Under the pieces are notes generated by a model. It made no database searches, had not been told where the DNA came from, and saw nothing but the letters and a program-made list of their open reading frames with translations. A program made the position numbers and the translations under genes. From the sequence record MT679221.1: a stretch of DNA of 64,000 nt; one strand, given 5' to 3'. Shown piece after piece: positions 1-64,000 of this stretch (the stretch's first letter is position 1; each line of letters opens with the position of its first letter).

Positions 1-1
1 T

Positions 2-313
2 GAAATCATTCTGGAAAACTTAGTTGATGTCGAAAATGTGTTTATTGACGACGAAATCTTTGTTACCCTCGGTATCGAACGTCCAAAATCAACAGCTTAT
101 CCGGTATCGGTTGCCAGTGTGATTCAGGAACTGGGCAAAATGCAGGAGCAGACTGTCGAAGTGAAAATCGACGAAGAGCAAATGCAGATTGTTGCACAGG
201 TACAGAAAACTCTGAACCTGGATAAACTGTACGCTGAAATCCGCAAGCTGCCGAAAAAGAAACGTACTGCCGCCACAATCAAAGCAATGGTCCGCGATAT
301 CGTCGGTAAATAA
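2..313 (+). CDS. Hypothetical protein, 5'-truncated by the window edge
   Basis: Frame is open from base 2 (EIILENLVDVENVFIDD...) to TAA at 311-313 and is followed by a terminator. Confidence 0.75.
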   Translation, partial: EIILENLVDVENVFIDDEIFVTLGIERPKSTAYPVSVASVIQELGKMQEQTVEVKIDEEQMQIVAQVQKTLNLDKLYAEIRKLPKKKRTAATIKAMVRDIVGK

Positions 314-320
314 TGCGATA

Positions 321-370
321 AAAAATAAAAGCCTACCTACTCCCAAGGGAGTAGGTAGTTCTTTTTTTCT
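321..370. terminator. Bidirectional intrinsic terminator
   Basis: Stem CTACCTACTCC/GGAGTAGGTAG (333-358) with an A-tract before and a T-tract after, between convergent genes. Confidence 0.9.
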
Positions 371-994
371 TTAATTTGTTAACCCGTTATCTTTCAGGAT
401 TTTCAACATCGCATCATTCAACGCCTGCAGTTCTTGATTCTGCTTAGTGAGTGTTGCAACTTGTTCTGTCAGAGGAACCTGCTCACGGATTTTGGCTTTA
501 CGCACCGCTTCCATTTGCAAGTGTTCTTCTTCCGTCACCGTCCCTTCGTAATCCATCGATGTGATGTCCACACGTGCATCGATTCCTAAACCGCGTTCTA
601 AGATGCTTTTCAGGTCGTTCGTTAGCAGTGTGACATCGACGTATTCGGGTATTAATGCCAGGTCAATAACCACCACATTGCGTCTATAATTTAACCCATT
701 CAGTCCAGGATACGTCTCAATGTACGTATCAGGCAACTCGTAGACTTGACCGTCCCTCGACTTTAATGTTACAATCGAGGCTTCGACATTAGCGTCGCTG
801 ATATAGTCGTCACGAGTTAGGCCGACAGGTTTATAATACTTGTTATAAACGTCAATATTATTACGTTGGAGTTTCGGAAAGTTCTGTACCGCGTCAACAC
901 GGTAAATCACTTTATCTGGCAATGTATAAGGTGCCTTAACCTTGAACAACCCCTCAAGGTTAACCTGAGGCGTGTTAGGCAACAGTTGTGCCAT
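371..994 (-). CDS. phiKZ-like conserved protein, probably virion-associated
   Basis: 207-aa ORF, 10 nt downstream of the 459-aa gene, with a GGAGG SD. Function inferred from synteny only. Confidence 0.7.
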   Translation of the reverse strand: MAQLLPNTPQVNLEGLFKVKAPYTLPDKVIYRVDAVQNFPKLQRNNIDVYNKYYKPVGLTRDDYISDANVEASIVTLKSRDGQVYELPDTYIETYPGLNGLNYRRNVVVIDLALIPEYVDVTLLTNDLKSILERGLGIDARVDITSMDYEGTVTEEEHLQMEAVRKAKIREQVPLTEQVATLTKQNQELQALNDAMLKILKDNGLTN

Positions 995-1004
995 TTAACC
1001 CTCC

Positions 1005-2384
1005 TTAGGCTTCTGGCTCTGCCGCAGGGACATCCCAAACAGCTTTGCGGGCCAAGACACGATACTCCACGTTATCGAATTCGAAGACGTAGAAGTAAAC
1101 GTTAGGATCGACGTCGTCTACGAGCTTCACGATATCCAGCGGGGTGGAATGTGGGTGATACTCTTCCGCTGCGATTAACGCCTGGAAGAACAAGTCCAGC
1201 CACTCGGTGGTTTTCTTCGACATTCTCGCAATATCTGCATTGTTAGTGCCGATTAATGCGTAGTCGGGAATCGTATCGTGCAGGGTCGTTTTGCGTGAAT
1301 CGTTTTCAGGGCCTGCGATAACTACAGCGTTTAGTGATTTATAGATGGACGGTAAATCCGTTACATCGGTAGTTGGAGTTGAGATTGCTCCACTATTTTT
1401 TTCCGTAATGGTTTGAACAGTCCACTCCCCAAATCGGGAGATTGCTTTGACCCAGAAATCATATGGGAGAATCGGCGAGTATAATGCCGCAACATCTTCC
1501 TCATTTGGAATCCCACGAATTGACCAACCGGGAACAATTGTGAACTTGGTGGTCGTAAAGATTTCTGGGAACACCTTGACACCCAACGCCACAGTAAAAC
1601 TGGAGTTTGCCAAAATGTAATCACGTAACGCTTGTTTAATCCTGCTCGGGTTACGACCTGCGCGGCCGTAGATGATAACCGACATCGGTATCGGTAAGGT
1701 GGAATCAAAGTCTTCCTGGTCGTGCCAAGTATAGATGTTAGTAATCAGGCTAGTGTACGGATAACCGTCAGCTAATTCGTTAATCTTATTATGGTGATCC
1801 GGAAGGTTGAACCCTTCCATTGCCTTTTCGACTACAGATTTCACAGCCAAGAAAGTATCAACCGGTAATATCGGCATTTGGACTTCAATTTCAAATCCGG
1901 TATAGTCCTGATTGAAATCTTCATCAGCAAACCAGAGAATAATCTGGTTATTCACATCAGATGGGTCTTCGACTTTATCTGCTGTGGTTTCAAGTTTCCA
2001 ACTGACCCAACGTGGGAACCAGTTACTGTTAGTCTGAATCATCGCGCCAGACTGAACACCGCTGATGACACTATTAAATTGCCCCAACAGCAAACGCTGG
2101 AATTCAACTTCGTCGTTTCTTAAGTTGCCCAGGATAGACTGTTGGTAGATCCATTGGGAAACAGTAAGAACGTGGTCGCTAAAGACGGCCGGGGTCTTAA
2201 TAGGCAACTCGTCACGTTTAGAAGTAAAAGCAACCAGTTCCACCTGCAGATTTTCTTTAGTAAAATACTGCTTGCTTTTAGCGAACGAATATGACAGCTC
2301 AGACAACTCACCTACCGGAGCGGTGTTGCCAGGGCCATTATCAATCAGAGCCGCTATTTGAATAAAGCCTTGTAAATCATACAT
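1005..2384 (-). CDS. phiKZ-like virion structural protein
   Basis: 459-aa ORF with a GGAG SD. Size and position fit a conserved phiKZ-family virion gene (recollection). Confidence 0.7.
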   Translation of the reverse strand: MYDLQGFIQIAALIDNGPGNTAPVGELSELSYSFAKSKQYFTKENLQVELVAFTSKRDELPIKTPAVFSDHVLTVSQWIYQQSILGNLRNDEVEFQRLLLGQFNSVISGVQSGAMIQTNSNWFPRWVSWKLETTADKVEDPSDVNNQIILWFADEDFNQDYTGFEIEVQMPILPVDTFLAVKSVVEKAMEGFNLPDHHNKINELADGYPYTSLITNIYTWHDQEDFDSTLPIPMSVIIYGRAGRNPSRIKQALRDYILANSSFTVALGVKVFPEIFTTTKFTIVPGWSIRGIPNEEDVAALYSPILPYDFWVKAISRFGEWTVQTITEKNSGAISTPTTDVTDLPSIYKSLNAVVIAGPENDSRKTTLHDTIPDYALIGTNNADIARMSKKTTEWLDLFFQALIAAEEYHPHSTPLDIVKLVDDVDPNVYFYVFEFDNVEYRVLARKAVWDVPAAEPEA

Positions 2385-2402
2385 AATTAAAAACTCTCCG
2401 AG

Positions 2403-2918
2403 GTGAGCATGATAGCATCAGTTTTCAAACTGCTTCCATTCTTACAGATGCTGTGGGAAGCATTTAAACCGGGCGAGGGGGAGAAAGTAACACGAGCCGG
2501 GAAAATAGTGACACTAGTGATAGTGGCACTGATCGCGTTCTCTGCATTTGTCTCATATGCCTATATTGTTCAATACCACACACTGGTTAGCGTTCAATCG
2601 CGTACTCAGTATCTGGAGATATCCTATAAGGAGCTAAAAGAGAAGTCCGATCACGGCGAAGTGGAGAACAATAAGTTGTACGATCGTCTCTTCACGTGCC
2701 TGGGTTCTCGACCGCCATATGATGGTACCAAATCTCCAACAGGAACAGGCACTGGGGCCGCGGTTCCGCCTGTAGAACCCAAGCCGGTAACACCGCCGGC
2801 ACCGTTAAATCCGTCTAGCCCACCTGCCAAGAAACACCAGGCCGCTTCTCGCCCGGTAGGGTCGCAGGAGGCAAATGATTTCCGACAGGAGATTATCAGT
2901 ACGCTTAATAATCCATGA
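2403..2918 (+). CDS. Putative inner-membrane spanin (i-spanin/Rz-like)
   Basis: Single TM segment (IVTLVIVALIAFSAFVSYAYI), then a coiled-coil-like stretch, one Cys and a Pro-rich linker; directly upstream of a lipoprotein gene. Confidence 0.55.
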   Translation: MSMIASVFKLLPFLQMLWEAFKPGEGEKVTRAGKIVTLVIVALIAFSAFVSYAYIVQYHTLVSVQSRTQYLEISYKELKEKSDHGEVENNKLYDRLFTCLGSRPPYDGTKSPTGTGTGAAVPPVEPKPVTPPAPLNPSSPPAKKHQAASRPVGSQEANDFRQEIISTLNNP

Positions 2919-2927
2919 GGAGCATAC

Positions 2928-3407
2928 ATGAAGTTATTTTTGGCGGCGATATTGGTGCTATTGTTGACAGGATGCCCTGGGGTCATCCGTCACGTAGACC
3001 CAGATTACTCCTCAACCGGAGATTGGCCTTTTCGTCCTTTAGAACACCCACCAGTTTATGTCGGTGGGAACAGTCCTGAGGCGAAAAAGCTGGCAGGGAA
3101 AATGTTTGTTGCGGATGTGAACGCTTATGCTTATTACGTTTATCTGTACGCTAAGTCGTTGAACAATTACGCAGAAGCTAAGGGGTGGCGCACCCCGATG
3201 GCCGCACCGCTTTGTGAAGAGTTTATTCGCCCCACTCTTCATGATATACCCACTGGGATATATCTCGACCCTGGTTCTCGTAGCCCTCAAGACATTAGTC
3301 GTGATTTGTCACGACAGATTAAGTCTCTCATTCGCGGCTATCGCGAAGACAGAGAGTCTTTTAATCGTGCCTACGAACGGCACAGAAGTAGTTGCCTTGT
3401 GCAATGA
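2928..3407 (+). CDS. Lipoprotein, putative outer-membrane spanin (o-spanin/Rz1-like)
   Basis: Signal peptide with lipobox MKLFLAAILVLLLTG-C, Pro-rich mature N-terminus and extra Cys residues; GAGG SD. Confidence 0.6.
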   Translation: MKLFLAAILVLLLTGCPGVIRHVDPDYSSTGDWPFRPLEHPPVYVGGNSPEAKKLAGKMFVADVNAYAYYVYLYAKSLNNYAEAKGWRTPMAAPLCEEFIRPTLHDIPTGIYLDPGSRSPQDISRDLSRQIKSLIRGYREDRESFNRAYERHRSSCLVQ

Positions 3408-3411
3408 AAAC

Positions 3412-3448
3412 TCCCTCTTACCTTCGGGTAAGAGGGATTTCCTTTTTT
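3412..3448 (+). terminator. Intrinsic terminator with cUUCGg loop
   Basis: TCCCTCTTACC-TTCG-GGTAAGAGGGA followed by a T-tract. Confidence 0.9.
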
Positions 3449-3454
3449 ACGTTA

Positions 3455-3480
3455 GTAGTTAATAGTGTGATATATAATCT
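3455..3480 (+). promoter_or_regulatory. Weak candidate early promoter
   Basis: GATATATAATCT has one mismatch to the ATATTATCT core of the other copies and lies just upstream of the exonuclease gene. Confidence 0.35.
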
Positions 3481-3494
3481 CGTGGAGAGTTGAA

Positions 3495-4214
3495 ATGACC
3501 TATCCTAAAATTCTGCCTGTTTTAACACCAACCGTGGTTGTTGGTACAGACTTAGAGACCCTGGCTTTACGTCCAGATGCCTACATCTTAACGTTGGCAA
3601 ACGTGGCATTCGATGTTCCGACAATGAAAATGATCGGTTCATGTTACCACAAAATCGACCCCAATGATGCAAAGGCAAAAGAAATCTTCTACATCGACCC
3701 ACAAACGGTCGGCTATTGGGAAGGTAAAGGCGACCCCGAATACGCACCGAGCGAGAAAGCACGTATTGAAGCGTTTTCTGGGACCACTCCACTGCCAGAG
3801 GCACTGTGGGCGGCCAAAAAATGGTTGGATGATCTGGGCAACGTGAAAATGGTTATCACCATGCGCGGTCCCGATTTTGATGCTCCAATTCTGATGAACG
3901 CGTTCGCGCAGTGCGATATCCCGCCGGGCAAGTACCGCAAGTTTTCTATATTGGACTCTGACCGGACCGCAGAACGTATTGCATATGCGTTTGGCCTGGA
4001 ACCGAACTGGCACGCAGAAGCGCACCACTGGACCCGTGGCAAAGAAGCGTACGAGCATAACGCTAACTTTGATGCTGCGAAGGAAGCGTATTCTACGGCA
4101 CGCATCTATCATTTGGCCCTGGTCGCACGTACGTACGGCTTCGAACGCATGTTAGAAGCCCACCGCGAAATGTGCACAGGTGAATACATTCCACCGCAGT
4201 TGCGAGGAGAATAA
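3495..4214 (+). CDS. DEDDh 3'-5' exonuclease (RNase AS / Exo VIII-like family)
   Basis: ExoI motif GTDLET, ExoII motif RGPDFDAPIL, ExoIII motif HNANFDA. Confidence 0.85.
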   Translation: MTYPKILPVLTPTVVVGTDLETLALRPDAYILTLANVAFDVPTMKMIGSCYHKIDPNDAKAKEIFYIDPQTVGYWEGKGDPEYAPSEKARIEAFSGTTPLPEALWAAKKWLDDLGNVKMVITMRGPDFDAPILMNAFAQCDIPPGKYRKFSILDSDRTAERIAYAFGLEPNWHAEAHHWTRGKEAYEHNANFDAAKEAYSTARIYHLALVARTYGFERMLEAHREMCTGEYIPPQLRGE

Positions 4215-5728
4215 TGAAAGACGTCGACGTAGCGGTTATTTATACCGATGGTAGTCATACTGAGTCCCCGAAAGGTTCGGGGGCTGGTATTCATGGTTAT
4301 TTATTCAACAACGGAGATTTGGAAGACAGTCAGGCTTATAGCCATCCGGGTGTTTCAGAACGGATTACCACTGTTGGATACAAAAAAGTGCCGCAGGATG
4401 TGAAGTGTCCGGAGTTGCCGGACACCGTTCAATTTGTCGACGCCGTTATTCCCGTTCCGAAAGAGTTCTACTCAGATGTGGGCGAGTTAATCGCCTTCAT
4501 CACGTTGTTTGAGAACGCGCCATTCCGTGCGAAGAACTATATCATCTACGTGGATGCCAGTTACGTTGTAAACACTTTTAACGAGTGGATAGACGGCTGG
4601 CATAAACGTGGTTGGGTTCGTGCTGATGGTACTCCGCTGGCGAACAAAGAACTTATTGTTCGTATCTGGGAAATCAAACAGCAGATGAAAAAAGAAGGAC
4701 GGGGTGTTAAGGTTATCAAAATCAAAGGACACTCCGGCCACTACGGTAACGACCGGGCGGACGAATTGGCTAGAAAAGGTTCAGCTATCACAGCGACCAA
4801 CGACGGCGTTCCATATCAGCCGTACTGGTCGAAAGATGAGTTGCCTGCATCCGCGGAACCCGAGCCCATCGCCGCTGGGATGAACCTTGCGGCATATCCG
4901 CCGATTTGTACGGTTAAATATTGCTATCCGTTGGTGAACGAGGACCATCCTACTGTAAAAGTGAAAGATGAAACTTTCTATTACATGTTTGGTGGTAACC
5001 ATGCAAAGAACAAGGACGACTTGGTGTTTATTGGGAAAATGATTCCTGATGCACACTTTTCCGTAATGTTCACTAAACAACCGTGGGATAACATCTACAC
5101 GATTGTAAATACCCACGCCGCCCTGGCATGGAAAGATACACCGAAGATGCGGCAGTATGATCCAATCGGTGTTGTTAACAATGAGTTCGTTAAACGTAAG
5201 AAGTTCGTTGATGTGGCAGGTGATGGATTACCGGCAGACAAGATGCATTTCAGTGGAGAAGATTCCAATGTCTGGTTCTTTGAAGACCTGGCCATCTCCA
5301 GAATGCTTCGCCCGCCCTTATTGTCGTATCGTGCGCTGGATATTCGTGACGAACTCGCTACAACGTTGAGAGATGTTCTGCATCAGGAAAAGGGTTATGT
5401 CTTAAACGACATTACCGACTTGCTATTCGACGACAAAGGTAAACCTGTCAAGGAATACTACCGTAGCGTCGATAAGTCAATAACGTTAAAGATTGACTTT
5501 CCGATGGGTAAACGACCTGTCTCGGTTATTTTGACTCGCGGCATCGATATTCCATCGCGTACGGAAATCAACCGTATTAAAGAACCGGAAGGCCGTTATT
5601 ACATCGCGGTGTGTCGTCCTGAAAAATACTACATCCGTTACTTCTTAATCTATATCGGTAAAGAGTATCATGGGTTGTGGTGTGCGTATTACGCAAACCG
5701 TCGCATACTGCGAGAAGAAGAGGTGTAA
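4214..5728 (+). CDS. rnhA: Ribonuclease HI with long C-terminal extension
   Basis: IYTDGS, GEL, YVDASYV, W..RGW..ADG.P.ANKEL and IKGHSGHYGNDRADELARKG motifs; TAATG overlap with the exonuclease gene. Confidence 0.92.
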   Translation: MKDVDVAVIYTDGSHTESPKGSGAGIHGYLFNNGDLEDSQAYSHPGVSERITTVGYKKVPQDVKCPELPDTVQFVDAVIPVPKEFYSDVGELIAFITLFENAPFRAKNYIIYVDASYVVNTFNEWIDGWHKRGWVRADGTPLANKELIVRIWEIKQQMKKEGRGVKVIKIKGHSGHYGNDRADELARKGSAITATNDGVPYQPYWSKDELPASAEPEPIAAGMNLAAYPPICTVKYCYPLVNEDHPTVKVKDETFYYMFGGNHAKNKDDLVFIGKMIPDAHFSVMFTKQPWDNIYTIVNTHAALAWKDTPKMRQYDPIGVVNNEFVKRKKFVDVAGDGLPADKMHFSGEDSNVWFFEDLAISRMLRPPLLSYRALDIRDELATTLRDVLHQEKGYVLNDITDLLFDDKGKPVKEYYRSVDKSITLKIDFPMGKRPVSVILTRGIDIPSRTEINRIKEPEGRYYIAVCRPEKYYIRYFLIYIGKEYHGLWCAYYANRRILREEEV

Positions 5729-5729
5729 C

Positions 5730-6470
5730 ATGTTGCGAGTCGTGAGTGAATCGCTCACGCTCCACACACAAAGTCTGATTAACTGTGTGGAGCAATACGG
5801 ATGGATGTCGTGGATGGCAACGAACCGTGAGTTCGGTGCTGCGCCCATGGAAGATTACGACGTGTTGTACAAGTGGGGATTTGAAGCGGCTTGTGATGTT
5901 GTGGCAGAGCTGGTTACCGAAACAATTGCGCGTTACAATGCAAGATGTGATGAACCGATGCCTAAACAAGTCCCGCCGCAAATACCTCCCCTACCGACAA
6001 TCGATCGTGAGCAGTGTCGAATCTGGACAATGGAAGAGTTGTACGACGAACACGTTAGAATGCTGAAACCGAACGAGCTAATAACCGGTGCGTTGAACTG
6101 GTTCTTACATCGTTTCTGGACAGAGTTGGTCGATGTGGCGGGTGACGAAGATAATTGTTCTCAGGTTATTTGGTACGATCGAGCGATGTTTCATCGCAGT
6201 CTTAAAGATCGCAGTCTCTGCAACCTGTATATTGTTGACCCGTGTGTAGACATTGTAAGGGTAGCAGAAGGTAACTCTTATTCGGACTTAGTGATGCCCG
6301 TGGTAGAAAAACCGATGGGTATTTTCCTGCAAGGGGACGCTTGGGTTTTAACGGATGATATCTCGGGCTACCTGCTGGACCCGGACGACATTCACTCGGA
6401 CGAACCTGATACCATCGAGTATTTTCACTTTACAGAACAGGCAGCACGCTTCTTGCATCTCTTAAAGTAA
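5730..6470 (+). CDS. Hypothetical acidic protein (divergent tandem family)
   Basis: ATG at 5730 after GAGG SD; begins MLRVVSESL. Confidence 0.75.
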   Translation: MLRVVSESLTLHTQSLINCVEQYGWMSWMATNREFGAAPMEDYDVLYKWGFEAACDVVAELVTETIARYNARCDEPMPKQVPPQIPPLPTIDREQCRIWTMEELYDEHVRMLKPNELITGALNWFLHRFWTELVDVAGDEDNCSQVIWYDRAMFHRSLKDRSLCNLYIVDPCVDIVRVAEGNSYSDLVMPVVEKPMGIFLQGDAWVLTDDISGYLLDPDDIHSDEPDTIEYFHFTEQAARFLHLLK

Positions 6471-6490
6471 TCTGAGATAGATATTATCTA
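6464..6490 (+). promoter_or_regulatory. Candidate early (virion RNAP) promoter
   Basis: AAAGTAATCTGAGATAGATATTATCTA matches the copies at 14021, 46691 and 61599. Confidence 0.7.
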
Positions 6491-6523
6491 CAGGGACGTA
6501 ACCTTAAGGAGAATTTATTCACG

Positions 6524-7258
6524 ATGCTTAAAGTCGAAGTGCCAGTGCTTTTAAACCTCACGCCCCAGTTCTTTGAAGCGTTGTTCGAAAAGCATTGGCC
6601 CGCGTTCGCGAAGAACGAACTAAAGGATAACCCACAGTGGTATCCTCTGCGCGATGAATTCAAGTATACAGCCATCAACGTCTGTATAGAAGTCTTCACT
6701 GCATGGTTACAAGAGATGTACGACTGCATCAACACCGAACGGTTGTTCACGCTAGAACATGTAGAGATTAATGTTGTTGACGTCTACGAAGGTTACTCCT
6801 ACGAAGAAGGCATTACTGCCACGGGGTTAAGCCAGCAAGACGTTGAAGAACAAATCTTTGCGTGGATCGAGTGGTTCACGGAAAAGTTGATGCTGGCTGA
6901 TTTTGTCACGCAAGTGGAGGACGTATTCATCCCAATGTACGAGCGGTTAGCTGAGATACGTCGTAACCATCGACTGCTCGGTTACTGGTATGACACTTAT
7001 ACCACCTCCTCAACACTGTGGTCTTCCGCTACTGCCGCATTTGGCATAACTGATGGCGATTACGATGTCGTTCATTCCGGCCCTTGGCAGTATGGTTTCG
7101 GCACCCTGTGGCACGAGCTGACCGATGCCATGTGTCTGGACTTTTATCTGTGTGAAGGTAAGTTTTACACGGATAACTGCGTGAGCCAAATTCCGAATGG
7201 TGCGATGGTGGTGATGTGTCGCATCCGTAAAGAAGTCTCTGAGAAACTAAACTACTGA
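6524..7258 (+). CDS. Hypothetical acidic protein (divergent tandem family)
   Basis: 244 aa, AAGGAG SD, begins MLKVEV. Confidence 0.78.
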   Translation: MLKVEVPVLLNLTPQFFEALFEKHWPAFAKNELKDNPQWYPLRDEFKYTAINVCIEVFTAWLQEMYDCINTERLFTLEHVEINVVDVYEGYSYEEGITATGLSQQDVEEQIFAWIEWFTEKLMLADFVTQVEDVFIPMYERLAEIRRNHRLLGYWYDTYTTSSTLWSSATAAFGITDGDYDVVHSGPWQYGFGTLWHELTDAMCLDFYLCEGKFYTDNCVSQIPNGAMVVMCRIRKEVSEKLNY

Positions 7259-7271
7259 AGGAGTATTTAAA

Positions 7272-7643
7272 ATGACGCAAGACGAATTTGAAACGATGGT
7301 AAAACAATACTTTAAAGAAGGGACTATTCTGTACATAGTCGCACCCGAGAGCGAAAACTGGTTGACGTTATCGTCGCGGGTAACCACCCTACGAGGCCCA
7401 GTTTCTCAAGAAATAAGACAGATGGCTCGTATAGTTCGAGATACCGCCATCCAGGGCGGTAAAGTCGTCAGCTTCTCCCACCTCTCTCCGATCGGCCACT
7501 CTAACTTAGAAACCGAAGTTGATGTGGTTGCAACCGTCGGTTTCGATTTAGACGGCTCCCCAGGCACTAGCCTTGTTGCCATTAAGAAATGGCGTGGATA
7601 CGATGCGATTCCATCGCCGGGGGTTTGGCCAGCTACCAGCTAA
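7272..7643 (+). CDS. Hypothetical protein
   Basis: 123 aa with AAGGAG SD. Confidence 0.75.
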   Translation: MTQDEFETMVKQYFKEGTILYIVAPESENWLTLSSRVTTLRGPVSQEIRQMARIVRDTAIQGGKVVSFSHLSPIGHSNLETEVDVVATVGFDLDGSPGTSLVAIKKWRGYDAIPSPGVWPATS

Positions 7644-7653
7644 TGGGGGCGGT

Positions 7654-8061
7654 ATGTTAAAGGTGTATAGCGAGTCACTGATGGACTTGCAAGAGTATCT
7701 AAAGCATGTGGAAATTAACGGCAACCGTGGAATGATATACTCCATGGTTGTCGAGATTTTAATTAAAATCGTGCTTGTTTCGTTCCACGTGGCAGAAAAT
7801 GGCACTGCTGTACCAGGAGATGTTTATAAAGGTGTTATTAAGCATCTTAGCGACCGCTACAGTTGTTTACGTGAACCGGATATCTTTAATGAGGTGCAGC
7901 GTGTTGTGTTGCTTATCCTCGACAACCGTGAAGATTTGGCGTACAAGCTTGCGCATGAACTGGCAGACACGTCACAGCACGGCGGACAACTGAAGTATAA
8001 CGTTGTGGATCTCGTAGCGTGCAGATACTGGTATACACAGCCCGAGGTAAGTAACTTTTAA
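7654..8061 (+). CDS. Hypothetical protein
   Basis: ATG at 7654 (MLKVYSESL) after GGGGG/GCGG; the longer ORF call overlaps the upstream gene. Confidence 0.7.
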   Translation: MLKVYSESLMDLQEYLKHVEINGNRGMIYSMVVEILIKIVLVSFHVAENGTAVPGDVYKGVIKHLSDRYSCLREPDIFNEVQRVVLLILDNREDLAYKLAHELADTSQHGGQLKYNVVDLVACRYWYTQPEVSNF

Positions 8062-8071
8062 GGAGTATTAG

Positions 8072-8611
8072 ATGCAAATCGTAATAGACTTCGCTCTGTC
8101 GGAGTCGAGACGTCAGTTAGATGAAATTCTGTTAGGATTAAAACATGACGTGGAATTTGAACTTCACGATGCGTTGGCCGTCCACGAAAATCGTTTGTCT
8201 GACGAAATAGGTTCGGGCGTAGATGTGGCTATCTGCGACACTGGGGATATGGTAAATCAGCTTATTGAACGTATGTTCACGCGGCTGCGTAACATTCTGA
8301 ACTATCCCCATCGTTTTGAACTGGTAGAAGGGACGGACCAAATTACCGACTTATTGAGTGAAGCCTTTGATAAGGTCGGTGAGTCTCTGGCGGGGTTACA
8401 TCAAGAGAACCTGGGCGAGACATACGTTGCTGTGGTCATTAACGGGCAATCATCGAACGTCACGGACACGGTAACATGGTCTGATATCGTTGACCAGCCA
8501 ATCATTGACAAAATCACCAAGCTGTATCGTGAGGCGGAAATGAAGGTGCTGGCTATCTGTCGTCGTGAACTACTGTATCTCGGCGAGAAATATGGGAAAC
8601 CTGTTGAATGA
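8072..8611 (+). CDS. Hypothetical acidic helical protein
   Basis: 179 aa with AAGGAG SD. Confidence 0.75.
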   Translation: MQIVIDFALSESRRQLDEILLGLKHDVEFELHDALAVHENRLSDEIGSGVDVAICDTGDMVNQLIERMFTRLRNILNYPHRFELVEGTDQITDLLSEAFDKVGESLAGLHQENLGETYVAVVINGQSSNVTDTVTWSDIVDQPIIDKITKLYREAEMKVLAICRRELLYLGEKYGKPVE

Positions 8612-9150
8612 AAATATTCATTGATTTACTCGATGACGAATTTCGCGAAATATTTCCAGCGGCGTTGTTCGAGTTTAAGCGTAAGTGTGAAGACTATCTG
8701 ATACCAAAGAATATCGATCGTCAGCACCTCGCTGGTCTTATCTCTGCGGCGTACGTCAACATCGCGGTAAATGAAGTTCATCAACTCGCGCAACGTATTG
8801 CTTGTTTTGAATACAACGATGAAGACATTGAAGACGGCTTCCTGCAGTCTAAGATGGGTCGTTTCTCGCTCGAACTTAAAACCGATGAGGTTATTGATAA
8901 AGTCGGTAAGGCGTTTGATGAGATGAAAGACATCGAAATGATGATCAAGATGTCTGGTCCAGAAGCAGGCCCATTGAAAGAAGCGTGGGAACATCTCAAC
9001 CGCGACGAGTATAAAGAGATGTACATGGGCGAGTTCACCACCATGTTACGTCACCTTGAAGCACAGGTCTGGGAGCATATCGTTTCACGTCTGAAAGAAA
9101 TACTGATTGTGGTCGAGCCAATGCAGCCACTTACTATCAGTAAATTCTAA
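8608..9150 (+). CDS. Hypothetical acidic helical protein
   Basis: 180 aa, ATGA overlap with the previous gene, followed by a terminator. Confidence 0.75.
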   Translation: MKIFIDLLDDEFREIFPAALFEFKRKCEDYLIPKNIDRQHLAGLISAAYVNIAVNEVHQLAQRIACFEYNDEDIEDGFLQSKMGRFSLELKTDEVIDKVGKAFDEMKDIEMMIKMSGPEAGPLKEAWEHLNRDEYKEMYMGEFTTMLRHLEAQVWEHIVSRLKEILIVVEPMQPLTISKF

Positions 9151-9160
9151 ATCGGTCCGA

Positions 9161-9220
9161 AATAAAATAAAGCCTACCCACTCCCGTAAGGGGAGTGGGT
9201 ACTGCTTACTTTTTATTTTT
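9161..9220. terminator. Bidirectional intrinsic terminator
   Basis: Stem TACCCACTCCC/GGGAGTGGGTA (9175-9201) with flanking A- and T-tracts, between convergent genes. Confidence 0.88.
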
Positions 9221-9968
9221 TGTTTGCTTTCAGGGTCTTGAGGCGATCACCGGTTACGTTCAGGCATTCTGTCAGTTCATTAATCTGTTTCATAAACAGT
9301 CCGAACAGCTCAACCCAGTCAGCACCCATGTCAGCCATTTTCACTAACTCTGCCGCCACATTAGGATGGACTTGTGAATTAGAGATAATGTCTACAGAGA
9401 CGTTGATGCTTTCAACTGTACGGTCAATACCTTTCTGGAGTTTCTTAGTCACTTCCAGGTTCAACGCTTTGGCACGATTAAACGCAACGTCAATCTCGCC
9501 TGCACTGTGGTAGGTCTTTTCAATCGCACGCTGGTCGACCACATTGTTGGTGTACGACTTCGCCAGTTTCTCAACCAGATCTTTTGGATTGATATTTTTC
9601 AGCGGGTAGTTCAGGTCTTTGAACTTAAACCCAATCGGCAGAGTTAACATGCCCAGGTCATGGGTCATCGCACCGAAACGTTTATCGATGGGTGTTAAAA
9701 CCCCTTCCTGAATCTTCTGGAGCACAGCCCATACAGATTCCAACCGTTCTATGTGGTCCATCACATACGTGTTGAAGCCCGGAGGTACGGGTACAAGCAT
9801 TCCGGTAAAGTTTAAAAACTTCTCTTGCTGCATCCACTTGGACACATCAGACATGTCGTCATAGGTGGTCAGCGCGAGTTCCTGTTGAGAGCCGCTAAAG
9901 GCTTTAGGCAGAATCGTGGATGCTTTGGCAACAAAGCCCGACAACGCTGCAAGTGGATTAACATTCAT
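9213..9968 (-). CDS. phiKZ-like conserved protein, probably virion (head) associated
   Basis: 251-aa helical ORF with GAGG SD; sits next to uvsX as I recall in phiKZ-like phages. Confidence 0.65.
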   Translation of the reverse strand: MNVNPLAALSGFVAKASTILPKAFSGSQQELALTTYDDMSDVSKWMQQEKFLNFTGMLVPVPPGFNTYVMDHIERLESVWAVLQKIQEGVLTPIDKRFGAMTHDLGMLTLPIGFKFKDLNYPLKNINPKDLVEKLAKSYTNNVVDQRAIEKTYHSAGEIDVAFNRAKALNLEVTKKLQKGIDRTVESINVSVDIISNSQVHPNVAAELVKMADMGADWVELFGLFMKQINELTECLNVTGDRLKTLKANKK

Positions 9969-10066
9969 TCTATCAACCTCGAATATATAAGGGATTGGGC
10001 TACATAGTAAGTCTTTTACGTATCACCCAAACCTTATGTACGAGAACTGCATAAAGGTAACATCTG

Positions 10067-10366
10067 ATGAGAATCAAATTACTGACTCGCGCTTTAACCT
10101 CTCGTATTGAACCTGAGATTTACACCACCCCGACGAAAAAGAATACCGATGGTAGTCCGATCGTGGTTGGTAAAATCCTGAACGTGACCACTCGTGCTGA
10201 TGGTAAGCGCGTTCTGGAAATCGAAATCGACGAACGTAACCGTAACCGCTTCAAGGGCATTTCTAATATCAACCCTAAAGATGACAGTCAAGTCACCGAG
10301 TGGGCAGAAATGCATTTCGAAGTTTGGCATAAACGTCGTCTGTTACTCCCACTGAAAAAACGCTAA
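10067..10366 (+). CDS. Hypothetical basic protein
   Basis: 99 aa, AAGG SD, co-oriented with uvsX. Confidence 0.7.
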   Translation: MRIKLLTRALTSRIEPEIYTTPTKKNTDGSPIVVGKILNVTTRADGKRVLEIEIDERNRNRFKGISNINPKDDSQVTEWAEMHFEVWHKRRLLLPLKKR

Positions 10367-10381
10367 TTGACGGAGCGCTAA

Positions 10382-11875
10382 ATGGCAGGTCCAGCTAAAC
10401 AAGTCATGGGTGAAGTGATTCGCCCTCGTTTTAACGTATATACCATCATGGACCACGCTCTCGGTAACTACGAGCGCGGGGAAGATGGTTTGTACTACCT
10501 CAACGGTGGTTTTGCCCACATCATGGGCTTCGCAGGTCGTGGGAACACCTTTAAGTCTACCCTATTAGACTTCTGCATTTTCATGATTCTGCAACGTTAT
10601 AATGCGGCCTGGGGATCGAAATACGATACCGAAGTTACGGCAGCATTAAGTCGTCTGGAAACAGGGTACATTTCCGCAGCGAAAGCAAACGGATTAGAAG
10701 TATCACCAACGGGCGGCGTGCTGGACCTGATCCACGAAGGTCGTTACAACATGGTTGGCTCGGATATCATGGCGGGTGAGGAGTATTACTCTGCTTATAT
10801 CCGTGACGAAGTCGAAAAACGTTTCAAAGAGTATATGGCTGGTAAGGCACGCGAAACACCATTCCCTGACCCAATCCGTCGCTCTGCGAAAAAGATTCTC
10901 GACCCGTGGTTGTACTCGATTGACTCCCTGTCCGAATGGCACACCTCTTCTCTGGAAGAGAAACATGCCAAATCAGAAGTCGGTGATTCTGAACAGAACA
11001 TCCTGAACGCCCACGATGCCCTGCAGAAATCGAATATGATGAGCCGTTGGCCGTCTGCGTTTGCGCGTGGTGGTTTCTATATGGGCTTCGTTGCTCAGTT
11101 GGCCGACGATGCAGGCAAAGCAATGGCGGCAGGTGGCCGTGGTGGACCGAAGGCGAACGGTAAACTGTTGGATGATGCAGGCGATGATCTGAAGTTTGCA
11201 GGTATCCCGCGCCGTCAGTTGTCGTTCTTAACTAACTCCCTGCTGGTTGCAACCAAGTCTGGTGAGTTGAAGCAGGATCAGACTTACAACGCGAAGACCG
11301 GTGTAAACGAAGAGAAATACCCGACTGCGCGTTCGAAGGCAATGAATGCTTCGGTGAACGACCTGAAAGAAATCGTGTTCACGCAGTACCGTGCGAAAGG
11401 TGGTCACACAGGCGTTAAGTTCAAAATGGTCTTCTCACAGGAGATGGGTCTGCTTTATCACCTCTCTCTGTGGCATTACCTGAGCGACACACTGAAAGAT
11501 GAATGGGGCTACAAACGTAGTGGTGCTAATTATACCCTCGATTTGCTACCTGGTACATCTTTCATGCGTACCACGATTCGCGACATGTGTGACAGCAACC
11601 CGCGTTTGCGCCGTGCGTTGGAAATCACCGCCGCATTAGCGTACATGCAGAATAACTACCACCGACTGGAAATGAAATACCATCTCTCACCGGCGGAGCT
11701 TTATAAAGTTATCGACGAAAAGTGGGACTGGAATGAAATTCTGGACAATACAGTAGAATACTGGATGTTCAAGGATCAGGAAGTCAAAGGTGGTAAGCGT
11801 TGCTTAACAGCAATGTCATTACTGGCGATGGCCGTGGATGGTCTGGAACCTAAGTTCTTGACTAAGAAGAAATAA
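10382..11875 (+). CDS. uvsX: RecA/UvsX-like recombinase
   Basis: Walker A GRGNTFKST, Walker B-like YSIDSLSE; 497 aa is typical of the phiKZ-family RecA homolog. Confidence 0.85.
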   Translation: MAGPAKQVMGEVIRPRFNVYTIMDHALGNYERGEDGLYYLNGGFAHIMGFAGRGNTFKSTLLDFCIFMILQRYNAAWGSKYDTEVTAALSRLETGYISAAKANGLEVSPTGGVLDLIHEGRYNMVGSDIMAGEEYYSAYIRDEVEKRFKEYMAGKARETPFPDPIRRSAKKILDPWLYSIDSLSEWHTSSLEEKHAKSEVGDSEQNILNAHDALQKSNMMSRWPSAFARGGFYMGFVAQLADDAGKAMAAGGRGGPKANGKLLDDAGDDLKFAGIPRRQLSFLTNSLLVATKSGELKQDQTYNAKTGVNEEKYPTARSKAMNASVNDLKEIVFTQYRAKGGHTGVKFKMVFSQEMGLLYHLSLWHYLSDTLKDEWGYKRSGANYTLDLLPGTSFMRTTIRDMCDSNPRLRRALEITAALAYMQNNYHRLEMKYHLSPAELYKVIDEKWDWNEILDNTVEYWMFKDQEVKGGKRCLTAMSLLAMAVDGLEPKFLTKKK

Positions 11876-11880
11876 GCATG

Positions 11881-11904
11881 GGCGGGGCAACCCGCCTGTT
11901 TTTT
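11881..11904 (+). terminator. Intrinsic terminator with GCAA tetraloop
   Basis: GGCGGG-GCAA-CCCGCC then TGTTTTTT. Confidence 0.75.
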
Positions 11905-11920
11905 CCCCTGAGGATTAGCG

Positions 11921-12196
11921 ATGCGTTATCAGAAAGATATTGTAGAGCGTCTGTGTCTGGGTCTCGCTGGTATTAGCCAGGAACTTAGCACCGCGTTCCA
12001 TAACGAGTTCTCAGCACCGCGACATGCACTGTCTGAATTTAGTCATCAGGTAAATGCCCATTACGGCAACCTGATTAATGATAAACCGAAGGTTGATGCG
12101 GTCGGTGTGCCTGAACACAATGAAGATATCCCGTACTGGATTGAAGACCTGGAACGTGTGGTTCTTCCAGTGCTCCGCGAGAGGATGAAAAAATGA
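11921..12196 (+). CDS. Hypothetical protein
   Basis: 91 aa, GAGG SD, ATGA overlap with the RNAP betaC gene. Confidence 0.75.
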   Translation: MRYQKDIVERLCLGLAGISQELSTAFHNEFSAPRHALSEFSHQVNAHYGNLINDKPKVDAVGVPEHNEDIPYWIEDLERVVLPVLRERMKK

Positions 12197-12861
12197 GATT
12201 AGACCCGGCACGGCGAAAAAAAGCAGAAGCTTATGCTTTACAGTTACTGAACTTAGTTGACCCGACCGGGATTAACGCGGAAGCTGCCAAGCGCGCTTTC
12301 TCACGAATGTCTGACGAAGAGTTCAATCGTCTGCGCGAAGGGTTGCCTGTTTACAACCCAACTGGCGGCAAGGTCAAAATTGACCACATGCGCAATATTA
12401 AAATTTGCGAAGCGATGGGACTGAGCTTGTGTCAGCGCCTGTGGCTCACGGAACCGAAAACCGGTATCCTACAACGTACCCGTTACCCCCATTTAGTCTT
12501 CCGCCTGCCTGCACGTCGCCAGACGCAGATGCAAGAGAAGAAAATGGCGGTGGCGAAGAACGATAAAGTCCGCGATAAACTCTCAGGTCAGGTAGTAGGT
12601 CCTTCCAAAGCTTCGGGTGTTTCGTTTCCAGAAGCCTACATCATGTACTCGGATGGACACGACTCAACGCTCCAGGAGTTCCTGTGGGCGCGTGGTGGTA
12701 ACGATACGTTACAACGTGCGTTCTATCAATCGCTACGGCAAACCGGTAAAGGTCGCATCAACCTGGAAGGGGCTGAGCGGACCAGTTCAAAAGCACCGCG
12801 TACATGGTCTTCGTACTTTAAAGCAATGCACATCGGTAACAACTTAGGACGCCCGGAATGA
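12193..12861 (+). CDS. rpoB: Virion RNA polymerase, beta subunit C-terminal part
   Basis: RDKLSGQVVGPSKASGVSFPEAY...LQEFLWARGGND resembles the RpoB switch/clamp C-terminus; 222 aa matches phiKZ gp149-type subunits. Confidence 0.82.
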   Translation: MRLDPARRKKAEAYALQLLNLVDPTGINAEAAKRAFSRMSDEEFNRLREGLPVYNPTGGKVKIDHMRNIKICEAMGLSLCQRLWLTEPKTGILQRTRYPHLVFRLPARRQTQMQEKKMAVAKNDKVRDKLSGQVVGPSKASGVSFPEAYIMYSDGHDSTLQEFLWARGGNDTLQRAFYQSLRQTGKGRINLEGAERTSSKAPRTWSSYFKAMHIGNNLGRPE

Positions 12862-13586
12862 GATTAGGACGCCGTTTCTTAGTCGATATCGACACAATCT
12901 TCGATACACGAATTGGTTGGGCGAAAGTGTTGCAGCCTGATGTATTAGAGAAGCTTGATTTAGAAGTGTATCGGATGCGCTTCACGGATGCGTGGGCCGA
13001 AGTGGTAGGAATTCAGGACTGGAATAAAAAGTTCGCGGAGCGTGATAAACGCGCGTTGCAGAACGCGCAGCCAACAGAAATGTTGCTTACGCTAAAGAAC
13101 GAAGTACAGGCAATGTTAATGACGATACAGATGCACGCTCCTATCGAGCGACCTGTCTTAACGTTTAACCTGTGGCCATACGCCGATCTCGATGATGAAG
13201 AACGTCATGCGTTTTTGGAAGAACTGCGCTACTACTACAACGAAGTGCAAGTAGACGTCGTTGTTATTCCTCACAGCGATCTTACACCAGGACGACTTGC
13301 TTCTGCATGGGATGGTTGGATAATGTACGATTGGTATCCGTGGATAGAACAACACGCGAGCCATTTCCAGAAACCGATTCCGGATTTCACGATTACCCGA
13401 CCGAGTATGCTGACCAGCGAATTAACGGAAGAAGCAATCGCGCAAATAAAAAGAGATAAGGTGAACCCCTTTAAGGAGTCCACCCGTTTTCTTGCCCAAT
13501 ACGTCGGTACTGACGTAAAGGACACTGCGCTGTTTAGTCTTCGTCGTCATCAGCAGGACGACGACTCGCAAACGCAGACGCCATGA
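12858..13586 (+). CDS. Conserved phiKZ-like protein with possible HAD-like N-terminal motif
   Basis: FLVDIDTIFD resembles HAD motif I (DxD); ATGA overlap with the previous gene. Confidence 0.65.
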   Translation: MRLGRRFLVDIDTIFDTRIGWAKVLQPDVLEKLDLEVYRMRFTDAWAEVVGIQDWNKKFAERDKRALQNAQPTEMLLTLKNEVQAMLMTIQMHAPIERPVLTFNLWPYADLDDEERHAFLEELRYYYNEVQVDVVVIPHSDLTPGRLASAWDGWIMYDWYPWIEQHASHFQKPIPDFTITRPSMLTSELTEEAIAQIKRDKVNPFKESTRFLAQYVGTDVKDTALFSLRRHQQDDDSQTQTP

Positions 13587-14004
13587 TCTGGTCAACGTCA
13601 ATCTTTTCGCCTACTGGTGCCAACTCACCTTCTTTCGGAGGCCGTACTGCGGCAATCTGTGGGACGGTGGGTTGGTATCCGTTATTTAAATCTTCTTCAT
13701 CGTCGTGACGTTTGATACCAACGCCTGCACGGGTCATTAAGAAGCCGTTTAAACTGTTGGCCAAATCTTGAGTCGCCTCAGCGCCTTTCTCAGCAGCTTT
13801 AATTTTCCGCTTCGTCATGACCTGTTTGTCGATGCCGTTGATTAGGCGTTCGATTCGGTCGACGGCTTTTAAGTCTTTGTGTACTTCACCGTCGTTCACC
13901 ATATCTGTGACGAGCTTAACGCGTAGCTGTTGTGTTTGGCGGAGAAGCGAATCTTCGTTGTCCACATCTCCGTCGAACGCTTGGTATTTCACTTCTTCGC
14001 TCAT
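13534..14004 (-). CDS. Hypothetical helical protein with acidic C-terminus
   Basis: 156 aa, GAGG SD, convergent and overlapping with the upstream gene's 3' end. Confidence 0.72.
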   Translation of the reverse strand: MSEEVKYQAFDGDVDNEDSLLRQTQQLRVKLVTDMVNDGEVHKDLKAVDRIERLINGIDKQVMTKRKIKAAEKGAEATQDLANSLNGFLMTRAGVGIKRHDDEEDLNNGYQPTVPQIAAVRPPKEGELAPVGEKIDVDQIMASAFASRRPADDDED

Positions 14005-14020
14005 GGGATAACCTCATCTC

Positions 14021-14047
14021 AAAAAGAACTCAGACAGATATTATCTA
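14021..14047 (+). promoter_or_regulatory. Candidate early (virion RNAP) promoter
   Basis: AAAAAGAACTCAGACAGATATTATCTA in a divergent intergenic gap. Confidence 0.72.
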
Positions 14048-14080
14048 TCCGAGACAACATCTCATAATAGGATAACACCT

Positions 14081-14611
14081 ATGCTTTTTAAATGGCTTTC
14101 AACACTCCTGCGTCGTAAGGCTGTAGAAGCTCGCAGACGCTCTTTGGAGGCTGAGTTTCATAAGAATACCCATAACACCCTGCACAGAGTGATGGTGGGC
14201 TTAGAACTCATTACAGAGCCTCTGGAATATAATGGGAAAGAATACCTTCCTTTTTCATTGCGTGGACAACTCGAATTACGTATTCGAGATTTTGACACGT
14301 TGGTGGAGCGATTGGAATTCTTCATTTCTGAGTATAACCGTGTATCCAGTAGCAACATTCCCAATCAACGTTGGTTAGAGTTGCCTGAGGCAATCGATAG
14401 AAAAGGAGAGAGTTCAGAACCACGATGGCTTGATCACTATTTCGGTGCATCCGATCCTGAAGTCGCGCGCGAAAAACTGCGCACAGTCTTCGCTATGTTA
14501 GAACAGTATCAGCGTGCATTTGATAAACAAACACCCGAACAGGATACGCTGTTTAATCAAACCGCACATATCTTCCGCGAGTTAGAAGTGATAGTGGAAC
14601 ACTATCTCTAA
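14081..14611 (+). CDS. Hypothetical protein
   Basis: 176 aa with AGGA SD. Confidence 0.75.
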   Translation: MLFKWLSTLLRRKAVEARRRSLEAEFHKNTHNTLHRVMVGLELITEPLEYNGKEYLPFSLRGQLELRIRDFDTLVERLEFFISEYNRVSSSNIPNQRWLELPEAIDRKGESSEPRWLDHYFGASDPEVAREKLRTVFAMLEQYQRAFDKQTPEQDTLFNQTAHIFRELEVIVEHYL

Positions 14612-14644
14612 CTTTTAATCTATTCCCTTGTAACAAGGTGATGT

Positions 14645-15523
14645 ATGGATGATGAGAAAAAGCCGCCGCTGAATAGCACACGCGAGCAAATTTGGCACGG
14701 TACGCCACCGGCGTCAGATTCCAGCTACCCGTTAAGGAAAGCTTATTGGAATCTGGTTAAGTTGATGGGTATTAGCGACGGGATATGGAAAAACCTTATC
14801 CGTCAACATGTCAACGACCCGGAGTATCTGAAACAGTTTCGCGACAGCAAACTGACCACGATGACCGACCGCGTTAACCGGCTGAACACCTCACTTACGG
14901 GTGGTTCGGTACGTAACCTGACGGTCGATTTTACGTGGAAACGTTTCATCGAGGGATTAGTTATCCTGGAGATGCAAACGCTAACAGTCACCCTGCTGAC
15001 TAAGCGGGGAAGCTTTGACACGAAGTGTTTTGTATTCGACAGTACGTTTGTGCGTGAGGACTTCATTAAGAACTTACGTAATGAGAACAGGAAGAAACGT
15101 AAAGAGCGTTTCGAGCATCCTGCATCTCACGACGTTAACGAGTATGTCGCGAACATCGACCACACCATCGAACATGTGATGAAGCATATTCTCCTGCGTC
15201 TAATCTACAAAGTTATTCGTGGGTATAAAATCGATGGCGATAAACTGGAACGGTGGACGACGAACTACGTCAATAACCCTAAGTTGTGCCCAGGCACATC
15301 ATCCAAACGTGGGGACAGACGAAACAACATGAAACAGGCGATGCGTCACACCGAGGCAATCACCTGGCGTTGGTTTCTAATAATCTTACAAGCGCTGGAC
15401 GTACGTGAGTTCGAAATCACTTTCAAAGTTCGCCATCGCAGTGGTAGAGAATATGAGGTCAGCGACAACGTTCCGTTAGCGACGTATAGATTCTGGAGTT
15501 CCAATGAAACTGAACAACCTTGA
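14645..15523 (+). CDS. Conserved phiKZ-like protein with two tandem homologous domains
   Basis: Internal duplication: VNDP...DRVN..FTWKRF..L versus VNNP...DRRN..ITWRWF..L. Confidence 0.78.
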   Translation: MDDEKKPPLNSTREQIWHGTPPASDSSYPLRKAYWNLVKLMGISDGIWKNLIRQHVNDPEYLKQFRDSKLTTMTDRVNRLNTSLTGGSVRNLTVDFTWKRFIEGLVILEMQTLTVTLLTKRGSFDTKCFVFDSTFVREDFIKNLRNENRKKRKERFEHPASHDVNEYVANIDHTIEHVMKHILLRLIYKVIRGYKIDGDKLERWTTNYVNNPKLCPGTSSKRGDRRNNMKQAMRHTEAITWRWFLIILQALDVREFEITFKVRHRSGREYEVSDNVPLATYRFWSSNETEQP

Positions 15524-16778
15524 TGGGATTACCAACCAGATAAGCAGCACAACGGGCGCAATAGAGAACAAAGTTAACGATGTTCAAAACCGTGTCCAGT
15601 CAACGATTGGTAATGCCGAGCGCGGTATTGAAAGTGCTCAAAATTTGTACAATAACGCAACTGCTAAAGCCGGAGAGACGTTCGACAAGATCTCCAACAT
15701 TGGCAACACGATAAGTGAGAAATTTGGTAACGTGTTCGGGGGTGGCGACCAAGTCACGGTAGGCGGTAAAAAGGCAGCAGGTTCAGCGGCTTCCGGAGTG
15801 TCGCCGCCACAACGTGTGCCTACTTTTGCTTCCAACACGAAAGAAGCGCTGCCGGTTATCGATCCGCAGAAGCGCGATGTGTCCGAACCCTTTCAGAAGG
15901 TAAACCAGGAAGGGAAAACCGCACTGAGCTATCTCTCACCGGGTGGCGCAGGTAGTCTGTTAAGTAAGGGATGGGATACACTGACTGATCTTCGCGATAG
16001 CGCTTTAAGCGCGGTCGGGACAGATTATGCGTCGGTGAAAGCTCGCCTGGAGTCCACGATGAATATCGCGGGACAGCTTGCCAAACTGCCTGGTGAGGTA
16101 CAGCGTGAAATCGGTAACTACGTCGATATGGCCAATAGCGCCAAGTGGCAAGTCACCGCACTGATTGACGATGTTACGCACACGTTTGATAGCTTTAAGG
16201 ACCTGGACGACTTCTTGTCTATCGACGGGATCATTGATAGCTTTACGGGCGGGAGTGGAAATTTCTCCTCGCTGGATATCAACACCTCGTCTGCGTTGAT
16301 ATACGGTATGTCCACGAAGCTCAATCAATACGGTCTGCCGAATCGCATCGATCCGATGATTCAGGCTATCACCGATCCTGTTGCACAACAAGCGTTGTAC
16401 GGCGAACTGATGATACAGGCTGCGGCTGCGGGTAACCTCAATTCTGTTGAGTATTACTTGCCTAAACTACAGCCAGGTCAAGGTGCTGAGATTGCAGATA
16501 CTGTTATTCAGAATCTTCTGATGAACCTTAACGTTGAGCCGGGTGTGGGTTACAGCACCTACGGCCAACGACTGTTGACGTTGTTTAAAGCGCTTAATCC
16601 AAACTGGGATATCTCTAAAACGAATCCTGGAATGGTTGAGCTTAAGCTTTACACGTACGCCAACAGTAATGCGATTCAAGCACTCCTGACCACCGAGAAA
16701 CGTCCGTACGTTATCGCCGGTGGTAGTGTCCAATATCAGTCTGCCAGTACGCTGGTGCAGAGCTATTTCGCCTTGTAA
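15504..16778 (+). CDS. Virion structural protein (tail/baseplate-associated, phiKZ-like)
   Basis: 424 aa with a low-complexity coiled-coil N-terminus; assignment from phiKZ-like synteny. Confidence 0.65.
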   Translation: MKLNNLDGITNQISSTTGAIENKVNDVQNRVQSTIGNAERGIESAQNLYNNATAKAGETFDKISNIGNTISEKFGNVFGGGDQVTVGGKKAAGSAASGVSPPQRVPTFASNTKEALPVIDPQKRDVSEPFQKVNQEGKTALSYLSPGGAGSLLSKGWDTLTDLRDSALSAVGTDYASVKARLESTMNIAGQLAKLPGEVQREIGNYVDMANSAKWQVTALIDDVTHTFDSFKDLDDFLSIDGIIDSFTGGSGNFSSLDINTSSALIYGMSTKLNQYGLPNRIDPMIQAITDPVAQQALYGELMIQAAAAGNLNSVEYYLPKLQPGQGAEIADTVIQNLLMNLNVEPGVGYSTYGQRLLTLFKALNPNWDISKTNPGMVELKLYTYANSNAIQALLTTEKRPYVIAGGSVQYQSASTLVQSYFAL

Positions 16779-16787
16779 GGTACCTCT

Positions 16788-17639
16788 ATGTCGAAAGATG
16801 AAGGTAAGTTTTTGCGTAGTGCGTTGGAACGTCTACGTGTCGATGGTGCATCGGTGGATGCTTTGGCGGCTGCTTTTGGGTTTACGTTGCCCGCCTCGGT
16901 AGAAGCCACATATCCTGTTTTACGTCCCATCCTCCCACCAGAAGAAAAGGAAGCCTTTGTACGCTATTTACTGCGTATGGGTTACCAGAGTACCTTGGTG
17001 GATATCACGCCGTCTACAGACGGTCTGAATCACTTCAACATCTATTCGCAGGGGCGAACTGAGATAGGTCGGATGGCGAGTAACTTCTATGCTCGCCCTG
17101 GTGAGTATTTTGTTACCCCCCACGGGCCTTTCCGAACGCTCGAGGGTTATTACCACTATCTGCGTATTCTGGATTACCTGATGCGTGAGATTGATGACCG
17201 CACTCTGGTGATGGAATTTGATATCATGCGACAGGCAGTGAACACCTGGCCTGATATTGAGAAGTTGCGTGCACTAGATGGCACCGACTGTATCCGGCTA
17301 GGTCGTAATCTGAAAGCGGAAATCTACGGAGGAACCAGTTATAAGCCCGGTTCATTTACCCCGGTTACAGAAAGCCGTTTTATCCATGCGCTGGTAAATA
17401 AACTCTTTATACTGTCGGTCGACGGGACATCGTTAGGTAATGTATTTGCAGAGATTCTGCGAGCACGTATCCCGCTTAAGCATTATTACATGATGCAAGG
17501 GCGTAAGATATTCCCAGCACACTGGGACTGGCTACCAAATCTGATTGAGATGATAGCTGAACATATCGATCCTGAGGACAGTACGTTTGATCGAACCGAA
17601 CTTTTGAAGAAACTAGGAATCGATGATGGGACTATTTGA
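16788..17639 (+). CDS. Putative NADAR-like protein (T4 gp30.3-type)
   Basis: NIYSQGRTEIGRMASNF...F.TLEGYYHYL...LRALDG...RLGRNLK resembles the SNF / F.x.EG / G..A..GR pattern of phage NADARs. Confidence 0.5.
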   Translation: MSKDEGKFLRSALERLRVDGASVDALAAAFGFTLPASVEATYPVLRPILPPEEKEAFVRYLLRMGYQSTLVDITPSTDGLNHFNIYSQGRTEIGRMASNFYARPGEYFVTPHGPFRTLEGYYHYLRILDYLMREIDDRTLVMEFDIMRQAVNTWPDIEKLRALDGTDCIRLGRNLKAEIYGGTSYKPGSFTPVTESRFIHALVNKLFILSVDGTSLGNVFAEILRARIPLKHYYMMQGRKIFPAHWDWLPNLIEMIAEHIDPEDSTFDRTELLKKLGIDDGTI

Positions 17640-18285
17640 TATTCTCAAAAACTTAGACGAGCAGCAGGAAAAAGAAGTCATTACTGTTGCGCGTGAGTCC
17701 ATCTCTACGGAGAAGGAACGTGAGTATTGCATGTGGGTTAAGCCTACTGAAGAAGGTTGGCAATGGCTGTTTAGTCAGACAGGCGAAACCTTCCTGGATG
17801 TGATTATGCCGGTCGTTAACGGCAAACGTCGTGTGCGGTTGTCCACCGATAAAACCGCGGTCTTAACGTTAAAACGACAAGCATCTGATGGTCGTATCGA
17901 AGAGAACTCGGATATCGGGTTTGCTTCCGGTCTGACCTTCTACGAAGATGGCAATCTTGCACATCTCGTGCGTCGTATCAAACTCGAGCCAGGCGAGCTG
18001 GCAGAGCAAGGTGCGAAACATTGGGATATTGATCTGTTCTTTAAACTGGCTGGTCATCCGGTTATCGAATCGCAAGCAGGGTTTGAAGACCTTGTCAACG
18101 AACTGCGCGACTCCACGACATTCGGCGAGTGGGTAAAAGTCGAACTGGAAGTTGAGCGATTTGAGCTGACGTCTATCAAGGACGTATTGCCGTTTGCGGT
18201 AGAAGACGCTATTCCAGGCAACCCGTCTGATGTGGAGTCCCAGTTAGTTATTTCGACGTTTTGGGATTCTGAGGCTAAAATATAA
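17623..18285 (+). CDS. CYTH / triphosphate tunnel metalloenzyme-like protein
   Basis: EKEREY (ExExK-like), RVRL, LTLK, RIEE, WDIDLF and ELEVE motifs occur in CYTH order. Confidence 0.72.
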   Translation: MMGLFDILKNLDEQQEKEVITVARESISTEKEREYCMWVKPTEEGWQWLFSQTGETFLDVIMPVVNGKRRVRLSTDKTAVLTLKRQASDGRIEENSDIGFASGLTFYEDGNLAHLVRRIKLEPGELAEQGAKHWDIDLFFKLAGHPVIESQAGFEDLVNELRDSTTFGEWVKVELEVERFELTSIKDVLPFAVEDAIPGNPSDVESQLVISTFWDSEAKI

Positions 18286-18290
18286 ACTTT

Positions 18291-18323
18291 ACCCTTGTCG
18301 CTAATGCGACAAGGGTCTTTTTT
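18291..18323 (+). terminator. Intrinsic terminator upstream of the HNH gene
   Basis: ACCCTTGTCGC-TAAT-GCGACAAGGGT followed by CTTTTTT. Confidence 0.9.
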
Positions 18324-18349
18324 AATTGTTTGCACCATGGGAAATAGCA

Positions 18350-19261
18350 ATGGCTAGAGATTTGCGCACATACAGTAGTTATAGGCAAATGCTAAATCGT
18401 TGTCTAAATAAGAAAAATCACAACTACCCTTACTACGGTGGGAGAGGTATTAAAATCTGTGATCGGTGGTTAAATTCCTACTCTAATTTTCTTGAAGATA
18501 TGGGTGTTCGACCACAAGGTACGACGCTCGACCGCATCGACAGTACGTTAGATTATACTCCGGAAAACTGCCGTTGGTCGGGTAGATCTTTACAGTCTTA
18601 CAATCGGCGTAATGGCCACTGGCTTACATTGTATTACGATAATGTAAACTCCTTTACTGATGATGAGTTAAAAAATTATCGTAATATCAAAGATTTAAAC
18701 GAAATGATCGAAAAATGGCAGAAGCGCTATCCACTGTCGAGAGCCGAAGGCGGTGTCAGGTTTGTTGAAAGTCGAAACGGTATAGCAGTCTTTGTACTTT
18801 TTAGCAAAACACCACCTGGCGATATACCTGTAGGTCGGTCGATTGGTAAACTAACCTCAGTTAGAGCAGTAAAAGTTAACAAGATCGGTATCGTTTCATA
18901 CGAGTGGTTGTGTGAGTGTGGAAACACTATAATCTCGGATACGAGGCAGGTGCGGCTACGTATAACGCCCTCGTGTGGTTGCGAGCTTCGCAAAGAACGC
19001 GAGTTACGTGGCTACGGCAAGGGATACCGATCTCGAGTATCGTACATCTCATGGCAAACAATGAGAACCAAACTCACCAATACAAAGCACGAATCTTATC
19101 GACGTGGAGGGGGTGCCGGTTATACATGCTGTGAACACTGGTCTAAGTACGAAAACTTTCTAGCTGATATGGGTGAGCCTGAAAATAAAAATTTCACCCT
19201 TAAAATTAAGGACGGAGAAAAAGTCTTTAATAAAGAAAACTGTTATTGGCAGCCGAAGTAA
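18350..19261 (+). CDS. Free-standing HNH homing endonuclease with two HNH-like domains
   Basis: YGGRGIKICDRW...TLDRID...YTPENCRW..Q.YNRR, then CECG...SCGC, then a second degenerate copy ending ENCYW. Confidence 0.88.
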   Translation: MARDLRTYSSYRQMLNRCLNKKNHNYPYYGGRGIKICDRWLNSYSNFLEDMGVRPQGTTLDRIDSTLDYTPENCRWSGRSLQSYNRRNGHWLTLYYDNVNSFTDDELKNYRNIKDLNEMIEKWQKRYPLSRAEGGVRFVESRNGIAVFVLFSKTPPGDIPVGRSIGKLTSVRAVKVNKIGIVSYEWLCECGNTIISDTRQVRLRITPSCGCELRKERELRGYGKGYRSRVSYISWQTMRTKLTNTKHESYRRGGGAGYTCCEHWSKYENFLADMGEPENKNFTLKIKDGEKVFNKENCYWQPK

Positions 19262-19281
19262 TGAAACCCGCATCTAAGTCG

Positions 19282-19318
19282 TACCCTCTCCTTCGGGAGA
19301 GGGTATCTTCATTTTTTT
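19282..19318 (+). terminator. Intrinsic terminator with cUUCGg loop
   Basis: TACCCTCTCC-TTCG-GGAGAGGGTA followed by a T-tract. Confidence 0.9.
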
Positions 19319-19336
19319 ATCTTAAGGAGTATGTAA

Positions 19337-19699
19337 ATGCAAATCGGTTTCTTCTTTAATCGTCACGGAATCGTGTTTGTTTGTGGAGTTGCGGATAGCG
19401 CCGGGAGACGTGTACGCACGTTAGAACTCGACGAATCATCTATGGTCGAGTGGAAAGAGAAACTTGCTCCCTTCGCAGAAGGTAAGTTTCAACTGCTGCA
19501 GCTCTACACGCAAGCTGCATCACCACGCGTTGCTTTCTCCCGACTTGGAGACGGCGAAGACACCACACACCTGGTTATCTTCAGTGGGCAGCCTGGTCGT
19601 GTATTGAGCGAATTATTGATGGGATTCAATCCGCCTAGCAAGCCCAGGATGAATACGTACAATGTGCACGACAGTAGCCAAATTCTTATTCTTCGATAA
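19337..19699 (+). CDS. Hypothetical protein
   Basis: 120 aa with AAGGAG SD. Confidence 0.72.
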   Translation: MQIGFFFNRHGIVFVCGVADSAGRRVRTLELDESSMVEWKEKLAPFAEGKFQLLQLYTQAASPRVAFSRLGDGEDTTHLVIFSGQPGRVLSELLMGFNPPSKPRMNTYNVHDSSQILILR

Positions 19700-19747
19700 T
19701 TTACGGCCACGGCTGTACGTATGTAAAAGACCTCAAGGAGAACTATA

Positions 19748-20170
19748 ATGAACAATATCGCGTTTGAAAAAGGCGTTGGTTTACTTCTGAACAACACCAT
19801 CGTCGCTGGCACTAATAACGCTAACTGGGAAGCGTTAGCGCAACGTCTCAAAGACAAGCCTGTGAAGATTGTGGTAACGAGCGAGCTGCCGTTAAACGGC
19901 ACGATGGCGGACTGTGGTCCAATGTTTGCAGCGTTTAACGTCGACTATGATTGCGGTTCCGCTTTCTTACAAAACGCGGCGTTACGTAGTCGTCTGTACA
20001 GCTGGCGTTTGTTGGGTCCGGTAAGTAAAGCCGCTGGCCAGATGGTTAACCAGGGCACACCGATGTCGGGTGTAGAAGACCAGACTATCGCCGTTGTGGT
20101 TTCTCGCGCAACCGGCCAGCTTAACTTTGCAATCTGCTATGCGTATCAGGAGGAAGAAGTCTGTGCCTAG
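19748..20170 (+). CDS. Hypothetical protein
   Basis: 140 aa with AAGGAG SD. Confidence 0.75.
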   Translation: MNNIAFEKGVGLLLNNTIVAGTNNANWEALAQRLKDKPVKIVVTSELPLNGTMADCGPMFAAFNVDYDCGSAFLQNAALRSRLYSWRLLGPVSKAAGQMVNQGTPMSGVEDQTIAVVVSRATGQLNFAICYAYQEEEVCA

Positions 20171-21032
20171 CATCATTCAGCAAGTTCAGGCAGTCGAAGA
20201 GTGGTTTCGCAAGACGGATATTTACCAACAGAAAGCGACTGAGCGTCAGTTGGTAAAGTATTACGTCACACTCGGCAGAATCTCAGCAGGTGTCGATGAA
20301 CTGGATAACCTAAAGGTGGCTGCCGGTATCGGCGAGTCTATTTGGACATTTGCCGCGCTGCTACACCTCGGTCCACATTCTAACTTCGGCGATATTATCG
20401 TTCCGCTGAGTGACGCGCTATCCGTTCGTACTACAACTGGAACGAAAGAAGGGCAGCTGCAGCAACTCATGTTAATTGCGGTCGAGGCCGTTAGTGTTGT
20501 TTTGCGAGAACCAGAACACGACCCTAAGAGTTACAGCGCGCTGCTTCGTAAGTTGATGAGGCAGTATCAATTGTTAGCGTGTCGCTGCGGGCTGGAGTTT
20601 GACCGCGTTGTTTTTAACGGTCATCGTAAGCTCGTTAAGACTCCCGAAACATTAAGCACGCTCGGCGAACTGCTTAAAGCAACGTTGCCGTTACCCGATG
20701 TCGATTTGGCGAAACAAACCTATCAGGCGGTGTACAAAACCAACGAGTCAGTTCACGACATTATTGTAAATTGCCTTTTGGCCACATCGAACGATTTACA
20801 AACCAAACATAACGGTGAAGTCGCCATGCCGCAGCTATTGCTGCGGATGGAGGACATTATGAACGAAAAGCTGCAAGAGCTTCTCAAGGCGCACTTTGAA
20901 CCGTGGATAGTAAGAAAACAAATGTTGTTCAATCGTAACCCTCGTGTTGATGTTAAGTTCGATGGTAACGCTGTAAACATTTGTGCGAACGATGATTTAA
21001 GAGACATTTTGAATTTATTGAAAGGAAAATAA
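20163..21032 (+). CDS. Degenerate MazG-like (all-alpha NTP pyrophosphatase fold) protein
   Basis: GTG at 20163 after AGGAGG. W...DI...[13 protein letters not shown]...AAGIGES aligns with the 24394 ORF (W...GI...QATKLYEEDGEA...MDGIGDA) but lacks the acidic metal ligands. Confidence 0.5.
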
Positions 21033-21034
21033 TT

Positions 21035-22072
21035 GTGAAACAATATCTTGAGATGATGCAAAACATTCTGGATGAGGGTCATGTTAAAGGCGATCGTACT
21101 GGAACAGGGACGCTTTCTGTCTTTGGACGCCAGATGCGTTTTGATTTGCGTAAAGGTTTCCCGCTAGTCACGACTAAGAAACTCCACCTGCGTTCTATTA
21201 TCCACGAACTGCTGTGGTTCCTTAGTGGGGATACCAACACCAAATATCTGGAAGATAACGGCGTTACCATTTGGCGGGAGTGGCAAGATGAAAATGGGAA
21301 CCTTGGCCCCCTGTATGGTGCACAATGGAGACGTTGGAAAGATGCGAAACTGGTTCCTAAGAAAAATGCAGCTTTACTCGAGAAACTGCAAGCTGCTGGA
21401 TACGCGGATTATGGCGACGCGGACGACGGTTCACAAATGTTCGATGCGCGTGTACTTCTGAAAGAGCACGACCAGATCTCTAAGGTGATTGACCAGCTGC
21501 GTAACGATCCTGACAGTCGCCGTATTATTGTCAGCGCATGGAACGTGGGTGAGTTGGATCAAATGGCGTTAGCTCCGTGTCATGCGTTCTTTCAGTTCTA
21601 CACTCGTGAGCTGTCCATCGACGAGCGTCTTGATTGGTTTGAAAAGAACCTTCCAGATCAATTTAACGATTCCCGCTTTAGTAATGAAGCTGTAGCAGAT
21701 GACGCAGTGTTCCACGTTGAGATGGACGCACTTGAAATACCTCGCCGCATTCTTTCATGTCAGCTCTATCAACGCAGTGCGGATTTTTTCCTCGGCGTGC
21801 CGTTCAACATCGCGTCTTACGCATTACTCGTGCACATGGTTGCCCAGCAGGTTAACATGGTGCCGGGCGATTTCATTTGGACGGGCGGTGACACACATCT
21901 CTACTCTAATCATCTGGAGCAGGCCAAGCTGCAGCTGACGCGTGAGCCGTTACCTTTACCGAAACTGATCATCAAGCGTAAACCGGAATCTATCTTCGAT
22001 TATAAATTCGAAGATTTTGAGATCGTTGGGTATCAGTCTCATGAAAAAATATCTGCACCGGTGGCTATCTAA
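21035..22072 (+). CDS. thyA: Thymidylate synthase with two insertions
   Basis: [56 protein letters not shown] and C-terminal PVAI. Confidence 0.97.
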
Positions 22073-22084
22073 TTAGGAGCGTTT

Positions 22085-22621
22085 ATGGCTGACAACGTCG
22101 TTCCCTTCAAGCCTAAAGCGGTGGTTGCTACGGACGAACCGCCGTTTATTCCTATCAACGGACAGAAGATCATCGAGTTTCCAGACGAACATCGTGGACA
22201 ATTGCACGTTCCACAACCAGACGGTACAATGAAAGCCATCGGTTTCCCGATAGCTGAACAAGAATGGTGGACGCTTCTGGCTATCCAGATGATGTCGCGT
22301 GGTCTGGGTATGTCTACGGAACCTGTCGTTCGCATTAATACCGACCCGTATATCCACGAACAAGGCAGTTGGATGGAACGGCGTCGGACAATGGAAATCC
22401 AGATTAGCAAAGAAACACTTTTGCAAATCGCTGAGTCCACACCCTTTATCCTGACCTCGTCTTTTAACGGAGATATGGATGAAGACCTCTACATGCACCT
22501 TTCAGGCTTAGCAGCTGAGCACCGTATTGCAGAAGAAGAGCCTATCTATACCGAAGCGATGATTATCCATCCGACCGGCTTAGAAGGTAATACCTTTAAA
22601 CTGATTTGGGTGGAGCTATGA
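22085..22621 (+). CDS. Hypothetical protein
   Basis: 178 aa with AGGAG SD. Confidence 0.75.
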   Translation: MADNVVPFKPKAVVATDEPPFIPINGQKIIEFPDEHRGQLHVPQPDGTMKAIGFPIAEQEWWTLLAIQMMSRGLGMSTEPVVRINTDPYIHEQGSWMERRRTMEIQISKETLLQIAESTPFILTSSFNGDMDEDLYMHLSGLAAEHRIAEEEPIYTEAMIIHPTGLEGNTFKLIWVEL

Positions 22622-22869
22622 CTGACCGACTCAGTAAAACAATTCGACTACCACAACAGCGTAATGTTCGCAAAGGCGATGTTTTCACGGCGGAAGAATG
22701 GGTTGCATTAAAGGCCCTGTTCCCAGACGAAACCGATTCGCATGTCGTCCAAATGGCATTGAAAGAGTTTGCAAAGAACGCTCCTGAAATGCTGCTGCGT
22801 AAGAAAGAAGAAGAACTGAATATGCTCCGTAACAGCGTAGACGTTCTCTTTAAAACAATGGAGAAATAA
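22618..22869 (+). CDS. Small hypothetical protein, possibly ribbon-helix-helix DNA-binding
   Basis: ATG at 22618 (ATGA overlap, GGAG SD); FTAEEWVALKAL...DSHVVQMALKEF resembles an RHH helix pair. Confidence 0.6.
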   Translation: MTDRLSKTIRLPQQRNVRKGDVFTAEEWVALKALFPDETDSHVVQMALKEFAKNAPEMLLRKKEEELNMLRNSVDVLFKTMEK

Positions 22870-22870
22870 G

Positions 22871-23638
22871 ATGATGAAACTCTTTGCGTTCTCCGATGAA
22901 TTCTACACGGTGGAATTCGACGACTACGAATACGGGTTATTAGGGGCCGTCGACATGGAGGACGCCAAACGGCAGCTTCCTACTAGCGAAATAGAAATCA
23001 TTGAGATTGGGGAAACTAATCTTAGTGGGATTTTGATGCTGGGGCGGCGACCACGACCTGCGGAACCTGAGCAGGAAAGAGAGCAAGCGCAAGCGATTTG
23101 TCTGGTTTATGAGCCGATAGACCCTGCAGCGATAGCGAAGGTAGTCGATACGCTACGGCCACAGATTGGCGTCGCGATTGAAAATTATCGCTGGGCTCGT
23201 TTCCCAGGCGATACGCCGATATTTTCGAATAAGCACTGGTTGTTATGCATCAACAACGACACGATAATGGTACCTTTAACAGGGGAGAAGAATTTTGAAG
23301 ATAACTTCGTCCCTGGCGAAGAGTCTGTTATCTTCGAGTATACCCATGTCATCGGAAAGCCGAGCTTCTACCAAGTTCTGATTGATGTCTTGACTCACGT
23401 CGGTCGAACCATCGAATACCACTACTGGGCACGCCATGCGCGTTTTAAATGGTTCTCGTTGACGTACGTCGAAGGTTGGGAACGTGTTGTTGAAAAGATT
23501 GACGGGCGCTATGAGCAGATTTGGTTCCTGAACCCGGCATTCCGTGAAGAATTACCCGCATGGGTAAAAGAAGAGGCGAGCAAGCTGACGGTTGGCTTTA
23601 CTAAGCAGGGCGCGCCGTATATGGTTAACTACAAATAA
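22871..23638 (+). CDS. Hypothetical protein
   Basis: 255 aa, starts 1 nt after the previous stop codon. Confidence 0.75.
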   Translation: MMKLFAFSDEFYTVEFDDYEYGLLGAVDMEDAKRQLPTSEIEIIEIGETNLSGILMLGRRPRPAEPEQEREQAQAICLVYEPIDPAAIAKVVDTLRPQIGVAIENYRWARFPGDTPIFSNKHWLLCINNDTIMVPLTGEKNFEDNFVPGEESVIFEYTHVIGKPSFYQVLIDVLTHVGRTIEYHYWARHARFKWFSLTYVEGWERVVEKIDGRYEQIWFLNPAFREELPAWVKEEASKLTVGFTKQGAPYMVNYK

Positions 23639-23649
23639 GGTGAAAACAG

Positions 23650-24129
23650 ATGTCTATAACTCGGATCGATTATCGCGCCGTAGTAAAAGAACTGTCCAAA
23701 GGTCTTATCGAACTGGACTCCGATGAAGCCCGTAGCTGTGGCTTTTTACCGCATATTGCACTGAGCGAGTTCCGCACTATCCGCTATGGCGCTGGTCGTC
23801 AGAAAGGCGTTACAACACACGCTGTTGATATGTCAGCAAAGTTCCACGGCAGCGTTCTGTATCTGGTTCACAATGAAGCGTTACGGAGCGAAGTGGTGGA
23901 GAAATTCCATGAAAAAGCCGCTGGGAACGGTTGGCTGACCGTGCACTGTAACTACTTGCCTGAGGGTTGGAAACGCGCGACGGGTGCTGGTATATCCGGC
24001 TACGAGAAATTCGGCTTGGTTATTGTCGACGAAGCGGGTTTCTTCTTCAACAAGTTCAGTTACGATAAAATCTATCGCAGTCTGGTCGACGTAGTAACGC
24101 CAGACGTTGTGATACACCTGATTAATTAA
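23650..24129 (+). CDS. Minimal P-loop NTPase-like protein
   Basis: Walker A-like GAGRQKGVTT (Lys replaced by Val) and Walker B LVIVDEAGFF. Confidence 0.62.
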   Translation: MSITRIDYRAVVKELSKGLIELDSDEARSCGFLPHIALSEFRTIRYGAGRQKGVTTHAVDMSAKFHGSVLYLVHNEALRSEVVEKFHEKAAGNGWLTVHCNYLPEGWKRATGAGISGYEKFGLVIVDEAGFFFNKFSYDKIYRSLVDVVTPDVVIHLIN

Positions 24130-24141
24130 GTAGAGGAAAAT

Positions 24142-24330
24142 ATGGCTGGAGAACTCGGTCGTGGGCAAGCCACAACGTTCATGTATCGCGATGGGTTAGG
24201 TGCGGATGTAAACATGTCTCCGGATGACGAGATGGTTATCCCTGGACTTGACCCTGACGCAGGTGTGGAAGGTGGCGTTGACCCGTCGAAAGACGACGAC
24301 AACTGCACCGGTGGTGCGTGCAAGATTTAA
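24142..24330 (+). CDS. 62-aa peptide resembling the C-terminal redox tail of ribonucleotide reductase alpha (NrdA)
   Basis: Own GAGG SD and ATG; ends DDDNCTGGACKI-stop (compare E. coli NrdA ...DDGCESGACKI); terminator immediately follows. Confidence 0.72.
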   Translation: MAGELGRGQATTFMYRDGLGADVNMSPDDEMVIPGLDPDAGVEGGVDPSKDDDNCTGGACKI

Positions 24331-24339
24331 AATACGTAT

Positions 24340-24375
24340 TAGGGTGTCCATATGGACACCCTACTTATTTTTTTT
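24340..24375 (+). terminator. Intrinsic terminator
   Basis: TAGGGTGTCC-ATAT-GGACACCCTA followed by a T-tract. Confidence 0.9.
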
Positions 24376-24393
24376 GTTTAAGGAGCTATCAAA

Positions 24394-25335
24394 ATGGGCG
24401 ACCGTTTCATTATCCAGATTCCGTATAACGTTATTGTTGAACCTAACCAGTACCTGACACAGATTAATGAGCTTCTGGCTGGATTCTGCCAACGTCAGTT
24501 TGTTGAACCGTGGTCCTTTGAGAAACTGTACACTCTGTGCGTGAACAGTGAAACCGGTCACACTTACGTCGAAGGTAAAGTCTTCACAGGCGACCAGAGT
24601 TTGGAAATAAATGATTTCGAAATGCCGTGGACGTTGGAAGGTGTCGAGTATCGTGGTACGGTTGATCGTCCGCGCTACGTACCTTTGTACACCATCCCAC
24701 AATGTATTACTAACGTTATGGGTTGGTCTAAAGCGCGTGGTATTCTGGATAACGGCGTCTGGTATAGCCAAGCCACCAAACTCTACGAAGAAGACGGTGA
24801 AGCGGCAACCGGTATCAGTAAAAACAAACGTCGTTACATCATGGACGGTATCGGTGATGCTCTGGTCGTGTTGGTTAACTTGATGGAACTCATTAAGTTT
24901 GACTCAACCGATATCACCACATACGTCAACGACGCACGTTCAAAGAAACCACACGCCGGGAACAGTCATTACCTGTTCCACAAAATGCGTTTCCATCTTA
25001 CTTGTGCGGTTGATTATATCTGGGATCAGGCAGGCATCGACTCAGCTAAGCAACTCGAATATAAACACTTCGAAAACAGCGACGCGGTAATGATCGAATG
25101 TCACTTCGCTCAGATGGTCGAATACGCCAATGCGCTGGCTAATGCGTACGATATGACTCTGGAACAGTGCTTCTCTCTGGCATGGGATGAAATCAAAGAC
25201 CGTAAGGGTTTCCTGAACGCGGACGGTATCTTCGTTAAAGAAGCAGACATGACCGCTGCTGAGATCGAAGTAAACGGTTCCCTTACTGTAAAAGATGAGG
25301 CGTTTACCGATGGCGAAGAAACTGTTCACGGTTGA
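24394..25335 (+). CDS. MazG-like nucleotide pyrophosphohydrolase with N-terminal extension and internal insertion
   Basis: W..ARGI...Q.TKLYEEDGEA..I.K....DGIGDALVVLVNL ... LEQCFSLAWDEIKDRKG.....FVKE is the phage MazG-like signature. Confidence 0.85.
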   Translation: MGDRFIIQIPYNVIVEPNQYLTQINELLAGFCQRQFVEPWSFEKLYTLCVNSETGHTYVEGKVFTGDQSLEINDFEMPWTLEGVEYRGTVDRPRYVPLYTIPQCITNVMGWSKARGILDNGVWYSQATKLYEEDGEAATGISKNKRRYIMDGIGDALVVLVNLMELIKFDSTDITTYVNDARSKKPHAGNSHYLFHKMRFHLTCAVDYIWDQAGIDSAKQLEYKHFENSDAVMIECHFAQMVEYANALANAYDMTLEQCFSLAWDEIKDRKGFLNADGIFVKEADMTAAEIEVNGSLTVKDEAFTDGEETVHG

Positions 25336-25732
25336 TTACGACGAATACGTTGATCGTTTACTGGTCAACAATATCGTCTGGGAAGACCACGGTCTAATGC
25401 CATGGCATCTGAAATTCCTAGCGGAGCGTTCAGAACAATGCGGTGGTTTGGAGTTCGTACTCACCGACACACCAATTCCGGTACCTCACATTGCGCCGGT
25501 AGAAAATCTGTACTTCTTCGATGCTAATGTGAAGTTATTACAGCAGGTACTCTATACGCACGACTGGCGTGGTGGTTGTCAGTTCCCAGAGAACGTTTTA
25601 AAGCTCTCTGAGCGATTCGGCACCGACATTGCATATTGCCAAACGTTTCCAAAAGACTTGGGACGAAACAGTGTGGTGTTGTGGTATTACCCTCCGGTAG
25701 AAGATATCGTAAAAGTGATTATCGAACGCTAA
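25310..25732 (+). CDS. Hypothetical protein
   Basis: ATG at 25310 after GAGG; overlaps the MazG gene's 3' end. Confidence 0.7.
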   Translation: MAKKLFTVDYDEYVDRLLVNNIVWEDHGLMPWHLKFLAERSEQCGGLEFVLTDTPIPVPHIAPVENLYFFDANVKLLQQVLYTHDWRGGCQFPENVLKLSERFGTDIAYCQTFPKDLGRNSVVLWYYPPVEDIVKVIIER

Positions 25733-25785
25733 AAATAAAAGCAAACGAGTACCCCTAACGGGGTACTCGCATTACTTATTTTTTT
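25733..25785. terminator. Bidirectional intrinsic terminator
   Basis: CGAGTACCCC-TAAC-GGGGTACTCG with A- and T-tracts, between convergent genes. Confidence 0.88.
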
Positions 25786-25786
25786 G

Positions 25787-26338
25787 TTACGCTTGAGCCA
25801 TGTCGGAAACGTCATAAACCAAACCGTTCAACTCAGTAACGGTAATCAGTTTACTGATATCGACACCATCGCTCGGAACTTCGGTCAAATAAACCTCAAC
25901 CGTACCTGTCCACGCCAGCGACTTTCCATTGAAGCGCAGATTGTGTTTCGTAGAAGATGTCATTGACTCGTTTGCGTAGATCTCCGATGCGTCAATCATC
26001 CAGTTATACTTAGCCTGCAATAACGGGACAAGATCAGCAGCAGTAGATGCGCTACTACCATCTACAGACAACACGACGTTCTCAAAGAGATGAGCAACAT
26101 CCAACCGACGATAAGTAAGTCCCATCTTACCGAACGTACCCTTCTCAACGATACCAGAAACATCAAGACTGGTGTTCAGTCTGGTGTATTGCTCTGGGTC
26201 AGGATCGGCTGCGGTGATGTGTGCCGGGTTACCGAACGACAATTTATCGATGGTCACGCCCTTGCCAGTCAGTCCAGGATTCTGAGACACGATGAGATCG
26301 TAAACCAACTCTTTTGCGGTCTTTCCAAATAAACTCAT
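25787..26338 (-). CDS. Virion (baseplate/tail fibre family) protein
   Basis: LSFGNP...NTSL.V.G....G...LTYRRLD...SLAWTG pattern typical of the phiKZ-like tail/baseplate paralog N-domain. Confidence 0.7.
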   Translation of the reverse strand: MSLFGKTAKELVYDLIVSQNPGLTGKGVTIDKLSFGNPAHITAADPDPEQYTRLNTSLDVSGIVEKGTFGKMGLTYRRLDVAHLFENVVLSVDGSSASTAADLVPLLQAKYNWMIDASEIYANESMTSSTKHNLRFNGKSLAWTGTVEVYLTEVPSDGVDISKLITVTELNGLVYDVSDMAQA

Positions 26339-26360
26339 AACGCACTACCTCTATGGTATA

Positions 26361-28622
26361 TTATCGCGCTTGTGGTAGGAAAATGTTCGCGATTTGTCGT
26401 GCTGGTATGATATCTAAGGCGGCGTTGACGATGCTGCCCTGCGACCAGGCACTTGCCCAGTTCTGCGCCCAGATAGACGCATTGATTTTAGCCTGCGCGA
26501 TGCCGTTGGTACGCTCGTAAAGCGTGGCAGCGCCCAACACAGACATAAATTCACTGAACTTGTTATCATCATCAAACACACCAATATCGGTTACAATCGG
26601 CATGTACATAACGCGCGACAGGTCACGAATAGTTACCTGTATATCACACGACAACGGCAGACCGTCAGCACGCCAACCTAAACCGCCTGTACCGAACTGG
26701 AGACTCAGGTTAGTTACCATGGCATTACGCATGGAATAACGACCGCGAGAATAGCACTCCAGATAGAACGGGTGTGTAAACGATTGTTTACCGGTTGCTA
26801 ACGGACAAACTGCCGCTAACCAGAACGACAACGGGACAATCAGATCCTGAAACACATCTAAGTCGTTACCCGACCAACAGCGAAGGGGAATACTTAGCGA
26901 GATATCGTCACCTGAGGTGTCTGAGGAGTCCCACACTTCCGGGAAGTCAATCACCGACGAGTTGTACAGTGACATAATCCCTGATAAATGCAAGAAATCG
27001 AGTGCGCCTGTAAAGGCGGACTTCAACCCAGTAATGAGACCATCGACTGCGTCGAAACCAGTCTTACCACCGGAGAGGTTTACTTCCAAAGAACGTGCTT
27101 TCTGCGTGGCGGAGTTAACCGTGCCAGAGATTTCAGGTTCTTTGGTGGTGTTGGAGAACGAACGCCCTACGGTATCACGCCCATCAACACGCCAAGTAAT
27201 CCATTGCGAACCGTTACGTATCTCCGAAGCGATGTTCGAAGTTAGGCCATCCATAGCGCCATCTAAAATATCGATATAGTCTTTAAAGACGCTACCGACA
27301 GATTCTTTCTGGCCTTGGTCCATCCAGTTTTCAATTTTCCCAATGTCGAGATTGTTCTCGTCCATCGAGTTTGCTTCAGTCTGACTTTTAGCAACCTGAG
27401 CCTGGTTCTTTTCAACCTGCGCCATGCGATCGGCAAGCTCTTTACGTTGCACGTCACCTTCGTTTTCGAAGTTTTCAGCTTTACCTCCTTGTGACTGAGC
27501 ATCCTGAATGCTTCCGTTCATCCCTGCTACCAGTTCGTCTTCTTTGTTATCGACGTTTTCAAAACCAGCATCGTACCCTTTACCAGCTTTGGCTACGTAT
27601 TCAAGGTTACGTAAAGAAACCTCGTACTGCGCAGCTTTCTCCAAATGGGTTGTTGAGTACGTCGCTTCCAGATAGAAGTTTCGCAAACGGCGAGCCATGT
27701 CTTCTTCGTTACTAGACTCTTTACGAATCTTATCGATGGTTTTCGCCTGGTAGTTGGCCAATGTTTGGTAGCGGTTAATCATTCGATAGATATCGAACTC
27801 ACCATCAGCTGTCCAGATTTCTGGCAGCATGGAGTACCACTCTTTACGGTCGCCGTTGTACTTATTAGCAGTACCGCCTTTCTCAGACCCATCTACAGCA
27901 TTAGCAAGCTGGAAAGTCCCTAACACACCCGTTGGTACCAATCGGCGATAAACTAACTGGGTGTTGACCATATTCTGCACCGCGCGCAGATACAAGTGCA
28001 TTGTCGGTTTCACGTAGTAGTAGCGAGAAGTCTGCTTGTTCAGCACCATCTTCAACATACGTGGCGTAATCAGAATAACCGCAAAGGCAACCGTACCTAC
28101 TGCGGCCCATATTGCTGCGGCGGCAACATACGTCCCCATCGCACGTAACATACCTGGGTAGTCACCTGTGCGTGCCAGATACGCTAGGTTGGAATCGTAC
28201 ATATTCGCGAAGAATGCAGCGACCCCGATATATCGAGGTTTACCGAAACGACAATGAAGATAAAAACTGTTTTGGTTAATAGCTTCGTAATAGAAAGTCC
28301 CTAGACGATAGGAACCACGTTGGTCTTGACCTTTAACGTACTTTGAGTACGAGCCACGACCCGCATCAGGTTGTGCAAAGGCACCTGTTGAACTCGGATC
28401 AGCAAACATCGTAAACTGCGGCGGCGCATTTAACGCTTGCGAACCACCCATCGTGGTATCTTCAAACGAGAGCATCGCGTTAGAGTAACGACGCAAACCC
28501 AGGAAACGCTCATCGCGTTGTGCGGTTGTACCGCCAAACAGGCCGGTTACCCATCCTGAATCTTTTAGTTGTCTTGCTTCCACGTAAAACCTCTCTGTAA
28601 GATGATTAGGGGGTGTTACCAC
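26361..28622 (-). CDS. Baseplate hub / tail-associated protein (phiKZ gp182-like)
   Basis: 753 aa, immediately downstream of the lytic tail gene in the conserved order. Confidence 0.7.
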   Translation of the reverse strand: MVTPPNHLTERFYVEARQLKDSGWVTGLFGGTTAQRDERFLGLRRYSNAMLSFEDTTMGGSQALNAPPQFTMFADPSSTGAFAQPDAGRGSYSKYVKGQDQRGSYRLGTFYYEAINQNSFYLHCRFGKPRYIGVAAFFANMYDSNLAYLARTGDYPGMLRAMGTYVAAAAIWAAVGTVAFAVILITPRMLKMVLNKQTSRYYYVKPTMHLYLRAVQNMVNTQLVYRRLVPTGVLGTFQLANAVDGSEKGGTANKYNGDRKEWYSMLPEIWTADGEFDIYRMINRYQTLANYQAKTIDKIRKESSNEEDMARRLRNFYLEATYSTTHLEKAAQYEVSLRNLEYVAKAGKGYDAGFENVDNKEDELVAGMNGSIQDAQSQGGKAENFENEGDVQRKELADRMAQVEKNQAQVAKSQTEANSMDENNLDIGKIENWMDQGQKESVGSVFKDYIDILDGAMDGLTSNIASEIRNGSQWITWRVDGRDTVGRSFSNTTKEPEISGTVNSATQKARSLEVNLSGGKTGFDAVDGLITGLKSAFTGALDFLHLSGIMSLYNSSVIDFPEVWDSSDTSGDDISLSIPLRCWSGNDLDVFQDLIVPLSFWLAAVCPLATGKQSFTHPFYLECYSRGRYSMRNAMVTNLSLQFGTGGLGWRADGLPLSCDIQVTIRDLSRVMYMPIVTDIGVFDDDNKFSEFMSVLGAATLYERTNGIAQAKINASIWAQNWASAWSQGSIVNAALDIIPARQIANIFLPQAR

Positions 28623-28631
28623 CCCCTACGA

Positions 28632-31600
28632 TTAGCTTGCTTTCCGACTTACGTTTAACGACGGTGTCGGTTGGGTTATTTCCTGCCTGCGTGCAGCTGA
28701 GCCTGGAGGAGGCACATTTGCCGCTTGCTGGATACTACCACCACGCGTGTCGTTTGCTGCTCTCGGATTTGATTTCAAAATATCACGAATCTCTTTCAAG
28801 TAATCGCGAGACTGAATCAGTACCTTGAGCTGCTGAACATCTATCGGGTCACCATTCAGCGTTGGCGTCGATGCTGTAGCATCAGAAGTTGGAGCGGCAA
28901 CTGGACGTGCTGCTGCGTTAACCTGCGCTTCCGCGCCTGCTTTCACTTTAGCAACATCCGTTGCAGACAATCCTTCTGCTGCAGCTTGCGACGCTACGGT
29001 TTCGGCCGTTGTTGAGGCATCGGATGTTCCGGAACCACCTGTGGTTGGTGTAGGTGCTGCTGGTCCTACATTACCTGCGGCGGTAGCCATTGCATCTTGT
29101 GCCGCCATGGCCCCTTTCTGCGTCAATGCGTCATCACGACGATTAGCATTATCTGCTGGCAGGTTATCTGCTGGCGACAGACTCGGATCATTAGCGGCCG
29201 GTGCACCCATTGCTGCTGCCGGGTTGGTTGGTGAATTAGGCGACAAGCCTGCAACCATATCCTTCGTCTTACTCGGATCGGCAGCGACTTCGTTGGCGGA
29301 AATTGCGCCCATGCGGCGGTTCAGTTCCTGAATGACCCCGTCTACGCTACGTATACGACCGTTGCTGTAGAAGACGTTGGCATTCCCTCTCAGTATTGCA
29401 GATGTAATCCCAGGAGCACTTGATGCCGCCATATTCGGATTACGCTTCCATGCTTCCAAGAACTTCTTACCGCCGCCTGCACCCAAGAAGTGGTACAGAT
29501 AAGCCACGGCTGGAGGTGGTGCTTTACCACCCAGGTCACGCTGTGCTTGTTGGATGTTGTCACGAATGAACTGTACACCCAATATAGCATTCGCCCACGG
29601 GTCCATTTGGTTAACACGCGGAATACCAAACTTCCGCGAATACCCCTGCATCATCCCGTTCCACGTGCCGTCAACAAACTGGAACAACCCAGACGCCGAA
29701 GCATACGGGTTTTTAGCGGTGTAGTTAAATCCGGACTCCGCTTTAGCCATTGCCAACGCCACTGCAGGTGGCACGCCCATCATGTTCGCCGCATCGGTAA
29801 TCAATGCTTTGATATTCGGAACGTTCAACGCACCCTTTCTACCCAACATTTCTATCGGGTATTTTTCAGCCAGCGACTTATAATCACCGTCTTTCACATC
29901 ACTCAGGTTAATCGAAGACGAACCAGTGGTCATTGCAGCGTAGTTCCGCACACCACCAACCGCATCGACGACTTGACCCAAGTTACCCGGCACACCACCA
30001 CTCGTACCCGACGGGATGTAGCCTGAGGCGCGAGCACCGTCAGATGACAAAGAATCTCCCGAACTGATGTTCGAGTCTTCTTCATCTTCACCGGTAACTT
30101 CCAGAGAACTGCGGTTCTTGTTACGATCCTTCCAGCGTGCACGCTTGCCATTATTTTTAATGGCTTTAATCATGTTACGCACGGCAAGGTCAGCTTCTTT
30201 TGACAACAGCTTCAACGTTTCCAGCTCGGCTTTGATAGACGACGGATTAGTGTTAGCATCGCCCCCTAATGGGTTGATATTCACTTCCCACACCGACTGT
30301 CTTATACCGCCTTTCAAGCTGTAGGCAGTTGACATCATCAGACTGATTTCGTACAGGTAGCCGCCGGTCAGTTTCAAGTTCAGCGGATCGGCTGTTGGCA
30401 GGTAACGCTTCACCCCAACCAAATACGTCATGAATACCGGTAAGAAACGGTCAAAGAACCACCGTTTCAAACGGTCTTCTTTCGGTGTACCGATAGCGTC
30501 TGGAACCATCGAGGCGATTGCTTTCTTCCAATCTCCTTTGTAGCTTGCGGTTTTCACGTCAATGTCTTTGATGACGTTCTTCTCGAATACCGTAATCAAC
30601 GTGCGTGTGGCGTTGTCGATGGTGGTAAAACCATAAGTCTTCCAACGTACCGACTCCATCGCATTCATGTCTTTCTGGTCGAGCACCGCATTCCAGTCTA
30701 CCTGAATCTGAACCTGCTCTGTTCCGTCTTCCCAACCCTCTACCTTCGCCAGATTTTTATTACGTTCGTTATCCAACTGTCCAAGTTTGTTGATAGCTTC
30801 ATCAACACCCGCGGACTTAATCCCCTCCACGGCCGGTGCCATTCCGTACTTACGTGCTTTCTTATCGTCCATTCTGAACTTGATTGCACGCTCGACTTCA
30901 TTCTGCACTTCCATAACCTCTTCACCGCTCAAAAACTCCTTCGGTGTAAAGGTTACGACGTCCCAGGCCTTCGAGAAGAAACCTTGGTTGACTTTGCGTG
31001 GGTCAGTTAACGAAGAGAACGCTTTTGCATCCTTAGTCATCTTCATTTTGTTGAAGAGTGTCTGCATGTCCTCTTTCGATACTTTCTTCGCATCGCCGAC
31101 GTCAGCCAACTGGATACTATTCGGCATTGATTTCAGTGCCGTAATCCAACGGAGATAAATCGGAATGAAGCGCTGAAGCATAAACGCTTGGAAGGCCAAC
31201 ATCTCGCCTTTTTCCTCAACGTTGATACCGAACCCTTCAGCTAACTTCTGAACGTCTTTTCCACTTAGCCCACGGAGACTGGCTTGGCCATCTTCCGCGT
31301 AAGACACATACTCACGCAATGCGTCTTCTAAGTAACGCGCTTTCGCCCCGTCGTCCGACGACCACTTATCGTAATCACGGAAACCGTACTGAGCTAAACG
31401 CATCTTATCCAGGTACTGGGTATAGGTAGTCGTTGCGATTTTGTACGCGGCGTAACCTGCCGCGGCGATCGCACCACCGATAAGAATTGCCGGCCAGCCC
31501 ACCGCGGTCACGACGGCAGATGCCGCAGTTGCCACAGCGGACACCGCGGGTGCCGCCAAGCGGGTTACTGCGAACTTACCAACATTCCACGCAGCCTTCC

Positions 31601-34600
31601 CTAAAAGGCCTACGGGTTTTAACACACCCCATTTCGTGATAGAACCGAGTATATTACCCACAGTTCCCAAGATACTGACGATGGGACCGATGATAGGTAA
31701 GCCCTTCACCATATCCCACAGACCGCCAGATTTCCCTTTGGAGCCCTGCGCTTTCTCTTTCTTCTCCTTACGTTTCTCACGCCAACGTTTGAAGAAGTTA
31801 AAGTAGTCGCGTTTTTCATCACCTTCAGGCGGCTTGTTACGTTTACCGAACTTCGCAAACATGGTACGAATAATGCCATCGTCACCACCTGCACGGGATA
31901 CTGATTCGCGCATGGTGTTAAACCACGACATCTCTTGCAAGCCAATCATTCGGTCCAAGCGTTCGAATAACCTTGCGCCTGCAGACTTGGCGGCATTCTT
32001 CCCTTTGTTAATAACCCTCCCTGCTGCATCACGGGCGGTCTCAAGGTCTTCCTTCGCATCGCCGTAGACTTTACGGCCAGAAAGGCCACCTTTCGCGTTC
32101 AAATGACTGCGATAAAACTCAGCAACATCATCATCACGTCCAGCCAACCGACGTTCAACTTCGTAACGTGTAGCAATGTCGTGCCGTGCTCCACGATATC
32201 CATCGAGCATATCCCCAGCCCGGCCTCGGAAACCACTGAACCAACCACGCAGGCGGTCACGTCCACGACCAAAGAACGCTTTTGTTCTTGACCAACGTCC
32301 ACCAAAACGTTCAGACAACGACGATTTCGCACGATTATACGCCCCGCGTACTGCACGACCGATCGTACTACCACCGCCACCGACACCCTTCTCCATTTCT
32401 TCTGTCCAACTTTCGTCTTCCGGTTCGCCCGGTAAACGTTGGTTCAACAGTTTATAGATACGGATAAGGATGTGGTTGGTTTTCTTGCCGGTTGATGAGA
32501 AGAGACTGAAACCACCACCCCCACCATCTTTACGGCCTTTCCACCAACGCGTCAGTGGGTTGTCGGTAATCATGTCTTTCAGACGATCGACACCACGTTT
32601 CGCAAAACCGAGCACTTTACCCGGTAAGCTCGTTACGCGGTTGAACGCTTTCTGGAGACGTGTCTTTTCTTCGCCTTCCGGAATCTCGTTCAGCCAGTCC
32701 TTAATCTTACCAACGATGCTGCCTGCTTTCGGTGACAGGAAATCCAGGAACCGTTTCGGTAGCTTAGCCACCTTATTAAAGCCTAAGCCAATCTTACTGG
32801 CCAGACCTTGGGTCAGTGCTTGGATTTTCCCGCCTTTATAGTAGCGGAGTTTACCCGCAGCGGCTAAGTCAGCGGCTGCTAATACCAGATTACCTGCGGA
32901 GTCAACAATATCACTCCCCAGTTTGATGTCGTCCAGCGTTTTCAGCTGAACCATTTTACCATCAATGACCTGATAGTATTCCCCAGCTTCCAGACGTGCA
33001 CCTTGCAGAACAACGTTACCGTGGTCATCGTAAATGTCGCGGATACCCAGTAGTCCTTTACCGAAGGAACTTACCGCTTCAAAGCCCCCACGGACACTAC
33101 CGCTGATAAGGCCACGCATCCGGGTTAAGAAACCAGGACCTTCTCCGCCACCCATCCCTGCGATTTTACCGCGTGCCCAGCCACCGAACTGATTCAGTTT
33201 ATTCCAGGCACCCTTAACACCACGTTTCGCAAAGCCGCCGATTCCTGTTGCGGTGTCGAACAACACGCCACCCCAACGACGAATAAGCCCATCCTCACCG
33301 ATGATAATACGACGGCGTTTACCGCCACCGCTACCACCGCCAGGACGAGGTGGACCCATTTCTTCATCACCAGAACCAGCACCTCCTGCTAACGAAGCCA
33401 GGAGAACCCCTTCTTCGTCCATACTTCTGACGTGCTCCAGAATTTTCTGGAGGGTGTCACTGTTGTTGTTACCCCGAATCGCTTCGATGATGCCGTCAAA
33501 GTTATTCCGTGGTGCTTCTTCGCCACGGTTACGTTGGCTCAGCAATTCAACAAAGTTAGTCGAGGTTTCACCGTAGAGAACTGCGGCTAACTGCCGAGGC
33601 GACATTCCGCGGCCTTTACCACCGCCACGTAAAGCCGGCGGCAACGACGTGTCATCGGCACCACCACTTGCCCCTTGGTTCATTCGGCGCAGATAGTCGC
33701 CTAACGCCGAACCGTTTTGCAGCTTACGTTGAATCTCCTGCTCACGAGTCAATGCACGACCGCTGCGTGTCTTACCCATTGCCAAGTCATTAAACAAGGT
33801 ATAGGGATCGGACAGGTCTTTATCCGCGCCGAAAGTGTCACTCTTCGCGTCGTAGTTAAAGATACCCGCATCGCGCAATGCTCGCTCACCGTAAATATTC
33901 ACCGCCTCGTCGATAATTGCCTGACGTTGGGTGATAGATGACTGCACTGTGGAGATTTTGCGGGCCAGCTCGTTACTTAATTCGTTGCTACCACCGACCA
34001 AGCTATCAGAATGCCCCTGTAACGCTTCCTTAATGCGTTCTGCGGCGTTTCCTGGCATATACCGATGAAGATGCATCGGGTCTTTCAGAATCGCTTCTAC
34101 GTCGAATGCACGACCCTGCGAGGCACGTGACTCGATATAGTCGGCGAGATGCTGTCGATCCTTCTGCGAGAGCGTTTTGCCGCGGTCAACAAAATCCACA
34201 GTGCTGTTAATGGAATTTTGGAGACGCAGGCGTTGTTCATCGTTTGCAACCGCCTTGCGTACGCGGTTACCGACCACTTTACGGTCTACGAACCCACGAC
34301 TGGTGATGTCGTATTCCAGGTCGGCATGTTCGCCATAACCCCGACGAACAGATTTGTTAATCTCTGCCAGCCAGGCAGGAATAACTTCAACCAGGCTAAG
34401 ATATGCTTTACGGTCAAATTTCGCCGAACGGCTTAACGTTTCGCCATTACGTTCGTCAAGGAAGGCTTTCTCACGGTTTAACGGTTGGACAATACCGAGT
34501 TCATTCAATACCCGGAACAAATCCGCCAACGGCCCTTGCGTTTCGCCTGCGATGGCTGAGTTAGAGATAGAGGAAAGATTACCAAAGGTGAACGCGCCTT

Positions 34601-35753
34601 TCTGCAGGCGTTTCATTACCTCTGGATTTTTCTCCATCTCCTCGCGAGTCCATTTCTGGAGTTTCTCGATTTGTGGACCGAGTAGTTTCTTCGCAAGGAA
34701 TCCACTACCCCACGCAGTTGCTTTATCGCGAGCATTTGTTTTGCGACGTTCAGCAGTCAACGAAGAGCTGTCGCTCATGCCGAAATCGTCTTCAACGCCC
34801 ATGCCGAGAACAGATTCTAACAAACCGCGACCTTCGCCAAATATACCAGAAATTTTCTTCTTGGTATTTTCGCGAATCATGTCCATAAACCCGTCAGCAT
34901 ACCGCAACGGGTTCATCCATTCCGCAGCCTGGCGTTTAACGTTCGCCCAACGGACTTCTGAGAAATCTTCCTTCGCGTAATCCGGCAATGCCGTGTTCTT
35001 CACGATGGCTTCTAAAGCAGGCGTATTACGATCGAACTCCGACTGCTTCATCTTCACGATGTCTTGGATGGCAAACAGGGTACGGTATTGCAGTTCGAGT
35101 TTCTTACGCTCGATGTTTAAGAATACCCCGCGGCTTAACCCGGTTAGCAGGTTAATGTCTTTCGCCATCCCAATCATGGTTTGGTGCATTGCATCCGCAC
35201 GCATCTCTTTGATGCTGTCGCGGAGCTTATCCTCTACCATGCTGTCCTGCAGCTGACGTTGTTCTTCGGCGTCCTTTGGCACACCTGAGAAAACGTCGCC
35301 CAGTTCACGATCCATCAACGCCTGATTAGGATCGTAATTTTGGTAATCCAACTGGTCAGATTTTGACCACTTGTCGAAGCGCTTAGTAACTGCATCCGGC
35401 AAGTATTTCTTCATCGTCGGACCGAGTTGGCGTGCTTGCATCTTCAGCGTGCGCTCGGTCTTCTCAAGCTCCCCTTTCGTATGGGCGTAAATGTCCTTTG
35501 CTGCAGCTGCCGCTGACTGATAGCCCTCGTATGCATCAGCTGCCGGCTTAGGCATCCCCTTGAGGATAACTTGGTCACGTTTCCCTTCTGGCCAGATAGT
35601 TGACAACGCCGACTTCCTGGCAACATTCAGGGTACTGAGTATCGGGCTTCGTTTTTTCTCGTCTTTGGGACGGGGTGGTTCACCGAAATCATCCCAGTCG
35701 TCGAGTCTATCTAAATCGATATCATCGAAACCGTCTTTGCCTCTTTTTGCCAT
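28632..35753 (-). CDS. Giant tail protein (tape measure / tail-associated) with lytic transglycosylase domain (phiKZ gp181-like)
   Basis: 2373 aa; SLT motif ALAMAKAESGFNYTAKNPYASASGLFQFVDGTW; hydrophobic Ala/Gly segment; long helical regions. Confidence 0.92.
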   Translation of the reverse strand: MAKRGKDGFDDIDLDRLDDWDDFGEPPRPKDEKKRSPILSTLNVARKSALSTIWPEGKRDQVILKGMPKPAADAYEGYQSAAAAAKDIYAHTKGELEKTERTLKMQARQLGPTMKKYLPDAVTKRFDKWSKSDQLDYQNYDPNQALMDRELGDVFSGVPKDAEEQRQLQDSMVEDKLRDSIKEMRADAMHQTMIGMAKDINLLTGLSRGVFLNIERKKLELQYRTLFAIQDIVKMKQSEFDRNTPALEAIVKNTALPDYAKEDFSEVRWANVKRQAAEWMNPLRYADGFMDMIRENTKKKISGIFGEGRGLLESVLGMGVEDDFGMSDSSSLTAERRKTNARDKATAWGSGFLAKKLLGPQIEKLQKWTREEMEKNPEVMKRLQKGAFTFGNLSSISNSAIAGETQGPLADLFRVLNELGIVQPLNREKAFLDERNGETLSRSAKFDRKAYLSLVEVIPAWLAEINKSVRRGYGEHADLEYDITSRGFVDRKVVGNRVRKAVANDEQRLRLQNSINSTVDFVDRGKTLSQKDRQHLADYIESRASQGRAFDVEAILKDPMHLHRYMPGNAAERIKEALQGHSDSLVGGSNELSNELARKISTVQSSITQRQAIIDEAVNIYGERALRDAGIFNYDAKSDTFGADKDLSDPYTLFNDLAMGKTRSGRALTREQEIQRKLQNGSALGDYLRRMNQGASGGADDTSLPPALRGGGKGRGMSPRQLAAVLYGETSTNFVELLSQRNRGEEAPRNNFDGIIEAIRGNNNSDTLQKILEHVRSMDEEGVLLASLAGGAGSGDEEMGPPRPGGGSGGGKRRRIIIGEDGLIRRWGGVLFDTATGIGGFAKRGVKGAWNKLNQFGGWARGKIAGMGGGEGPGFLTRMRGLISGSVRGGFEAVSSFGKGLLGIRDIYDDHGNVVLQGARLEAGEYYQVIDGKMVQLKTLDDIKLGSDIVDSAGNLVLAAADLAAAGKLRYYKGGKIQALTQGLASKIGLGFNKVAKLPKRFLDFLSPKAGSIVGKIKDWLNEIPEGEEKTRLQKAFNRVTSLPGKVLGFAKRGVDRLKDMITDNPLTRWWKGRKDGGGGGFSLFSSTGKKTNHILIRIYKLLNQRLPGEPEDESWTEEMEKGVGGGGSTIGRAVRGAYNRAKSSLSERFGGRWSRTKAFFGRGRDRLRGWFSGFRGRAGDMLDGYRGARHDIATRYEVERRLAGRDDDVAEFYRSHLNAKGGLSGRKVYGDAKEDLETARDAAGRVINKGKNAAKSAGARLFERLDRMIGLQEMSWFNTMRESVSRAGGDDGIIRTMFAKFGKRNKPPEGDEKRDYFNFFKRWREKRKEKKEKAQGSKGKSGGLWDMVKGLPIIGPIVSILGTVGNILGSITKWGVLKPVGLLGKAAWNVGKFAVTRLAAPAVSAVATAASAVVTAVGWPAILIGGAIAAAGYAAYKIATTTYTQYLDKMRLAQYGFRDYDKWSSDDGAKARYLEDALREYVSYAEDGQASLRGLSGKDVQKLAEGFGINVEEKGEMLAFQAFMLQRFIPIYLRWITALKSMPNSIQLADVGDAKKVSKEDMQTLFNKMKMTKDAKAFSSLTDPRKVNQGFFSKAWDVVTFTPKEFLSGEEVMEVQNEVERAIKFRMDDKKARKYGMAPAVEGIKSAGVDEAINKLGQLDNERNKNLAKVEGWEDGTEQVQIQVDWNAVLDQKDMNAMESVRWKTYGFTTIDNATRTLITVFEKNVIKDIDVKTASYKGDWKKAIASMVPDAIGTPKEDRLKRWFFDRFLPVFMTYLVGVKRYLPTADPLNLKLTGGYLYEISLMMSTAYSLKGGIRQSVWEVNINPLGGDANTNPSSIKAELETLKLLSKEADLAVRNMIKAIKNNGKRARWKDRNKNRSSLEVTGEDEEDSNISSGDSLSSDGARASGYIPSGTSGGVPGNLGQVVDAVGGVRNYAAMTTGSSSINLSDVKDGDYKSLAEKYPIEMLGRKGALNVPNIKALITDAANMMGVPPAVALAMAKAESGFNYTAKNPYASASGLFQFVDGTWNGMMQGYSRKFGIPRVNQMDPWANAILGVQFIRDNIQQAQRDLGGKAPPPAVAYLYHFLGAGGGKKFLEAWKRNPNMAASSAPGITSAILRGNANVFYSNGRIRSVDGVIQELNRRMGAISANEVAADPSKTKDMVAGLSPNSPTNPAAAMGAPAANDPSLSPADNLPADNANRRDDALTQKGAMAAQDAMATAAGNVGPAAPTPTTGGSGTSDASTTAETVASQAAAEGLSATDVAKVKAGAEAQVNAAARPVAAPTSDATASTPTLNGDPIDVQQLKVLIQSRDYLKEIRDILKSNPRAANDTRGGSIQQAANVPPPGSAARRQEITQPTPSLNVSRKAS

Positions 35754-35782
35754 AATGTTTCTTCCAATTCAGGAGCTTAAAA

Positions 35783-37396
35783 GTGAGAAAGCTAAACTGG
35801 GTTGACTTTTACTTGTTAAACGTCAACAAGTCCCTGGTGTCGCATTTAAAACCAGTTACAACAACAGACACCTTTCAGGGACTGACGAAAAACTTTCACC
35901 CTGAAGGACTGTATTCAACCGAAATATTTGGCCTCACAGGGAGCGAGGCACGAGACTCAACGTTCTCGTACATTGATATCAAACTGGATATCATTTCACC
36001 GACCGTTTGTTTGGCACTGTTCCAGCTGAAACAGCTGTACGAAGAAATCTGTTCCGGGAAGCGATTCGCTATCTGGAATGAGAAAGAAAAAGATTTCGAG
36101 CCGGCTCTGCCCAGTGATAAAGGTGCAGACACCGGCTTCAACTTCTTCCTACGCTACTACGAACAACTGACGCCAGGACGCAACGAATCAATGCGTCGCG
36201 ACGAGACAGTCGATTTCTTCAATAAGTTCCGTCCGGTCAGTCTCAGCCGCTATGTGCTGGTTCTGCCTGCGGGATTACGTGATTTGGTCATTCGTCAGGA
36301 TGGCCGCGACCAAGAAGAAGAGATTGGCGGACTCTACCGCCGTCTGATTTCTCTGGCACGTGCAATCCCCGACCGCAGTACGCGAACGGAACTGACTGAC
36401 CCGGTTCGCTGGAAGCTCCAACAAACCTTTAATGACATCTGGATGTACTTTTTCAACATCCAAGACGGTAAAGGTGGTTTTGCACGTCGTAAAGTGACGT
36501 CACGTAAGTTAATGAACGGTACGCGTAACGTACTGTCTTCATTCTCAACCGGTTCCAAGGTCATGGGTCGCGAAGATGCGATTCGTCCAACGGATACCCG
36601 TATCGGTTTGTACCAAACCCTGAAGGCATTACTGCCTGTGGCGCAATACCACATCCGTGAACGTTACCTCAGTAACATCCGGGCAGGGGACGGCAACTTA
36701 TACGGCGTTAACACCAAAACACTCAAGCGTGAGTTCCTGGAAGTCTCCGGGCGGGTGTATGACCTTTTCACTACCGACGATGGCATCGAAACACTCATCA
36801 ACAGAATGGAAGCGCGCGAGCTTCGACATAAACCGCTGATGATTGATCCGGACCATTACGTGGCATTAATCTACCAAGACAAACGCAGCTTCAAAATCTT
36901 TTACGATATTGAAGACCTGCCGGAGGGGCGTGACCGTAAGCTTGTCCGCGGACTGAGCTTAGCAGAACTCCTCTATTTGTCAGGTTACGATATTTGGAAT
37001 GACTACTTCTCGTTCATCACGCGTTATCCGGTTACGGGACGCGGTTCGACTTACTCCTCGACCATAAGATTGGAGACCACCACCTCTTCCCTCTATTTGC
37101 ATGAACTGGAAGACGATTGGGTCACGTTAAAAGAGAAGGGTGCAATTAGCTTCCCTGACCGTACCGTGAAAACCTTTGTGGAATCCATGGCACCACATCC
37201 ATCCCGATTAGGTGGATTGGGTGGTGACTACGATGGTGACACCGGCTCAGCAAACTGCCCGATGTCAACCGAAGCGCTCGAGGAAAATCGGAAGTGGGTC
37301 AGTTCGAAAAACTACTGGTTTGCAACAGACGGCAGTTTCAAAATCAATCCGGTTAACAACGTGATTAAAAGAACGACTGCTGCGCTGTTGAAATGA
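35783..37396 (+). CDS. rpoC: Virion RNA polymerase, beta' subunit N-terminal/catalytic part
   Basis: PEGLYSTEIFG, LVLPAGLRD, R...GTRNV and the catalytic GGDYDGDT (NADFDGD equivalent); GTG start with AGGAG SD. Confidence 0.93.
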   Translation: MRKLNWVDFYLLNVNKSLVSHLKPVTTTDTFQGLTKNFHPEGLYSTEIFGLTGSEARDSTFSYIDIKLDIISPTVCLALFQLKQLYEEICSGKRFAIWNEKEKDFEPALPSDKGADTGFNFFLRYYEQLTPGRNESMRRDETVDFFNKFRPVSLSRYVLVLPAGLRDLVIRQDGRDQEEEIGGLYRRLISLARAIPDRSTRTELTDPVRWKLQQTFNDIWMYFFNIQDGKGGFARRKVTSRKLMNGTRNVLSSFSTGSKVMGREDAIRPTDTRIGLYQTLKALLPVAQYHIRERYLSNIRAGDGNLYGVNTKTLKREFLEVSGRVYDLFTTDDGIETLINRMEARELRHKPLMIDPDHYVALIYQDKRSFKIFYDIEDLPEGRDRKLVRGLSLAELLYLSGYDIWNDYFSFITRYPVTGRGSTYSSTIRLETTTSSLYLHELEDDWVTLKEKGAISFPDRTVKTFVESMAPHPSRLGGLGGDYDGDTGSANCPMSTEALEENRKWVSSKNYWFATDGSFKINPVNNVIKRTTAALLK

Positions 37397-37414
37397 TACC
37401 CATAAGGCACATGT

Positions 37415-40400
37415 ATGATTTTTCTGAAACAGTTTAACCAGCGCTTTACCGTGCGCAAGACCGATGAGTTCGGTCGCCCGCGTATTATCCCGCTGGAGAA
37501 GCTCCAGCTCCCACGTGGTTCTATCTACCACACCATCGATTTAGACCAGGTGGTTTTAGCGCCGCCGTTAACTACACCGTGTTTTGGCCAGCTGGAAAAA
37601 CCGGCGATGATTCGCCACCACTTCCAGCTACCTGAAGACGGCATTATTGGCCATCCGCGTAAGAAACCTGTTGTTGGTCAAGAACGTCAAATCTTCCAGT
37701 ACCATCGTAACAACCGTCGTATTCGTCGCATGATTGAAGACGGCGTGGTACGTTCCGATCCAAAAGTGCTGCTCATCGAAAACTACACCCCGATGCTGCC
37801 GCATTATTTCTACCCTGATACTCTGATGTCCTGGTACGAACGTCTGCACAACATTCAGCTGCTGATAACTAACCAGATGAAAACTGACTCACGTGAGTAC
37901 ATGCGTCAGAACTACTACATCATCGAACTGGGTAACGTACTGCCTTCTTTCGATCGTTTTAAAATGACGTATAACGATCGTGTTAAAACCAAACTGGAGC
38001 GCTTTAAAGACTTTAACCTGCTGTGGTTACTGGAGCTGTTCGGTTGGGTGTACGGCGATCAGCAAGCAACACTGTTTGACGGTATGGACATGAACCAGCT
38101 GTCACGTGTGAACTTTATCTTCACACACAACGGTGGTTTTACATCCATGAACATGGGTGTAATTGAAAGAATGCGTAAGTCTGCCGGCGGTCGTTTGACT
38201 GACGTGCAGATGGGCAGAATGTTCTACCGTACACTGACTACTGTGATGACCACACCGCCGTCTACCGACTACGAAGATGACGAGTTCGTTACACCGGAAG
38301 GGGACGAACGCGTACATCTGGGAGAGGACGACGATGCTGTTGAAACCGTTGCCGGTAAGCCGGAAGAAACCCTCGATATCGTCGACGATGAAGCAACACA
38401 AAGCGACAACGCCGACGACACATTGAACGATCATGAGTTCGATGAGAAAGAAGATCTGGTCATCGAAGCGCCAAAAGAAGATGTCAAACCAACCACCATC
38501 GTCGTAGAACGCACCATCCCGCACGATGCTGTGATTAAACAGGAAGTTGAGCGCCTGGCAGAAGCGGGCCGCGTCACCGCCAAAGCGTATCAGTTCCTGA
38601 ACGAATCTTCTAAACGTTTCGTAAACTTACCCAACCCGTACAATCCTAAAGAGACGTACGGCGAAGGCCTGACCATCGATCCGAAGAAACTCGAAGTTAA
38701 AGCCGAGCCTAAGAAGATTGAACGCTTAGTTACGGATGAAGCCTGGGCGGAAAACACCACCGACCAAATCATTCGTCAGTACAACCAGGAAATCTTCCCG
38801 AAAGATGTTCTGGGTGCAGTGGCGTCATCTCAGCGTCTCGGTTTGGCGATTCACAATCACACTGTTGAGAAAGAGATTTCCGTTACCGGGAATATCGAAC
38901 ACCACACGTTGCGTATTCAGCCGATTGGCGGAGAACCAACCACGGTACGTTTCTCAATTCCTGCATTAACCGAAGACGGTACTTGGGTGGCGAATGGTGT
39001 GGAATATACAATGCGTCGTCAGCGCGTCGATGTTCCTATCCGTAAAGTGTCCCACGATACTGTAGCGTTAACCACTGCCTACGGGAAGAACTTTGTCCGT
39101 CGCAGCGATAAAGTCGTCAATGATTACGGACGTTGGCTCACTAACGCGATTATTACTCGTGCAGTCGATCCAAAGAACACCGAAATCACTGATGCAAAAC
39201 TGGCGAATGTGTTTGATCCGCTGTCTAAACTGCCGCGTCAATATACCGAAGTGGCGCGTCGTGTAGCAACGTTCAACGCAATTGGGTACCAATGGAACTT
39301 TGACATTAAACAGAAAGCGGTATTCTTTAACGAAGGGCAACTGGCAGATGCGGACCGTGTCGAGCTGGTACCTGTGGCGAAGAAACCACGGAGTCATGTC
39401 ATCGTCGGTATGGATAAAAACTCCCAGCTTTATCGAGTGGATAAGGATAAGACCGAACCACTGGGTACACTCGCCGAAGTCTTTGGCGTGGACACCGCTA
39501 AGGCTCCACGTGAAATGACTGAATTGTCACTGATGGGTAAATCAATCTCGCTGGGCTTTGTGTTTGCGTACTATCTCGGATTAACCGGGATGTTGAAACA
39601 CTTTGGTATCAGTTACGAGGTTCTCTCTGTCGGACAACGTATCGATAAAGGTCAGTTCGACTCCATTATTCGTCTCCAGGATGCGAAAATTGCAATTGTC
39701 TGCGAGAACGATCAACAGAGGATGATTGTCAACGGCTTAGACCGTTACATTAAACACTTTACCACGTATACCGAATCGGAAGTTGACCGGGAAGACATTT
39801 ACCTGAACCTGTTACGCGATGCAGATGGGCTAACACCACGCTACATCAAAGAGCTGAAGCTGATGCGGACCGCATTTGTTGATGACATGCACGCGCGTAT
39901 CCTCAGGAAAATGGGCGAGCCGGAAACCTTTATCGGCTTACTGGAGCGTTCTAACGAACTGCTGCAGACGGACCACACGTTACCGGAAATTAACGGTGAC
40001 GAAATGATGTTCATCGGGAACCAACGTATTTCGTATCACATCTACACCGCAATGGTGCGGGCGATGCGTAACTACAACAACGCGCCTAACTCGAATCGTA
40101 AGTTTGAGCTGACACAGGACATGGTGTGGGGTGCAATTAACTCCGACCCGTCTGTTTTGCTGGCACCTGGCGCAAACCCGGTACAGAACATCAAAGAAAA
40201 GGATGTCGTTACCATGGGCGGTACAGGCGGTCGTAACCGCAAAACCATGGTCTACAGTACCCGTGAATTCCAACCGAGCGACCTGGGGATTGTCTCCGGT
40301 AACACGGTCGATAACGGCGACGTAGGTATCACCGCCTTTGCAACAAACAACCCGCGCTACGATACCGTGGACGGCACGACCTTTAAAAAGGACCTCGATA

Positions 40401-41620
40401 AACTGAAGCCGGGTGAGGCGCTGTCGTTTATTGATGGCTTGGTGCCGGATACCCTGATGGACGATGCTAAGCGTCAGAACTTCGTTGGAATTCAATTCGG
40501 TTCTGCGACCAGTTGTGTTGGCGCAACCACCACACCGTATCGTACCGAGCAAGAAAAGTTCGTGGCACACCGTACTTCTGTGAAGCACGCACGCGTAATC
40601 GATAAACCTGGCAAGATTGTGGAGGTTCTTAACGACCACGTTAAAATCAAATACGACGACGGAGAGGAAGAAGCTTTCCCACTGGGTCGTTGGTTCGGTC
40701 CGCACGAAGGGACTTACTACCCACACACCCTGGTAACGAAATGGAAGCGCGGAGATAAACTCCCTGCCGGTGCCGTTATCACGTACAACGAACAACACTT
40801 TGAACCAGACATCTACGATCCAACGCAGGTCAGTTTTAAAAACGGGATACTGGCAACTGTCGCTTTGATTGAAGGGGAAGAAGTAATTGAGGACTCCAAC
40901 GCCATTAGTGAGCGGTTCGCTGCTAAGGCCGAAGCCGATGTTACCAAACTCAAAGAAGTCACAATGACATTCACCCAGAACCTGTTGGAGATGGTAAAAG
41001 AAGGGGACCACGTAGACGTGGATTCAATTCTATGCACCTTCACCGACAACCTGACCGGCGATATGAGCGGGTTCAGTAAAGAAGCAGCGGAGACGCTGCG
41101 TGAGTTAAGCTCCTTTGCACCACGCTCTGGTGTTCGTGGGTTTATCGACAAAATCGAAGTGGTTTACCACGGCGAGTTGGAAGATATGACCCCGTCTTTG
41201 GCGGAGATGGTTCGTAAATACGACCGTATACGTCGGAAGACTGCGCTGGCTCTCAAACGTGACGAGCCGAAGGACGGTCGAGTCAACGGTGATTTTCGTG
41301 TTGAGGGGGTGCCGTTAGCGTACAATAGCCTGTGTGTCCGATTCTACATCACACACCGGGTAGAGATGGCAGCAGCGGATAAGATGGTTATTGCTAACCA
41401 GCTGAAAACGACGGTTCAGGAAGTGATGTATGGAACCAACAAAACGGAAGACGGGCAGGAACTCGACATTATCTTTGGTCGTGATTCCGTCGACGCACGT
41501 ATCGTAGGTTCTATCATGCGCATCGGAACCACCAACGCTGTCGGGTATCGTGGTGGGGAGAACATCGGACGCATCTTAGATGGTGAAGACGTCCCAGCCT
41601 TGCCGGCTAAAATCAACTAA
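37415..41620 (+). CDS. rpoB: Virion RNA polymerase, beta subunit N-terminal/main part
   Basis: ANGVEYTMRRQR, DDAKRQNF, EDSNAISERF and ADKMVIANQLKTTV...DIIF match RpoB regions; 1401 aa. Confidence 0.93.
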   Translation: MIFLKQFNQRFTVRKTDEFGRPRIIPLEKLQLPRGSIYHTIDLDQVVLAPPLTTPCFGQLEKPAMIRHHFQLPEDGIIGHPRKKPVVGQERQIFQYHRNNRRIRRMIEDGVVRSDPKVLLIENYTPMLPHYFYPDTLMSWYERLHNIQLLITNQMKTDSREYMRQNYYIIELGNVLPSFDRFKMTYNDRVKTKLERFKDFNLLWLLELFGWVYGDQQATLFDGMDMNQLSRVNFIFTHNGGFTSMNMGVIERMRKSAGGRLTDVQMGRMFYRTLTTVMTTPPSTDYEDDEFVTPEGDERVHLGEDDDAVETVAGKPEETLDIVDDEATQSDNADDTLNDHEFDEKEDLVIEAPKEDVKPTTIVVERTIPHDAVIKQEVERLAEAGRVTAKAYQFLNESSKRFVNLPNPYNPKETYGEGLTIDPKKLEVKAEPKKIERLVTDEAWAENTTDQIIRQYNQEIFPKDVLGAVASSQRLGLAIHNHTVEKEISVTGNIEHHTLRIQPIGGEPTTVRFSIPALTEDGTWVANGVEYTMRRQRVDVPIRKVSHDTVALTTAYGKNFVRRSDKVVNDYGRWLTNAIITRAVDPKNTEITDAKLANVFDPLSKLPRQYTEVARRVATFNAIGYQWNFDIKQKAVFFNEGQLADADRVELVPVAKKPRSHVIVGMDKNSQLYRVDKDKTEPLGTLAEVFGVDTAKAPREMTELSLMGKSISLGFVFAYYLGLTGMLKHFGISYEVLSVGQRIDKGQFDSIIRLQDAKIAIVCENDQQRMIVNGLDRYIKHFTTYTESEVDREDIYLNLLRDADGLTPRYIKELKLMRTAFVDDMHARILRKMGEPETFIGLLERSNELLQTDHTLPEINGDEMMFIGNQRISYHIYTAMVRAMRNYNNAPNSNRKFELTQDMVWGAINSDPSVLLAPGANPVQNIKEKDVVTMGGTGGRNRKTMVYSTREFQPSDLGIVSGNTVDNGDVGITAFATNNPRYDTVDGTTFKKDLDKLKPGEALSFIDGLVPDTLMDDAKRQNFVGIQFGSATSCVGATTTPYRTEQEKFVAHRTSVKHARVIDKPGKIVEVLNDHVKIKYDDGEEEAFPLGRWFGPHEGTYYPHTLVTKWKRGDKLPAGAVITYNEQHFEPDIYDPTQVSFKNGILATVALIEGEEVIEDSNAISERFAAKAEADVTKLKEVTMTFTQNLLEMVKEGDHVDVDSILCTFTDNLTGDMSGFSKEAAETLRELSSFAPRSGVRGFIDKIEVVYHGELEDMTPSLAEMVRKYDRIRRKTALALKRDEPKDGRVNGDFRVEGVPLAYNSLCVRFYITHRVEMAAADKMVIANQLKTTVQEVMYGTNKTEDGQELDIIFGRDSVDARIVGSIMRIGTTNAVGYRGGENIGRILDGEDVPALPAKIN

Positions 41621-41624
41621 TGTA

Positions 41625-41643
41625 GGGCGGGTCGCTCCCGCCC
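41625..41643 (+). promoter_or_regulatory. GC-rich intergenic hairpin without U-tract
   Basis: GGGCGGG-TCGCT-CCCGCCC. Confidence 0.5.
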
Positions 41644-41667
41644 GGTAAATAAACTCCGGAGTTAATA

Positions 41668-41961
41668 ATGGGAATTTTAGATACGCTCAAGCAGCAGCAT
41701 GGGATTCCGGTGGGTCGTAATAGCACGAATCCGGAAACGGAAGGTTATTCCCCACAGCAACGCATGAACTTTGTTGTTCTGGGTAATGCGGTTGAATTGG
41801 CCACCGAAATTATTCACGGACTGCTGAAGGGCAGCAATGGCCTGTCTGACCGCATGGGCGATCAGCGTTTGCTGAAACGAGACATCGCTGATATGGTGGG
41901 TGCGCGCATTACTGGCCGCATCCAGGATTCCATCAGCACCAAAAACGGGGGTCAGGCATGA
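41668..41961 (+). CDS. Small conserved protein (probably virion)
   Basis: 97 aa, GGAG SD, between the RNAP and head genes. Confidence 0.7.
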   Translation: MGILDTLKQQHGIPVGRNSTNPETEGYSPQQRMNFVVLGNAVELATEIIHGLLKGSNGLSDRMGDQRLLKRDIADMVGARITGRIQDSISTKNGGQA

Positions 41962-43433
41962 TCAACTTATATTCACTTAATGCTGTCACCAACGCAATGA
42001 AACTGGCGAAACAACACCAGATTCGTTTGGAAGCTGACGTTGACAGTCCTGTTGGTCTACTGACAAAAGCGACTACGCAGCAGAGCGTTTTCGATACGCA
42101 GATAACTGACGAAGAGTTCTTCCAGTCTCTGCCGGATATCACTGCACTGAAAACGCCGCAAGCTGGCACAGGCGAAGCGTCTGTAATCGCGGATACGGCA
42201 GCTGGTCCAGAAACGCTGAACGTCGAAGACCACGAACCAACGCTGTTTGAACTGAAGCGCATGGCTATCCAGCGTTGTCAGGGTATGCTTGACTTTGCCC
42301 GTAACGTTATTCAGCCGTTTGTTCAGCTGGTCATCCAAAACAACCAGGGTATTGAAAACCAGGCAGTTAGCGAAGAGTGGGCACTCGTACCTGCAGGTAT
42401 GGACCCGGCGTTGAACTCCCCGGTGGTACAGGCATTGATTGATTCGGTAGAGAACCCGCTGGGTAACGGTACCACACATCCCGCAGTTAAAGCTAACGTC
42501 CCTGCTGATATCGAACTGCCAGAAACCGGCAGCAAAGCTTACGACGATCTGGTTAAAGAACTGCTGAATGCTCTGGGTTGGAGTATCAACGAAGCCGTTC
42601 GCAACATGCTCGAAGGGAACATGCTCTCTCCGGTAAGCGACCAGGCACCACACAACCTGAAACGCAACATTCTGTTTATGCTGCTTTCTGGCTACTACCT
42701 GGAAATGCCGTGGAAAGACTCTGGTCTGAATAGCGGGCAGTGGAAAGCACAGATGCTGCCGTTGCATTACAGCTACATCGGCTGGGTTTACGCCTACACC
42801 CAGAACATCGTTACCCGCATCAAGACCGGTAACATTGTCTTCGGATACGACAACGTTGAGAAGAAAGTGTATATCTGTCAGGAAGTTATGGACGACTATC
42901 TGGAAAAAGGCGGTAGCGTTGAAGCGTTACTGGGCGCTATTTACCAACTGGACGAAGGTGATACCAATGTCTCCACGCGTGTAGCTTCACTGTTGGAAAA
43001 ACAGAAAGACTACATCGCTGCCTGGAGCCACCGTTCCGCGATTCAGCGTGCTAAGCTCGACAGCAATTGGGTAACACGCAATCGCCAGTCACTGAAACAA
43101 GCGTTTAACGTGGCCATCGATGCAACCGATCCTGAACTGTTCTGGCGTGGAGAAGACGGTCAGGTAGCAACGCCGGAACTCATTAAGCGTTCGACGGCGA
43201 GCTTCATCGACGCGTTCTTCACCACCGACACCACCGACATCACAGAGTTCGTTATCAAAGTCTCAGCAACCGAAGTCTTTGGTGAGTACGAGCTGTCCAA
43301 GCTGATGCTGGATATTCATCGTGGTATGATTGCTAACCGTCAACCTGACGAGGTAGCGACCGACTGGATGATTAACTACGTCCTGGATTGGATTTGTGGC
43401 GGTGTGGTTATTTCTGTACCGAGCAAAGTTTAA
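41958..43433 (+). CDS. Virion head-associated protein
   Basis: 491 aa, ATGA overlap; synteny with the phiKZ-like vRNAP/protease cluster. Confidence 0.68.
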   Translation: MINLYSLNAVTNAMKLAKQHQIRLEADVDSPVGLLTKATTQQSVFDTQITDEEFFQSLPDITALKTPQAGTGEASVIADTAAGPETLNVEDHEPTLFELKRMAIQRCQGMLDFARNVIQPFVQLVIQNNQGIENQAVSEEWALVPAGMDPALNSPVVQALIDSVENPLGNGTTHPAVKANVPADIELPETGSKAYDDLVKELLNALGWSINEAVRNMLEGNMLSPVSDQAPHNLKRNILFMLLSGYYLEMPWKDSGLNSGQWKAQMLPLHYSYIGWVYAYTQNIVTRIKTGNIVFGYDNVEKKVYICQEVMDDYLEKGGSVEALLGAIYQLDEGDTNVSTRVASLLEKQKDYIAAWSHRSAIQRAKLDSNWVTRNRQSLKQAFNVAIDATDPELFWRGEDGQVATPELIKRSTASFIDAFFTTDTTDITEFVIKVSATEVFGEYELSKLMLDIHRGMIANRQPDEVATDWMINYVLDWICGGVVISVPSKV

Positions 43434-43448
43434 TAAAGAGAGGTGGTC

Positions 43449-44171
43449 GTGAGCGCCATTGAAACAGCACGTCGTGACGCGACGAAAATTCATGCAGATT
43501 TAGTGGACCAAGGCACGGCCACCATCACCAAAGGGGGATGTTACATTTACATCCCTGTTGGCTTCGTGGCTAAAGAGCTGGCGGTAATTTCTTCGCAAGT
43601 AGAAATCGTCGGCATTTTCGCTATCTCCACTGACCGCAAAACCTACGGGGTATCGAACGTCACGACGTTCATTGAAATTACACCGTCGGCGTTTGAGGAA
43701 ATTGATGTTCAGGGTGTGCCGTATTACGAGTTCCGTTTTGACCCCGGCACGGTGGTGTTCCCCAACCGAATGCTGCAAGTGCTATCCTCGCCAGTCTACA
43801 ACATCGCTTCGTACATCTACGACTTCGGCAACCGGCCTTTCTGGTATACCGCAGTAGATGACGCTGAGCTATTGTCTGACACTAAGACGTGGAACGGCTT
43901 TACGGTCTTTAACGACCAGATCACCGCTGACTGTTATGCTGCACACACACAGCGTAAGGTTGGCGACCCGCGGACGTATTTCCGCTACACCCTGAAAAAA
44001 GACAGCGATTTGATGAATCGGGTGCAGTTTATTCCGCTGCGCTCAGGTTCATTGAACAAAACTTCCCGGTTGGCCAAGATTGCAGATGTGGAACTGAAAC
44101 AGGGTATCCGTTCTGCACTCCAGGTCGATCCGGTACGTGCAGAGCCACTCGAGGATTTGTATATGAGGTAA
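43449..44171 (+). CDS. Probable fifth virion RNAP subunit (beta' C-terminal part)
   Basis: About 241 aa (GTG start after GAGAGG). C-terminal NKTSRLAKIA..ELKQGIRSAL...EPLEDL resembles the RpoC C-terminus; position upstream of the protease as I recall for SPN3US gp244. Confidence 0.62.
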   Translation: MSAIETARRDATKIHADLVDQGTATITKGGCYIYIPVGFVAKELAVISSQVEIVGIFAISTDRKTYGVSNVTTFIEITPSAFEEIDVQGVPYYEFRFDPGTVVFPNRMLQVLSSPVYNIASYIYDFGNRPFWYTAVDDAELLSDTKTWNGFTVFNDQITADCYAAHTQRKVGDPRTYFRYTLKKDSDLMNRVQFIPLRSGSLNKTSRLAKIADVELKQGIRSALQVDPVRAEPLEDLYMR

Positions 44172-44179
44172 CTGAGGTA

Positions 44180-44205
44180 GGGTTATTGTACGTCCCCAAT
44201 AACCC
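44180..44205 (+). promoter_or_regulatory. Intergenic hairpin upstream of the protease gene, no U-tract
   Basis: GGGTTATTG-8 nt-CAATAACCC. Confidence 0.5.
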
Positions 44206-44233
44206 GCTTCGGTAATAACAACTGGGGAAACCA

Positions 44234-45037
44234 ATGGAAAACTTGTCACTACGTTATAACTGCGTGGCACTCGCTGGGGTCAATAAAGGGGCAACGCTAA
44301 AGAAAGATGCGGACGGGTATTACTACGTCCTGTTAGGTGCACTGAATATTTTCAACTCTGAGAATATTTACTACGCCTATAACGAGTCAAAACATGTCTT
44401 CGAGCGCTCTAACGTTTTCATGCGTAAAGTTTTGGCGGGGAATCTCTTCGGTGAAGAAGACCATCCGCAATACGAACAAGGCATGAGCGAAGCCCAGTGG
44501 ATCGAACGTAACGAATGGATCGAAACGCGTAACGTGTGTATGCACATTCGCGAAGTAGAAGTGAAACCGACCGACCAGATGTGTAACGGTCTGCCGGTAA
44601 TGGAAATCTGGGGTTGGATTAAACCTAACCGTGAACGTGGTCCGCTTCTGGCGGAAGCACTAGAGAACCCACATCAGAACGTGTGTTTCTCACTGCGTGC
44701 TATCGTTCGTGAAGGTCGTCTGGGTACGACTATCGTACGCCGTATCGATAAACTGGTCACCTTTGACTGGGTTATTGAAGATGGCCTGCAAATCTGTAAC
44801 AAATACTCTGCGATTCAACGCGGTAGTAAAGTGGCACAGGAATCTACTCGCACTTACGTCGACCGCCCTATCAGTCGTCAAGTGTTGGAAGACATTCTGT
44901 ACAATCCGACAACGACCAGCGCTGTTGCCACTGAGTCCCGTCGTGGTGCTCTCCAGCAACTCGCGCAGGAATACCTGCAGCTGGCTCCGAAAGTGTCCAA
45001 TCTGCGGGTAATGGGCATGGGTGTAAGGAGCTGGTAA
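44234..45037 (+). CDS. Prohead (capsid maturation) serine protease, T4 gp21 / phiKZ gp175-like
   Basis: GEEDHP (catalytic His), CFSLR (catalytic Ser); C-terminal AQE and ATE candidate self-cleavage sites. Confidence 0.85.
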   Translation: MENLSLRYNCVALAGVNKGATLKKDADGYYYVLLGALNIFNSENIYYAYNESKHVFERSNVFMRKVLAGNLFGEEDHPQYEQGMSEAQWIERNEWIETRNVCMHIREVEVKPTDQMCNGLPVMEIWGWIKPNRERGPLLAEALENPHQNVCFSLRAIVREGRLGTTIVRRIDKLVTFDWVIEDGLQICNKYSAIQRGSKVAQESTRTYVDRPISRQVLEDILYNPTTTSAVATESRRGALQQLAQEYLQLAPKVSNLRVMGMGVRSW

Positions 45038-45040
45038 AAA

Positions 45041-45670
45041 ATGGCAGAACATATCGACCCGTCATTAGAGCGGTGGTGTGAACGCCAGATGCCGCACGTC
45101 GCCAAAAAGTTGACGTTGCGTAAACTGACTGAACAGCCGCTGCATTTAAGCAAGTGTAAGATACCGACGTTTTCGCCGCGTATCCCACTTTCGTGCGCGC
45201 CAGATGAAGACAAGACCGTGCCCAGGATTTGCTGCTCGGTAGATTTAGAGCGAGCGATTAAGGGTGCACGTCACAACTTCTCTGCAATCGAAATACCCAC
45301 ACGATTGTATCTTTACGGTTTTGATGAACGTGATGTAGCGCAGCCTTCGGTCAACCTGACGCAGGAACCGAATCGGGCGGGTGAAGTATGGATTGTACCG
45401 CACCGCATGTCGAACTGGGATATCAAACCGATTTACCTGGGCGAGATGCGGTTGTCAGAACTTCGCAACGGTGGCCATGTTTTTGTCTATCACTTAAGTT
45501 TCGGACAAGATGTGCGCCTGTCTACCAGTCAACTGCTGAAAGCCGGCGAATTTTATCGACTGATTATCAGCGTCAACTGGGAGCGCGGTGAAGTTAAGGT
45601 CTCGGAGGCGGTCGCCACTGCGCGTACTGCTTTTGATAACGCACTGAACGAATACGTCGTTACACCGTAG
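45041..45670 (+). CDS. Hypothetical protein, possible ADP-ribosyltransferase-like fold
   Basis: LHLS...FSPRIP...EDKTVPRICCS...LYLY pattern. Confidence 0.55.
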   Translation: MAEHIDPSLERWCERQMPHVAKKLTLRKLTEQPLHLSKCKIPTFSPRIPLSCAPDEDKTVPRICCSVDLERAIKGARHNFSAIEIPTRLYLYGFDERDVAQPSVNLTQEPNRAGEVWIVPHRMSNWDIKPIYLGEMRLSELRNGGHVFVYHLSFGQDVRLSTSQLLKAGEFYRLIISVNWERGEVKVSEAVATARTAFDNALNEYVVTP

Positions 45671-45725
45671 TGCCTAGTTCGTGGTCTGCAAATCACAACT
45701 AAAAACCACTACAGTAGGGGGACGC

Positions 45726-46025
45726 ATGAAGGTCGTTAACATCGCAATACCTCCGACCCTTCGTTGTTTGACGCCGGAAGAACTGAAAGCGTTAGCGATC
45801 TACGCCATCCAAGGAAAGGCTGGTAAGGAAGTGCTTGCCGAAATCTTATCGGAACGTTTTGATACAAAACGCAAGGTTAATAACATTATCTCCGGAATCG
45901 CGTCGCTAGATATCATGGCACTCTATTGCGACATTAAAGAGGCTGGAGTGACAATCGACTATCGCCGTACTTACTTTCTACTCACCGAGCCGTATCGTTC
46001 GAATATGGCAATAAAGCAAATGTAG
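45726..46025 (+). CDS. Hypothetical protein
   Basis: ATG at 45726 after AGGGGG SD; 99 aa. Confidence 0.65.
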   Translation: MKVVNIAIPPTLRCLTPEELKALAIYAIQGKAGKEVLAEILSERFDTKRKVNNIISGIASLDIMALYCDIKEAGVTIDYRRTYFLLTEPYRSNMAIKQM

Positions 46026-46033
46026 TTTTTTAC

Positions 46034-46627
46034 ATGACGTTGGTTTCATGTGTTGGGGAACAAAATAAGGACAAGAAGATGTTTTATCTGGATAGCGATG
46101 GCGTTTTTGCACGCTGGCGTAAATACGTTTTATCCACACATTTTCCCGGAATGACGATTAAAGAGTTTAACGCATTACCTGAACTCCGCCGTCGTAGTTT
46201 GGTTCGTTCGATGTATCAGAACGATCCTGACCTGTTTTACAAACTCGAACCAATTGAGGGCGTAGAGCGAATCCTGGAAACGGTAGATAGACTTTGCGAC
46301 AGTTGGGCAATACTCACCTCTGGGTCAGAAGATCACTACGACCACCAATTGGTTGTGGATTCAAAACAACGGTGGTTCATGAAGCACTTTGGGGTACCAG
46401 CTGACAAAGTCATCGTCACCGAAAGTTCAGGGCAGAAGAAAGCTTACGCCTCGCGAGGTAATTTGCTTGTCGACGATTATGGTCGTAACTGTCGAGAATG
46501 GATTTTGCAAGGTGGCGCGGCAATATGGTCGCGAACTGAAGAACCGAACATTGATGGCATTTGCCTCCAGTGTGAAGCGTTCTACAATGACCCGATTACA
46601 CACTCGGGGACACTACTGCAAGTCTAA
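46034..46627 (+). CDS. HAD-superfamily 5'(3')-deoxyribonucleotidase-like phosphatase
   Basis: FYLDSDGVFA (motif I), ILTS (motif II), QKK (motif III) and LLVDDYGRN (motif IV). Confidence 0.85.
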   Translation: MTLVSCVGEQNKDKKMFYLDSDGVFARWRKYVLSTHFPGMTIKEFNALPELRRRSLVRSMYQNDPDLFYKLEPIEGVERILETVDRLCDSWAILTSGSEDHYDHQLVVDSKQRWFMKHFGVPADKVIVTESSGQKKAYASRGNLLVDDYGRNCREWILQGGAAIWSRTEEPNIDGICLQCEAFYNDPITHSGTLLQV

Positions 46628-46635
46628 GCTCCACT

Positions 46636-46680
46636 AGGCTCATCCTATCTTCGGATACGGGTGAGCCTTTTTATTTTATT
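46636..46680 (+). terminator. Intrinsic terminator with cUUCGg loop
   Basis: AGGCTCATCCTATC-TTCG-GATACGGGTGAGCCT followed by a T-tract. Confidence 0.88.
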
Positions 46681-46690
46681 AATTGCATTC

Positions 46691-46717
46691 AAAAAGAACT
46701 GAGATATATATTACTTA
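46691..46717 (+). promoter_or_regulatory. Early (virion RNAP) promoter with perfect TATATTAC
   Basis: AAAAAGAACTGAGATATATATTACTTA; TATATTAC (46707-46714) is the known phiKZ early promoter core. Confidence 0.8.
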
Positions 46718-46773
46718 GGTGAGCGTTACACGTTAACGCTTTAATCGACTATTACCCAGAAGGAGTATTTACA

Positions 46774-47172
46774 ATGACTAACCAACTACGCCAAGACCCC
46801 TTTGTTGCCATGATGCTTTGTGCTAAAGCCGAGAGCAACGAAGCCGATTTAATTCGTCTGTTGACTGATGACGAATATCTTATCTCCGAACGTGATAAAC
46901 GTTTAGAAGAACTCTACAAGCCAGAAACCGGTGAATCGCTCGGTAATCAAAACGCCTGGAAGTTTCTTATTCTCGTTGCTGATGAAAAGTGGCGAGCAGA
47001 AAATCCCATCGTCTGTGATATTACAGACCTACCGTACAAATACGGCGGACTCATCACCAGCGACCTGCATCTTAAAGCGTACTTTGATGGCGAAGCAATA
47101 CAAGAGCTGCAAGATGTTCTTATTACAGCAACGAACACTTTGAGACGTTTGCGCGCTGAGCAGCTGATCTGA
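46774..47172 (+). CDS. Early hypothetical protein (paralog of the next gene)
   Basis: 132 aa, AAGGAG SD; RQDPFVAMMLC...SERDKRLEEL. Confidence 0.78.
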   Translation: MTNQLRQDPFVAMMLCAKAESNEADLIRLLTDDEYLISERDKRLEELYKPETGESLGNQNAWKFLILVADEKWRAENPIVCDITDLPYKYGGLITSDLHLKAYFDGEAIQELQDVLITATNTLRRLRAEQLI

Positions 47173-47226
47173 TCTCTCAAAAATAACGAATCGTACAAAT
47201 CCTTTGACTGTGTAGGAAGGAATAAA

Positions 47227-47616
47227 ATGAAAATCGCAGAGGGGTTAGTAGATGCGTGCAGAGATCCATTTACGCTATGGGTTCTTTGTGGCTTGCGCCG
47301 AGACGATCGTTTCGGTGAGTTTGTTCGAAATCCAGATGCTTTACTAAGCTTCGTAGAAAGCGAGGAGAAGCGTTTAGAGGAGATTAAAGAGGAAAGTAGT
47401 ACCCTTACACCAGATATGGTGGTTTATAGCCGTATGACGTCACACAGGTGGCGTACGACCCATCGGCTGAAGGGAACCTCAATGAAGGAATTGATTGAAG
47501 GGTTATCAAAGGCGCTTTCGTCTGATAACATTATCTGGCCGGTGGTGTATACCAACGAAGGCCACTCTGATAACGTGAAGGTTACACTGACACGATGTTA
47601 TCACACATTCTCGTAG
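47227..47616 (+). CDS. Early hypothetical protein (paralog of the previous gene)
   Basis: 129 aa, AAGGA SD; CRDPFTLWVLC...SEEKRLEEI. Confidence 0.78.
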   Translation: MKIAEGLVDACRDPFTLWVLCGLRRDDRFGEFVRNPDALLSFVESEEKRLEEIKEESSTLTPDMVVYSRMTSHRWRTTHRLKGTSMKELIEGLSKALSSDNIIWPVVYTNEGHSDNVKVTLTRCYHTFS

Positions 47617-47650
47617 TAGTTAATCGACCATTATCGTAAGGAATATTTAC

Positions 47651-48322
47651 ATGCAGGGCACTGAACTCAACAAACTTTGGGAAAAACTGGTTCGTCAATT
47701 CCGCGACTTCTATCGTTATACCGATAGTGCGCATCGCATGGATCACATCAACTCAGTTAAATCAAATGCGATTCGTATCGCGTATATGCTTGGGCAAACC
47801 GAACACCTGAAGCTGATACTGATTGCGGTGGCAGCTCATGATATCTTCTCTACCAAAGAAGACCGTGCGTCTCACCACATCAAAGGGTATAGCTGGATAC
47901 TGGATAACAAGCCAGTGCTCAAACGTAAGTATAAACTTACCGATGATGAATGTTTGACGATTGCCCATGCAGTCTTAGAACACCGCAGTTCTCACAAAGG
48001 GAACTACAACGGGATTGTCTCTGAGATAGTTGCCGCAGCTGACCGCGGTATACCGTCTGTAGATGACGTGAGCAATTACATGCACCGTTCTTATCTGTTT
48101 GCCCGTGAGCAGGGTAAAAGTAAAGGTGATGCAAAATTCCACGCCGTTGGTCACGTCCAACAGAAGTTCGGACGCAACGGCGTTAGTAATGTCCCTAGTT
48201 GGTACGGCACGCTCTTCGCAGAGCGCATTCTGGAACGCAGGGATTTCGTGGAGCAGCTAGATATTAGCTATTTCACAGATACCATTATCGACGACCTCGA
48301 AGCTCGTCTTTCACACGATTAA
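47651..48322 (+). CDS. HD-domain metal-dependent phosphohydrolase
   Basis: AHRMDH...AAHDI...HH..G...LEHRSS...AAAD. Confidence 0.88.
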   Translation: MQGTELNKLWEKLVRQFRDFYRYTDSAHRMDHINSVKSNAIRIAYMLGQTEHLKLILIAVAAHDIFSTKEDRASHHIKGYSWILDNKPVLKRKYKLTDDECLTIAHAVLEHRSSHKGNYNGIVSEIVAAADRGIPSVDDVSNYMHRSYLFAREQGKSKGDAKFHAVGHVQQKFGRNGVSNVPSWYGTLFAERILERRDFVEQLDISYFTDTIIDDLEARLSHD

Positions 48323-48348
48323 TCACACTGACCTTAAGGAATATTAAG

Positions 48349-48837
48349 ATGGCTGAAGTAACTTCAATGAAAGCACTGCACAAACTGATCGCTGAACTGG
48401 ACACGCCTGCGGCAACCCTGTCCGAAGACCTGGCGCTGAACGCTGACCCGCTGGTTAAGATTTACGAAGAAACACTTCCGACAACTCGCGTCGGTGATGT
48501 GGACTATCGCTTCACACTGGAAGACGCGGACGCTCTGCGACAGCACGACGCAAACTTCACTGAACTGTTCGGTGGCGTTGCCGGTGGTCTGATTGCTGAC
48601 CGTGCAAAAGCGGATAGCGAAATCGGTGCACTGGACTTAACGCTCGATATCGGTAACGCGGCATTCTCTACCGTGTTCTCTCGTCCGGTTACTGAAAACC
48701 CAACTCAGAAAGAATGGGCAGCGTCCATCTCTTACGGTTTCGGTTCTCCGAAGTCTAAAGCGTTGGAAGGCAAGCTGCGTAAAGAGTTTGCCAAGTCCAT
48801 GATGGCAACCGATGAAGAAGACGAAGACGACGAATAA
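48349..48837 (+). CDS. Hypothetical protein with strongly acidic C-terminal tail
   Basis: 162 aa, AAGGA SD, ends DEEDEDDE. Confidence 0.8.
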   Translation: MAEVTSMKALHKLIAELDTPAATLSEDLALNADPLVKIYEETLPTTRVGDVDYRFTLEDADALRQHDANFTELFGGVAGGLIADRAKADSEIGALDLTLDIGNAAFSTVFSRPVTENPTQKEWAASISYGFGSPKSKALEGKLRKEFAKSMMATDEEDEDDE

Positions 48838-49040
48838 TGATTCCGCCCAGCCCAAAGGAACTCGCTGAGCTACTCGGGGCTAAAGTGGAATGCCATCCTA
48901 ATGTGAATCCTGCTACTGGGTTACGTTGGGATGGCACCATTGCGTCACACGAGGAAATCGGTCTCACTGTCACCTTCCCTAAACCTATGCCGAAGCCGCT
49001 GCAGTTAGAAGGGCTTGCTTCGCTATACGGTTGGAAGTAG
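48837..49040 (+). CDS. Small hypothetical protein
   Basis: 67 aa, TAATG overlap, followed by a terminator. Confidence 0.6.
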   Translation: MIPPSPKELAELLGAKVECHPNVNPATGLRWDGTIASHEEIGLTVTFPKPMPKPLQLEGLASLYGWK

Positions 49041-49047
49041 TAAACAA

Positions 49048-49080
49048 TGGGGTGGTCTTATGACTGCCCTATTTTTTTTT
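49048..49080 (+). terminator. Intrinsic terminator
   Basis: TGGGGTGGTC-TTAT-GACTGCCCTA (with G-U pairs) followed by 9 T. Confidence 0.78.
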
Positions 49081-49095
49081 GATTTTGGAGCTACA

Positions 49096-49638
49096 ATGAA
49101 GCAACTTAATACTCTCGGTCAGGACGATATCAAACCGATTCCATCTGATATGAAACGTGAAGACATTATTCGACACATCAATCAGATCGGTGACGTGTTT
49201 ACGTTGTCCATGAAAGCTATACTGGAAGATGCTTTCGAAACCATTGCCGAATATCCGGTTGAGATTATTCCGCACACCATCAACGGCTACCAGCGTTTTC
49301 TCGACACAATCACCAAAGGTAGTAGTGGTCGTATTATCGCGGGCTTTATCATCCGCTTTAAGTGCCTGTTGCAAGTAGAGCTGGGTGACGATGTACTTCG
49401 TCGGCTGGAACACGAACTCATTAGCATGTCCGCCAACGACATTCTCGCGGCAGAATCAGGGCAAGGTTATAAAGACGGGATGTCTCTCTGGAAGATTGCC
49501 CACCCTGACTTGGGTGATGTTCAACCGCCGTCTGAATTCGATGTGCTCGTAACCTATCTGTTATTGCTGCAAATCAAGAACTTGCTGATTCGTGCCAATG
49601 CGCAGCGTGAAATCGATGCCGGCCAACCGAAAAAATAA
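49096..49638 (+). CDS. Hypothetical helical protein
   Basis: ATG at 49096 after GGAG SD; the longer ORF call runs through a terminator. Confidence 0.72.
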   Translation: MKQLNTLGQDDIKPIPSDMKREDIIRHINQIGDVFTLSMKAILEDAFETIAEYPVEIIPHTINGYQRFLDTITKGSSGRIIAGFIIRFKCLLQVELGDDVLRRLEHELISMSANDILAAESGQGYKDGMSLWKIAHPDLGDVQPPSEFDVLVTYLLLLQIKNLLIRANAQREIDAGQPKK

Positions 49639-49685
49639 AACGTACCTCTCTCCATTTGGAGAGAGGTAACGCTTGTTTTTTTTTT
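49631..49685. terminator. Bidirectional intrinsic terminator
   Basis: TACCTCTCTCC-ATTT-GGAGAGAGGTA with A- and T-tracts, between convergent genes. Confidence 0.9.
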
Positions 49686-49688
49686 GTC

Positions 49689-50564
49689 TTAGCGCATCTG
49701 GTTGGCCATCTGCTCGTCGGAGACAGAGTTGTAACCACCTGGGGTTGCGTTGACGTCCGGGTTGATACCATCGGTCTGCTGAGACGGAGTGAGCCACAGT
49801 TTGCGTTCGTAAGGACGCAGACCGTACAGCTTCATACGCTCCAGCTCTTTCGCAGCGGCCTGCATCGGACCCCAACCCGTCCATTGCTGGGAGGTAAAGG
49901 CGATTGACAGTTCGTTAATCTGCGGACCGGTGTTGGTTTCACGCTCACCGATATCCTGGCCAGCGGTTTCCGGAATCATGTTCGTTAACCACCACGCGTT
50001 CTGCGGTTTACGCTGATACGCATCCGGCTCGATGAACAGCACGGTCATGCTGTACATATCCGGCAAGTGGTCAGGAACGTTCGGGTTGATTGCGGCCAGG
50101 CCTGGGTGACCAGTCTGGGGATCACAAACACCGTAAACCAGCCACGCCCACAGCATGTTCTGGTACACCTTCCCGAGTTTATCCGGGGTGGTGAAGGTAA
50201 CAGAGGACAGTGCTTCCGTTACCAGACCAGCTTCATACTGGGTACGGTTGTTACGACCCTGCTGAGTTTCAACAGCCGCATGGCTCAGGGTTTTATCCAG
50301 GCCAGTAATCTCGGAGTGAACCTCGATAAAGGACTTGATAGCCTGACGCCACATCTGTGGGTTCGGCATGTAATCCACCCAACGAGGGAATTCCATGACG
50401 CGCGCAATGACGTTACGACGCAGACGAGAGGCGTTAGTAACGAACTTGCCAACCTGTCCAACCGGGCCGTTTTGGCCCGAGGAGAACGCGTTGACCATAT
50501 CGTACTGGCCGCCGTCGACGTGCAGACCCTGATCAGGCAAAATGAGACGATCTTTGATTGCCAT
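49689..50564 (-). CDS. Tail tube protein
   Basis: 291 aa directly downstream of the sheath gene; MTVLFIEPD...NAWWLTNMIPETAG...INELSIAFT pattern of the phiKZ-type tube. Confidence 0.82.
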   Translation of the reverse strand: MAIKDRLILPDQGLHVDGGQYDMVNAFSSGQNGPVGQVGKFVTNASRLRRNVIARVMEFPRWVDYMPNPQMWRQAIKSFIEVHSEITGLDKTLSHAAVETQQGRNNRTQYEAGLVTEALSSVTFTTPDKLGKVYQNMLWAWLVYGVCDPQTGHPGLAAINPNVPDHLPDMYSMTVLFIEPDAYQRKPQNAWWLTNMIPETAGQDIGERETNTGPQINELSIAFTSQQWTGWGPMQAAAKELERMKLYGLRPYERKLWLTPSQQTDGINPDVNATPGGYNSVSDEQMANQMR

Positions 50565-50567
50565 CTA

Positions 50568-52613
50568 TTAGCTCTCCCGACGGTAAACTTTGATAGTGGT
50601 GTTGAACTGGGTGAGCAGCACACCGCCTTCAGCGATCAGGTCCAGCGTCACAGAGTAACCATTGGATTTATCGTCTGCAGTGAAGTACGCCTTCGGAGTG
50701 ACGACAGCAACGTTATCGAGACGGCCTTCCAGACGTTCGATAATTTTGTTCTCAATCATCTTCGCACGTTCATCATCCGTCATGGCCGCTTCGCCAGACA
50801 TGTCCGCCCATACACGGTCGGAAACACGATAGACGTAGGTCATCATGAAGTTGAAAAGGGCGTTGTTCAGTACAGAACGATCTTCGCTGTAGATTGACTG
50901 AATCGCCGGAATGAACAAGCGATAGTAGTCGTAGGAACGGGCAGTGATCAGCGACACATCCCAGTCAGATGCATACACTTCGTTACCTTTCCACGGCATA
51001 CTCAGGTCAGTCAGATCTTCGATAATCGTCAGTTCGCCACGGCTGAAACGATAAGCCGGTTTTGCACGACCTTCAGCAGCACCCAGGTACTTCGAGAAGA
51101 AGTTCGCCAGGGAATAGTTCATCGGAACAGGCTTCTTGTAGGAAGAGTTCTTGATGAACGCCGATTGGCCGGTGACCATACCACGTGCAGCCGGAGTGCC
51201 GTAATAGGCAGATTCCGGTACCGCTGTGATCAATTCGATCAGGGCGATTTTTGCACTTTCTTCTGCCTGCTCATCGTTACGGCCTTGGCTGTAAACGTGA
51301 GTCGCCAGCGTCAAGAAGGTGTTACGTGAACGACCGATGAAGTTCACGAGCGCAGCTTTAGTATCGAAGCTAAAGCCGGAGTCCCAGAAACAACCCAGCG
51401 AGTATTTCAGCTCGTTGTCGTAACGGACTTTACCTCCATCCGGGAACAGCAACATTTCACGGCGAACGAGTTCGTCGTAAACGTCGTTGTTCATGGTACC
51501 ATCGCTACCACCTTGCAGGTAGTGGATGTTGGATGAGGAGAACACAACTTTACCGGTTTCAGTAGCCGGGTTTACCTGAAGACCATCGTAAGGCTGGCCC
51601 AGTAAATCATAGCCGCCAAAGATGTCAACCATATACGGGTCAGTAGGCGCTTCAGTCGTGATAGCGGCCTGAGCCAATCCCAGTACAGTTTCCAGGTTCT
51701 CGCGATACAGATAGAACTGCTCGAAAGGACCATAATCTGGCAGCTCGCCAATGTCAGGCATCGTCTGACGATATGCATCCGCAACAACAACTTCGAAGTC
51801 GAGTTGCGTTCTCATCGGCTGATAGTATGCATCGGGCTTAAAGCTAAAATTGATGCTACTCATGCCAGTGAGAGTTTTCCACACTACCGGAGAAGTCACA
51901 CCTGCCAGGGTTTCGAACCATTGCAGGGTGTAAACACGACCACCGACTTCATTTTGATAGGAGGAGGTCAGAGCCGGGCTGGATTTCTCGCTGAGTGGGA
52001 TCAGTTTGAAACCGAAACCGTTGACGTCAGCACCCGCATACGGGCCTGCGATATCGAACAACGGATACAGCTTCGATTTCGTGCCGCCTTCGCCAGTCAT
52101 CGTCCCCTCGATAACCACACCTGCGCCGATGGCCGGGGTAGTTTCGTCGATTACGACAGAACGGAAGACGATTACCAAACCGTCAACTTGTTCTTTGATC
52201 TTGGGCTTGCCTGAGTTGTCGTACTGAACGATCCCGTTGCTGTCGCGTTCGTAGGACGGAACTTTCGTTTCGAGTACGTCGGCGAATACGCGAACACTTG
52301 CGGTTTTCGCATCTTCAGGGATCAAGCGCTGATACATACACTCGTTTGCGTTAGCGTTGAACATCGCCTGATAGGGCGTGTTAAACGTCGCGTAGGGGCC
52401 TCGCAAGTCAAAGACATTGCGACCAAGCAGAGACAGTGCATTATCCCCGGTTAACGGGAACGCCTCGTTGTCTACCCCGCGCGCGGCAAAGGTGAAGATC
52501 AGCGGCTTATGAATTGCGTCACCCGTAGGGGTACGCACAAGCTCGGGGACAGAGTTATCCTGCCAACCTTGCTTGTTATTCAACGGCGCGCCGTTTCGTG
52601 GAATAAAAGTCAT
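50568..52613 (-). CDS. Major tail sheath protein
   Basis: 681 aa; LQGGSDG and FWDSGFSFDTK motifs and sheath-like C-terminus; canonical sheath-tube order. Confidence 0.88.
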   Translation of the reverse strand: MTFIPRNGAPLNNKQGWQDNSVPELVRTPTGDAIHKPLIFTFAARGVDNEAFPLTGDNALSLLGRNVFDLRGPYATFNTPYQAMFNANANECMYQRLIPEDAKTASVRVFADVLETKVPSYERDSNGIVQYDNSGKPKIKEQVDGLVIVFRSVVIDETTPAIGAGVVIEGTMTGEGGTKSKLYPLFDIAGPYAGADVNGFGFKLIPLSEKSSPALTSSYQNEVGGRVYTLQWFETLAGVTSPVVWKTLTGMSSINFSFKPDAYYQPMRTQLDFEVVVADAYRQTMPDIGELPDYGPFEQFYLYRENLETVLGLAQAAITTEAPTDPYMVDIFGGYDLLGQPYDGLQVNPATETGKVVFSSSNIHYLQGGSDGTMNNDVYDELVRREMLLFPDGGKVRYDNELKYSLGCFWDSGFSFDTKAALVNFIGRSRNTFLTLATHVYSQGRNDEQAEESAKIALIELITAVPESAYYGTPAARGMVTGQSAFIKNSSYKKPVPMNYSLANFFSKYLGAAEGRAKPAYRFSRGELTIIEDLTDLSMPWKGNEVYASDWDVSLITARSYDYYRLFIPAIQSIYSEDRSVLNNALFNFMMTYVYRVSDRVWADMSGEAAMTDDERAKMIENKIIERLEGRLDNVAVVTPKAYFTADDKSNGYSVTLDLIAEGGVLLTQFNTTIKVYRRES

Positions 52614-52670
52614 GGAACGTCTCCATATATTCGTCTTAAAGACCTGATGGTCATACTAAGGATCATACTC

Positions 52671-53576
52671 ATGGCACTCGAAAACGCTTACAGCGGTAAT
52701 CCCTTTAATGCACTTGACCTTACTCGCACCAAGGCAGACCTGGAATTAGCCCGTAAACTTAACCAAACTGTCTCGCAGTCCGATGAAGTTCATTACGTTG
52801 TTGAGACCGCTGATGTAAAACCGTTTCCTTTGCCGATTGTTATCGGCGACGACGTTTATGTATACGCAGCCACGTTTACCACGCTGGATAAGACCAACGA
52901 GCTAAAAATACGAAACCCAGTCGAACACGCATTGCGTCTCGACCAGGCTCGCTGGGAATTGGTGTGGAAACGGAGTAATGGTAAGCTTGCTGCACTGATG
53001 GCACAGATGCCCTACCACCATGAGATTTTCAGCAAATGGGTGTCGGATGCGATTACCCACACGTTTGCACTTGCTCCATATCAAAGTGGGCAAATCAAAG
53101 CGTTGGCTGCATTATTCTCAGTGGGGCAGTTCTATAACCACGTCGAAGATGACGTGAAAGCGTTACGTTTGCAGCAGATGCTGGAGCAGCAATTAGGCTT
53201 ACCTGCGGAACTGTTTGAATCAGTGACAGGCCACACAGAATATCTTTTCCCGCGTAATATCGCAGAATTCGTCGAAATGGTGCAGGCTGCAGATATCACT
53301 CCGCGGGTGCGTGACCTGAGCATTCTGTCTCTGCAGCAGATGTTGAATACCAGCTTCTTCGGGGTGAGTTATGAAAAACAACTCGCTACCAGCGCCATCG
53401 AATATCCGCCTAGCCTCTTCGTTATGATTAAGGCTTGTCTGGATAATAACATGTTTAACCGCAGTCGGTTAGGTGGGATTGTGAAGAAGTCAGACACCGC
53501 TAAGAAACGCGATAAGTTTGAATTCACTTACAACCTTCTGTTGAATCAAAACACCAAACCACTGAACATCAAGTAA
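52671..53576 (+). CDS. Virion structural protein (phiKZ gp28-like)
   Basis: ATG at 52671 after AAGGA; divergent from the sheath gene as in phiKZ-like phages. Confidence 0.7.
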   Translation: MALENAYSGNPFNALDLTRTKADLELARKLNQTVSQSDEVHYVVETADVKPFPLPIVIGDDVYVYAATFTTLDKTNELKIRNPVEHALRLDQARWELVWKRSNGKLAALMAQMPYHHEIFSKWVSDAITHTFALAPYQSGQIKALAALFSVGQFYNHVEDDVKALRLQQMLEQQLGLPAELFESVTGHTEYLFPRNIAEFVEMVQAADITPRVRDLSILSLQQMLNTSFFGVSYEKQLATSAIEYPPSLFVMIKACLDNNMFNRSRLGGIVKKSDTAKKRDKFEFTYNLLLNQNTKPLNIK

Positions 53577-53586
53577 GAGGCCCACT

Positions 53587-56100
53587 ATGGAGAACTGGCT
53601 GGTCGCTCACGCCGTTAAAAATGCGTGGCAGCGTCCGTACCTCGATGGGGTGTTGAACATTGCGCCTTTTCGATTAACTGAAAAGACCGGAGCGATCGGG
53701 TTTTTCAAGCACGGGCGTAATCCGATTCCTTTACCGGGCGAGGGGTGGTGGCACGCGTTTGTAATTGACAAGCTCCACCTCAACTACGGCAACTTGAGCA
53801 TCCCTCTTGAGCGCTGGAAGAAACTTACTACGTGTGTAAATAACTTCCATGCGTGGATGCAGGTGTACAACGAAGATGGGACAATTATCCCGTCGAACTC
53901 TGTGTATTTCTGGCGGACACTCTCTGGTCAGATTTACATGGCGATTCCGCAAACGGAACGCTACAAGTGGTTAGACGACACGCCATGTTATTTGCGCATT
54001 TATGCCGGTAATGATGGCGGTGAAAACGCTCCTGTTGTTAAACCAACATTCATCGAACCGTATAATCCGCCGAACCCACAACAGATTCAAATCGTCTTAG
54101 ACCGTTATAATCTACTGAAGAGCCAGAAAATCGGCTATGTCGATTTCTGGGTAAACGGAAAGATGATTGTCGATCCTAAACCTGGGGATATCAAAGCATG
54201 GGATGATGTTGAAATCCGTGTCGATGGACGTATTCGTCGTGTGGTTGAATACCGTTGTGGGGATTTGCAAACGTTCTACTCAACGCTTGACCAAACACGA
54301 AAATACTTGCTGCACATTCCAAAAGGGGACGGCGTTTGGATTTTCAACAACGACTGTGAAATTCAGTTGTTGTGGAAAGGCGAGGGACGTTACTACCATC
54401 GTCACCGCCATCTGGCCGTACGACAATTGACGTGGAACGATCTATCGATTCCTTCGATGCGGATTTCGAAGTACCGCACCGCGTTCAATACCCCGATGAA
54501 TGATATCGACGAACTAACGATTCGTTTATTGATACGCGACGATTTCCTTGACCTGAAGCCGCTGTATAATTCCACCCACACACATGATCTCTATCGTCTT
54601 AGCGACGAGCAAATCATCGGTGCGATGGTGGGGGCAAACTCCAACGTACCAGAGTGGACCGCAGCAGCGCTCGAAGAATCGGCAGCGAATCGGTTAGCGG
54701 CAGCCAAACTCCGGAACATCACACGCGATCTCTGCACTGACGCGTACGGCTACAATGCTGCCGCACGTTACAGTGCCGACACTCCACAGCGTCTGGAACT
54801 TACATCCGGTGGTTATCGCGGTACTCTGCCCGACTTACTGGCAACACTGTCAACTGTATACGAGTACGATGCCGATGGGTTGCTGTTAGAACATCACCGT
54901 AATGCAGGCTACGATGTTTACATCCCTCGCAATCCAGAAGCACGAATCATCGAGGCTATTGCAGGCGAAGTCTCGGATGCGGTGAAGGTTGTTGACAACG
55001 CACCTGACTTTGAAATTGAGCCAGGTTCAAACGTTGGGCTCTGGATTCGAATGGTCGTCGGGGAAGTTCCAACTAACGACTACTACAAAGCCGAGGAAGG
55101 AACGGATTATACCCGCGACGGAAATAAAATCACCTGGACCGTAGATCGGACACGACGTCACCCGACAGTGATTTACGACGACTTCCATCTGTTCTTCGAA
55201 GTGGATGTTAAGGTGTCGGAAGGTCAGATACGTATTCCGATTGTAGCACGTAACCAAGACGGGCAGCAGCGCACGCTGTGGCTACCGATGGAAACGGTTG
55301 AAGTGTGGTTGAACAACCACCCACTGGTGCACGGTATCGATTACCACACCCGCTGGCCGGAAATTGTGGTGGTTTGTAAAGCATGGATGGCGGACGGGGA
55401 TACAAATAAAATCTCAGTGCGTTGTCGTGGCGTGACCGGTGAACTCCGTATTCCTAAACACGGTTTCGTGTCAAGCGGACTGCTGTCTAATAACAACCAG
55501 TTTGATTGCCGTGACGACAAAGTGATTCGTGTCGTGGGTGGTGGTTCACTGCTATTGCGTGACGAAGTCGTGTTCCGTGAAGACAACACTGTAGGTGTCG
55601 ACATCGTACAAGACGGATTCCCATACTCGGTCGACGATCCGACTATTCCGTTGCGGACGCTGGTAAGCGGCGATACGTACGACTTGCGCGACGCTGCCCG
55701 TGATTTGGACACACGCGTCGAGGCTTATCTGTCTAACTGGTTCCCGACACCTCCACCGGTTAACCCGGTACCGTTGCCGTATCTGTATCACCTCTATTCG
55801 CCAACCCTGAACAAGATCTTGTGGGACTACTTGCAAGGTATTCTGATTCTGCGGGAAGACGATCCGGAGTATCGTATCTCGACGTCACAGCTGGATAACA
55901 TCATGGAGCGTTATAAAGACCTCCTGCCGTTTGACCCGGCCTATATCGGTTACGATAAAGCGTTTGTGAAACTGCATCCGCATGTGAAGTACGAAACGGT
56001 AGAAATCAACGAACTTGGCTTTGCTTTCTTAGACCGCGTCAATGAACGTTATCTGAATGGCGAAGTGCAGCTTAATCAGTATCTGATAATCAAGGGTTAA
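53587..56100 (+). CDS. Virion structural / baseplate protein (phiKZ gp27-like)
   Basis: 837 aa, GAGG SD, conserved order before terminase. Confidence 0.72.
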   Translation: MENWLVAHAVKNAWQRPYLDGVLNIAPFRLTEKTGAIGFFKHGRNPIPLPGEGWWHAFVIDKLHLNYGNLSIPLERWKKLTTCVNNFHAWMQVYNEDGTIIPSNSVYFWRTLSGQIYMAIPQTERYKWLDDTPCYLRIYAGNDGGENAPVVKPTFIEPYNPPNPQQIQIVLDRYNLLKSQKIGYVDFWVNGKMIVDPKPGDIKAWDDVEIRVDGRIRRVVEYRCGDLQTFYSTLDQTRKYLLHIPKGDGVWIFNNDCEIQLLWKGEGRYYHRHRHLAVRQLTWNDLSIPSMRISKYRTAFNTPMNDIDELTIRLLIRDDFLDLKPLYNSTHTHDLYRLSDEQIIGAMVGANSNVPEWTAAALEESAANRLAAAKLRNITRDLCTDAYGYNAAARYSADTPQRLELTSGGYRGTLPDLLATLSTVYEYDADGLLLEHHRNAGYDVYIPRNPEARIIEAIAGEVSDAVKVVDNAPDFEIEPGSNVGLWIRMVVGEVPTNDYYKAEEGTDYTRDGNKITWTVDRTRRHPTVIYDDFHLFFEVDVKVSEGQIRIPIVARNQDGQQRTLWLPMETVEVWLNNHPLVHGIDYHTRWPEIVVVCKAWMADGDTNKISVRCRGVTGELRIPKHGFVSSGLLSNNNQFDCRDDKVIRVVGGGSLLLRDEVVFREDNTVGVDIVQDGFPYSVDDPTIPLRTLVSGDTYDLRDAARDLDTRVEAYLSNWFPTPPPVNPVPLPYLYHLYSPTLNKILWDYLQGILILREDDPEYRISTSQLDNIMERYKDLLPFDPAYIGYDKAFVKLHPHVKYETVEINELGFAFLDRVNERYLNGEVQLNQYLIIKG

Positions 56101-56102
56101 TC

Positions 56103-57746
56103 ATGGCGAAGATTGCGTCCAAATTAATCGACAAGGATCGCGGGTTCGAAGTCTGGGACCCGAGTGAATTGTACGAACCAAACAAACCAACAGGTTACGT
56201 ACCTAACCCACGTGACCTTATCGTGAACGACATGACCTCCGGGTTTGACCGTGTGGTTAGCGTAAACTATTCGGTACCGTCGTGGGAAACAGAACCGTTC
56301 GGTGGCGTTGGTGTGGCAAACCAAGACGGGCGTCTTAATGGTCACTACCCACTACGCTCTGACAGATATCGCGTCTACGTGGACAGCACCAAACTTCCAC
56401 CGACGATGGTTATTGATGATGCCGTCACTTTCAACGGTCCCGATATCGACGGTGTGCGTATCTTGCGTGGCTCATCTGTAAATGATGATGCGGAAATCCT
56501 GTCTGGTTATTACAAAGACGGGGTTCTGAAAAAGAACTATCTGCCGGTGCAGACTATCAGTGCGGCTGACGCAGAAACCGTGGTGAAGCAAGCGATTCCT
56601 GGGAGCTGTCTGGCCGAAGTCAGTAACGGCGAAGAGTGTACCTTCCTGGTCTACTCCGACGTCGGTAACGTTGTTCAGATCGCTCACGGTCACATCATCA
56701 AGACCAATCTGGTGATGGCGCAAGAGACTCCGTCTCGCACTGTGTTAGGTATTAAACTGGTTTCACCGTTCCTGGTAGACGACAACGGTACTACGCTGAC
56801 GCTGCCGATTAACATCCCGCTGGAATCTATTCCGCTGTGGTGTGACATCCAGTACAGCGACGGAACCAAACGCCTACCTATTGATGGCTCGCGTGTGAAG
56901 TTTAACGGTCTGCGCAACTCTGGTGCTCACGACACATTCTACATTGCGTCAAACGCCGGTAATGAGTTACCTTGCCAGTTAAGCTATCAGTTGGCCCGTG
57001 GTGAAACCTACGGTGGCACCGATATCGTTAAAGATACGATTGTCAAAGACTACACCGCTGTGACCGAAACTGTTGATGGGGCGTACTCCATGAAGCTGTT
57101 TGTGGTTCCGCGTTGGTTGGATGCGAACCGTGGCTATCGTCTGTCGTTCCTGTTGTACAACCTGACTCGCGGCCAAGTCTACGACGCGACCGCAAACATC
57201 CAGTACACCACAGGGACTACTTTCGACCCACTATTGATGGGTGTGAAACAGCGTCTGAACGTGCAGGTGGATATCAGCAAAGTGAATCCACAGTTCCGCG
57301 CATTCATCCAGGCGCAGTCTTTCGCCATCACACTGGTTAACCCAGGTAACGAGTTGAACACCAACTTCCTTATCGAGTACCTGCCTGATGGGTTGGTCTA
57401 TGGTAATGAAATTTGGGCGGAGTTCAAATACTCTAACGTCAACTACTCCACGCTGAACCTTCGTTGTGGTTGTGCCTCTAAAGCCGAGTGGCTTAAAGCG
57501 TTGTACGAGCCGGTTTATCCACTCTACGATCGTCGTAATGAATCTGAGGCTCCCGAGCCTACACACTTTGAGGTGCATGTCGGTGGTAAGGTTTACACCC
57601 ACAGCATCGATGAGTGGTTAAATGAGCAAACGGTAGATTATCGTATCGCTCTGGACGATTCGTTAGTTATTCGCTGGATTCGTCGCACTCCTACGGATAC
57701 GCTTAACCTCGCGGCTACGCCAATGCTGGCGCACCACATCGAGTAA
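56103..57746 (+). CDS. Virion structural / baseplate protein (phiKZ gp26-like)
   Basis: 547 aa, beta-rich, directly upstream of terminase. Confidence 0.72.
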   Translation: MAKIASKLIDKDRGFEVWDPSELYEPNKPTGYVPNPRDLIVNDMTSGFDRVVSVNYSVPSWETEPFGGVGVANQDGRLNGHYPLRSDRYRVYVDSTKLPPTMVIDDAVTFNGPDIDGVRILRGSSVNDDAEILSGYYKDGVLKKNYLPVQTISAADAETVVKQAIPGSCLAEVSNGEECTFLVYSDVGNVVQIAHGHIIKTNLVMAQETPSRTVLGIKLVSPFLVDDNGTTLTLPINIPLESIPLWCDIQYSDGTKRLPIDGSRVKFNGLRNSGAHDTFYIASNAGNELPCQLSYQLARGETYGGTDIVKDTIVKDYTAVTETVDGAYSMKLFVVPRWLDANRGYRLSFLLYNLTRGQVYDATANIQYTTGTTFDPLLMGVKQRLNVQVDISKVNPQFRAFIQAQSFAITLVNPGNELNTNFLIEYLPDGLVYGNEIWAEFKYSNVNYSTLNLRCGCASKAEWLKALYEPVYPLYDRRNESEAPEPTHFEVHVGGKVYTHSIDEWLNEQTVDYRIALDDSLVIRWIRRTPTDTLNLAATPMLAHHIE

Positions 57747-57754
57747 CAAACCTT

Positions 57755-57778
57755 CCTCCACCCCTTCGGGGGTGGAGG
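57755..57778 (+). promoter_or_regulatory. cUUCGg hairpin directly upstream of the terminase RBS, no U-tract
   Basis: CCTCCACCCC-TTCG-GGGGTGGAGG, 12 nt before the ATG at 57791. Confidence 0.65.
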
Positions 57779-57790
57779 TATGGAGATTGT

Positions 57791-59902
57791 ATGATACTGC
57801 GAAAAAACGATTGGCGACACTATCCGGGGGCGATTGTTGATGATGTCACACCAAACGTGCACTTCCTTCAGTTCGCCACAACACTACAAGGATTAGGTGT
57901 CCAGCATTGGTACGTCCACCTGGCATTACACAATCCCGAACTCCGTGGTGTTGATCCATTTAGCCCGGATTTAACACTCGAACAAAAAGCGATGATTGTT
58001 ACGGAGTGTGCGGAAAACCCATGGTACTTCTTCCGTGAGTGTGTCCGGGTCCCTGCGGATGGTGTAAAGAACGGGATGCCGTTTCGTCTAGACCGCGGTA
58101 ACTTTTCGATGTATTGGATTTTCTTCAACAACATCGACGCCGCTATCGAGTTTCTCCGTCAGCATGGTAAAACTGTCGGGATGTCCGCATTGCTATTGTG
58201 GCTGATGCGCTTCCTGGAGAACTCACGTACGATTCTTATCACGAAGGGTCCTGCCCTGCGTGAAGAAACTATCAACAAAATGAAACAACTGCGTAACGCG
58301 TTACCGGATTATCTCTGGCCTCATCACCCGGACGATCCTGATAACCGTGAGACGTTTGCATGTCTAGCGCAGGGTAACAAACTTATCACCGGCATCGGTC
58401 AAAACGATAAGGAAGCTGCGAACGGGGTAGGCCGTGGACTCACAGCCGGACGCCTGTTCTCGGATGAAGGACCGTTTACCAACAACATCCACCATATCCT
58501 CCCCGCTGCACTAGCATCGGGTACCGCGGCGCGTCGTATTAACGAAGCCGAAGGTGTTCCATACGGCAACGTCTTCGCAACAACACCTGGGGATTTGGCG
58601 ACAGAAGAAGGCGAGTACATGTACAGCCTGATGACGTCGGGGATTTCGTGGGATGAACGGTATATCGACATTCCGACTCGTGCACAACTGATTGACATGA
58701 TTCGCAAAGGCTCTACTGCGAAGATTCCACGTATCATGTTCTACGTGAAATACAACCACCGCCAACTCGGTACCACGGACGAAGAACTCGCAGATATGAT
58801 TGCGAACGCCCCAGGTACACCAGACCAAATCCGCCGTGACTTCGGTGGTGAATGGACAACCGGTGGTTACAACAAACCATTCTCAGGCGATGATGCAAGA
58901 CGTATGAACGCCTCGCGTATTCGGGCAGCACAGAAAATTATCTCTGCTTCCAACTACGTAACGGATTGGTATTACACTGAAGAACAGATGCTGGTTAAAA
59001 TGCAAGACCGCCACATCATCGGTTTGGATACTTCCGAAGCCGTTGGACGTGACGCCATTGCCATGTCAATCGTCAACTCTGTCACTGCCGAATATGCCGG
59101 CAAGCTCACCGTGAACGAAACAAACGTCATCGGGTTTGCGATTCACTTAGCAGACTTCATGATCGAATATCCGAACACGGTACTCATTCTGGAACGACGG
59201 TCTACCGGCTCCTCGGTAGCAGATGCCATCATACTGCAGCTGCAATCTAAGGTTCGCGATTTGCATCGTCGTTTGTACGTGAAAGTGACCCAGGATTACT
59301 CAAGGAACGATGAACTTTACAAAGAGTTCCATCGTGGCCCTGTGGGCAGTCCAGAGCGCTTCTGGGACAAATTCCGTAAATACATCGGTTTCTCAACCGA
59401 CCAGGATAAACGCCGTAAGTTGTATGGTGAAGTATTTACCACGGCGTTGCGTCTTTCCGCGGACTTACTGCGGTCAGGCGAATTGATCGACCAAATCCTC
59501 GGTCTCGTCGAACGAAACGGGCGCATAGACCACCGTGCATCCGGTCACGATGACCTGGTAATATCCTGGCTTCTGGCAATGTGGTTACTTCTGTTCGGCA
59601 ACAACTTAGGCCACTACGGTATAAGTAACAGCCGACTGATGATGCGCAACCGCAATATGCTCGGGGGCATGGCAGGTGAATTCGATGAAGAGGCTGCAGT
59701 CGAGGAAGAAGAAAAGCAACAACAACTGATGGGGCAAATTGAAACGATGATTAGACAGAGTCAAGTTGTAGCCGACCCGGTACAACAGCTCATGTACAAG
59801 AATCGTATTCAAGCGCTCGTCTCTCAACTCAACACTGACGTTCGTAACGTCGCATCGATGGAAAGCTTGAAAGAGCTAATCCAACGACAGAGGATGAAGT
59901 GA
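57791..59902 (+). CDS. terL: Terminase large subunit
   Basis: Walker A FLRQHGKT, Walker B LFSDEG, nuclease motifs IGLDTS and GHDDLVIS; 703 aa. Confidence 0.92.
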   Translation: MILRKNDWRHYPGAIVDDVTPNVHFLQFATTLQGLGVQHWYVHLALHNPELRGVDPFSPDLTLEQKAMIVTECAENPWYFFRECVRVPADGVKNGMPFRLDRGNFSMYWIFFNNIDAAIEFLRQHGKTVGMSALLLWLMRFLENSRTILITKGPALREETINKMKQLRNALPDYLWPHHPDDPDNRETFACLAQGNKLITGIGQNDKEAANGVGRGLTAGRLFSDEGPFTNNIHHILPAALASGTAARRINEAEGVPYGNVFATTPGDLATEEGEYMYSLMTSGISWDERYIDIPTRAQLIDMIRKGSTAKIPRIMFYVKYNHRQLGTTDEELADMIANAPGTPDQIRRDFGGEWTTGGYNKPFSGDDARRMNASRIRAAQKIISASNYVTDWYYTEEQMLVKMQDRHIIGLDTSEAVGRDAIAMSIVNSVTAEYAGKLTVNETNVIGFAIHLADFMIEYPNTVLILERRSTGSSVADAIILQLQSKVRDLHRRLYVKVTQDYSRNDELYKEFHRGPVGSPERFWDKFRKYIGFSTDQDKRRKLYGEVFTTALRLSADLLRSGELIDQILGLVERNGRIDHRASGHDDLVISWLLAMWLLLFGNNLGHYGISNSRLMMRNRNMLGGMAGEFDEEAAVEEEEKQQQLMGQIETMIRQSQVVADPVQQLMYKNRIQALVSQLNTDVRNVASMESLKELIQRQRMK

Positions 59903-60141
59903 TGACTCAACTCTACTATGCAATCGTGATGGTAATGTGGATTTGTCTGTACTTTGGCTTACGCCACACCATCGAAGTAATACGCATCCACGCACAAAGC
60001 CACGATGTCTGCACACGCACAATGCGGCTCGGACAGATCACCTGTAGCTTTGGCGTATTGCTTATCGGTGGACTATCGACCGCGGGGCTACACGTTGTGT
60101 ATACCCTACATCAAGTTGCCGTATCGGGAGCACTCGCCTGA
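59899..60141 (+). CDS. Small membrane protein with two predicted TM helices (holin-like)
   Basis: LYYAIVMVMWICLYFGL and ITCSFGVLLIGGLSTAGLHVV hydrophobic segments; overlaps the terL stop. Confidence 0.55.
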   Translation: MMTQLYYAIVMVMWICLYFGLRHTIEVIRIHAQSHDVCTRTMRLGQITCSFGVLLIGGLSTAGLHVVYTLHQVAVSGALA

Positions 60142-60156
60142 ATCAACTTTAACTCG

Positions 60157-60210
60157 AAAAAATACGACGTAGCCACCTCTCCGAAACTGGAGAGGTGGCA
60201 CTTTATTTTA
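60157..60210. terminator. Bidirectional intrinsic terminator
   Basis: GCCACCTCTCC-GAAACT-GGAGAGGTGGC with A- and T-tracts. Confidence 0.88.
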
Positions 60211-61584
60211 TTTCTGCAAAGAGCGGATCAAGAAGTACAACAACAACGCATTACGCAAAGCGGCCAACGCGGCTTCATGGCGGATATGTGTTTCACGTGC
60301 AGCCAGTTTCTCAATACGTTCACGTAACGATAACACGTACGGGTTGGGAGACTTCGAAGCCTGGTACAACGAACGCATACGCAGTAGAACCGTACTCGCA
60401 TCGTTAAAGTTCAGACGAGAAGTAACAATTTCGTCGAACGCGTGCGATAGCGTGTCCTCCATGATAGCGTTAATCTCATCACGCTTTTTGCCAAGCGGTA
60501 GACTTGCAATATACGCCAGCAAAGTTTTCAGTGCCGCGGGAGATGCTTTGGGTACTAGCTCCAACACCACTTTTGCTAATTGCTCTTTGTAAAGATTGTT
60601 GATATCGTAAGACGCATCGAACAGATTCTGCTTAGCGATATCCAGTGCACCCACTTTGTCACGGATAATCGACTCACCGTCTAACTCAATTCGGGTTGAC
60701 TGCGTAATCACACGACTGTTATCACGACGCACTTTGTCCAGCACCGCGTAATAGTCCTTCACGGTTTGTTTGGTACGGGTGTTCAGGTCGGTGATAAAAC
60801 GCAATACCAGGTCTGGCGTATCAAAACGTTTAACCGCGTCGTAGTTTGGGTACTCCGGAGAACAGAAGTATTCTGAACGCTCCTGCATGTGCAAACCCCA
60901 GTTGCCTAAACGACGAATATCGAACTTTAACGACAACATCGAGTATGCGGCGTCGGCAGCGGCCATGTCGACCGGCTTGGGGAAGAAGTGATAATATATA
61001 CTGGAGTAGAATTTGAATTGCAGAAGCGTTACTAACGATACCGCCGCGGCGTGGATTTCACGATCGGCGAATTTCGACATCATTCGATGTAGAGTATACA
61101 CCGTAGAGAGGTTATACGGATCACCCGCCACTGCCCAGTCGGTGTTAATCGTACCCGATTCTTTAATCATCTCGAACAGATAATCTTCATCCACTTTCAA
61201 GACATCTTCAAAAAAGCGGTTACGGTCAGAATCGTAGAAACGAATGGTGTGGACGCCTAATAGATTAGACCCTAGCCACTCCACATTGCCTTCACGTTTA
61301 AGAATGTTATCCACGTGAAGTTGAACTTGCTTTGCAAAACGACGATCGATAACGACGTGTTTAAAACATTCGTCAAACACTTTACGTAATCGGTCATTCT
61401 TCATGGCTTCTGCAGCAACTACCAGTCCCATCGGAACGTAGCCGCCAAAACCGTAGTCGTAATACAAGCCCGTAGAATACGTGTCATCGTCGAAGAATGG
61501 GTCACGTCCGAATGATTCGACGGCAACCTTCACTCCGGTATCACGATAACAACCGGCACTGAAATCATAAACCAATTCAGACAT
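60208..61584 (-). CDS. Conserved phiKZ-like virion protein
   Basis: 458 aa, GAGG SD; assignment from synteny. Confidence 0.7.
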   Translation of the reverse strand: MSELVYDFSAGCYRDTGVKVAVESFGRDPFFDDDTYSTGLYYDYGFGGYVPMGLVVAAEAMKNDRLRKVFDECFKHVVIDRRFAKQVQLHVDNILKREGNVEWLGSNLLGVHTIRFYDSDRNRFFEDVLKVDEDYLFEMIKESGTINTDWAVAGDPYNLSTVYTLHRMMSKFADREIHAAAVSLVTLLQFKFYSSIYYHFFPKPVDMAAADAAYSMLSLKFDIRRLGNWGLHMQERSEYFCSPEYPNYDAVKRFDTPDLVLRFITDLNTRTKQTVKDYYAVLDKVRRDNSRVITQSTRIELDGESIIRDKVGALDIAKQNLFDASYDINNLYKEQLAKVVLELVPKASPAALKTLLAYIASLPLGKKRDEINAIMEDTLSHAFDEIVTSRLNFNDASTVLLRMRSLYQASKSPNPYVLSLRERIEKLAARETHIRHEAALAALRNALLLYFLIRSLQK

Positions 61585-61598
61585 GGCGCTAAACCTCT

Positions 61599-61625
61599 AA
61601 AAATTTACGGATATATGTTATCATA
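61599..61625 (+). promoter_or_regulatory. Candidate early promoter
   Basis: AAAAATTTACGGATATATGTTATCATA, a variant of the shared motif in a divergent gap. Confidence 0.6.
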
Positions 61626-61656
61626 CTGAGAGTATACCTGAAGGAGATTTTACCCA

Positions 61657-62790
61657 ATGATGAACTATGAACGTAAGCACGCGTGGCAAGAAAAGCTACG
61701 CACGGGACAGATACATTCTGCCCAACAAGTGAAGATGTGGGTGCTGCCACACGGCGTCATCTGCGAAATGGTCCAGGTCGGAGGATTACCTATTCTTCGA
61801 AATGGTAAATACGATTCGATGAACACGGTACTCGCGCGCTTGCTGGCCGATGCAGGCATAATGGGTACCGTGATTTTATATTCAACCGCAACGATTCCTC
61901 AGAACCTTTCTCGCTGGTTAACACATTGGCTTTCCAATGACCCTAGCGAGGACGATCCGTGGCTACGTTCAATGACAGTGACAACAATGGGTCAACGGCC
62001 GACGAAACCCCTCCCATTCCAGGTCAATGTAATTGAACCAGCTATTCTGGAAGCGGGTGAAGTGTTTGAAGCAATCAAACATCGATCTCGCGACGTTAGC
62101 ATCAGTCAGTTTCTTATCGAAGCGAATGATGTGACTTACCGGCTGGAGCCTGTACGACGTATGGACGCTCGTATCGTCGACTGCACAGAGTTTGGGTATG
62201 TCTTGCGCACACAGGGCAACCACACGTTCCTGGCATCGATGCTTTCTCGCCGCGTGCAGGGACAATTAGCACACTACAAAGTGTCCCCTGCTGACCTCGT
62301 CGGTACCGACGTTAAGGTCGAATACACAATGTTTACCGAAGGGAATCGACTGTGTAATTTTAAGTCTCCGGTAGTCTATCGGAGTAAGGCACTTGATGCC
62401 TTAGGCGACCAGAATGTCCCGACATACGATGGCCCCTATCCGTTTAAATCGCAAGCATCTGCAAACCGTGCGCTCCTTACGGTAACTCGGTGTAAACGTG
62501 CAGCGATCACACGGACCGATGGGGAAATCTATGGTAAGGACACTGAGTCTGACGCAAAACTCTTTTCGTTCCGGCGTGGTGTAAAACCTGGACTATATGC
62601 CGCAACGTTTGAAAAGGGGGATGACGTCGAGTTCTGGCAGTTCGACAGTGATTTTGCGGTAGATGCAATAGACCCAGAAGCGTTAGTGAGTGTCATCACA
62701 GACCAAATCTTTTACGCGACGGGTATGAGCCTGCTGGAAATCTTTTTAATGTACGATGCCAGATTACCTTCACAGTCAGTCAAAACGTAA
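61657..62790 (+). CDS. Hypothetical protein, possibly a degenerate ATP-dependent ligase fold
   Basis: LPHGVI...RNGK (KxDG missing) and DARIVD...VGTDVKVEYTMFTEGNRL resemble a ligase NTase domain plus OB domain. Confidence 0.55.
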   Translation: MMNYERKHAWQEKLRTGQIHSAQQVKMWVLPHGVICEMVQVGGLPILRNGKYDSMNTVLARLLADAGIMGTVILYSTATIPQNLSRWLTHWLSNDPSEDDPWLRSMTVTTMGQRPTKPLPFQVNVIEPAILEAGEVFEAIKHRSRDVSISQFLIEANDVTYRLEPVRRMDARIVDCTEFGYVLRTQGNHTFLASMLSRRVQGQLAHYKVSPADLVGTDVKVEYTMFTEGNRLCNFKSPVVYRSKALDALGDQNVPTYDGPYPFKSQASANRALLTVTRCKRAAITRTDGEIYGKDTESDAKLFSFRRGVKPGLYAATFEKGDDVEFWQFDSDFAVDAIDPEALVSVITDQIFYATGMSLLEIFLMYDARLPSQSVKT

Positions 62791-62800
62791 GGAGCATCCT

Positions 62801-63310
62801 ATGTTTACTGCGCCAACCATGCGGGTGGGGCAAGGTCTTAACCTGGTGGTACACGACCAGCGGTTAATCGACCTCTGTGACACAAGCATAATTACTGCGA
62901 TGATGGACCATAACCCTTTAGGTGACTACGGAAATACCAGCGAGATTTTGGCTGTTGCTGCCGTCCTCCGTCGTATTTACGGTCAAATAACCATCGTAGA
63001 TCTCTGTAACTTCATTGACAACCACAGAGATTTAACTAAAGGGTTGGTCGCACTTACTCAAGATGGTGTGTCAAGTTTTGACAGTTCTCTTGGTAATTTC
63101 TTAGACATCGGTTCCGGGTTCGACTCCGGGTTAATGTTCATCACACGTGAACGCTACATCGCCGTCTGGGAATTTCTGCAACGCATGGGTGTGCATGTTC
63201 CTGCAAAGATCATGCATTACCAAACTTACGACCTGAATATTTTCGGGGAGCCAGGGTTATGGATAAAACCAGTACACCTTGGCCTTGATGGCTATACCAT
63301 CAAGTGTTAA
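62801..63310 (+). CDS. Hypothetical protein
   Basis: ATG at 62801 after AAGGAG; followed by a terminator. Confidence 0.72.
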   Translation: MFTAPTMRVGQGLNLVVHDQRLIDLCDTSIITAMMDHNPLGDYGNTSEILAVAAVLRRIYGQITIVDLCNFIDNHRDLTKGLVALTQDGVSSFDSSLGNFLDIGSGFDSGLMFITRERYIAVWEFLQRMGVHVPAKIMHYQTYDLNIFGEPGLWIKPVHLGLDGYTIKC

Positions 63311-63317
63311 GTCACTA

Positions 63318-63370
63318 GGCGTACTCTCTTCGGGGAGTACGCCAATCTTATTTTTTTTTATTTTTTTTGA
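63318..63370 (+). terminator. Intrinsic terminator with cUUCGg loop
   Basis: GGCGTACTCTC-TTCG-GGGAGTACGCC followed by a long T-tract. Confidence 0.9.
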
Positions 63371-64000
63371 TTATTTTTTAACCGGCCGGTTAAAGGGGGT
63401 CTAGGAGACGTCAGAAAACGATTAAGTGGTCTGGATGTAGGGTAGCTCGTTTTTGGCAGTTTATCGTTTTCTAGGGTCGGTTACGTGCGTTTTAGAGGGG
63501 GTTATGCATCGAGACAGAGAATTTATTTTTGTCGGGGCGAGGAAATTCAGGGAATGGGGATTCAGGATTGTATGTTTTTTAACCAGTTATTAAAAACGCT
63601 CTAGAAAGCGCTAGAACGAGATTTATACCTGACCCAGTACACTTGGGTTCCCCCTACCGGAAAATCGCGCCAGCGGGCCGTTGAGAGTGCGAGAATGCCA
63701 TCCCCGTTTCGGTTCCGAGGTGACGGTCGCTGCCGGCGACGACGATCACACGTTGGGTAGCACTTCGTGCCATGTCTGGGTGAAAACTGGATCGTTCTGT
63801 AACCGACACACACTGTCGGTTACTTACGAGTTCTTTGGGTTGTTTAACTCACTCTAAAATCCCCCTTAGGGGATAATTTAATCTAATTCTCAAAATTTCT
63901 TTTTAAAACAATCACTTAGATTGTTTTTTAGATCGATCCTGTGGATCGGGTCGAAGACCCTTTCCTTATACGCGTGCGCGTGCGCACACCCGTATCCTCC
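63371..64000. other. Long non-coding, palindrome- and hairpin-rich region
   Basis: No credible ORF; 18-bp perfect palindrome at 63377-63394 and at least six stem-loops in 63631-63960. Confidence 0.7.

What the first reader, a model, noticed from the sequence alone, without database searches (positions are those of the whole stretch)
24142..24330. Free-standing copy of the ribonucleotide reductase C-terminal redox tail
Seen: a 62-aa ORF with its own GAGG SD, an acidic flexible body, the ending ...DDDNCTGGACKI-stop, and a terminator right after. Established: class Ia NrdA ends in a C-x4-C tail (E. coli ...DDGCESGACKI) that carries electrons from thioredoxin/glutaredoxin to the active-site disulfide. 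TTFMYRDG near the N-terminus also loosely echoes the NrdA YQNTRDG segment before the tail. No RNR catalytic domain lies upstream, where the gene is a P-loop protein. Inference: the phage makes the tail alone, either as a soluble redox shuttle that speeds re-reduction of host RNR and raises dNTP supply, or as a decoy for Trx/Grx. I know no description of such a gene.
Basis: partly seen in the sequence, partly recalled or inferred. Interest (0 to 1): 0.88.

Follow-up and report, generated by a model that had tools for sequence, protein, structure and literature searches.

The report
Free-standing ribonucleotide reductase tail protein
A giant Salmonella/Proteus phage that has no ribonucleotide reductase of its own encodes a conserved 62-residue acidic protein whose end copies the electron-carrying tail of the bacterial enzyme, so it most likely acts on the host enzyme that makes DNA building blocks.

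Summary
The ORF is real (24142-24330, +; SPN3US gp234, annotated hypothetical). It has a GAGG five bases before the ATG and a terminator hairpin after the stop. Its last 15 residues match the E. coli NrdA tail at 10 of 15 positions, including both redox cysteines and the final Gly-Ala-Cys-Lys-Ile. Family profiles find class Ia NrdA in the PDB only at its extreme C-terminus.

It belongs to an undescribed family of 39-120-aa proteins, with no Pfam or NCBIfam model and only unknown-function PHROGs. Members occur in jumbo phages of Enterobacterales, in ~60-kb phages, and in Neisseria, Kingella and Moraxella chromosomes. The last eight residues are invariant in 29 distinct genes despite free synonymous change. 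SPN3US has no nrdA or nrdB.

In three phage lineages the gene lies among deoxynucleotide genes. In one metagenomic phage contig a catalytically complete NrdA lacks only its cysteine tail, and the gene just upstream, a deoxyribonucleotidase, carries the module instead.

Best reading: a trans-acting RNR tail that shuttles electrons from thioredoxin or glutaredoxin to host NrdA. A decoy or a docking tag is not excluded. The 'TTFMYRDG' echo is chance. Function is inferred, not shown.

The parts
24133..24136 (+). Shine-Dalgarno GAGG, five bases before the start codon
   Evidence: Read directly from the sequence.
24142..24330 (+). 62-aa acidic ORF (SPN3US gp234 homolog), a free-standing RNR-alpha-tail protein; stop codon included
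   Evidence: PHROG 38753 at E = 4e-46. Homologs in 72 phage records and in 65 clusters at 50% identity.
24142..24237 (+). Variable N-terminal half (residues 1-32), poorly conserved between genera
   Evidence: Alignments. pN/pS is about 1 against a close relative and about 0.35 against an Erwinia Seoulvirus. The echo of the NrdA body is chance.
24238..24327 (+). Conserved C-terminal module (residues 33-62): Pro-Gly-Leu block, Gly-Gly-Val-Asp block, acidic run, then the cysteine tail
   Evidence: tblastn matches in distant phages cover residues 33-62 only. There are no nonsynonymous changes among four close genomes, and pN/pS is 0.21 against pEa_SNUABM_29.
24304..24327 (+). Cys55-x4-Cys60-Lys-Ile, a copy of the NrdA redox cysteine pair at the extreme C-terminus
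   Evidence: Seven of the eight positions (all but the second) are invariant in 29 of 29 distinct free-standing genes, with mixed synonymous codons. The module aligns to E. coli R1 residues 747-761 and to 7mdi_A residues 759-773.
24340..24373 (+). Intrinsic-terminator-like hairpin (10-bp stem, 4-nt loop) followed by a T-run
23650..24129 (+). Upstream neighbour gp233-like, 159 aa, a single RecA-like/P-loop domain of unknown role. It lies next to or near the tail gene in SPN3US-like phages.
   Evidence: PHROG 2586. Synteny. AlphaFold2 plus Foldseek.
22871..23638 (+). gp232-like protein, 255 aa (PHROG 10453, unknown function). In one relative it is fused in frame to the tail module.
24394..25335 (+). 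Downstream neighbour, a MazG-like nucleotide pyrophosphohydrolase, 313 aa
   Evidence: PHROG 7855 at E = 2e-145. A different MazG-like protein carries the tail module as a fusion (P0131).
21035..22072 (+). Thymidylate synthase, the start of the conserved deoxynucleotide gene block that contains the tail gene
   Evidence: Annotation. Synteny in seven related loci.

Best explanation
gp234 is a diffusible copy of the C-terminal redox tail of class Ia ribonucleotide reductase alpha (NrdA).

Established background: after each turnover the active-site disulfide of NrdA is re-reduced by the two cysteines on its own flexible C-terminal tail, and thioredoxin or glutaredoxin then re-reduces that tail.

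Inferred here: the phage peptide carries the same acidic run, the same Cys-x4-Cys pair and the same last three residues, so it can be reduced by the host redoxins and can enter the NrdA active site in trans. The phage has no RNR of its own, so the target is the host's NrdA. The expected effect is to feed electrons into host RNR, or keep it reduced, while the phage's thymidylate synthase, DHFR, dTMP kinase and MazG-like enzymes process the products. The conserved block just upstream of the tail, which NrdA lacks, would supply the binding that the covalent tether supplies in NrdA.

Shown: the sequence likeness, the conservation, the absence of phage RNR, the genomic association with dNTP genes, and one natural case of a tail-less NrdA beside a tail-bearing gene.

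Inferred: binding partners, redox activity and direction of effect.
For: 1. Likeness to the NrdA tail. Ten of the last 15 residues are identical to E. coli NrdA, with z about 9 against shuffles. Family profiles hit NrdA in the PDB only at the extreme C-terminus. In 22 bacterial genomes the same eight-residue ending closes full-length NrdA.

2. Selection. Seven of the last eight residues are invariant in 29 of 29 distinct free-standing genes, with mixed synonymous codons. The C-terminal half has no nonsynonymous changes among close genomes.

3. No RNR in the phage. No RNR is annotated, and tblastn with NrdA and NrdB finds nothing in 240 kb except the 13-residue tail itself.

4. A natural split. 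In L046-L048 (three samples), NrdA is 70% identical to E. coli NrdA and keeps the equivalents of C225, N437, C439, E441, C462, Y730 and Y731. It stops at the equivalent of residue 742, without C754 or C759. The only tail motif in the locus is on the deoxyribonucleotidase gene 55 bases upstream.

5. Genomic context in unrelated phage lineages:
- SPN3US-like phages: thymidylate synthase ... tail, then MazG-like.
- ~60-kb phages: tail, then dNMP kinase, thymidylate synthase and dUTPase.
- Fusions of the module to a MazG-like enzyme and to a 5'-3' deoxyribonucleotidase.

6. The established role of the tail is taken from PMC4078304, PMC9669993 and PMC11903788.
Against: - No experiment or expression data for this protein was found.
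- Host NrdA already has its own tethered tail, so the benefit of extra free tails is not obvious.
- The tail-less NrdA arrangement was seen in one phage population only. All 80 related viral NrdA genes examined keep their own tails.
- NrdA is not retrieved at E <= 1e-3 in the 1.84-billion-protein profile search, so the likeness is a short motif and not demonstrable homology over a domain.
- Bacterial copies sit beside unrelated genes and lack paired NrdR boxes.
- No redoxin gene was seen in the phage, although the test was weak.
Confidence: 0.5

Rival explanations
1. Decoy or inhibitor. The free tail competes with the host NrdA tail for thioredoxin or glutaredoxin, or for the NrdA active site. 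This would lower host RNR activity or divert the redoxins, in the way the small disordered yeast protein Sml1 interferes with tail-mediated regeneration of R1.
For: The motif evidence is the same as for the main explanation. The protein is small, acidic and rich in Gly and Pro, so it is probably disordered. In bacteria the gene coexists with an NrdA that has its own tail (7mdi_A; L006 and L015-L019), which would suit a regulator. The Sml1 precedent is known from the reference list seen and from my own knowledge of that paper.
Against: The phage has no RNR but does keep thymidylate synthase, DHFR and dTMP kinase, all of which need RNR products. Blocking host RNR would therefore starve the phage unless host DNA is recycled. 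In L046 the module is the only tail available to an otherwise intact NrdA, which is hard to reconcile with a purely inhibitory part.
Confidence: 0.2
2. Docking tag or adaptor. The module is mainly a short binding motif for RNR alpha or for a redoxin. Alone or fused, it would bring phage deoxynucleotide enzymes (MazG-like, nucleotidase, gp232-like) to host RNR and build a phage-directed dNTP-synthesis complex, without necessarily performing redox chemistry.
For: The whole module is found fused to three different proteins: a 5'-3' deoxyribonucleotidase (P0108), a MazG-like enzyme (P0131) and a gp232-like protein (L056). Homologs of two of these are its neighbours in the window. The N-terminal half varies between genera, as an adaptor co-evolving with phage partners might.
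Against: Both cysteines are invariant in 29 of 29 genes, which points to chemistry and not only binding. The fusions could simply reflect adjacency: in L056 the gp233 homolog is missing and the flanking genes are joined. No partner interaction has been shown.
Confidence: 0.15
3. Decaying remnant of an ancestral phage nrdA whose catalytic part was deleted, with no function left.
Against: The echo is chance. The module is under strong purifying selection. It is conserved in several phage genera and in bacteria as a small gene with its own ribosome-binding site. It also carries a conserved extra block that NrdA linkers lack. No relative examined has an intact nrdA at this position.
Confidence: 0.03
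4. Unrelated cysteine peptide, such as a metal-binding peptide or a precursor of a modified peptide, whose ending resembles NrdA by convergence.
For: Two cysteines four residues apart in a small acidic peptide could bind metal. One family member is joined to an IscU N-terminal fragment.
Against: No maturase or transporter genes lie nearby. Identity to NrdA extends to 10 of 15 residues, including the acidic run and the last three residues. The context is deoxynucleotide metabolism in three phage lineages.
Confidence: 0.05

Closest known systems
C-terminal redox tail of class Ia RNR alpha (E. coli NrdA Cys754/Cys759)
   Same: Same acidic run, the same Cys-x4-Cys spacing and the same final Gly-Ala-Cys-Lys-Ile at the extreme C-terminus. 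Ten of the last 15 residues are identical.
   Different: It is not attached to a catalytic barrel. It is a separate 62-aa gene product in a genome without RNR. It also has a conserved Gly-Gly-Val-Asp block just upstream that NrdA linkers lack.
Fragmented 'genes-in-pieces' nrdA of Aeromonas phage Aeh1 (PMC3045599)
   Same: A phage RNR large subunit whose function is divided between separate gene products. The L046 contig found here is such a case for the tail.
   Different: In Aeh1 the catalytic body is split by a mobile endonuclease gene and both pieces lie together. Here only the roughly 30-residue tail module exists, the SPN3US-type genome has no other piece, and the module travels among unrelated phages and bacteria.
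Sml1, Spd1, Hug1 and Dif1, small disordered RNR regulators of yeasts (title seen; details from my own knowledge)
   Same: Small proteins, probably disordered, that act on the large subunit and interfere with tail-mediated regeneration.
   Different: No sequence relationship was found (no Pfam hit). Those proteins do not copy the tail cysteines and are inhibitors. The direction of effect here is unknown and is more likely positive.
GrcA (YfiD), the free-standing glycyl-radical 'spare part' for pyruvate formate-lyase (my own knowledge, not tested here)
   Same: A small stand-alone copy of the C-terminal functional module of a large radical enzyme that works in trans on that enzyme.
   Different: A different enzyme, fold and chemistry. 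GrcA replaces a damaged domain, whereas here the host tail is presumably intact.
Thioredoxin, glutaredoxin and NrdH redoxins, including phage-encoded ones
   Same: They would sit in the same electron path to RNR.
   Different: The peptide has no thioredoxin fold and no Cys-x2-Cys motif. It copies the substrate of those redoxins, not the redoxins.

Membership tests
Class Ia RNR alpha C-terminal redox tail (as a motif) | Two cysteines four residues apart within the last ten residues | tested here: met
   Cys55 and Cys60 of 62. They align with E. coli R1 Cys754 and Cys759.
Class Ia RNR alpha C-terminal redox tail (as a motif) | Acidic run before the first cysteine, and a terminal Gly-Ala-Cys-Lys-Ile as in gamma- and beta-proteobacterial NrdA | tested here: met
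   The same ending was seen in 22 full-length bacterial NrdA, and phage NrdA end the same way with Ile or Leu last.
Class Ia RNR alpha (NrdA) protein family | Catalytic ten-stranded barrel with the active-site cysteines (Pfam Ribonuc_red_lgC/lgN) | tested here: not met
   The protein has 62 aa and no Pfam hit. No NrdA-like sequence occurs anywhere in the phage genome. It is therefore not a member of the NrdA family and only copies its tail.
Class Ia RNR alpha C-terminal redox tail (as a function) | Reduced by thioredoxin or glutaredoxin, and reduces the NrdA active-site disulfide | not testable with these tools
   Indirect support only, from the tail-less NrdA beside a tail-bearing gene.
Split (genes-in-pieces) RNR | The remaining part of nrdA is encoded in the same genome | tested here: not met
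   tblastn of NrdA and NrdB against all 240 kb of SPN3US and against the window finds nothing but the tail. The feature is met in L046, which is a different phage.
Sml1-type RNR inhibitors | Sequence relationship to Sml1, Spd1 or Hug1 | tested here: not met
   No Pfam family matches any of the 54 family members. No PDB sequence hit other than the NrdA tails and acidic peptides.
Sml1-type RNR inhibitors | Binds the large subunit and blocks regeneration | not testable with these tools
   No binding data were found.
Thioredoxin-fold redoxins (Trx, Grx, NrdH) | Thioredoxin fold with a Cys-x2-Cys active site | tested here: not met
   The spacing is Cys-x4-Cys. There are no Pfam or PDB hits to redoxins.
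Ribosomally made modified peptides (precursor) | Adjacent maturase or transport genes, with a conserved leader and a variable core | tested here: not met
   The neighbours are P-loop, MazG-like and thymidylate synthase genes. The conservation pattern is the opposite, with a variable N-terminus and an invariant C-terminus.

The most novel reading that the evidence does not exclude
A widespread, undescribed family of diffusible 'RNR tails'. These small proteins would carry electrons from thioredoxin or glutaredoxin to class Ia RNR in trans. They can replace the enzyme's own tail, as in the tail-less NrdA phage. RNR-less jumbo phages would use them to take over or boost the host's RNR, and Neisseria, Kingella and Moraxella would use them for a still unknown layer of RNR control.
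Probability: 0.4. Interest if true: 0.85.

Novelty: new variant of a known kind. Interest (0 to 1): 0.72.

Why it matters
RNR is the only de novo source of DNA building blocks, and re-reduction through the alpha tail is part of every turnover. A natural, separately encoded tail would mean that this half-reaction can be supplied or manipulated in trans. That would be a new handle on RNR for phages that lack the enzyme, and possibly for bacteria such as Neisseria and Moraxella. It would also give function to a set of 'hypothetical' small genes in many jumbo phages, explain their fixed place among thymidylate synthase, MazG-like, dNMP kinase and dUTPase genes, and provide a natural peptide ligand for structural work on how the tail meets the redoxins and the active site.

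Tried and rejected
- **N-terminal echo of the NrdA body.** The shuffle test shows chance.
- **Curated families.** Pfam, NCBIfam and single-sequence PDB searches with the peptide returned nothing.
- **Profile search of 1.84 billion proteins.** It returned only small proteins. No NrdA reached E <= 1e-3, so homology beyond the short motif cannot be claimed.
- **Regulation by NrdR in the bacterial copies.** Paired boxes were found upstream of 18 of 21 nrdA genes but upstream of 0 of 8 small genes. The box definition came from PMC13584703.
- **Likeness of the bacterial N-terminal part to the NrdB C-terminus.** This is not supported. The profile matches an acidic amphipathic helix peptide instead.
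- **Fold of gp232-like protein.** The single-sequence AlphaFold2 model had pLDDT 48 and was unusable. The PDB profile search found nothing.
- **Fold of gp233-like protein.** It shows only a generic RecA-like P-loop fold with no link to RNR.
- **Search for more tail-less viral NrdA genes.** All 80 relatives of the L046 NrdA keep their tails.
- **Cultured phage with the nucleotidase-tail fusion.** None was found.
- **Phage-encoded redoxin.** No convincing Cys-x2-Cys candidate was seen, although the test was weak.
- **Literature on gp234.** Nothing was found. The key Sml1 paper is not held in the library.

Full report
**1. Where the window comes from, and the ORF.** The region is 100% identical to Proteus phage 7 (MT679221.1) and 99.3% identical to Salmonella phage SPN3US, genus Seoulvirus. 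The ORF at 24142-24330 (+) encodes 62 residues and corresponds to SPN3US_0234, annotated 'hypothetical protein'. GAGG lies at 24133-24136, five bases before the ATG. A hairpin with a 10-bp stem at 24340-24363 followed by a T-run comes after the stop. The protein has pI 4.05, 13 acidic against 4 basic residues, 11 Gly and 4 Pro, so it is probably unstructured on its own.

**2. Likeness to the RNR tail.** I took no NrdA letters from memory for any test. The comparators came back from the tools.
- A profile of 54 family members searched against all PDB sequences gave 14 hits at E <= 10. Twelve were class Ia RNR alpha chains, each matched only at its last 13-15 residues: E. coli R1 residues 747-761 and 7mdi_A residues 761-773.
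- With a profile of the bacterial-type members, 7mdi_A reached E = 0.017, again at its last 15 residues.
- I fetched E. coli nrdA from an annotated genome. Ten of the last 15 residues are identical to the phage peptide, including both cysteines, the preceding Asp-Asp and the final Gly-Ala-Cys-Lys-Ile.
- The last 16 residues score 56 against NrdA, compared with 22.6 +/- 3.5 for shuffles, and 0 of 2000 shuffles reach that score.
Its Tyr is His in SPN3US itself.
- The likeness is a short motif. In a profile search of 1.84 billion proteins, no NrdA reached E <= 1e-3.

**3. The gene belongs to a family.**
- tblastn finds it in 72 phage records from Salmonella, Escherichia, Proteus, Erwinia and Cronobacter jumbo phages. 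In the distant ones only residues 33-62 match.
- Profile searches add many 39-120-aa proteins and give 65 clusters at 50% identity. The full-length members carry the module at the very C-terminus. A few entries continue past the module and look like frameshifted reads.
- No Pfam or NCBIfam model matches. PHROGs splits the family into four families of unknown function.
- Chromosomal copies occur in Neisseria, another Neisseriaceae, Kingella and Moraxella bovoculi, and in a proteobacterial contig between mnmG and a YfbR-like deoxynucleotidase gene.
- In the same genome scan, 22 loci with the same eight-residue ending were full-length NrdA of 756-782 residues. Phage NrdA genes with their own tails were also found.

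**4. Selection.** In 29 distinct free-standing genes, the positions counted back from the stop are as follows.

| Position from the stop | Residue counts | Codons |
|---|---|---|
| -8 | Cys 29/29 | TGC 16, TGT 13 |
| -7 | Ala 23, Thr 4, Ser 1, Glu 1 | not listed |
| -6 | Gly 29/29 | not listed |
| -5 | Gly 29/29 | not listed |
| -4 | Ala 29/29 | four codons |
| -3 | Cys 29/29 | not listed |
| -2 | Lys 29/29 | AAA 20, AAG 9 |
| -1 | Ile 29/29 | ATT 17, ATC 12 |

Further upstream, Gly at -19 is present in 27 of 29 genes and Asp at -16 in 20 of 29. This block is absent from NrdA linkers. Within Seoulvirus the C-terminal half has no nonsynonymous change among four close genomes and pN/pS of 0.21 against an Erwinia member. 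The N-terminal half is close to neutral among close relatives. The reading frame on the + strand is therefore the selected one, and a remnant without function is excluded.

**5. The phage has no RNR.** The five pieces of the SPN3US record carry no RNR annotation. They do carry thymidylate synthase, DHFR, dTMP kinase and a MazG-like gene. tblastn with a bacterial NrdA and NrdB against the whole genome and the window finds only chance matches and the 13-residue tail. No convincing redoxin motif was seen, although that test was weak.

**6. Genomic context.**
- In seven SPN3US-like loci the order is thymidylate synthase, gp230, (gp231), gp232, gp233, tail, MazG-like, gp236.
- In one 237-kb contig the gp233 homolog is missing and the gp232-like protein is joined in frame to the tail module.
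- In ~60-kb phages the tail gene is followed by dNMP kinase, thymidylate synthase and dUTPase genes.
- In a 28-kb phage contig it follows the terminase and portal genes.
- One tail-bearing protein lies next to an integrase.
- The module is also fused to a MazG-like enzyme, P0131.
- None of 15 viral loci with free tails has nrdA or nrdB within 10 kb.

**7. The most telling locus.** P0108 is a 5'-3' deoxyribonucleotidase-like protein with the module at its C-terminus. Its gene lies 55 bases upstream of nrdA and nrdB, beside a DHFR gene, in contigs from three samples. That NrdA is 70% identical to E. coli NrdA. It has a 263-residue insertion directly before the Cys439 equivalent, which is probably an intein. 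It keeps the equivalents of C225, N437, C439, E441, C462, Y730 and Y731, but it stops at the equivalent of residue 742, so it has neither C754 nor C759. The only tail motif in the locus is the one on the nucleotidase. Here, then, the tail is supplied from another polypeptide. This is the best available argument that the module works productively in trans. The arrangement is rare, because 80 related viral NrdA genes all keep their own tails.

**8. Mechanism.** It is established that the active-site disulfide of class I RNR is reduced by the cysteine pair on the flexible alpha tail, which thioredoxins or glutaredoxins then reduce (PMC4078304 abstract; PMC9669993; PMC11903788). From this I infer that gp234 is reduced by the host redoxins and delivers electrons to host NrdA in trans, supporting dNTP supply for a phage that brings the downstream enzymes but not RNR (confidence about 0.5). 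Rivals are a decoy or inhibitor in the manner of Sml1 (0.2), a docking tag that gathers phage dNTP enzymes on host RNR (0.15), an unrelated cysteine peptide (0.05) and a dead remnant (0.03). Two things remain unexplained: why bacteria with a tailed NrdA keep a free tail, and what the extra Gly-Gly-Val-Asp block binds. The bacterial genes have no paired NrdR boxes, whereas 18 of 21 nrdA genes do.

**9. Neighbouring genes.** The upstream 159-aa protein models as a single RecA-like P-loop domain (pLDDT 67; best Foldseek matches RadD, UvsW and eIF4A domain 1, E about 2e-3, TM 0.46). The gp232-like protein could not be modelled (pLDDT 48) and has no PDB sequence relative.

**10. Novelty.** The tail itself is textbook. 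Split phage nrdA genes are known (PMC3045599), as are small RNR regulators (title seen). I found no description of a separately encoded tail in an RNR-less virus that belongs to a conserved family also present in bacteria. The library is incomplete, so a description elsewhere cannot be excluded. I rate it a new variant of a known kind, with interest 0.72.

**11. Declaration of slips.** No full-length consensus, repaired or ancestral sequence was built. In this report I give column counts and name residues only from sequences that the tools returned.

Noticed in passing
L056:6520-8414: In a 237-kb jumbo-phage contig the thymidylate synthase homolog matches in three separated pieces, so the gene is interrupted, perhaps by introns or inteins.
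   Followed up: no
L046:1944-4970: The tail-less phage NrdA carries a 263-residue insertion directly before the catalytic Cys439 equivalent, with a weak Pfam intein hit.
   Followed up: partly
protein P0092 (metagenomic, 89 aa): The first ~50 residues of an IscU/NifU_N domain are joined to the tail module. IscU-like domains in long class II RNR C-termini are reported in PMC9669993. It is unknown whether this is a link or an assembly chimera.
   Followed up: no
window 23600-24900, compared with records LR535901-LR535913: Several SPFM phage records match this region only in 14-18 short pieces and give broken small ORFs for this gene. This looks like error-rich assemblies and not real gene loss.
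   Followed up: no
proteins P0151 and P0032: Contigs of jumbo-phage size (240,822 and 223,835 bp) carrying these phage genes are deposited as Escherichia coli and Salmonella enterica sequences.
   Followed up: no
L167:586-2521: A 111-aa tail-bearing protein lies next to an AlpA-like regulator and a tyrosine integrase, so the module also rides on integrative elements.
   Followed up: no
window 28632-35753 (- strand): A 2373-residue protein is annotated 'tail fiber protein' in RefSeq. A homolog in L052 has a lytic transglycosylase (SLT) domain. It is more likely a tail or cell-puncturing protein with a lysin domain.
   Followed up: no
L004:5147-5632 (Cronobacter phage CR5): In CR5 the gene order differs: tail, then an 'Arn.3-like' gene, then the gp233 homolog, then MazG-like. 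The tail gene also overlaps its downstream neighbour by 13 bases.
   Followed up: partly
bacterial small proteins, e.g. L006:8001-8132: The N-terminal half of the bacterial members is an acidic amphipathic-helix-like motif that matches a Pex19 N-terminal peptide in the PDB (E = 0.054). This suggests a second short binding motif. Its partner is unknown.
   Followed up: partly
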